Assembly: GCA_000934665.2 (NCBI GenBank)
Contig: JYFJ02004281.1
Span: 1-33,352, forward strand
DNA length: 33,352 nucleotides
Origin: Catajapyx aquilonaris
Taxonomy: Eukaryota
Direction: 5' to 3'
Under the pieces are notes generated by a model. The model was not told the DNA's origin and did no database searches. It saw only the letters and a program-made list of their open reading frames with translations. Positions 1 to 33,352 of this stretch are shown here, piece after piece. The translations under genes and the position numbers were made by a program. Each line of letters starts with the position of its first letter. The first letter of the stretch is position 1.

Positions 1-285
1 GGGCAGGATATGAACCCGACATTGCGCCCTGAGCACGAGACGACCTTGCTAAAGCCATTGGCGCTCCTCCCGCACAAAAGCCGGTGGGTGGGTTGCCGCG
101 ATTGTCTTAGGTTCGACATCATCTTGATCATCGTTTATCTCGTTACCGGTTACTGCCTCGACATTTCCCCTCCCTACATTTACGACTTGTTTTGGGCCAA
201 TGAGTGCACTGCCGGACGGAAGGGCGACTAGTAAGGGACACCGTGTAAGGTTCAACCTTCCGCCCAATTTGTGAAGCAGGCTTAA

Positions 286-755
286 CCCTGAACTACATAG
301 GTGGGCGAAACACCTTTAACTATGTAGGTGGAGCCTGAGAGGCTCCAACGGTATATTTAAATTTCTGCTTATCAACTAAATTGTTATATTGGACTTTTCA
401 CATACAGAAGGTGCAGTTCTGATCATTAGGCTTCTGAAAACGTAAAAATCACACGCTGAGTCAGCATATTCCGACAGGGAATAAAATTTAATTTAAAGGT
501 TACATCATGTTTGAGCCGCTCAGGCTTCACCTGCATAGGTAGAGCCTGAGCAGTTCCAGGAGGGACCTGTTCCTCGTTACGAATTTTTTTCAACCTAAAA
601 ATAGGGACTAAAAAATTTTTTCTTTCCTTTTCATGCTTAGGAAGGTTTTTATGACAAAGTCACGGAAGGACAGGGGAAAATAAAATTCAATGAAAAAGTT
701 ACATGCGTTTAAATAGTGCTTGGAGTCTCTCAGGCTCCACCTACGTAGTTAAGGG
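286..755. mobile_element. piggyBac-like non-autonomous element (MITE)
   Basis: TTAA at 282-285 and 756-759; termini CCC...GGG. The right end (revcomp cccttaactacgtaggtggagcctgagagactccaa) matches 286-304 and 313-348. Internal palindromic copy of the motif at about 517-551. Confidence 0.8.
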
Positions 756-2359
756 TTAAGGCATATACTTATTTCGCTTGCAACTTTTATCATCAGCAGT
801 GAAACATCTTAGCATAGTCAGGGGATCAAAAAATTCCCTGTTTTCACATCCTTGCAAAAAAATTACAAAAAATGAGTACATTTTTTTCGAAAATTTAGCA
901 ATCACTTTTTAAGGGGCCAGGTTATTCTGAATTTGGTTCGTCACTGACTTGTTTTCACTTATAACCAAATTATTTGCTCACTTTTGATGGAACAGTTTGT
1001 ATTATTATGCACCACTTCCATTTTCACCATTTAGTCTCCTTCCTTCTAATGTTAACCAACAACTTTCTTACGTAGATGCAGTACTGAATGCCACAGCATG
1101 TCCATGTAGACAGTTCAGGCTCATTGCTGGCACAGGCTTGAAAACTCTGGGGAAGTTAGTCGCTATTGTCACAGCCTTGTTCCAGGCAATGGGAAGCTTA
1201 CCAGCCATTGCTCTTGATAATGCCACTTATCCTGTGAAATGAACAAACAGTTCACCATGAAAGAAGAACACCCGAGATGACGTGAAACTGCACCGAAAAT
1301 GAGTTATTGACATACCAATTTGAATGAAAGACCTGTGCCTGCTCCCACTGACCCTCCATTGTTTGGACGAATCAAGCGAACCACACGGCTCTTCAAAGGT
1401 AACTCATCGTCAACAGCTGATATCTTGGGTAAGAGCCCAGCATGGAGGTTCTAGTAGAACCTCCGAAGCCGGAGTCGTCCGTCGTCCGTCGTCGCCGGAG
1501 TGTTCTGAACAATTCTGAAAGTTTATTTCTAAGGCTACCATTCTGTTTCCAAGCCTGCCTGAGCAGACCACAATAGCGACCGTACTGCAGAATGGCCACG
1601 AAACAAAACACGTTACACGTGATTGTCACGCTTGTTGTCACGTCAGGATCGGTCATGATGGTTGCGTTGGTTGGTCCTGTTCCAGGACGAAATAAACCTC
1701 CCAGAGTTGGACTCATATGGCATCTAGAGAGTCATCGGCATCTCCTCCTTCCTTCGACAGCTGGTTCTACCGCAGAGACGCAGAGTATACCAAGCCTGGG
1801 TCAGGCTTGAGAGGGTGCAGTTTGTTGGAGAATGTAATATCCACCAACTGACCCAGGAAGGAAGCCCCTCAGCCACAGGTTCCTCAGGTGAGTCGCAAGT
1901 AATGCAGTCAAAGGCTTTATTACACTGTGACAATGGTACTTCGACTAATCACATATTTGGTTTCAATGCAAAATCGTCACCATCTTTTTGAGTGATACAA
2001 TGTCAAGAGCAGTCAGAAGTTAATGTTGTGCACTTTTCACAGTATATGCACCATTGTCATTGGATGCATTTATTTCCAAACATGTTCCAGTGATATATCA
2101 TCGACAAGGAGAAGGGCAAATAGACAATTTTTCAAAAATGGCGAAAATCCATATCTAAAGGTGTCATCACCCACCGCATGTTTTGGTGAAACGACAAATG
2201 TGTATGTTGAATAGTCTGCCTGTACGAGAAAGTGGTTCCAGCGAACATCCAAAAGCAGTGTAAGGAGAAAGGGCGAATATCGTATATTTGCCCTTTTAAT
2301 CTTGGACCCCGCACCTTATAGTGCACAAGTAAGATGGGCGAATATCCACCGACATGCGA

Positions 2360-2483
2360 CAAGGTTATTCACTTACATATTTTGCGTACACTGACTACCC
2401 TCAGACTACTTGGGTAGTCACAGGGTGGACTACCTGGAGTACCTATGAAAGTGTACATGGACTACCCTTGGTGAATAACCCTG
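2360..2483. mobile_element. Very short MITE (124 bp), related to 16131-16281
   Basis: 13-bp TIR caaggttattcac / gtgaataaccctg (12/13 match) and internal gactacc/gagtacc repeats. No TSD visible. Confidence 0.55.
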
Positions 2484-2523
2484 GGCCCAAGGTGGTATCC
2501 TTCTGGAAGATATACAGGTAGTA

Positions 2524-2860
2524 GGGGAAGGCGTGGTGGCCGAGATGGTAATGTCTCGGCTTGCTGTGCGGCAGGTCCCAGGTTCAATCCCCGCCCTGGA
2601 GCTCCCTTCCGCCTGCGTCAATGGGTCTCTGGCCCGTGCCTAAGAAGGCAACCTAGCCTTCTGGGGGACTGCACATGACCCATTTCCGACAATGCACTTG
2701 CACCTGTGTCCCCTCCCCAAAAATCCCTCTCCTTACCCCCATTTCCTTACTTCCCTGCATGGAGAATGAAGAAAAAAGTATAAAACATACTAGAAAATTG
2801 ATTGTGGTATGCCACCCCCCTATAATGACTTGCAGTTGTATCACGGGGTAAAATAAATAA
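2524..2860 (+). mobile_element. tRNA-derived SINE
   Basis: A-box tggccgagatgg, B-box ggttcaatccc, (TAAA)n tail. Perfect 12-bp TSD atacaggtagta at 2512-2523 and 2861-2872. Related copy at 5667. Confidence 0.9.
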
Positions 2861-3028
2861 ATACAGGTAGTACCCGTTTTATGCCGGTTACTGGTTCTAG
2901 CAAAATGCGGCATAAAGATAGTGAAGAGGCATAAAACAAGACAATTATAATGGAAGTAAATGAGATAAGTTCCAAGATTTCCAAAAAATTTCCTCAGACA
3001 CTACGTATGTAGATTGCTGTTTTTAATG

Positions 3029-3305
3029 CCCCTTCATGCCTTTGAATAACAGTTATTTCAAAACATTGAGATATTAATATTATGTGCCATAGAAAAGTGA
3101 GCCAGGAGTGTGAACATTATTGCTGGGAGTTTGGGAGCCAGAATAATTACCTTTGGATGCATTACTATTAATATCACGGGCCAGAACAAACATTAATTCT
3201 AGAAATTTCTGTCAGGGGAAGAGGTCCCTTCATGCTATGGAATAACAGTTATTTCAAAACATTTGAGTTATTATGTGCCATAAAAAGTGAGCCAGGAGTG
3301 TGAGC
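3029..3305 (+). repeat. Imperfect direct repeat of about 85 bp (3029-3114 and 3226-3305)
   Basis: Both copies share cccttcatgc...gaataacagttatttcaaaacatt...ttatgtgccata.aaaagtgagccaggagtgtga. Confidence 0.8.
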
Positions 3306-3997
3306 GCAAAATGAGCTACATCACTGAATTTAAAGCTCCTTAATATTTAACCCACTAGTAGACGTACTTCTTGCACAGAAATTTGTAGTTAAATTCATGG
3401 AGAAGCAGTGTTGCCAAATAACTGAGTAGAAAATCCCTTTGTTTCACTGCAATATTTAACAAAATATCCTGAACCAGGAGAGTAACATTAAAACTCGGGA
3501 CACACTTTGGAGAGATGCAGCAAGGTCATGTCAAATTATTAAATTGTTTTTAAAATATTGTTTTATACCCTCAAGTATGTACAATTTAATTATAGTATTG
3601 GAACTTGTCTAATGTTAATTATAAAATTGTAAGAAAATATAATATGCTTTAAAATATGATCAGGACATGCCAGGAAGAGTAATTTTAGGCCCTTTGACAT
3701 TTTTTGCAGTAAAGGTAATTTAATATTTTGTTTGCATGGGGATGTCTAGGTGTCAACTGCATCTACAGATGTTTAAAAAATCAACTCTCTCAGTCAAACC
3801 ATTTTTGAGCTATTATGCCGGGACATAGTATTGGTAAGTTTTTGGATAATCACCCATATATGCTCCACGTTAAATCAATTTGTCGTAATTTTGAACGATT
3901 AGGTACACATCGGCCAATCCCATTTGGCAACATTGCTGGTGTTCCAAACAAGAATGTCATTTTGGTTTGTACTTGGTTTGTACTCTACTTGTACGTA

Positions 3998-4614
3998 CAG
4001 TAAAACTTCTATAAGTCAAATCTCCATGGGACCGGAAAAAAACTTCGAGTTATAGAAGATTCGAGTTAGAGAAGTTTGGCTTTTTTTAAGCACAGGACTT
4101 AATATGGAAGCCTACCTTTATATCCAGCGACAAAAGGGTTTCAAAACCTAAAAATAACTGTCATTATCACACTTACAATGTTCCTCGTTGTTTTGTTGTA
4201 AAAAAAATCTCCGTTATGGACATTTGCCTACTCTTAGATGCAAAGATTCGATTGTCACAATCCGGTCAAACACTTCTTTCGGTACATCTGGTAGACAGAG
4301 ATCAGGAAATCGAGCCTTTCTGTACATGTGGCCTACTCTCGACCCTTCAGCTGGGAAAGGAGAAAATTTTCCGTACTCGTCAACATGAACTTCGACTTAG
4401 GGCTCGACTGAAAATGCATTGATATCCCATCGTAAGGCCCTGCCTGCCCTTCGAGTTATGGAGAACTTCGAGTTATAGAAATTCGAGTTAGGGAAGTTCG
4501 AGTTAGGGAAGTTTATTTCCTATTATTTTACATTGTGACCAACCAAGCTCGTCATTTTCTTCGACTTATAGAGAACGTCGACTTAGGGAAGTTCGACTTA
4601 TAGAAGTTTGGCTG
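3998..4614 (-). mobile_element. pogo/Tigger-like (Tc1/mariner) non-autonomous element
   Basis: TA at 3996-3997 and 4615-4616. TIR cagtaaaacttctataagtc vs cagccaaacttctataagtc. Many ttcgagttatagaa subterminal repeats. Minus-strand remnant SRQMSITEIF resembles the pogo C-terminal KQxxITDFF motif. Confidence 0.85.
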
Positions 4615-4845
4615 TACTTTATGCACTCTGATTTACATTCTGCAAAATCCTTATGTCCATAGCCATTTCATCCAGCAACTCTGACTGCAGCCAATTTGAC
4701 CGGCAGCGAAATTACACGGCTGCGAGTTGCCTGGCAGCAAAATGTCGGAGATTTGGTTATCTGCTTCAAAGTGAATTCATAGCAAAATGTGCACCTGATT
4801 GTGGCAGTGTTGATGAAACCCTCAGAATTATGTAACATTATGCAC

Positions 4846-4847
<2 letters not shown>

Positions 4848-4904
<57 letters not shown>

Positions 4905-5230
4905 CCTGGGTGGTTTCACCCCCAAATGGGGCTATATCACACGGACCTTTATTTAGTCATATGTGTACATTTGGAACCTATTTTTGAAGCGCCTGGGCCC
5001 ACGGGCAGGATGACAGGAGGGGATGTGCAAAGTGCAGTGCGCGGACTGATATGGGTACATTTTGTGAACTCCCTCGGGTGGATATGTCTATTGGAGATTC
5101 CACCCCAAGACGAACCCAGAGACGACCTAAACTCTGCACGAGATGAAGGGGGTGTCCCCGGGCTGGGATCGAACCCGGGACCTTAACATCCGTGGGCGCG
5201 TACGTTACCGCAGCGCCACTCCGCCTCCCC
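4848..5230 (-). mobile_element. tRNA-derived SINE with (ATT)19 tail
   Basis: Minus-strand head ggggaggcggagtggcgctgcggt...ggttcgatccc. (AAT)n at 4848-4904. 15-bp TSD taacatt[a/g]tgcactt at 4833-4847 and 5231-5245. Confidence 0.9.
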
Positions 5231-6125
5231 TAACATTGTGCACTTGGTGTGAGGTCTTGGCTTTGGCTGCTGACCCCCTCCCCTTACCCCAGCAACTACA
5301 ACATGAGTCCACTAAACAGAGGTGAAGTCAATAAAAAAGCAGAACCTGTTGGAGGTTCGCTCGTTGACCAATCCTCCAGTGATGGTGAAGCAAGTGCTAG
5401 AGTTCATCTGCCTCCTCCTTAGAGAAAATGCTTCTGAGTGGAAGTCCATCAGACAGGTCATTCTTCGGGAGAACTTCATCTCGACCATAGTCAATTTCAA
5501 CACAGAAGACATGCAGTTATAATCTAAACCCCAGCTCTAATGGCCCTCCACGGCCCCCTTTACTGTGTTACTGAAATTATGCCCTCTTGGAAAAACAGTC
5601 AAGCAATTTTTAGTGCAGAAATTTTGTGTACTGCTGAGTTCTACATGTCGTAAATGGAGTTGGACAGGGGAGGCGCTGTGTAGAAGGTCCCAGGTTCGAA
5701 CCCTGCCCAGGAGTTCTCTTTCACCTGTGTCAGGAGGGTCTATGACCCGCGCCTTGGAGGCGTCTGGAAACCTAACCTCCAGGGAAACTGCACATGACCC
5801 TTTTTCAGACATTGCACTTGCACCTGTGTCTCCTCCCCAGAAATCCCCATCCTTATCCCATGTCCTTTCATCCTTGCACTGGAGTTGAAGAAAATTACAG
5901 AAAACTGATGGAAAATGGTGGTATTCCATCCCCCTAAGAGGGCCTCTAGCCCTATCACTGCTCAAGGTCTAGAAAAAGGTCGAACGCTCATGGGGACGAA
6001 TTTGAGCAGCCACTGCGCATGACGCCGCAAGGTGCGACTTTCTCTCGGCCGGGCGGCCTTTTCCTACATTTTCAGTTACTTTCCTCTCTAAATAGTGACT
6101 ATTTGGAGTACAGAAATTTTAATCA

Positions 6126-6559
6126 CAGTTGCGTAATCCGGATATAACAGCCCCGGCTATAACAGATTCTCGGCTATAACATATTCTAGGCTATAACAGA
6201 CTCGAAAGCCCGGTCCCGTCATACTTCCATAAGGCCCTGTGTATTTTTACTCTTGATATAACATTCATTTTCACCTCAACTTGGCTATAACAACCATTTC
6301 CTGGCCCCTTGAAGGGAATATATGCTTTTTCTGGTATATATAATTGGCAAGAAGGAGACGGCAGAATAAAATTACTGGTTTTTATGGTCCTGCATAATTT
6401 ACGGGTGAGCTAATTTTCAGTTTTTGATGGATTTCATTAATCAGTATGTACTTGTAGTAGTGTGCATTATAGGTGATTTGGCTATAACAAATCTCGGTTA
6501 TAACTTATAACAGACATTATCCGCAGTCCCTTCAAGTCTGTTATATCCGGATTCAACTG
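6126..6559. mobile_element. pogo/Tc1-type MITE nested in the P element
   Basis: TIR cagttg(cgt)aatccggatataacag / ctgttatatccggattcaactg. Repeated ggctataaca motifs. TA on the right, CA on the left. Confidence 0.8.
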
Positions 6560-6879
6560 TATATGAAATTAAACAATTTTTACATTACATAAGGTGTTGT
6601 AAACAAGAAATGACATGATTCTAAGCCATGGTGCATTTTAAATATCAATATTTTTATTAGGTTCGAGAAAATACTGTATGTCGAAATAGAGGTGGTATCT
6701 AAAAGGTACTTGAGGCACTGAAGAAGAAAAAGACCAGCAGTTAATTTGATGATCTGAAAGAAACAAGCCGGTGTAACAGTAAACAAAGATTAATTTGCAT
6801 TATAATGGTTTTTATTTACAATCAGCATTTATTTTACACATCAGAAAAATCATAGATTCCTGTTGCAAAACCTCACGCA

Positions 6880-9699
6880 GTAATTTTTTTCATTTTTTTA
6901 GCGTTTTGGCGCAATTTGTTGAAATGCAATACACAGTGGTGTCTAAGCCTATAAAGGATCGACATTTTATGAAATAATGCAATACCTCCTCTGGAACGGA
7001 AAAATGCTTTTTCAAGATGTTAACTTGCTTTGAAAAGCTCTTCTTCTCACAGCGTAAAGTCTTACCATGGTAGGTCTTAAAAATTTCATCCATACATTGC
7101 AGCTTAGAAAAGAAATCTCCCGTTGGTTTTCTAAGACCTCCATTACTTCTGAATGATACCCACGACTTCGGATCTCCAGACTCACACACGAAACCTAATT
7201 CGGGGCATTTACGCTTAAACCTTCTGGAAATAGCCCCACCCAAATAGGCAAGACCTTCCGCGTCATTGACTCTTTGCAACTTGTCATCCTTCTCGTTTTC
7301 ATTTTCTCGACCTGCTGGTGGTGTTTTGGCCAGGACCTCTCCTGTCATGCAATTCAATTGTGCGCTTGACCTGGACGTGGTGATGGAGGTATCAACATCT
7401 GAGGGTTCGTCTGGGCTACAATGTAGCCCAATGCAGTCCTCCCCAACCCCCACATCAGTTGAATTAATGTTGTCTGACACAAGAGAAGTTTTATTTACCT
7501 ACAATAAAAAGCCGCAGCCTGTGTTTGAAATCGACGGCGTTGGGATGATCGTGTGCCTTTCCCATCTGACGCATGGAGGCAAACAGATGTTCTAGTACAT
7601 CTTCGTTCAGATAGTGGGTTGTAATATACGTGAACCCATACATATCTCTCAACATGTCGTATAACCCGATGAGCGACTTACATGACATTATAATTCCATG
7701 TTGAAATGGAAACTTTTTCCCTGACACTCTCATAGAATCCATCAGAGACATCATGGTGTTCAGCAATTCACTTTGGTTTAAGTCACCTTTGAATGCATTT
7801 CTTTGTACCTTCCTGCTGTCCCTAAACACACGAGAGTTGAATAGGTCGAACCACTGGTCAAAAAGCAGGATTATGTCAGAAGTGACTTCCCAGTTACTAC
7901 ACTTTAATAAATTATTTCCCCCAAAAAATTTTAGCGCTTTTCCCACAGTCTCGGAAAAAAGTCATGCAGCCCACTTCACCCTTTGCCTGGCAGTTCCTTT
8001 TACATTCAGCAGATGTTCATTAAACCGGAATGCAATGGCTACGTCACTCTCAAAGGTTCTGTCTGCCAGTTCTTTCAAAACACTTGTATCTGCCCACAAA
8101 TTTCCAGGCGGCAATTTAAACCCGTAGTCAACGAAGTTATTGCGGGCTAACTTCAGGAGGTGTGGTGCATCAGCAAATACAAATACTTTCCTGTCACAAA
8201 CAGGGTTTCTAAAAAAAGTTGTTTGTGCATCGACGCCTAGTTGTTTCCACAACGATCTATTTTGCNCCCCCCCCCCCCATATCGGAAACAATGCCCACGC
8301 AAGGAAACCCCGTTTCTTCAAGTTTTTGTATTATATCTAAAAGAATGTCCTTCGTCATTTTGCAATCAAAATCATAAAATATCGGTTGCTTCCAGCCTCC
8401 TTCTACTCCCCTAGCCATTACCACTTGCACATATCTGTGAGGACTGTAGATAGTGTCGGTTTGTTTGTCGTAAGACCACATTTCATTTACCTTCATTTCG
8501 TCAAACGATATAATAGTGACACGTTCTTTCATTGTCATGGACTGCCCTTTCTGTTGCATAATGCTCAGAGTAGACTTAGACATTCCTGGTTCACATTTGA
8601 ACTTTGCAACCCATTTCCTTAAGGATGTTAGGCAAGGAAGAGGATAATGTAGTTTGGATCTCAAATACCTGTACGCTTTTACGCTTATGCTGCGTAGGGC
8701 AATTGCAGCTGCCAGGTCTTCTTCGGGCCATTTTCTTGGTCGACATTTCCTGATCAAAACTTCTATTTGGGTCTCGCTGAAATGTGGGAGGAGGATTTCT
8801 CGCACTTTCTCATCTACCATTTTTTTGTCCATGGACTTTTCCGTAAGAGCCTGAAGATTTGCAATTAAGCTGTTGTTTTCCTGGCGCAGCTGCTTCTGGG
8901 AAACCAGTAACTCGCATTTATCTTTCTGTTCATCCTCCAGTTGTTTCTCCAGCTCCTTAATCCTCTCTTGCATGTGTTGCAAAAGGTTTTCATCTAGTTG
9001 AGGTGGTTCGTTACATGATGGGCTGCCAGTGGTGTCCGACGAGGATGTTGATGGCTGATCTCCCTCATGTTCCTCTTCCAGCATATCTTGCGCTGTTCGT
9101 TTTCGACTTCTTCTTAGGACTCTTTCACGTCGTGATGTGGAACTCTCCGTAGGAACTAGAATATTATAAGAAAGTCATCTTTTTGAATTGGGGACGGGTT
9201 ATTACTCGTAGAGTTGTGTGACATACCTTCGACATGTGGCAATTTCAAATGAGGAACAGCGTCGGCCTTAAGGGGTAGCCCATGTTTTGGCATGTAGTTG
9301 AGCAGTTCATGCTTTAAGCTTCTCACGTAGTCTTCTTCATTGAAATGATTTGAGCATACACGAGCAGTTGAAACCTTTAAAATGCAGAAATTGTAGCCAA
9401 TTGTATACTCCATAATAGTTGCAGATGCGGAATCATTACTCAATAGGGACAGCGGACAAGGAGAGGGAGAGAGGGGGGGGGGGGGGNGGGGGGGGGGAGA
9501 GAGAGAGAGATTTGCTCAAATAGGTGAATGTATACCAAGGTGTTTACCATAACAGTCTACTCACATTGAATGTGTCCTGCCTTCTCAGAGCCGCAATCCA
9601 CTTCGAGGAGAGTGCCGCATCTTTAGGAAAGTGGTGAAACCGAATCTCTGATGTGTTTTTTTCATTATTGTTGCACCCAAAAGCACAGCACCAAGGCAT
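6880..9699 (-). pseudogene. P-element (THAP9-like) transposase, 3 exons: 9699-9565, 9374-9227, 9155-~6880
   Basis: Spliced THAP C2CH finger MPWCCAFGC...HHFPKD...W...|VSTARVCSNHF...DAVP with in-phase GT-AG introns. Catalytic motifs ISFDEM, VSDMG, DAPHLLKLARN and LNEDVLEHLFASMRQMG. Disrupted by a shift at the poly-C/N at 8266, TGA at 7964-7962, and shifts near 7490 and 6950. Confidence 0.92.
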
Positions 9700-11264
9700 G
9701 CTTGCCAGTACAGTCCCACATGAGAACTGGTTGTGAGCTATCTTCGACTCCACAGATATTTTCTTCCCACAAGTCCCAAAATTCTTCACATTTTCTCACC
9801 TTGATAGCCGGGCCCCAGGGCTTCTAGACATATGTCGCCAATGTGAGCCCAAAGGCAGGGGGGTTACACTTATCATCGCCGACCAGAATAGCTTGTCTGG
9901 GTTATCTGCTCTTAGTCACCAGTACTGACTGCAGTGATGGTACTTACCTGCAGAGCAGCCCACATTATTTCAAATTTAAAGTCTTCAGTTGGTGATCTCT
10001 CACATCATGCTATTGTTTTTGACCCATTAAGATAAATAATAAGTGCAGGTAAAGAGGTAACGTTGGTATATGTTTATTTTGCATATTTATTTATTAGTTA
10101 CAGCGAACAGAACGGTGCTCAATGCAGCAATGTTCATACCGGGCGCTCCAAATCACGCACCTTGTGATGTAGGCGCCTTGGGGGAAAGGGGCGAGAACCT
10201 GCGTAGCGTTCGACCTTTTTCTAGACCTTGATCACTGCTGGGTAACGAAAAAAAAAAAAAAAAGGTAGTTATGGGGAAACCTGCTTTTCCTCATTATTTT
10301 TTGCCACGTGTAACCTAACAAGCAAGTTTCTCACCTAATAATGCATTTGCACTTGCAGTGATGATGTGCGTAAAAATATGCGAAACTTCTATCTGAGCAA
10401 CCCAACTACAACTTTGAGAAGGTGAACAGGTCTAGTTTGCCATGCGGCCCGTTGGTGAAATGGGCAGTGGCACAGGTCAACTACGCAGACATTCCAGAGA
10501 GGCTGGAACCACTCAGGGAAGAGCTGCGATCGCTGAAGACTCAGGCAGAGGAGAAGGAGTGTCAGGCGGCAGAGCTGCAGGATGTGATTTCACACCTGGA
10601 GTGCAGCATCACAGTCTACAAGAAGGAGTATGCCCAGCTCATTTCTCAGGCACAGTCCATTAAGGCTGATCTGGAGAGCGTCCAGGCCAAGGTGGACCGC
10701 TCCATTGCCCTCCTGATGTCCATGGAGAGGGAGAGGTGGGAGGCTGGATGTCAAATAACCTTCCGCCCTCAAATGGACACCATTGTTGGTGATATCCTCT
10801 TGTCCGCTGCTTTCTTGACCTACACTGGGTACTTTGACCAGCATTACAGGCACACTCTCTTCTCCACCTGAAGCCAGCACCTGTCAAGCGCAGGGATCTT
10901 CTTCTGACATGATATTGCCAGGATGGAGTACCTCTCAGATCCAGAGGTTCAGGTCAGTCAGTCGATGTATATTGGACCATGTTTTCATTGCAAGGCAATT
11001 CATGCCTTGCAATGAAGTATTAAATTGAGGCTGTAATTTTCTCTTGCACAAGTTGCAGTAATTAAGACTTAGTTCAATTTGTTGTTCTCAATTTGTTGTT
11101 GGCAAATGCCATCCTAACAGATGACCTCTGCATTGAGAATGCAATCATGTTGATGCATTTCAACCGCTACCCACTGATAACTGACCCATCTGGGCAGGCC
11201 ACAGACTTCCTGATGAATGAGTTCCAGGACCATGAGCTGTGGAGGTCAGTAGGGCATGTCCTAA

Positions 11265-11429
<165 letters not shown>

Positions 11430-14336
11430 TGAAGGCAGAAAGGCCTGACAAAGACAAAAAGCAACAAGACCTGCTGAAGCTTCAGGGAGAGTTCAGACAG
11501 TAACATCTTCCAAGTCTGCTATGAGAGGGTTGCCCGTGGGATGCTGCATGTCAATCGCCTTGCATTATTTACCATCCTTCTCTGCCACATACACCTCAAG
11601 GTGAGTGCAAGTGCAGTCTCTTATTCAGGACATGCACTGGCTCACTGTTGCAAATGTTTCTTGATGGTAGGGTAACCCATCTGTGGCATCATTTGAGGAG
11701 GAATTCCAGCAGTTCTTTAGAGGTTGTGAGGGAGTGGCAACACCTCTGGGGCCTGACCCATCCTCCTCTGATCTGGTGTCTGGGCTGAGCCAGGAGCAGC
11801 GTGATGACTCGCTTCGTTTCCCGCCTGCCGCAGAGATTGTCTGAATTCCCTGACTTTTCCAGATGGCTGCAGGCATCCAGCCCAGAGTCTGATGTTCCAG
11901 AGCCGTGGGAAGAACTAGCCTGCGACACATCCAAGGTGAGGCTGGCCATCATGCACTTGCTCATCGTCCAGGCCTTCAGACCAGCATAAAATTGTAGAAC
12001 TATTTCTAATTTTCACCATTAAATATCACGTGAAAGCCTCTCATTACAGTAATAAGTGTGTGAGGTCTAAATCAGAATTGATTGAAAGTATGCAACGGAA
12101 TGTAGTTGAACTATGATTGCACCGCTGCTCATTTTCATTGCAGTTTGATAGCAGCAGCAGAGAGGCTTGCAGCAGCTCTTGAACCAGAGTTCATGGCCGC
12201 AGCCAAGAGGGAGCCTGATATTCGACAGGTTGTGGACAAGGAGGTCACAGCTGCCACACCACTGCTGTTCTGCTCTGCACCTGGGTTTGATGTGTCAGCT
12301 CGTGTTGATGACCTTGCAGCTGAGCTGGGTCGACCCCTGGCCTCTATTGCTATTGGATCCAGCAGAGGACTTTGGGCCGGCAGATCGTGCCATCAACATG
12401 GCAGCCAAGGCTGAGCGATGGATTATGCTGAAGAATGAAATGAATGTGAACCTGGCCCCTCAGTGGCTGCTTCAGCTGGAGAAGAAGCTTCACTCCCTCC
12501 AGCCACACTCCTCCTTCAGACTCTTCCTCACAATGGAGAATACACTAAAGGTTCCTGCCAACCTGCTGAGATATGGGCGTGTCTTTGTCTTTGAGCCTCC
12601 GCCTGGCATCAAGGCCAGCCTGCTGTGAACATTCAGCACTGTGCCTGCCTCTAGGATGATGCACCCACCATTGGAACTTGCCCGGCTCTACTTCCTGGTT
12701 ACTTGGTTCCATGCTGTGGTGCAAGAACGTCTCAGGTATGTTGCCACCTTGAAAAACTGACAATTATTTTCTTCTCATTATGGTAAATTAAACAATATAT
12801 TTCTTTGCTCTTTTTGTGACCAGTTGAAGGTCTGAAAAGGTGTTTATTGAACAAGTTTGTCCATTGGGTTGGGCCAAGAGGTACGAGTTTGGAGAGTCAA
12901 ATCTGTGTGGCCTGCGCTACCCTGGACACCTGGGTGGACCAGCAGGTGGCGATGGGAAGGGCCAACTTGCTCCCAGACAAGGTCCCATGGGAGGCTGGTT
13001 GCACCCTGCTGGCAGAGTGCATTTATGGTGGGAATATTGAGAATGCCTCTGACCAATGACTTCTCAGAAGTTTCCTGGACAAGATGTTTACTGCCGAGCT
13101 TTTGATTCTGACTTTGCACTGGTGGCCAGCGTGGATGGTGGTACTGCAGGTGGATGCCACATTCTCATGCTGGAAGGTGTGAGATGAGACCAGTTCCTCC
13201 ACTGGGTTCAGGCCCTCTCCTATCACCAGACCCCGTCCTGGTTGGATCTGCCCAACAATGCAGAGAAGGTGTTGCTGACCAACTGGGGCACAGACCTGAT
13301 TGTCAAGCTGTTAAAGATGCAAATGTTGGAGGATGATGACGAAGGTGTTCCAACCATGCCTGTAGCTGCTTCACTCTCCCTGACTGGCCATGAAGAGGCA
13401 GGGCTCTCCAGCCTGGGTGCTTCTGATGGCAGGCCACTTTGGATGAGAGTGCTGCACATCTTGGCACAGACCTGGCTTGGCTTGAAATGCTGCCCTTGTC
13501 ATGGCAGGTAAGGTCTCTCTCTATGTGGTGGCCTAGATGACCTGCCTGTACCTGTGCTTGATGGGTACCATTTCTCATTTCCAGACCCTGCTACACACTG
13601 CACTGTTGAGAACATAAAGGACCTTCTGTACCGTACTGTGAGCGTGGGGTGACTTCCTGCTCGTCTGTCCGAGGTGCGACATGACCTGGAGGACTTGGTG
13701 CTGATCTGACTTGGGGAGAAGAAGCAGACCAGTCATCACCGTGGGATGGTGGGCCAGCTGGTCGAGGGGATCTTGACCCTGGGGTGACGCAGGTACACTG
13801 TCACCAGGGTGCACTGCAATGCAGTGGGTCACTGACTTTGCAACCAGGGTCAGGCAGCTGGAGGGATGTTCTAAGCGGTGGCAAAAGCGGGAGGTGCTGC
13901 ATGGCTGAGAGTCTGGCTTGGAGGGCTGTTCAATCCAGAGGCACACGTCACACGGCAGTGCGTGGCCCAGGCGAATGGGTGGCCGCTTGAGGAGCTGGCT
14001 GTGGAGGTGAGCATGTGTGAGGAAGAGCTGCAGGGCAGCAGATGGACAGCTGCAGCTTTGGGGTGTAAGGGCAGGGAGCAGTGTGCAGGAACATCCAGCT
14101 TCACCTGACCTCCACCATAATGACTGAGCTTGGCCTGACCTGGCTGCGTTGTTTCAGGGCCTGCCCAAGTCAAACCTGAGCAAGGGCACAATCACCGCCT
14201 TTCCCTTCGATATTAAATTTTTGGTGTAGCACAAGATATCACGCCTTTTATTACATCCATTTTTTAAATGGCATTCTATCATTCCAATTACTCGTCATTG
14301 TTGTCTGACCAGACATGGGCTACTAACGAACTAACC

Positions 14337-15580
14337 CAGGGCCCTGCAGAGCTTATTTGAGGCCCGGGGCAGGAGTCAAATTAGAGGCCCCTCACACAAC
14401 AACATTAAAATACGCTAACGGGAACCATTGACGTTTGACGTTGACATCACAAAAGCATACGACATACCGGTATGTCTTATGTTTACACTGTTGGCAAGAA
14501 TACCATCCAAAGGAAATGAGAAACTCTAATTCGAATCAACTCTGCTTGCATTTTCACGTGTACAGACGCATAAAAAGTTATATAGCCTACACTCGAAAGT
14601 CGAAACAAAAACCCAGCAGGTCCGATTATAATTATATAAGATAAAGATAGCATGGTAGCTCAGATAACCAGTTTATATTGAGACATCTCCAACACAGTAT
14701 GATATATTTTTTACATCAGTCAGTCTAAAATGCCTTCTTTCTTGATTTCTGTTCAGCAAAAAAATCTATAATGTCACTGTGGTCAATATTATTGAAGATT
14801 GAACGCTCAAGGCTGAGAACAAGAAGATCATTCAGGCGTCCATCACCCATGGTTGACCGAAGTGAGTTCTTGACGAGAGCCATCTTGCTGAAACTACGTT
14901 CACACGATGCAACACTCACGGGAGTAGACAGAAAAATCCGAAGGGCAACGCATAACTGCGGCATGATGCCTTCCAATTTTTTTGCATAAATCGTGTTCAG
15001 CAATGCAAGTGGTGCTGCTGTGTTCAGACTCTCAATTGACCGACGAGGACGCTATGCAGGCCCTGATTTTACTTAGCCTTGCAGTGCATAGTTAACGGAC
15101 AGGCCTGGGAAGAACGGATGGTTAAACGGATGGACCAACGGGGCCGTGATCCAGCCATAAATGACCACAATTGGGCCAACAGGGCCCAGGTCCCCGACCG
15201 AAACAGGGGGCCCCAAATTGGCGAATTTGTATTGGATTTTTTTTTATATAAACATTTAAAAGCCAGTATTGAATTGTAGGGCCCAGAGCATCAATCCCAA
15301 GAGGGGCCCCAAATTGGCTAATTATTATTGCCAAAATTTGGTAATTAAGTCAATATTGAAAAAGGGCCTCCAGAAGTGATTGGCCTAAAGTCCCCTAATG
15401 TGTTAAGATGTTAAAATTGAAATTGGGTGTTTTGCCAAGTAGTTTCTGTTGGCTGGTAGGATAAGTCCTGCCAGGTGGCCCCTGGCGGGGCCCCCTGGCA
15501 GGACTTATCCCTCCGAGGCCCGGGGCAAGTGTACCCAGCTGCCCCCCCCCCCCCCCCCCNCCCCCCCTTGCAGGGCCCTG
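14337..15580 (-). mobile_element. hAT transposon, internal-deletion derivative (1244 bp)
   Basis: 12-bp TIR cagggccctgca. Perfect 8-bp TSD aactaacc (14329-14336 / 15581-15588). gggccc/ggcccc subterminal motifs. Confidence 0.93.
14725..15050 (-). pseudogene. hAT transposase C-terminal dimerisation-domain remnant
   Basis: ALRIFLSTPVSVASCERSFSKMALVKNSLRSTMGDGRLNDL is the hATC signature. Confidence 0.9.
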
Positions 15581-16130
15581 AACTAACCATTCCTGAACCA
15601 TTCAGTTGTCCAGTTCCTGATAATAAGCTGCTGTTGCTGTAGCTGCTACCAGGATTGGTGGATTATAGCAGCTGCGTGTTATCCGGCAGGTGGGGACACC
15701 TTTCTTTCTTTAGTTCTTTCCACGGTTCGTTCTTTCTTTCTTTGTGCCTGCCAGCCTCCTTTCCGTGCGCAGTCTTCTCGAGATCTTTTGATTCTTGTTC
15801 TGGACTCTCCTTACTGGTAAGTATGTGCTGCATCACCCCTGCCCACTGCTGTCGGCCCTGCTGTCTCTTGGGGCAGCAAGTCACACATAACCTGCTGGTT
15901 GCCACACATAATTTCATTGCCCATTTCATAGACTAAACCGTGTGCCATTTCTTGGGCTTCATTTGCTCACTGGAAAGGCTGTTGTGCTGTGTAAGAAATC
16001 GTGCTTGCCTGCTTACACAGCTGAAAATGTTGGTGCATGGGGTGCGCATAACAAATGGAACCATGTACTTGCGCCAAACCTACGCTACGGTCGAGATCTG
16101 TTGTTATCAGTGGTGCCAACTCCGTGGATG

Positions 16131-16281
16131 CAAGGGGTTGACCACTTCAGTACTCCGGTGTACACTTGCAGGGGTACTCCCAGGTACTCCTTAGGTACCT
16201 TACTCTTTGGTACTCCTTGGTACTCGTTGAATTTTGGTACTCCATTGTATACTTTACAGTCATCTAGTGGTTAACCCCTTG
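16131..16281. mobile_element. 151-bp MITE with 8-bp TSD (P- or hAT-type ends)
   Basis: TIR caaggggttgaccact / agtggttaaccccttg. TSD cgtggatg / catggatg (7/8). Internal tandem ggtactcc motifs. Confidence 0.75.
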
Positions 16282-16455
16282 CATGGATGCTTATACGAGT
16301 ACAAGGGCAAATCAATAAGTAACACCCAAGATTTTTTTTTTCCAGCCAGGTTTAATCCCAATAACAAATGTTTTATAGGTGACAGCAAGGGACAATCTTT
16401 GGCTATTTTTCAACATATGAATTGTTTCTGTTGATGCATTGGTCCCATTGGTTAA

Positions 16456-16734
16456 CCCTGGAACCGTTCCATGGGGTCTTTTTGGACCCCAAGGAATTAA
16501 AATGGATTAAAATAATTACAATGAACTTCTGCCATTTTTTTACAGTATATAACGGGAAGTGCATGTTTATTTTGAATTAGCGATCATTTTAAGGATTGTT
16601 CAAAGAATAATTGCATATAGTCAATACATTGAAAAGTATTATATAAAAATTAATAAAAATTAAAATATGGATGGGGTCCGAGAAGACCCCAAGGCACGGT
16701 TGCCATAACTTTCAGGCACGGCATGGTTCCAGGG
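16456..16734. mobile_element. piggyBac-like MITE (279 bp)
   Basis: TTAA at 16452-16455 and 16735-16738. TIR ccctggaacc/ggttccaggg. ggggtc...gacccc subterminal palindromes at both ends. Confidence 0.85.
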
Positions 16735-17579
16735 TTAAAGATGCCACATTTTTAGAGCTCCTTTTTTTAAGACCTTTTTTTCAAGTCGCTTTGCATAAGC
16801 TCCGAATTTTAAAATACCAACACCACCAAAATACGGTACCTAATAGAAGAAATACCAATACTGGCGCATATAACAAAATAATGCATACCCCTTTGAATGA
16901 TTTGTGAATGTGTTGGAAAAAAATTATATAATTTGGGGTTCATTTGCAGGAGAAAAATGCATATTTAACTGGAGGAGATATTGTTATCAGTCAAACTTAG
17001 GGCATGAGAGAAAGAGGACGTGTAGTTATATTCTGGTTTATTCATTCTTACATGATATCAAGTTGGTAAGTATTTTATACTGTATACTGTAGTATGATAT
17101 AAATGATAAGGAAATTTTTGTTTTTTAAGTACGGGTGACGGCAATGTATGCATGGTACAGTCACAGAAGGGGAAACTGAAACTGGAGGTGAATGGATTTT
17201 TATTTGTGAAGGAGAGAAGCCGTAATTATGTGTGTTGGAGTTCCAATCAAAAAAAGACAGGATTGAAATCTGCATCAACTGCTCAAACTGTTAGTGGATG
17301 GTAAGCATAATTTGCGAGGTACAAATCGAGATCATAGTCATAGTCCAGATCCTACTCGTGGAATGGTAGCTGAGAAGTTGGAGGAAATGAAGGAAAAGGC
17401 GAAGACGAGTAATGATAAATCTTCTCGTGTAGTCCAGAGGACTGGGGTTACTATGTCTACCATTAGTGCTGTGGCAATGCCTGGTAAGGAAGCCATGAGA
17501 AAACAGGTGCAAAGGGCAAGGAGAGAAGAAAAGGTTGTGGAGCCAATGAGTTTTGAAGAAATTAATATTCCTGATCTGA

Positions 17580-18663
17580 CAAGGGACATTTCCCGGGTGA
17601 TAATGACGGATATTGATGAAACTTAACATGCTAATAGAGGACAATACATGATAACCAAAAATGAAATATTTCGGGCTGAGACCCATATTTGCAAAATTTA
17701 TGACATCTTAAAGTGCCAAAAATAATAGATTTTCAAACACAATGGGATTACATTAGCGACCACATATAATGACATTGAAGTGTGTAAACAGTTTTTAGAT
17801 TTTTTCTCATCAGAAAAAAGTATTATAGAATGGGTCTGTCTGTCCGTCTGTGGACAGGTATCAAGGCCTGAACCATAAGAGATAGCGATGAACAGTTTCA
17901 TATTTGGATTAAGCGTGACCAAAATGGGTCTCATGGTCAACTTCCAGGGACCTGCCACTTCTGGTTTTCCAGGTTCACTCTATCCACACAACGTCTGCCG
18001 GCGATCAAAACCTCGTAACTCCTCAAGACCAAATTTTACAGGAGGGTCAAAAAACATTTTGTAAAATCATATTTTCTGTTCATGCTGACAATTATTCCTA
18101 CAGTATAGCATAACATAAACCTTACCTTTCATGAGGATGATGTTGAATTCATGTACACCGTTGCAAAGTTGTGCAAAGGGACTTACGAGGTACGTAAGTT
18201 CATTTTCGCGCAAAATGGAGTTACGAGGTTTTGAACACTGGCCGACGACAAGTCTACTTTACAGACGGTTTATTGTTGGAAAACCGGAAATGGCGGGTCA
18301 CCGGAAGTTGACCATGAAACTTATTTTGGTCACTCTTAATCCGAATATGAAAACCGTTTGTTGCTATCTCTTATGGTTTAGGCCTTGATACCTGTCCACA
18401 GATGGATGGACAGAGCCATTGACTTTTTTCTGATCAGAAAAAAATCTAAAACCTGTTTACACACTTCAATGTCATTATATGTGGTCGCTAATGTAATCCC
18501 ATTTTGTATAAAAATGTATTTTTTTGGCACTTTTAAGACGTCATAACTTCTGCAAATATGGGCTCAGCTCGAAATATTTCATTTTTGGTTATCATATATT
18601 GTCCTCTATTAGCATGTTATGTTTCATCAAGATGCGTCATTATCACCCGGGAAATGTCCCTTG
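17580..18663. mobile_element. Foldback-type non-autonomous DNA element with inverted arms of about 440 bp
   Basis: 17580-~18022 is the inverse of ~18217-18663. Termini CAAGGG...CCCTTG. 3-bp TSD TGA (17577-17579 / 18664-18666); removal restores the MULE frame P-D-L-S-I-T-F. Confidence 0.85.
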
Positions 18664-18734
18664 TGAGCATTACATTTGATGGCGAACAATTTCTTATCCA
18701 GGAAGCAGATGTTGGTGAAGATAAGATATTAATA

Positions 18735-20408
18735 CTTGCCCAACACCAATGAAGTTCGCCTAGCACGAAAATCACCTGCAAGTCGATGTTACAAATACGT
18801 ATTACTTGAGAATGAATCACGTTTTAATCACACAACTTATATACTAATGAGCCACATGGAAGAGCAATGTTGGGGCGAGATATCAATGCATTTGTCAGTG
18901 GAACAAGACGAATAGGATAGTATTTATTTAGCTCGACGGAGGCAATGGAGTTCGCCCAGAGCGCTAAACGCACCACAAAGTTCGCCTAGAAGCAGGTGAC
19001 ATCGCCATGGGCAGCAATGACAGCCTCCACACAACACGACCTCTGTTGAATGAGCTCTGGCACTCGGCTAGAGTGATGGTGTCCTGAACCGCCCGTCTAG
19101 TTTGGCCCTCAAGGGATGCCTTGGTGCAAGGATGTTTCCTCTGAAGTACCTTCTTCATGATTTTCCAGTTTGTCTCAATCGGATTGAGGTCCAGGCTGCT
19201 CCATGGCTACGTAGAATGCCAATCCCCTTGTCTGCTTCCGCTGTTTTGGCAAGATGCAAAGTCCTGTTGAAATACTACATTGACATCCTGATGTAAGGTT
19301 GCTATTGAGAGCACACACAGCGGATGGTCTCTCAAAATCTCCTGAAACATGGCTGTATAGATGGTGCCACTGATGCCGTGAAAGTTGCCAAGGCCGACAC
19401 TACCCATGCATCCCCACACCATAATCCTGTGTGCATGTTGGACGGTTCTAGTGAGACATTGGGATGGCACGCCTCTTCTTTGTTTGCAGTACTCGATTAT
19501 GGATGTCCCTGTACTGACTAATTCATCCTGAAACTTGACTAATCCCACATCTAATGTGCCCAATGCTTCCATTCCTTCTCCCAAGCAAGTCTTTTTCCTG
19601 TTCCAGTGCCATCAAGAGTGGTTTCTTCTTGCCCTATTGTCAAGAGGGCAGGTCCTGATTTCATGAATTCCCCGTTAGTCTTTGAGAAGTTACGCATAAA
19701 AGTTCATCTTCATGTCACGGATGCAGAGTCGACAGGTTGTTGTGGGGACCACCTTTTGGGTCACCTCTGACCATTTTGAAAATGATGGTCGCTGCTCCTT
19801 TCACTGATATTGCGACACATTTTTCTCATCTCTCGGTTTTTCCTTGCTGCTGTTGCCTGGTGACGTCCATAATAAGGTTTTTCTGGATGGTTCTTGTAGT
19901 TTTGTTACTTCATGCGATGCCCCGTACCATGGAGTATGGCACATGCCCTTCTTGTCCAACCACATATGCAGACTTTCCTTCTTCAGAGCTCTTCCATATC
20001 ACCTTGCATACATCTGGAGGAATGGGCTTACCACCTCCCGTGATTGTTATTTTCAGACGCAGAGTGCAATGAGTAATGGCACTGTGGCGCAGGGCAAGAG
20101 ACCTGCACCTTTTTTACCATCTGGCACAACCGCATCAGTCTGTATTTAACAGTGGGCGAACTTTGTGGCGCGTTTAGCGCTCTGGGCGAACTCCATTGCC
20201 TCCATCGCGCTAAATAAATACTCTCCTATTCGTCTTGTTCCACTGACAAATGCATTGATATCTCGCCCCAACATTGCTCTTCCATGTGGCTCATTAGCAT
20301 ATAAGTTGTGTGATTAAAACATAATATTCTTTCTCAAGTAATACGTATTTGTAACATCGACATGCAGGTGATTTTCGTGCTGGGCGAACTTCATTGGTGT
20401 TGGGCAAG
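18735..20408 (-). mobile_element. Tc1-like element of IR/DR type with degenerate transposase (about 19000-20040, minus strand)
   Basis: TA at 18733-18734 and 20409-20410. TIRs of about 250 bp starting cttgcccaacaccaatgaagttcgcc, with an internal direct-repeat copy. Motifs IMVWGCM, VVFQQD and LDLNPIETNW. Confidence 0.9.
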
Positions 20409-20412
20409 TATA

Positions 20413-21215
20413 CCTAGTCTTGCCATAAGTTCTGTCACTTCTGTCCCATACTAAAAGGTGCCTATATCTTTGTTGAAACGTAAAACATTATGTAATATTT
20501 ATATGGGTTATATTCTTAGGGGGAGTATAATACAAAAAAAATGACATTGCTCAAGATGTTCAGTCTTTGCTCTTACATACTTATTAAAAACGGTCTGGCG
20601 ACTCATCCATCGCGGCACGCATCACATCCATGGGTTTCGAAGCTGATATCTTGACCAGATTCACTTTCAGAGGCTCAATGTTCCTGTGAGAATTAGAGCA
20701 AGAACTCTCCAATATGGTCCACAGTAGCTAATCCAAAGAGTTCAGATTGCGGCTTCCTGAAGGCCAATCTCCAATAGAACCCTAGTAAATTCGACTGCAG
20801 CCAACATTGCATGGTCTTGTCTTTGTGTGCTGGTGCTGAGTCCTGCTGGTAGACCCAATGACATCCAGCACACAAAGTATGATTCAAGGTATGATTAAGT
20901 GGCTCACTACCCTCTCTAAGATGTCACTTTGGTCATTCGGTACTGCAGTTTTCACTCCTTTTTTGCAAAAATGCGGTACTATGGTTACTTCGTGGGACAC
21001 TCCCCAACAAACCATTACCGATGGTGATTGATGATCTTTCTCCACCTTGGGATTTTCTTGGGCTTTTCGGGAGCTGTGCACATACACACAATCACTTTGG
21101 CAGTTCACCTTTTCCTCTACCATAAACATTTTCTCGTTTCTAAACGGAATTTTTCCATGTCCCCATTTTGCGTGCTGCTCCAACAACCGTTTTGATCTCA
21201 TTGCTCCGATAGTAG
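20413..21215 (-). mobile_element. maT/Bmmar1-like (DD37D-type) element, 5' part deleted
   Basis: TIR cctagtcttgccataagttctgtcac after TA 20411-20412. Remnants RSKRLLEQHAK, SVMVCWGVS, FCKKGVKT and YQQDSAPAHK. Second TA at 21216-21217. Confidence 0.8.
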
Positions 21216-22128
21216 TATACTACATACTACTCTAATGTACGGAAGCTGAGCATGGCCAAATATTGGATAATGGATGGTACATTTAAAATGGTACCGACTA
21301 TTTTTAAGCACCTGTATTCTATTCATGTAGCAGTGGGATCGAAATCGAATTCGCGCGTTCTTCCGCTGGTGTTTTGTTTGATAACAGCGAAATCGAAAGA
21401 GTGTTATGGAAGACTTTCAAGAGTTAAATGATTTTGCATTGGAAAATGAATTGGAACTGAACCCAGAAGTTATTGTATCCGATTTCGAGATGGGTGCGAT
21501 GTTGGCCATTAATATCAGCAGGAATATCACAGGAGTCAAAGTCAAGGTTGTTTGTTTCAATTGGGCCAAAATATTTGGCGTGAGGTTCAAGGGGAAGGGT
21601 TGCAACAGAAGTATGGGTGTGACGAAGAGTTTTGTCTGCTAGTGCAACAGTTAGTTGCCCTTGCATATTTACCTGATATTCCGAAAGCTTTTGTAGAATT
21701 GAAGCAAAAGTTTCCTGGAGAAGCGAATGATTTACTCAAATATTTTGAAGAGACATACGGTATGTTATTGGTAGGCCAAGAAGAAAGCATAGTAATGGTT
21801 CGGAGAATAGGTCAACACCATCTTTTCCTCCCAAGTGTTTGGAGCGTGTACGGAAATGGAAACATACCTTGTACATCTAAGAAGGTGGAGGCTTGGCATC
21901 GGCGCTGGGAAGTTTTATTAGCAGGTGCTCATGTGGGACTGTACTACTTTATCAAGGAACTTCCAAAAGAACAGAAGAGTGTTTCAAATGAAATGGAACC
22001 AATAAGGAAAGGGGAACCACGGCTGAAGGCAGAGCTTCAGGATGTTAAGAGGGAGAGATCTATTAATAATGTAATGGCCAATCAGAAAGATGTATTTGTT
22101 GTAGAATTTTTGAGAGCGATGGCTTATA

Positions 22129-22804
22129 CAGGGTGTCCCACAAATTACGCTACCCAGAATTACTTCCATAACATCAACACAAATGAAGATATTGCAACGA
22201 AATTTGAACTGAACTAACCTTGTCATGTGTGATTTGAAATGGCATCACAACATGTGTTGGAAATGGCCACCATTAGCGGCCAGGCAGGTCGCAACACGGC
22301 GCGACATATTTTGGAATGTTCTGGCCAGCATATCCTGCGATACTGCCTGAATTTCCTGGACGATGTTGTTCTTCAAGGCCTGGATGAACCATGGATTGTT
22401 GCGGTACACTCTTCCTTTCAGAAAGTCCCATAAGAAGTAATCAGGTGGCGTAAGATCGGGCGACCGCGGTGACCACAGTCCTTTCGAAATGACTCGGTCG
22501 CTGAAGAAGGTCTTTATTTTGGCCATGCTGACATGTGATGTGTGGCATGTCGCCCCATCCTGTTGACAGGTTTGGGCCACGTTTGGATCAGGAAGCAAGG
22601 ACATCCGCCGCGCGCCACTGCTCAGGTGTCGTCTGGCCAATTTGTCGCTCCAGCATCAGTGTTACAGCATCCACATTTGACAGACCCATTCCAATTCCTT
22701 TCTCATGTGTTGAGGTTGTTTGAGTTCAAATTCCGTTGCAATATCTTCATTTGTGTTACAGTTATTAATGTAATTCTGGGTAGCGTAATTTGTGGGACAC
22801 CCTG
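22129..22804 (-). mobile_element. rosa/DD41D-related mariner deletion derivative (676 bp)
   Basis: TA at 22127-22128 and 22805-22806. TIRs of about 88 bp starting cagggtgtcccacaaattacgctacccagaattac. Remnant QQDGATCH...WSPRSPDLTPPDYFLW...NGGHFQHML. Confidence 0.9.
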
Positions 22805-22878
22805 TAATATGCACCTGTGAAAATGTTAAAGTAAAGGATTAAAGACTGTTTGAAAGGAAAGGAGTTTATTATGTAGGG

Positions 22879-23174
22879 CGACACCGAAGCAGTGTTAGCG
22901 GAGGGGATATGGTATCCGACTGCTAATCGGGAGGTCCTGGGTTCGAATCCCGGTGGCCGCCGACCCTGACCGGGGTTTTCTGTGGTTTCCCATGGTCTCA
23001 CCAGGAAAATTCCGGTGTCATGTCCGTAATTATAGGCCACAGCCGCTTCCTTCCGTCCCTATCCCATCCCCATATACGAGAAGTAAAAACGAAAGCAAGA
23101 GTTCCAGATAAAAAAATATCGTGGTATCTCACCCCCCTAAGAGGGCCCATTATGGCTCTAGCACGGGGTACAAA
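22879..23174 (+). mobile_element. tRNA-derived SINE
   Basis: B-box ggttcgaatccc. 13-bp TSD ttattatgtaggg (22866-22878 / 23175-23187). 3' tail ccccctaagagggc...cacggggta shared with the 5667 and 2524 SINEs. Confidence 0.85.
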
Positions 23175-23900
23175 TTATTATGTAGGGGGAAATACGGGCG
23201 AAGGTAGAAGTGGAGGATGGAGAAAGGACTCGGTACCATACATATTAGTAGTGTTATTTTTGTTGTGTAGGGATTTAGAGAGGTTTTTTTTTTTTTTGGT
23301 GGTGGTGGTAGTGGTATTTTGATTGAAATGTATTTTGGGGTAGAGGGTAGTTAGGATTGTAGTTAAGTCAGTGTAGGAATTTTTTCTTATAGGTGTCGGT
23401 ATTGATTGGAGTAGGTATTTTGGTGGTGTTGGTATGTTTTCAAATTGGTATTTTGGACGGTGTCAGTATTTTTACAATTAGGTATTTCTGCAGTGTCATT
23501 ATTTTTCAGATTAGGTATTTTGGCGGTGTTGGTATTTTTTTCGATTAGGTATTTCGGTGGTCGGTACTTTGGGATGTCGGGATTATGGGTTTTGGTATTA
23601 TGTACCAGATCCCTTGTGCAAGATCGTGATCGAACTGGAATAAAATAACTAAAATATCTTTGAACTGTGCATTAGATGAATGCCTTTTTTCAACAGACTA
23701 TCCCTTCCTTTATGACTTCTTTGCAGGCGATGGTAGCAACAGGTCTCCAGAGCAGATAAATTGGCAAGAGAAGACCCACTGTGCCGTGTTTCCCTCTGAA
23801 GATCGTTTTGCCCTCTCATTTCATTGAACACATCACCCTAGTTTCATGCCACATCCCCCACCGTCCTTTCGCATCTGTCACCTCTAAACAGTTCAGGATT

Positions 23901-26387
23901 ATGACAAGTGGTAACAGTGACCAGTCCTTCCGGGGGCTCAGGCCCTCTCTGCCTTCCAATCCAGTTAGTCCACGAGCTGCTTTCAACGTGCCTTCAGGGT
24001 GGGCACTGTCACAGCACCAGTCGCCGGCACCTCTGCATATGCCTCAACAACCTCGTCTGTATGTTCCGCCATGGCAGCAGCCGCATCTACTACAGTTGCA
24101 GTTGCACCACCAACTGTTGCAACCCCGTCAACAGTTACATCAGCCATTTCTGCAATCAGGCCAAGATCCTCAATTGCAGGAGGGTAGTGTGTTTACCCCT
24201 GAAGAAGTTTGTTGGTTGAAACAGTTCATAAGGGCCAATGATGAAGGATTCGCATTGGGGGCTACGCAGTGGGCGCCACCAAGGACATCCGGGAGCCCTG
24301 CACCTCAGGGAGTGCCTCAAGTGGTTATGCAGCAACCAGCATCGCGCAACCTCACTCAGGGAATTATTCATCGTGTTGGAGTTCCACAAGCTGCAATGCA
24401 TTATGGCCAAAGGTGGGCACAGCTAACCAAAAAATTAGCTTCTCTAACAGCTAGTAAGCTAACTATAAAAAATTGACTTTGCTAAATGGCTAGAAAATTA
24501 GTGGGAGCCAAAGTTAACAGCTAACATCTAACTTTTTAAATAGTGTAACTTTTTCTTTGCTCTATGACCCTTAAAAAAAAGACCTAAGCTGATAAAGCTT
24601 AGAGATCGTTGCTACACATACGCCTTATTTAGTTATTTACTGTTCCGTACAAAAAGTAATAAACAAATCCAAAGAGGCAAGAAGTTGGTCACAAATTAAG
24701 TGAAAAGTTTTACATTTTGCAATTGGGAATTGGCAAAGGACAAGGCACAAAATGTATGGGCAAGTGGCCTTCCGTTCGATTTGCCAGAAAATTGGATATG
24801 TATTTATGGCCTGACTCATACAGTGCCCCACAGCATTGCTCAGGGCATTGCAAGGGAGGGATCCCTATATCCTCCTGAGACCTGGTGTCGACATATGTCG
24901 ACATCAGCAAAAGATTTTTTTGGCGCCAACCAGTGATGCCAACAGAACTGTAATAGGCTGGTATCCCATGGTTACAATCTGGCCTCAATAGCTGTAGCCA
25001 CCTAGCGCCGAATATCTGGCTTGGGCCGCAAAAATTAAATCGCGGACAAAATGGCGGATTCCGCTGCTGAAGCTTAGGCGCTCATCTGATAAGTTTTATT
25101 TTTTTACTCATATTTAGAATGCGATTTTCGCAATGCAGTGAATGTCCTGGGATTCGCAAGGAATGTGTCTTAGGAACTGCGAAAAGATGATTCTGTGACA
25201 ATCTTTGTTGCTGTAGAGAACTGGTCATTTTCTTTTCTTCCTGAGACAAAATGTCCATTTAAATGGACATCCGAAAAATGGCATTTTTAGCTGAATGGGT
25301 GTGACTTTTCTTTACGTGCCTGTACCTATACACCCATAAGGAAGTGGGCTTTTTACTGTGCAGTTCAGTTTCAAAATCTAGAATAGCAAGGTACCACTTT
25401 AGCGGGTAAGAAGGGAAGGAGCAAGCCCCATGCCTGGAGTGGTGGCGTTAAAAAATGATTTCATTTATCTTTAATTGTCTTCTGAGAGGAATTTCTACCA
25501 CTAATTCCACAAATTAATTTTAAAAACATTGTTTGGAGGATAGAGCACTATGTGAGTGATCCATTAAGTGGTATTTCAATTTTCAGCTTTCATCCGTTCT
25601 GCTTTTGTAGCACCAATTGGGTCCTGATGTTCCCATTGGTTGTTTGTCGCCATTTTTGTCGATATTTTAAAACTAAATTTTTTTTCTTGTTTCTTATTGG
25701 GAACATGTTCAGAAAATGCAATAGGAACTGACATTGCGTTAAAAAATTCTTCTCAGGTCTCAGGAGGATATGCACAAGATATTTCTAGGGGCCTTCATCT
25801 CAACAGAACACAAGGACAGGGACTGCCATCGTGGCTACCACACTTCCCGTCACAGCAGCAGCAGGCAACACGCACCCCACCCATGGCAACCACGCTGATG
25901 TCTCCAGAGGCCGGTGCATCCCTACCACAGGCATTCTTGCAGGGTAGTCCTCCCCACCAGGGAATGCCCCACTTGCCTAGTCTATCATGGCAGCCATTTC
26001 CATGTCTTGTGCCAGTGCAGAGCTCAGAGCAAGGGCCGGCCAATTACGGGATGCTTGGAGCGCACCAAGCTGGGTGTCATGAATGCTTCGTGAGTGTGCC
26101 ATTGTTTTATAATTTACAGGCTATCCATATGTTACTGAACAATTGTATAATCTGCGTATTGGGAATTATTTGCACCATTGCAGGGAAATGGCAGTGGCTT
26201 CATGGACCCAGTGAGGCAGCTACCCCATGAGTTCCATCATGGGTCTCTCCAGAATAGATCCTTGCTGCAGCAGTGGCGTGATATGGAAGCCAGAAGTAGC
26301 ACTGGCAGCAGCCCCAGGCCAGCAATGACCAGTCCTGGGGAAGCCTCCCTAAATCCATTCTCGGCTCAGGAAACAAGGAGGTTTTGA
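23901..26387 (+). pseudogene. Putative multi-exon Gln/Pro-rich orphan gene, probably decaying: 23901-24408 + 24812-~24990, 25757-26089, 26184-26387
   Basis: Open Q/P/S-rich frames. In-phase GT-AG intron 26090-26183. AATAAA at 26626. The frame rejoins across an insertion flanked by ttatggcc. No recognisable domain. Confidence 0.45.
24409..24803. mobile_element. Probable hAT-like MITE remnant
   Basis: Begins (c)aaaggtgggcacagctaac with agctaac repeats. Flanked by 8-bp direct repeat ttatggcc (24401-24408 / 24804-24811). Right TIR not recognisable. Confidence 0.5.
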
Positions 26388-27429
26388 TAGGTGGACTTCA
26401 CAAGTGCAGAAGTGGACTCTGCCGCTTTCTCTTGGTTTTTATCAATATTTTCTTAGCTGTATTTTGAGGAGACATATTTTTGTGGTGTAGTGAGATGAAG
26501 CATTGTGTTGTATTTTTTCTTTAATTGGTGACTCTTAAAAGTCACACTTCTCTCAGCAAATTTGTGCATTACTTAAGTGCAGGCGGTGGCTTTCCCAAGT
26601 TGTGTTGACAGTAGTTCATTTAAAAAATAAATGCACAAGTTAGTGAAATACTGATATACTGGGACGAGACAGCTGTGCATCATAAGGAAAGTTTTCAGTC
26701 ATGGTTTTTAGGTGGTTTTGTATATCATGGTTTTCTTGACTTTCCAGTTTTGAAAGTTGGATGTTTGATATTATTGCTTCCGACTTTGGGGAGTCATGGC
26801 ACCCATGACTGGAATTTATTACTTTTTACATTACGTTCTGTGAATCACGTGTGCTATCCGCAATAGGAATCTTGACTTGAGTGAAACAAGGAAATTGGTG
26901 CTACGATTTAAACTCTATATATCTGATGATATAAAGTATTAACAAGAATCCAGTTGGCGGGTTAGACGCACGTGAAAAGATGCAATAAAGTGATCTGATA
27001 GCACGTGTATGTGTAGCGTGAGAGAGAGAGAGTTGGCAAGTTCACCGGCAGGGGCATGAGAGAAGTGAGACTCCCGCAAAAGTGGCAGGAGGGTGAAGTC
27101 AGAGGGCGCAGCGGTCGGGCCAATTTTAAAAAGGACAAATTGAATTTTTTAGAGCAACCCTGTTTTTTTAGCCATAAAACAGTATTCCGGTTTAAACTAG
27201 GGAGGGCAACCAAGTAGGGATCAATTATCAAAGCAAGGGCATCAATGTGTAGATAAGCGATGCGGCACTAATGTATGTATAATTGAGACACCAGAGGTAA
27301 AGTAAAAGGACTATATGTAGAAGTCAGGTTTGATGGAATAAACCAACTGAGGCCGAGGTGGAAGCAGTAGTCGAAGCCAGAGCCAAAGTTAAGTGGAGAG
27401 AAGGAGTTGTTCGCCTTTGTTTGATCTCC

Positions 27430-27507
27430 CACCCACCTAAGCGCCTTCGGGCAGCTGGGTACCACCAAACCACCCACACCCACCTAAGCGCCTTCGGGCT
27501 GCTAAGG
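27430..27507 (+). promoter_or_regulatory. Twin bulged C(UUCG)G stem-loops in the LTR
   Basis: 23-bp exact direct repeat cacccacctaagcgccttcgggc (27430-27452 / 27477-27499). Each copy folds as agc-gcc[UUCG]ggc-N-gct with a further lower stem. Confidence 0.65.
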
Positions 27508-27518
27508 CACCCCCTCCC

Positions 27519-27899
27519 ATGCCAAAAGGAGAGGCCAACAAGACCAAGCGGGGTTGCCGGGGCGGCCAACAGCCCCGGGCCAAGAAGCAGCAGCAAGACG
27601 CTGACCAGATCGCCGCCGACGCCGCCCACGCTGCCCAGGAAGCCATCGACCGGGAGTACTCTACCCAGGTGGCACTCCGAGCGGTCATCCGAATAGAGGC
27701 CGCCAAGCGGTGGCACCAAGAACTGGCCCGCCAGGCCGCCGCCCAACCACCCAGCTGCAGACCCCTCCCTCCGCCATCACCTTTCCTCCCCGCCAAGCTC
27801 CGCCTGGTCCTTCCCCCTCCTCTCCCCCGCAGACCTTTGATTGAACTCGGCCCAATCCCTGTCCGCTCCCTCACCGCTACCATCCCTTTGTCTAAATAA
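27519..27899 (+). CDS. LTR-internal ORF, 126 aa: basic N-terminus, Ala/Gln/Glu helical middle, Pro-rich tail; function unknown
   Basis: ATG-initiated, protein-like composition. Only ATG between 27336 and the gag start. Stop overlaps AATAAA 27895-27900. Confidence 0.6.
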   Translation: MPKGEANKTKRGCRGGQQPRAKKQQQDADQIAADAAHAAQEAIDREYSTQVALRAVIRIEAAKRWHQELARQAAAQPPSCRPLPPPSPFLPAKLRLVLPPPLPRRPLIELGPIPVRSLTATIPLSK

Positions 27900-28022
27900 A
27901 CCCTTGCCAGAGCCCCTCCAACCCCACCGCGGGTCCGGGGTCCGAACCTCCCTAACCCTCCCCACCTTTACCCCTTCACCCCCCCCACCACCACCACACA
28001 ACGAAGTCACCCCACGTGACAT

Positions 28023-28040
28023 TGGCGCAGCCGGTAGGAT
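28023..28040 (+). promoter_or_regulatory. Primer-binding site, tRNA-Ser
   Basis: tggcgcagccggtaggat is complementary to the 3' end AUCCUACCGGCUGCG-CCA recalled for insect tRNA-Ser. Confidence 0.85.
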
Positions 28041-28073
28041 CGGCAAGGTCACCCAGCAGCAACACCCAAGAAG

Positions 28074-29279
28074 ATGGAGGAGCTGAGAGAACAAATTCGC
28101 AAATTAGAGGAAGAGAAGGAACGAATGGAGGAAGAACGAAGGCAGATGAAAGAGGAAAAGGGGAAACCAGAGTGCGCCATGACCAACATAAGTTTTGCCA
28201 ACGCCATACCAGTGTACGACGGGACCGGAGCCGCCCAAGGCATCACAGACTTCCTGGCCTCTATTGAAACAGCAGCGGAAATCTCGGGATGGACGGACCC
28301 CCAGAAGACACTAATTATGAAGCTGCGAGTCAGTGGAGAGGCACGGGCTTTTATGAACTCCCTACCCAACGCCGCCTCCCTTCCATGGGCAGAAGCGGCA
28401 GAAGCTCTGAAAACAAGATATGATGAGCCAACCACCACCGCGACCCTCATACAGCAGCTGGCGGAGGTCAAACAGAAGGAGGGCGAAACCACCCGCGCGT
28501 TCGCGGCACGGATACGGCAGCTGGGCTCAAGGATTGTGGAGAACACGAGGTCCAGCCACGACAACAACCTCCTAACAGCGCAAATGACGGCGCAGTTCAC
28601 CAGAGGACTGAGGTCCCCTGATGTCCGCAGGTTTGTGTGTTACGCAAACCCTACCACCTTCGACGAGGCCGTGTCGATAACTGCTCTTCAGGAGGCGAAT
28701 GAAGACTCTACACCAAAGAAATCAGTCCGACTGGTGGAGGCGAAATGCACAGAAGAGAGGTTGGAGGAGATGCTTCAACGGATGATGCACTTCATCGATG
28801 CAAGAGAAGGAAAGGGAGAGCCACCGACACAAGAAGCCACGAGGGGACGGAGCCCCGCCTCGCGAGGCTACCAACAGAACGGAAGACGTGACCTCACCCC
28901 TGGGAGACCCTACAGAGATAACAGCAGGGGGAGGAGCCAGTCCCGAGAAAGAGACCAGTCCAAGGGAAGATACAACCCCAACCACAACCCCCAGAGAGGC
29001 CCCGCCCCCAACTATCCCTACCATCCCATACCTAGCTACCAGTACCAAACCCCTTCGCCAAGCTACACCCATTCCAACTTCCCCAACCAACCCAGACAAC
29101 CCCCACCCACGAAGGACCAAACAGGAGAAGCCCAGGGACAACCCTGCCACCTATGCCTCCGCTACGGACACGACCCCAACAACTGCTGGACCCAATCTTC
29201 GCAGTGCTTCCGTTGTGGAGGATGGGGCCACCTCGCAAGGGCATGTCCGGGAAACGGGGCTCGGCCCTCCCAAAACTGA
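28074..29279 (+). CDS. gag: Gag, 401 aa (N-terminal coiled coil, capsid, two CCHC zinc knuckles)
   Basis: QKEGETTRAFAARI (major-homology-like), QFTRGL, CHLCLRYGHDPNNC and CFRCGGWGHLARAC. Confidence 0.95.
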   Translation: MEELREQIRKLEEEKERMEEERRQMKEEKGKPECAMTNISFANAIPVYDGTGAAQGITDFLASIETAAEISGWTDPQKTLIMKLRVSGEARAFMNSLPNAASLPWAEAAEALKTRYDEPTTTATLIQQLAEVKQKEGETTRAFAARIRQLGSRIVENTRSSHDNNLLTAQMTAQFTRGLRSPDVRRFVCYANPTTFDEAVSITALQEANEDSTPKKSVRLVEAKCTEERLEEMLQRMMHFIDAREGKGEPPTQEATRGRSPASRGYQQNGRRDLTPGRPYRDNSRGRSQSRERDQSKGRYNPNHNPQRGPAPNYPYHPIPSYQYQTPSPSYTHSNFPNQPRQPPPTKDQTGEAQGQPCHLCLRYGHDPNNCWTQSSQCFRCGGWGHLARACPGNGARPSQN

Positions 29280-29292
29280 AGAAGGAGGGCCG
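29249..29292 (+). promoter_or_regulatory. -1 programmed ribosomal frameshift signal
   Basis: Slippery heptamer G_GGA_AAC (29249-29255) in the gag frame, 6-nt spacer, 9-bp stem cggccctcc/ggagggccg. pol is in the -1 frame. Confidence 0.85.
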
Positions 29293-32200
29293 TGACGTCA
29301 GGAGAATAGAGGGTGCCCAGGACGGGAGAGGAGCAACCGCGGCGGTCCGGAAGTTAGAAAAACACGCCATATTCATCAACGCCACTATCCAGAACCAGCA
29401 AGCGATTTTTCAGCTCGATACGGGAGCAATGGCCTCCATCATCAACCCAGAGTGGCTACCCCTTCAAACCAGCCCGGCCGAGGACGAAGAAGCTGCCGAA
29501 TTGGTGGGGGTCACAGGCGATGTTCTACCTGTCCAAGGCGTTTACCACTTTGAACTTAACGTCGGTGGGAGGAAGATCCTGCACCCACTCTGGGTCATAG
29601 AGGAAGGGAGCCAAGCCTACGACGGTATCCTCGGGCAGGATTTTATCGCTGCCCAAGGAATTGATATCCTGACCAGCCAATCGGCGATAAACATGGGAGG
29701 GCTAATCATCCCATATGCTCGCAACCACCGCTACCCCAAAACCGCCCCTATCAAATGGATAGACACACGACCCATTCCCGCCCGATCCGAGATAATCACA
29801 ACCGGACTGACGGACAGGAAGTACTGGAACAAGACCATCCTGCTGGAGCCCGTGGGACAGCCGGTGGGCGGATTCGTGGTGGCCCACGCCCTCACGCAAG
29901 TCTCCGGGGACGGTCGGGTCCCTATCAGGATCGTCAATACCACTGAGGAAGACATCCACATACCGGCAAACGCAACTATAGGAAAAGGAAGCTCGTCATA
30001 CGCACTGTACGACACCTCGAAGAACAACGCGGCCCAGCTGGAGCCTGACTGGACCGAACTCAAGATGGGACCCCTCGAGAGCTACCATCAAGACGACCTG
30101 AGGAACCTACTACAGGAATACAAGAACGTGTTCCAGGCAACGGACGGCCCCTTGGGGCAAACATCGACCGTAAAGCACAGGATTGAGACGGGAGAAGCAC
30201 GCCCCATCGCCTGCAGACCTTACCGAATCCCGGAAAGACAGAAAGAAGAAGTAACCGCCTGCATCGATGACATGCTGCGGCATGGGGTAATTGAACCGAC
30301 GTCATCTGCATGGGCGGCGCCAGTCGTCCTAGTCCAGAAGCCCGACGGCAAACTGAGGTTCTGCGTGGATTACCGGAAATTAAACGCGGTCACAAAACGA
30401 GACATCTACCCTCTACCCACCATCCCGGAAACGCTGGACAAGCTGGGAGGGTCCAGATACTTCAGCTCCTTAGACCTCCACACGGGATTCTGGCAAATCG
30501 ATGTGGACAAACGGGACAGAGAGAAAACGGCCTTCATACTACCTAACGGCAGGTACCAATTCACAAGGATGCCGTTCGGCTTAGTTAACTCACCCAGCAC
30601 CTTTCAAAGATTGATGGACGTCACACTCGCCGGACTTAAAGAAGACATTTGTCTAGTGTACCTAGATGACATCATTATTTACTCGGAGTCCTTCCCGGAA
30701 CACCTGAGACGCTTACGGTCAGTCCTCGACAGACTCAAGAAGGCGGGACTAAGGTTAAAACTGTCCAAATGCCATTTCGCCAAGGAACGAGTCAAATACT
30801 TAGGACACATAGTCTCAAGAGACGGAGTCGAACCCGACCCCGCTAAGATCAGCACCATCCAAACCTACCCGGAGCCACGCACCATCAAACAAGTCCGAGC
30901 CTTTTTAGGCCTCGTCGGGTTCTACAGGCGATTTATCCCCAGATTTGCGGATCTGGCGCAACCATTGACCCGGCTGACGAAGAAACCTGCTTACCCAGGA
31001 CAGAAGCTACAGTGGGGAGAAGAACAGACCAAAGCCTTCACCACCCTGAGAAATTCCCTTACTAAATTCCCAGTCCTACGCTGTCCTGACTTCTCAAAAC
31101 CATTTACGCTTTCAACCGACGCATCCGCCTACGCCGTCGGCGCCACGTTGTCACAAAGATTTGAGGATGGAGAGCATCCCCTGGCATACCAGAGCCGGCA
31201 ACTCAGCAAGGCAGAGAGAAACTACTCGACAACGGAAAGAGAATGCCTAGCTGTCGTGTGGGCGATGAGGTCATTCAGATGCTACCTTTACGGCCGACAC
31301 TTCACCGTCATCACAGACCACGCCCCCTTGAGGTGGCTAATGAACCTGAAGGATCCGTCTTCCCGGTTGGCCCGTTGGTCAGTCGCACTCCAAGACTACG
31401 ACTTCGAAGTGATACACCGACCAGGCAGACTCCACTCCAACGTGGACGCCCTGAGCAGGATCGAGGTCAACACCATCCATGAACTAGAAGAGACCTGGGA
31501 TAAGGCCAGACTTAGGAAGGAGCAGGGGGCAGATCCATACTGCCGCCCCATCCTGGAAGACGTGCGGAACGAGCGAAGACGGGACTTCTACACCGCCAAC
31601 GGGATCTTATACACCCAAAAAGGCAGCAGGGAAGTCGTCGTAGTTCCCAGGACCATGACGGAAAAGATTATGGAACTCCATCATGACCCTCCATTCGCAG
31701 GCCACTTGGGGTACCACAAAACCCTGGCAAAAATCCAACAACGATTCACCTGGCCGGGGATGACAAAGGACATCCGACAATACTGTAAGACCTGCACATC
31801 CTGCCAGAAGAGGAAGCAGCCCAGACCTCGAGGGACGGCCCCCCTCCAACCTTACCCAGAAGTACACCTGCCATTCGAGCGCGTATCGATGGACTTCATG
31901 GGACCACTACCAACCTCAGAGGGCGGGAACAAGCACATCCTGGTGCTAACGGACTACCTGACGAGATATCCGGAAGCGTTCGCCTTACCGGACCAGAAGG
32001 CAGAGACGGTGGCCAGGGTGTTGGTCAACGATGTGTTTACACGGCACGGCATCCCGCGCCAGCTGCTCACGGACCAAGGCCGGAACTTCACATCACGCCT
32101 CATGAAGGAGTTATGCAACCTCCTCGGGGTGAAGAAGATACAGACCACGGCGTATCACCCTGCGGCAAACGGGCTAGTGGAAAGGTACAACCGTACGTTG

Positions 32201-33013
32201 GTAGACAGTCTGAGCCACTACGTCAACAAGGACCAGACCAACTGGGACGAAGGAGTACCACTCGTTCTGATGGCGTACCGTAGTGCGGTACAGGAGTCAA
32301 CGAAGGAGACGCCCTTCTTTCTCATGCACGGACGTGACATGACCCTACCGGCGGATGACACCTTCACAGCGCCGCCGGAGCCATACAACGACAACCCTTC
32401 CTACAGGACCACGTTAGCACGCCGCATGCAGTCGGCGTACGAGGTGGTCAAGGAGCGGTTAAAGGAAGCTTTCCAGAATCAGAAGAAACAGCACGACCGG
32501 AAGAGGGAGGAAAAATGCATCGAGGAAGGTGACCTGGTCTTACTCCACACCCCGAATTGCCCACCCCGCCTCGCCCACAAACTCTTCAACCCTTGGGACG
32601 GGCCCTTCCGAGTACTCCAGCAGACCCATCCCTGCAACTACCTGATCCAACACATGAAGACGGGGAAGAGGCACCACGTCCACGTGGACCGCCTCCGACC
32701 ATTTACACCCCGACACCCCTTCCCTATGATGAACGACACGCCCCAAGCAGAGGCGACGCAACCAGAGTCAGTCACGGAGAGGATTATCGAAACAGAGGCC
32801 CCGATCCTGGAGGATATATGGATCATCCCGCCTGCCGTCACCTCTACCGTAGCGACAAGCCCGGAGCGACGTACCCTGGTGACGGAGAGGAGCTACCAGC
32901 CGGTGACCGATCAGCGGCAGTCTGCCAGCCGGACGACGGGGTACCGCGACCAGGACAGGTCACGACCCACACACAGCTACAACCTCCGCAGCCGTGGAAG
33001 CCCGACCGAGTGA
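29249..33013 (+). CDS. pol: Pol polyprotein (protease, RT, RNase H, integrase), expressed as a Gag-Pol fusion
   Basis: LDTGA and GILGQD; LRFCVDYRKLN, MPFGL, YLDD; TDAS, ECLAV, TDH; HHCC zinc finger, MDFMGP, LTDQG, NGLVERYN; WDGPF. Uninterrupted frame (ORF track 29153-33013). Confidence 0.97.
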   Translation, partial: GKRGSALPKLKKEGRDVRRIEGAQDGRGATAAVRKLEKHAIFINATIQNQQAIFQLDTGAMASIINPEWLPLQTSPAEDEEAAELVGVTGDVLPVQGVYHFELNVGGRKILHPLWVIEEGSQAYDGILGQDFIAAQGIDILTSQSAINMGGLIIPYARNHRYPKTAPIKWIDTRPIPARSEIITTGLTDRKYWNKTILLEPVGQPVGGFVVAHALTQVSGDGRVPIRIVNTTEEDIHIPANATIGKGSSSYALYDTSKNNAAQLEPDWTELKMGPLESYHQDDLRNLLQEYKNVFQATDGPLGQTSTVKHRIETGEARPIACRPYRIPERQKEEVTACIDDMLRHGVIEPTSSAWAAPVVLVQKPDGKLRFCVDYRKLNAVTKRDIYPLPTIPETLDKLGGSRYFSSLDLHTGFWQIDVDKRDREKTAFILPNGRYQFTRMPFGLVNSPSTFQRLMDVTLAGLKEDICLVYLDDIIIYSESFPEHLRRLRSVLDRLKKAGLRLKLSKCHFAKERVKYLGHIVSRDGVEPDPAKISTIQTYPEPRTIKQVRAFLGLVGFYRRFIPRFADLAQPLTRLTKKPAYPGQKLQWGEEQTKAFTTLRNSLTKFPVLRCPDFSKPFTLSTDASAYAVGATLSQRFEDGEHPLAYQSRQLSKAERNYSTTERECLAVVWAMRSFRCYLYGRHFTVITDHAPLRWLMNLKDPSSRLARWSVALQDYDFEVIHRPGRLHSNVDALSRIEVNTIHELEETWDKARLRKEQGADPYCRPILEDVRNERRRDFYTANGILYTQKGSREVVVVPRTMTEKIMELHHDPPFAGHLGYHKTLAKIQQRFTWPGMTKDIRQYCKTCTSCQKRKQPRPRGTAPLQPYPEVHLPFERVSMDFMGPLPTSEGGNKHILVLTDYLTRYPEAFALPDQKAETVARVLVNDVFTRHGIPRQLLTDQGRNFTSRLMKELCNLLGVKKIQTTAYHPAANGLVERYNRTLVDSLSHYVNKDQTNWDEGVPLVLMAYRSAVQESTKETPFFLMHGRDMTLPADDTFTAPPEPYNDNPSYRTTLARRMQSAYEVVKERLKEAFQNQKKQHDRKREEKCIEEGDLVLLHTPNCPPRLAHKLFNPWDGPFRVLQQTHPCNYLIQHMKTGKRHHVHVDRLRPFTPRHPFPMMNDTPQAEATQPESVTERIIETEAPILEDIWIIPPAVTSTVATSPERRTLVTERSYQPVTDQRQSASRTTGYRDQDRSRPTHSYNLRSRGSPTE

Positions 33014-33242
33014 CACTAAACATTCAAGTGGACACCCCAGTGTTTTGCCAGTGGGCGGAGGATAATCAGTTTTGCGATGATGAGAAGACACGACACGTCG
33101 GACAAAGTGTGTAGTGTTATGTTGTTGGAAATGAGATGTGCTGTTGAGTCGAGAGAGGAGTTATGGAATGTACTATTTTAGCTGCCCATTACAATGGTAA
33201 GGCAGTGGTGTCCCGTGATGCAGGGACACCATGCTTGAAACT

Positions 33243-33255
33243 AAAGAGGGAAGTA
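33243..33255 (+). promoter_or_regulatory. Polypurine tract
   Basis: aaagagggaagta immediately before the 3' LTR TG. Confidence 0.8.
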
Positions 33256-33352
33256 TGTAGCGTGAGAGAGAGAGAGTTGGCAAGTTCACCGGCAGGGGCA
33301 TGAGAGAAGTGAGACTCCCGCAAAAGTGGCAGGAGGGTGAAGTCAGAGGGCG
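33256..33352 (+). repeat. 3' LTR (partial)
   Basis: 97/97 identical to 27012-27108. Confidence 0.97.

Follow-up and report, generated by a model that had tools for sequence, protein, structure and literature searches.

LTRs are usually treated as non-coding control regions, and the extra genes known from LTR retroelements lie in the interval between pol and the 3' LTR, on spliced RNAs or, in the case of MMTV, in U3. The MMTV gene is sag, whose product is a superantigen, a membrane glycoprotein; MMTV itself is a betaretrovirus of vertebrates. The expression "LTR ORF" in the literature searched refers essentially to sag. Another point of comparison is orf c of the retrovirus WDSV, which is described as a 5'-proximal ORF, for which translation from the genomic RNA is presumed, that ends 7 bp before gag and whose product goes to mitochondria. 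Within the Ty3/gypsy group, the element Cer1 of C. elegans carries CERV, a lineage-restricted accessory protein of 517 amino acids which is needed for export of the genomic RNA and whose spliced mRNA has five exons and overlaps gag; homologs outside the host group are reported to be absent.

Paired hairpins and small upstream ORFs are also familiar from retroviral leaders. The packaging signal of MLV contains twin GACG hairpins and the RSV leader contains uORFs a few codons long; these affect packaging or translation, and both lie downstream of the primer-binding site (PBS). Regulatory pairs such as HIV-1 TAR/Tat and RRE/Rev and lambda boxB/N combine bulged hairpins with a small protein bearing a basic stretch, the loop being a hexaloop in TAR and GNRA-like in boxB. 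In plants, a review places the extra ORFs of LTR retrotransposons (aORFs) between pol and the 3' LTR and gives their function as unknown (PMC7264820), while the LTR and 5' UTR of insect gypsy-type elements are described, in another study, as divergent cis-regulatory, non-coding sequence (PMC12992720). A literature search conducted mostly outside the subscription journals brought to light no Ty3/gypsy element in which a selected ORF precedes the PBS.

The locus considered here lies in a window of 33,352 nucleotides from Catajapyx aquilonaris (GCA_000934665.2, JYFJ02004281.1), the window being the whole stretch of DNA that was analysed. An LTR in this window contains a candidate gene of 126 codons just downstream of two hairpins with C(UUCG)G loops, and we regard it as an LTR-retroelement accessory ORF that occupies an uncommon position. 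Like MMTV sag, it would be a protein-coding ORF within the LTR of a reverse-transcribing element; unlike sag, it is situated in the R/U5 part of an arthropod Ty3/gypsy LTR, about 200 nt past a TATA-like box and ahead of the PBS, and a Pfam search with it returned no Sag family match. It differs from WDSV orf c in ending 174 nt before gag, in having no sequence similarity to it and in lying upstream of the PBS, so that it is duplicated together with the LTR. With CERV it would share the character of a Ty3/gypsy accessory protein without homologs, but it is encoded in the LTR; with the plant aORFs it shares that of an extra ORF in an LTR retrotransposon, but it is found inside the LTR.

Hairpins with the same loop in a pair, and an upstream ORF in the leader, likewise recall MLV and RSV, but here they stand upstream of the PBS, and a UUCG loop cannot make GACG-type kissing contacts. 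The juxtaposition of bulged hairpins and a candidate gene whose small product has a basic stretch resembles TAR/Tat, RRE/Rev and boxB/N, and the size and the basic, helical, Leu/Pro-rich layout of the predicted protein loosely recall Rev. Unlike these systems, with which it has no homology, the locus has UUCG as its loop.

Anatomy of the carrier element and its LTR

The carrier is a Ty3/gypsy LTR retrotransposon, as seen from its direct TG...CA repeats, its gag capsid and CCHC domains, the PR-RT-RNaseH-IN order of its pol, its PBS and its polypurine tract. The gag and pol frames are both open. Its parts are the following:

27012..28021, plus strand: 5' LTR, 1010 bp, TGT...ACA (TGT at 27012, ACA at 28019-28021)
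28023..28042, plus strand: primer-binding site, 20 nt, TGG..., 1 nt past the LTR end
28074..29279, plus strand: gag, 401 aa, with Retrotrans_gag, Ty3 capsid and CCHC knuckle (Pfam); ATG in strong context
29153..33013, plus strand: pol, 1286 aa, PR-RT-RNaseH-IN (Pfam), in the -1 frame relative to gag
33243..33253, plus strand: polypurine tract, ahead of the 3' LTR
33256..33352, plus strand: start of the 3' LTR, 97 nt visible, ending at the window end

The start of the LTR at 27012 is fixed by the recurrence of its first 97 nt (27012-27108) at 33256-33352 with 100% identity, and in other copies, seen as loose ends of contigs, a purine tract is joined straight onto it. At the other end, CA at 28020-28021 directly precedes the PBS; because the window cuts the 3' LTR, this 3' boundary of the 5' LTR is defined by the PBS alone. 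The PBS at 28023 presumably matches the 3' end of tRNA-Ser, and the 33,352 nt of the window contain no tRNA gene. A block at 28013-28050 is the sole one common to contigs of another LTR family, as a primer site would predict, and this other LTR-element family of the genome thus appears, from a contig that matches only the PBS block and is unlike the window on either side of it, to use the same primer site.

Over 29153-29279 gag and pol share 127 nt, pol being in the -1 frame, the common arrangement for frameshifting. The nearest relatives of the RT-IN region show 35-58% identity, and those that are named come mostly from arachnids, together with crayfish and a few other animals. Searches for relatives of gag in viral and metagenome contigs and of pol in genome and viral contigs gave no confirmed match. 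When the LTR was compared by blastn with the rest of the window and with the interior of the element, only matches of at most 21 nt were obtained, and no other LTR copy was found there.

The features of the LTR itself are:

27012..27342, plus strand: U3-like part, purine- and AT-rich, delimited by GC content and motif positions
27430..27456, plus strand: repeat copy 1; hairpin 1 pairs 27435-27460, loop C(UUCG)G at 27445-27450
27477..27503, plus strand: repeat copy 2; hairpin 2 pairs 27483-27507, loop at 27492-27497
27519..27899, plus strand: LTR ORF, 126 codons, with a basic N-terminus, a predicted helix at residues 20-75 and a Pro-rich tail
27895..27900, plus strand: second AATAAA, which includes the stop codon of the ORF; possible poly(A) signal

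GC content is 0.39-0.58 in the U3-like part versus 0.57-0.71 further downstream in the LTR. The only TATA-like box of the LTR, TATATG at 27312-27317, would place the start of transcription near 27343, and the LTR contains no match to the arthropod Inr (TCAKTY). Which part of the LTR would be R depends on the poly(A) signal used. A first AATAAA is found at 27337-27342, in the U3-like part; if this were the 3'-end signal, R would be very short and the hairpins and the ORF would fall in U5, and the genomic RNA would then have them at its 5' end and nowhere else. With the second AATAAA in use, R would span about 570 nt and full-length RNA would need read-through, and each LTR could yield a short capped mRNA made up of the hairpins, the ORF and poly(A).

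The LTR ORF and the duplicated hairpin motif

According to the original prediction, a gypsy LTR contained two bulged stem-loops capped by C(UUCG)G and, 12 nt further on, an ATG opening a 126-aa ORF that begins with a basic peptide and ends inside AATAAA. All of this was recovered: the module lies within the LTR at 27012-28021, upstream of the PBS of an element with gag and pol domains; both stem-loops (27435-27460 and 27483-27507) are found by sequence and by folding; the ATG at 27519 begins 12 nt past the last paired base of hairpin 2; the ORF runs from 27519 to 27899; and its TAA at 27897-27899 sits within the AATAAA at 27895-27900.

The length of the ORF was compared with shuffles of the T-poor half of the LTR, in which an ATG-initiated ORF of at least 126 codons appeared in 93 of 2000 cases, a marginal result, and 152 or more successive codons without a stop in 713 of 2000. 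Its base composition is 3-periodic, to a degree equalled by 24 of 2000 shuffles, and this periodicity is absent elsewhere in the LTR (1557 of 2000 for the U3-like part, 221 for the leader ahead of the ORF and 1019 for the stretch behind it). Pieces of gag and pol of equal size, used as a control, were matched by 1 and 0 of 2000 shuffles, respectively. The GC content of the ORF at codon positions 1, 2 and 3 is 0.72, 0.54 and 0.71, and the dip at position 2 is found in gag and pol as well; its GC3 of 0.71 is near the 0.63 of gag and the 0.68 of pol. Synonymous codon preference scored against gag-pol usage did not separate the frames, the ORF frame reaching 0.131 versus 0.120 for frame +1.

Divergence among LTR copies was examined with Logan DNA contigs of one sample (X1-X3) having at least 80% likeness to the window, a sample which is probably the assembly's own source. 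The listed substitution sites number 40, with 25 of them in the ORF; 44 further substitutions and 2 indels lie outside this list. By codon position, the 25 listed ORF substitutions are distributed 5/3/17 (P=4e-4), and 16 of them are synonymous, versus a mean of 7.4 (P=0.00055) under a null in which each change was moved to a random site with the same base, the substitution type thus being matched. At least four variant contigs contribute to this signal: one of 243 nt accounts for 20 listed changes, 11 of them synonymous, and in three other variant contigs all five changes are synonymous. Four of the other five frames have no excess of synonymous changes among the listed substitutions. In the fifth, an antisense frame whose wobble positions coincide with those of the ORF, 12 of 25 are synonymous (P=0.036) and a stop codon is gained. 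An antisense ORF of 148 aa (27437-27883) was considered as a real gene and rejected on that count, on the stop gained in a variant and on its G/R/W-rich product.

Indels follow a similar pattern. Within the ORF, 9 nt are deleted at 27619, and a pair of -2 and -1 at 27890 and 27896, read by hand, has a net effect of -3, after which the frame still ends on TAA within AATAAA. In a loose end of 30 letters before 27539, aligned by hand, a 12-nt in-frame insertion stands beside three synonymous third-position changes; the 30 visible letters upstream of codon 7 in this variant include no in-frame ATG, which counts against the ORF. None of the eight listed indels in the U3-like part is a multiple of 3. 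A further contrary case is a 1-nt deletion at 27745 in the 243-nt contig, which breaks the ORF frame. Four of the six changes after it are still synonymous in the reference frame, and the deletion is therefore likely to be a late private lesion or a contig error. With its excess of synonymous and third-position changes, its mostly frame-preserving indels and its 3-periodicity, and notwithstanding the single 1-nt deletion, the ORF looks coding, as under purifying selection. We regard it as probable that the frame is, or recently was, protein-coding.

The ORF protein had no Pfam family and no match among 1.84 billion representatives; none of 89 word-sharing candidates scored in a word-indexed search, metagenome and viral contigs gave no confirmed match, and the ESM Atlas, where recognition was low, returned nothing usable. 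Similarity to Tat, Rev or N was likewise absent in Pfam, the representatives, the word-indexed search and the ESM Atlas. The 126 residues include 21 K/R versus 10 D/E, 20 Ala and 18 Pro. The N-terminus is basic, as the original prediction stated, with 8 K/R among the first 25 residues, including one RGG. AlphaFold2, run on the single sequence, models one helix at residues 20-75 (pLDDT 83-93) with disordered ends and a mean pLDDT of 69.5; a confident single-sequence helix means little here because the protein is Ala/Pro-rich and of low complexity, and Ala-rich sequences at large would be likely to give one. A motif scan of the protein gave two instances of PxxPx[RK] and two loose hits of NES type, all in the tail and too unspecific to be of use, and no late-domain motif or clear heptad register. 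If made, the protein would probably function in nucleic-acid binding or as a regulatory or assembly cofactor.

The two hairpins arise from a direct repeat of 27 nt with one mismatch and a period of 47 nt, and since both are copies of one duplication they are not independent evidence. Their predicted energies are -12.2 kcal/mol (hairpin 1) and -11.7 kcal/mol (hairpin 2). CTTCGG at 27445 and 27492 is closed by a 3-bp apical stem in both folds, as in a cUUCGg tetraloop, and below this stem each hairpin has a single-nucleotide bulge (A27453 and T27500). A cUUCGg loop is a closed structural cap and not the usual kind of loop recognised by proteins. Lower in the stem there is a second irregularity, a bulged A in hairpin 1 and an A.A mismatch in hairpin 2.

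The original prediction drew attention to 3' arms that differ yet keep the pairing and the bulge. Such differences are present, with pairing and bulge retained, but they do not amount to covariation. Between the copies the 5' arms do not differ; in the 3' arms, one G/A substitution leaves a pair with U intact, and an additional base changes the register, converting the bulge into the A.A mismatch. A one-sided change and a register shift leave no true covariation between the copies. By energy, the hairpins are not exceptional either. Dinucleotide shuffles folded at least as well in 21 of 200 cases for hairpin 1 (z -1.42) and in 23 of 200 for hairpin 2 (z -1.27), and 13.5% of 36-nt windows in the C-rich half of the LTR reach -11.7 kcal/mol or below, the figure for the host part being 3.0%. 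When the entire putative leader (27343-28100) is folded, both apical stems belong to the MFE structure, with a pair probability of about 0.5. Rfam gave no match at E<=1, and a search of genome contigs for the hairpin pattern gave no confirmed match. As structured RNA, the hairpins are plausible but unremarkable, in stability and in compensatory change alike.

Nor does the second hairpin seem to be present in all related LTRs. Two variant contigs track the window to 27465 and then diverge; in a hand alignment of a loose end of 30 letters past this point (agreement 0.72), the site of hairpin 2 is degenerate and has no CTTCGG, while hairpin 1 is kept. On this alignment, LTR variants do not all retain both hairpins. 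Breaks in variant contigs at 27425, 27465 and 27586 suggest, weakly as these are single contigs, that a block made of hairpin 1 and the first 23 codons is common to otherwise differing LTR variants. Summed contig depth peaks over 27412-27615, a value that is not a copy number.

Proposed translation of the leader and alternative readings

All seven ATGs of the LTR upstream of the ORF lie at or before 27333, and from 27334 to 28080 the only ATGs are those of the ORF (27519) and of gag (28074). Between them, at 27522-28073, no ATG occurs where 2.3 would be expected (P=0.048). The ORF ATG has a weak context (cccAUGc, with C at -3 and C at +4), and the gag ATG a strong one (aagAUGg, with A at -3 and G at +4). 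A weak context followed by a strong one, with no ATG between, is the classical arrangement for leaky scanning, by which we infer that gag may be reached. Read-through from the ORF into gag was rejected as a candidate: the two share a frame, their starts both being multiples of 3, but are separated by in-frame stops at 27897, 28017 and 28035.

Our preferred reading, to which we give a probability of roughly 0.55, is that the LTR encodes a small accessory protein in the leader, that gag is expressed by leaky scanning on a bicistronic genomic RNA, and that the hairpin motif is a duplicated leader element with a putative role. The C-rich downstream two-thirds of the LTR (about 27343-28021), upstream of the PBS, would constitute a long transcribed leader (R/U5) carrying a genuine small gene for a protein with a basic disordered N-terminus, a long helix and a proline-rich tail. 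The AUG of this gene would be the first on the genomic RNA, and some ribosomes would start there; others would scan past it, through 555 AUG-free nt, to the strong AUG of gag. The twin hairpins would be a leader motif of 27 nt, duplicated in tandem and placed shortly before the ORF AUG. The anatomy of the element, its coding-like divergence, the 3-periodicity and the placement of the AUGs are observed; transcription start, translation of the ORF and leaky scanning are here deduced from the arrangement of signals. If a selected ORF in R/U5 is real, every LTR, solo LTRs included, is a potential gene, the genomic RNA is bicistronic, and TE annotation pipelines that mask LTRs overlook such proteins. 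The element family could then serve as a simple animal system for the study of leaky scanning and of leader-encoded accessory proteins.

An unlikely competitor is that nothing is encoded, the frame being open by chance in a C-rich, T-poor, non-coding leader and the hairpins being a duplicated chance palindrome; such a frame could be tolerated because its AUG is weak. The shuffles with stop-free runs of such length (713 of 2000), the open ORFs on the opposite strand, the absence of homologs of the protein from all collections searched, the one frameshifted variant and hairpin z-scores of -1.4 and -1.3 all speak in its favour. Against it stand the synonymous nature of 16 of the 25 listed substitutions (P=0.00055) and the third-position placement of 17 of them, indels that mostly keep the frame in the ORF versus none of eight listed in the U3-like part, and a 3-periodic composition that within the LTR is confined to the ORF. 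Less probable again, and compatible with a real ORF, is that the 27-nt motif acts as DNA, in the form of paired transcription-factor sites (an enhancer or a downstream promoter element) with CACCC-like flanks, the hairpin being incidental. No factor or motif was identified for such sites, which would lie some 90-160 nt past the sole TATA-like box, and the stems retain a pair probability of about 0.5 in the whole-leader fold; on the other side, tandem duplication of a short motif is the usual form of an LTR enhancer, the repeat is exact save for one mismatch while the pairing partners outside it differ, and no Rfam family matches. Cell-type-specific cis-regulatory sequences are carried by the LTR and 5' UTR of insect gypsy-type elements, according to that study (PMC12992720).

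The boldest proposal, put forward in the original prediction, is that the LTR protein would use its basic N-terminus to bind the leader's bulged hairpins, in the manner of Tat/TAR, Rev/RRE or N/boxB, and so govern poly(A) read-through, export or translation. The layout does fit, with hairpins, a gap of 12 nt, an ORF with 8 K/R in its first 25 residues and a stop inside AATAAA; the variant breaks at 27425, 27465 and 27586 weakly suggest, from single contigs, a common block of hairpin 1 and N-terminus; and a Rev-like export factor exists in Ty3/gypsy in the form of Cer1 CERV. The hairpins, however, are not unusually stable and show no covariation, one variant lacks the second in a hand alignment, UUCG loops are poor recognition surfaces, the protein showed no similarity to a known RNA-binding regulator in Pfam, the representatives or the ESM Atlas, and there is no known spliced RNA that would call for a Rev-like factor. 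We consider the proposal very improbable. Equally improbable is its fullest version, in which the LTR would be a self-contained cassette (promoter, twin hairpins, a 126-aa basic, helical, Leu/Pro-rich protein and a stop-fused poly(A) signal) whose protein binds its own hairpins. Were it true, the protein would choose between a short LTR-only mRNA and the full-length RNA, or would export or translate the latter, and Tat/Rev-like autoregulation would have evolved independently in an arthropod Ty3/gypsy element and be expressed from solo LTRs too.

Surroundings of the element

The host flank just upstream of the LTR (26800-27004) is itself repeated. The stretches 26800-26845 and 26959-27004 are matched by contigs of X1-X3 and of X5, a second sample, in which a different 106 letters take the place of the 113 between them; the flank-matching contigs are unlike the window after 27004, and those of X5 cover the host flank only. 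From these matches, the element appears to have inserted into or next to another repeat. Elsewhere in the window, a short array of 15-nt units (TTCGAGTTAGGGAAG-like; family D1) occupies 4459-4609, with four overlapping copies within 150 nt and a fifth copy, a 61% match, at 17107. A direct repeat of 57 nt (family D3; 2683-2739 and 5803-5859), with 88% identity between copies 3.1 kb apart, may mark the ends of another mobile element.

Follow-up and report, generated by a model that had tools for sequence, protein, structure and literature searches.

The long terminal repeat (LTR) at the 5′ end of an intact, young Ty3/gypsy (Metaviridae) LTR retrotransposon in Catajapyx aquilonaris contains, upstream of gag, a 126-codon open reading frame (ORF) which, judged by its differences from a diverged copy, shows a coding-type pattern of change. 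We put the chances at about even that this ORF serves the element as an accessory gene specific to its lineage, housed in the R-U5 part of the LTR and opened by a weak first AUG, with gag reached via leaky scanning. The window analysed is the whole stretch of 33,352 nucleotides of contig JYFJ02004281.1 (GenBank assembly GCA_000934665.2).

The importance of accessory genes in LTR retrotransposons has been shown only recently; the small pre-gag ORFs of Drosophila 412, for example, aid cell-to-cell spread. A selected protein gene in R-U5, if true, would occupy an unusual site—upstream of the primer-binding site (PBS)—for which our literature search gave no precedent in LTR retrotransposons. Its coding sequence would have to make room for the signals of transcription start, strand transfer, polyadenylation and integration. 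Every element would carry such a gene twice, solo LTRs would preserve it, the genomic RNA would be a simple natural example of bicistronic leaky scanning in an animal retroelement, and annotators would be warned not to presume that LTRs are non-coding.

Assignment of the host element to Ty3/gypsy draws on the order of domains in pol, the capsid-like domain and CCHC knuckle of gag, LTRs with TG...CA ends, a PBS and a polypurine tract (Table 1). Pfam searches of pol returned RVT_1 (E-value 8.5e-41), RT_RNaseH (1.2e-41) and rve (3.2e-14), with domains arranged by residue as gag-asp_proteas 75–165, RVT_1 394–554, RT_RNaseH 646–749, Integrase_H2C2 831–889 and rve 906–1003; gag matched Retrotrans_gag (6.4e-06) and zf-CCHC. 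A slippery-type heptamer, G_GGA_AAC, lies in gag phase at 29249–29255. The best 120 matches to pol were 35–58% identical, those from chelicerate and crustacean elements being best; where the matches among these 120 bear names, their sources include pseudoscorpion, tick, spider and crayfish, and the names 412 and mdg1 do not occur. Searching the other 27 kb of the window with the element by blastn revealed no further copy.

The start of the 5′ LTR is fixed by 97 nt at 27012 that are 100% identical to 33256–33352, where the 3′ LTR opens; the window covers no more of that LTR than these 97 nt. We infer the end, at 28021 (...GTGACA), from a CA followed two bases on by the PBS-like site. The initial annotation had placed the ORF wholly inside the LTR, and these boundaries, with the PBS-like site lying 3′ of them, support that placement, as far as an LTR end that is deduced rather than proven allows. 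The PBS presumably corresponds to the 3′ terminus of tRNA-Ser; a scan of the window with ARAGORN detected no tRNA gene, and Rfam gave no match for 26900–28200 at E ≤ 1. Positions 28013–28050, which take in the PBS-like site, are common to a contig of another repeat with different flanks. Run X5 covered 26959–27004 only.

Table 1. Coordinates of the element's features within the window.
Feature	Positions	Strand	Remarks
5′ LTR	27012–28021	+	~1010 nt; bounded by TG...CA, with an imperfect inverted repeat TGTAGCGTG / CACGTGACA at the termini
TATA-like motifs TATAAT and TATATG	27278–27283 and 27312–27317	+	candidate core promoter at the end of U3; putative function
First AATAAA	27337–27342	+	alternative candidate poly(A) signal, or promoter-proximal part
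27-nt motif, two copies	27430–27456 and 27477–27503	+	96% identical; just 5′ of the ORF AUG
Antisense ORF	27437–27883	-	148 aa; third codon positions common with the + strand ORF
Accessory ORF (putative)	27519–27899	+	126 codons plus TAA; sequence read and ORF list
Second AATAAA	27895–27900	+	candidate poly(A) signal; R/U5 border would then lie ~15–25 nt downstream
Primer-binding site, PBS-like	28024–28041	+	TGGCGCAGCCGGTAGGAT; sequence read
gag	28074–29279	+	401 aa; capsid-like domain and CCHC knuckle; strong AUG context
pol	29153–33013	+	PR-RT-RNase H-integrase; -1 frame relative to gag
Polypurine tract	33243–33253	+	aaagagggaag; followed by 3′ LTR start (33256–33352)

The ORF sits in a leader with a distinctive distribution of start codons. 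Seven ATGs fall within 27012–27335, but from 27336, just 3′ of the TATA-like motifs, a zone opens in which the list of ATGs holds a single entry, at 27519, before the gag ATG at 28074. The start of the ORF lies in a weak context (cccATGc, with C at both -3 and +4), 555 nt upstream of the gag ATG with its strong context (aagATGg), and the ATG-free interval separating the two start codons is 552 nt. The ORF ends 175 nt before gag, and its TAA stop (27897–27899) is overlapped by the second AATAAA. These features bear out the single ATG and the contrasting start contexts described in the initial annotation, and the TATA-like motifs (27278, 27312) and AATAAA hexamers (27337, 27895) that it listed are all present in the sequence. 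It had given the ORF as 27519–28076, of which the start holds; the real end is 27899, and 28076 belongs to the gag ATG.

This layout suggests how both products might be made. Transcription would start shortly 3′ of the TATA-like motifs, at about 27336 where the ATG-free zone opens; a minority of scanning ribosomes would then begin at 27519, the AUG that comes first in the genomic RNA, and make a basic 13.8-kDa protein, and the remainder, with 552 nt free of AUGs ahead of them, would initiate at the well-placed AUG of gag. The weak first AUG, the AUG-free interval and the strong gag AUG all favour the leaky scanning proposed in the initial annotation; against it, the scarcity of AUGs is statistically marginal (P = 0.059 for an interval of this length without ATG).

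That value comes from 5000 dinucleotide shuffles of this C-rich, T-poor DNA, which served for the chance tests on the single sequence. An ATG-initiated ORF of at least 126 codons arose in the shuffles with P = 0.071 and no more than one ATG in 738 nt with P = 0.115, and open frames of ~141 codons were the mean expectation (P = 0.34). Because of these values for length, ATG scarcity and open frames, the ORF taken as a single sequence is not beyond chance. Scored by the codon usage of the element's own gag-pol, the ORF frame reached -0.01 and the remaining five frames lay between -0.34 and -0.84, a difference in favour of coding; pol gave +0.21 in frame and about -0.3 off frame, and the ORF score falls between coding and non-coding values.

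Comparison with variant copies gave a different picture. Contigs from public DNA runs of the same organism, from one sample, supplied essentially one copy, ~9% diverged. We used the 25 differences that, among those listed in three groups of variant contigs, fall within the ORF; 18 further differences lay outside the comparison. They are distributed 6/3/16 over codon positions 1/2/3 (chi-square P = 0.0038), whereas 13 differences from a diverged U3 contig, taken as a control, show no periodicity (3/5/5, P = 0.74). In the ORF frame, 15 of the 25 are synonymous, against 7.3 expected under a matched mutation spectrum (P = 0.0014), and in four unrelated frames only 2–5 are. By the Nei-Gojobori method, the reference and the ~9%-diverged contig differ over 27585–27777 with a dN/dS of 0.18 (Sd 11.5, Nd 7.5), a value as low as this being reached in 0.1% of 5000 random placements that kept base type and mutation spectrum (P = 0.001). 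Replacements in the protein are for the most part conservative (Q>R, D>N, A>S, T>N, I>L, A>V, C>S, S>P), and the listed changes introduce neither a new ATG nor an in-frame stop.

The diverged copy keeps the ATG, with no listed difference across 27504–27533 and the first at 27534, 31 letters from the end of the contig. It has an in-frame 9-nt deletion in the ORF, as well as a 1-nt deletion at 27745 that breaks the frame after codon 75. Another variant contig retains the TAA and its AATAAA, although a net loss of 3 nt and a T>G change lie directly beside them. The claim of a protein-coding ORF in the LTR therefore stands strengthened by the third-position bias and the low dN/dS, and weakened by the frameshift. 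The initial annotation had named interruption or neutral evolution in related active families as evidence against a gene: interruption is seen in part, in that frameshift, while a dN/dS of ~0.18, on one pair of copies, speaks against neutral evolution. Three T>C changes at 27812–27836 might separate the two LTRs of a single insertion and would then be uninformative on selection. Depth in contigs over 27543–27807 was about twice that over the gag region (34.2 vs 18, 24.9 vs 12.5 and 34.3 vs 13.8), which fits a position in the LTR; depths are not copy numbers, and for that reason these figures were not used as evidence.

A chance open frame in a C-rich, T-poor, non-coding R-U5 leader, with a third-position excess born of sampling accident or of GCC-like triplet periodicity, is the rival that we take most seriously, though we regard it as doubtful. 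The frequency of long ORFs in the shuffles (7%), the average open-frame length of ~141 codons and the existence of a 148-aa antisense ORF over the same stretch all make such a frame easy to come by; the diverged copy is frameshifted, the protein searches described below turned up no homologue, and the differences number only 25 and derive from a single sample. Opposed to this are the phase bias (6/3/16), the outcome of the dN/dS randomisation and the lack of periodicity in U3. Moreover, just two of six C>T changes fall at CpG, so decay of CpG at codon borders fails to explain the pattern.

The antisense ORF offers another way to account for the bias: it could be the selected frame, expressed from an antisense LTR promoter, with the sense ORF as its mirror image. 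The same phase bias benefits both frames, and 12 of the 25 differences are synonymous in the antisense frame, against 7.4 expected (P = 0.039). That count is nevertheless lower than the 15 of the sense frame; the order of phases, 3>1>2, fits the sense frame; one listed change, at 27716, turns an antisense TGG into TGA, a nonsense codon; and the antisense frame has a poor codon score of -0.60, with no Pfam match and no homologue (0 of 573 candidates for the antisense ORFs). We consider this reading highly improbable.

If, instead, the peptide had no function and the ORF merely tuned gag-pol translation, by being translated or by capturing initiation, it would be a regulatory upstream ORF (uORF). 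The weak-context AUG upstream of a strong gag AUG, with none between, agrees with this, and the stop precedes gag by 175 nt: reinitiation after 126 codons would be poor, and gag output would be lowered. Yet an ORF that acts by occupancy only predicts no selection on amino acids, and the dN/dS of ~0.18 and third-position concentration, albeit from one pair of copies, speak against a purely regulatory uORF with an irrelevant peptide—the alternative offered in the initial annotation—as do replacements that are mostly conservative. At 126 codons, the ORF is also long for a regulatory uORF. We accordingly hold this explanation to be quite unlikely.

Homology searches with the ORF protein were uniformly negative: no Pfam family at E ≤ 1, none of 89 candidates in a homologue search, no match among 1.84 billion representatives (arthropod proteomes assumed included) and no usable Atlas match (recognition 1121). 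The initial annotation had proposed tblastn, which we ran within the window with both ORF products, obtaining self-matches only. Pattern searches for the ORF gave 6 matches in viral contigs, 590 in metagenome contigs and 386 in genome contigs, and for gag 81 in metagenome contigs and 40 in genome contigs, none of which was confirmed.

These results also bear on the suggestion that a piece of a host gene, or of a gene from another element, was captured here, the diverged contig being its source or a paralogue and selection having acted outside the LTR. The diverged contig is short (243 nt) and its genomic setting lies beyond its ends, which leaves room for this; on the other side, variant contigs join the LTR through common words on both flanks, as bubbles of one repeat, no similar protein appears among the 1.84 billion representatives, and the tblastn search of the window brought up no second copy. 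A captured fragment thus seems very unlikely to us.

An accessory gene, the reading that we prefer, would encode a basic protein of 126 aa with a Lys/Arg-rich N-terminal tail, a helical middle and a PxxP-rich C-terminal tail. The three-part character ascribed to it in the initial annotation (basic, helical, Pro-rich) is matched by the composition of each segment: residues 1–26 have a pI of 11.1 and eight K+R, residues 27–75 are free of Pro and residues 76–126 are 31% Pro. A single-sequence AlphaFold2 model predicts one 56-residue helix spanning residues 20–75 (mean pLDDT 69.5). No membrane segment was detected, the highest 19-residue Kyte-Doolittle mean being 0.97, and the N-terminus is MPKG, not MG. 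Given the Lys/Arg-rich tail, the long predicted helix, the PxxP tail and the lack of a membrane segment, the protein is more likely to be a nuclear or nucleic-acid/protein-binding adaptor than a membrane protein.

The AATAAA that overlaps the stop codon may be the poly(A) signal of the family, which would make U5 ~100 nt long. Were it used early, in a 5′ or solo LTR, a short message for the ORF protein alone would result, like the one reported for sORF1 of Drosophila 412. The self-contained mini-gene of the initial annotation hinges on which of the two AATAAA hexamers serves. In a bolder version, every LTR, solo LTRs included, would have all the parts of a small gene—a promoter, the 126-codon ORF and a stop-fused poly(A) signal—and would encode a nuclear adaptor of Rev- or sORF1-like type that acts in trans, on the genomic RNA of the family or on host silencing. 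Copies of the accessory gene would then still be seeded after loss of gag-pol. We view this version as unlikely.

Among known systems, viral mRNAs that are bicistronic through leaky scanning combine a weak first AUG, an AUG-free stretch and a strong AUG for the main product, and the AUG layout here is similar. The uORFs of retroviral leaders span a few codons; the ORF here, unlike them, has 126 codons and shows signs of amino-acid selection. The sag gene of MMTV is a complete protein-coding ORF inside an LTR, within U3; the mRNAs of the 3′ LTR that express it, as a type II membrane glycoprotein, are spliced or come from an internal promoter. Our ORF shares with sag its location inside an LTR but differs in its probable position in R-U5, downstream of the TATA-like motifs, in having no hydrophobic segment and in that it would be the 5′-proximal cistron of the genomic RNA. 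A sag-type gene was considered and set aside, since the ORF lies ~200 nt downstream of both TATA-like motifs and is without a hydrophobic segment.

The closest analogue, by layout and description, is sORF1 of the Drosophila MDG1 group of Ty3/gypsy elements (412, mdg1, Stalker, Blood). According to the accessible portions of the source, sORF1 is ~110 aa long, sits upstream of gag and has a low dN/dS; it has been detected by mass spectrometry, stains in the nucleus and has no membrane segment reported there, and in 412 a poly(A) signal directly 3′ of sORF1 yields a short transcript of sORF1 only (bioRxiv 10.1101/2025.03.14.642691). As far as that account extends, the ORF here and sORF1 are alike: both are small sense ORFs that precede gag in arthropod Ty3/gypsy elements, they are close in length (126 vs ~110 aa), both have a low dN/dS, and each has a poly(A) signal at its end, a candidate AATAAA here and one in use in 412. 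It departs from sORF1, as there described, in position, since sORF1 occupies the internal leader between 5′ LTR and gag whereas our ORF is upstream of the PBS and inside the LTR, so that each element would carry two copies and each solo LTR one. It may depart also in fold: the source gives a helix-turn-helix prediction for sORF1, and our AlphaFold model suggests one long helix. The element also has no second, sORF2/FAST-like ORF. For the ORF itself, a small fusogen of sORF2/FAST-like type, marked by a transmembrane segment, a myristoylation motif at the N-terminus and a polybasic patch next to the membrane, was ruled out by its maximum hydropathy of 0.97 and by a start (MPKG) that is not the MG of myristoylation.

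In plants, the portions of the literature that we drew on describe ORF0 of Retrosat2, which, like the ORF here, is an extra ORF peculiar to its family, precedes gag and has no function that can be assigned; in the LTR of Retrosat2, R is predicted to span 2023 bp and several AATAAA motifs occur (PMC3485330), so very long R regions have been proposed before. Plant LTR retrotransposons with additional ORFs (aORFs) ahead of gag have been reviewed (PMC7264820), and, in the accessible text, these aORFs differ from the ORF here in being much larger, in belonging to plants and in not being placed inside the LTR. Our literature search for an ORF in the R-U5 of an LTR retrotransposon found none, returning MMTV sag, plant aORFs and MDG1 sORFs.

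Just 5′ of the ORF AUG, the RNA of 27400–27560 folds no more stably than shuffled sequence (z = +0.96), and the idea of a structured leader gained no support from this. Each copy of the 27-nt motif nonetheless contains a GCGCC-TTCG-GGC hairpin core that is present in the minimum free energy (MFE) fold, and positions 27428–27465 are common to contigs with different flanks (loose ends).

The final 6.3 kb of the window are filled by an intact LTR retrotransposon of the Ty3/gypsy type, whose gag and pol frames gave Pfam matches to Retrotrans_gag, zf-CCHC, aspartyl protease, RVT_1 (8.5e-41), RT_RNaseH, Integrase_H2C2 and rve, arranged in gypsy order. The start of both LTRs is fixed by a 97-nt perfect repeat, since 27012–27108 recurs without mismatch at 33256–33352, up to the window end; a polypurine run, aaagagggaag, stands before 33256. 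The 5′ LTR terminates at 28021 with CACGTGACA, which repeats the opening bases of the LTR, TGTAGCGTG, imperfectly and in inverted orientation. The primer-binding site (PBS) presumably pairs with the 3′ end of insect tRNA-Ser; the window itself contains no tRNA gene. A contig from another repeat matches 28013–28050 exactly, but its sequence to either side differs, with an ATGGAG start soon after. Such exact sharing is as expected for a conserved LTR end and PBS; the site thus also serves a second family.

Features of the retrotransposon and of the reading frame in its 5′ LTR
Feature	Position	Strand	Description
ORF	27519–27899	+	126 aa
Antisense ORF	same DNA as ORF	−	148 aa
PBS	28024–28041	+	TGGCGCAGCCGGTAGGAT; starts two bases past LTR end; assigned by position and form
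gag	28074–29279	+	open frame, 401 aa
pol	29153–33013	+	open frame, 1286 aa, −1 frame

The initial annotation had placed an ORF wholly inside the LTR, from 27519 to 28076. The reading frame is real, but it ends at 27899, and 28076 belongs to the gag ATG. Because it lies upstream of the PBS it is assigned to the 5′ LTR; only the first 97 nt of the 3′ LTR are in the window. As had been claimed, a single ATG, the ORF's own, occurs between 27336 and 28074, with seven in the preceding 324 nt of the LTR; the start contexts, two TATA-like motifs (27278 and 27312) and two AATAAA motifs were likewise found, the second AATAAA (27895–27900) overlapping the ORF's TAA stop. Shortly 5′ of the ORF's AUG, a 27-nt motif occurs twice (27430–27456 and 27477–27503), each copy with a hairpin core GCGCC-TTCG-GGC (cUUCGg-type). 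Other repeats in the genome carry this motif, since contigs with quite different flanks share 27428–27465. RNA folding around the AUG gave a leader no more stable than shuffles, and an Rfam search of the leader region returned no match.

The main rival to a coding gene is that the ORF arose by chance, and taken by itself the single sequence is not beyond chance. The region is 40% C and 14% T, and in dinucleotide shuffles the mean open frame was 141 codons; an ATG-initiated ORF of at least 126 codons appeared in 7.1%, at most one ATG in 11.5%, and an ATG-free interval of the 552 nt between the ORF and gag start codons in 5.9%. The evidence bearing against chance comes from variant copies. Four public DNA runs from one sample contain 92–95% of the words sampled from the stretch, no RNA run being listed among the matches, and variants were read from three of these and one further run, alongside contigs identical to the window. 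One variant contig (27555–27807) has 22 substitutions, of which 20 are listed, and lacks 9 nt at 27619 and 1 nt at 27745; another (27504–27584) carries eight differences (two listed), the first of them at 27534, which leaves the ATG and its context without listed difference. The comparison draws on a single sample and essentially a single diverged copy, which may be an LTR or something else, and covers the 25 substitutions listed, with 18 further differences outside that set.

These 25 substitutions fall 6/3/16 on codon positions 1/2/3 (chi-square P=0.0038), against 3/5/5 for 13 listed in a similarly diverged U3 contig used as a control. Fifteen of them are synonymous in the ORF frame, where random placement of each change among bases of its own type would give 7.3 (P=0.0014); the two other sense and two antisense frames gave two to five, and the antisense frame with shared wobble positions gave 12 (P=0.039), with one TGG>TGA change. 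Replacements are mostly conservative, and no listed change creates an ATG or an in-frame stop. For the diverged contig the Nei-Gojobori counts (Sd 11.5, Nd 7.5) give a dN/dS of 0.18, a value as low as which arose in only 0.1% of 5000 random placements. Scored by the element's gag-pol codon usage, the ORF frame reaches −0.01 versus −0.34 to −0.84 in the five other frames (pol: +0.21 in frame, about −0.3 off frame).

The initial annotation would have taken an ORF interrupted in related active families as counting against coding, and part of this was seen: the diverged copy is out of frame past codon 75. Beyond the frameshift, four of six differences still fall on reference-frame third positions (not significant alone), and we therefore read it as the lesion of a dead copy. 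Two smaller variants are each confined to one run. In one contig, T has become C at 27812, 27821 and 27836 (spaced by 9 and then 15 nt), each time at a third position and without changing the amino acid, while two other runs of that sample have the window's letters; these probably distinguish two near-identical LTRs or alleles, and may be differences between the two LTRs of one insertion. At 27890–27899, a 2-nt deletion, a T>G and a 1-nt deletion (net −3 nt) alter the last two codons yet retain the TAA stop and AATAAA. No further copy of the element or ORF lies elsewhere in the window, and public contig collections, scanned five times, yielded no relatives of the ORF or gag. The reading of the ORF as a coding gene has moderate support, at roughly even odds; its origin by chance is unlikely.

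The predicted protein (13.8 kDa, pI 10.7) opens with 26 residues rich in Lys and Arg, continues through a middle part free of Pro and closes with a tail that is 31% Pro and includes PPPLPRRP; it has no hydrophobic segment. AlphaFold2 without alignment modelled one helix at residues 20–75 (block pLDDT 83–93) with low-confidence ends (mean pLDDT 69.5). No Pfam family was found at E≤1, none of 89 word-sharing candidates was related, HMMER over 1.84 billion representatives gave no match and the Atlas gave no usable one.

MMTV sag resembles the Catajapyx ORF in being an LTR gene, but it is a U3 gene and its product is a membrane protein; our literature search brought up no LTR retrotransposon with an ORF in R-U5. 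Among known systems, sORF1 of the Drosophila MDG1 group comes closest; it is described as about 110 aa, upstream of gag and of low dN/dS, with mass spectrometry detection, nuclear staining and a ~1.5-kb transcript ending, through an alternative poly(A) site, just past the ORF (bioRxiv 10.1101/2025.03.14.642691). As described there, however, sORF1 lies in the internal leader, is predicted to form a helix-turn-helix and has a companion in sORF2, a membrane protein, whereas our ORF is inside the LTR, is modelled as a single helix and has no such partner; since none of these features is matched, we do not assign it to the sORF1 family. If real, the ORF would be an accessory gene upstream of gag shifted into the LTR: a known kind in a new placement.

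Judged from sequence motifs, transcription would start past the TATA-like motifs, near the beginning of the ATG-free zone. The first AUG is weak, with C at both −3 and +4, whereas A occupies −3 and G +4 around the gag AUG, and none intervenes; a fraction of the ribosomes would therefore translate the small protein, the majority scanning past it to gag. Were the AATAAA at 27895 the poly(A) signal of the family, this would imply a U5 of ordinary size (~100 nt) and a long R of ~575 nt; an R predicted to span 2023 bp has been put forward for rice Retrosat2 (PMC3485330). If a 5′ or solo LTR used this signal prematurely, a short monocistronic message would result. If the AATAAA at 27337 were used instead, the ORF would lie in U5, once per genomic RNA.

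In the pol protein search, 3276 of 8000 candidates matched at E≤1e-30, and the best 120 of these, with pseudoscorpion, tick, spider and crayfish elements among them, show 35–58% identity; the family is therefore without a close relative in the protein collection. The 127-nt gag/pol overlap contains the heptamer G_GGA_AAC (29249–29255), in correct gag phase and 22 nt ahead of the gag stop, where Gag-Pol is likely to arise by −1 frameshifting. Immediately after the first LTR bases comes a short (GA)n run (27019–27032), and the insertion's 5′ flank (26900–27011) looks repetitive: 46 nt of it (26959–27004) are found between other flanks in each of the four runs searched, X5 (a public DNA run) included.
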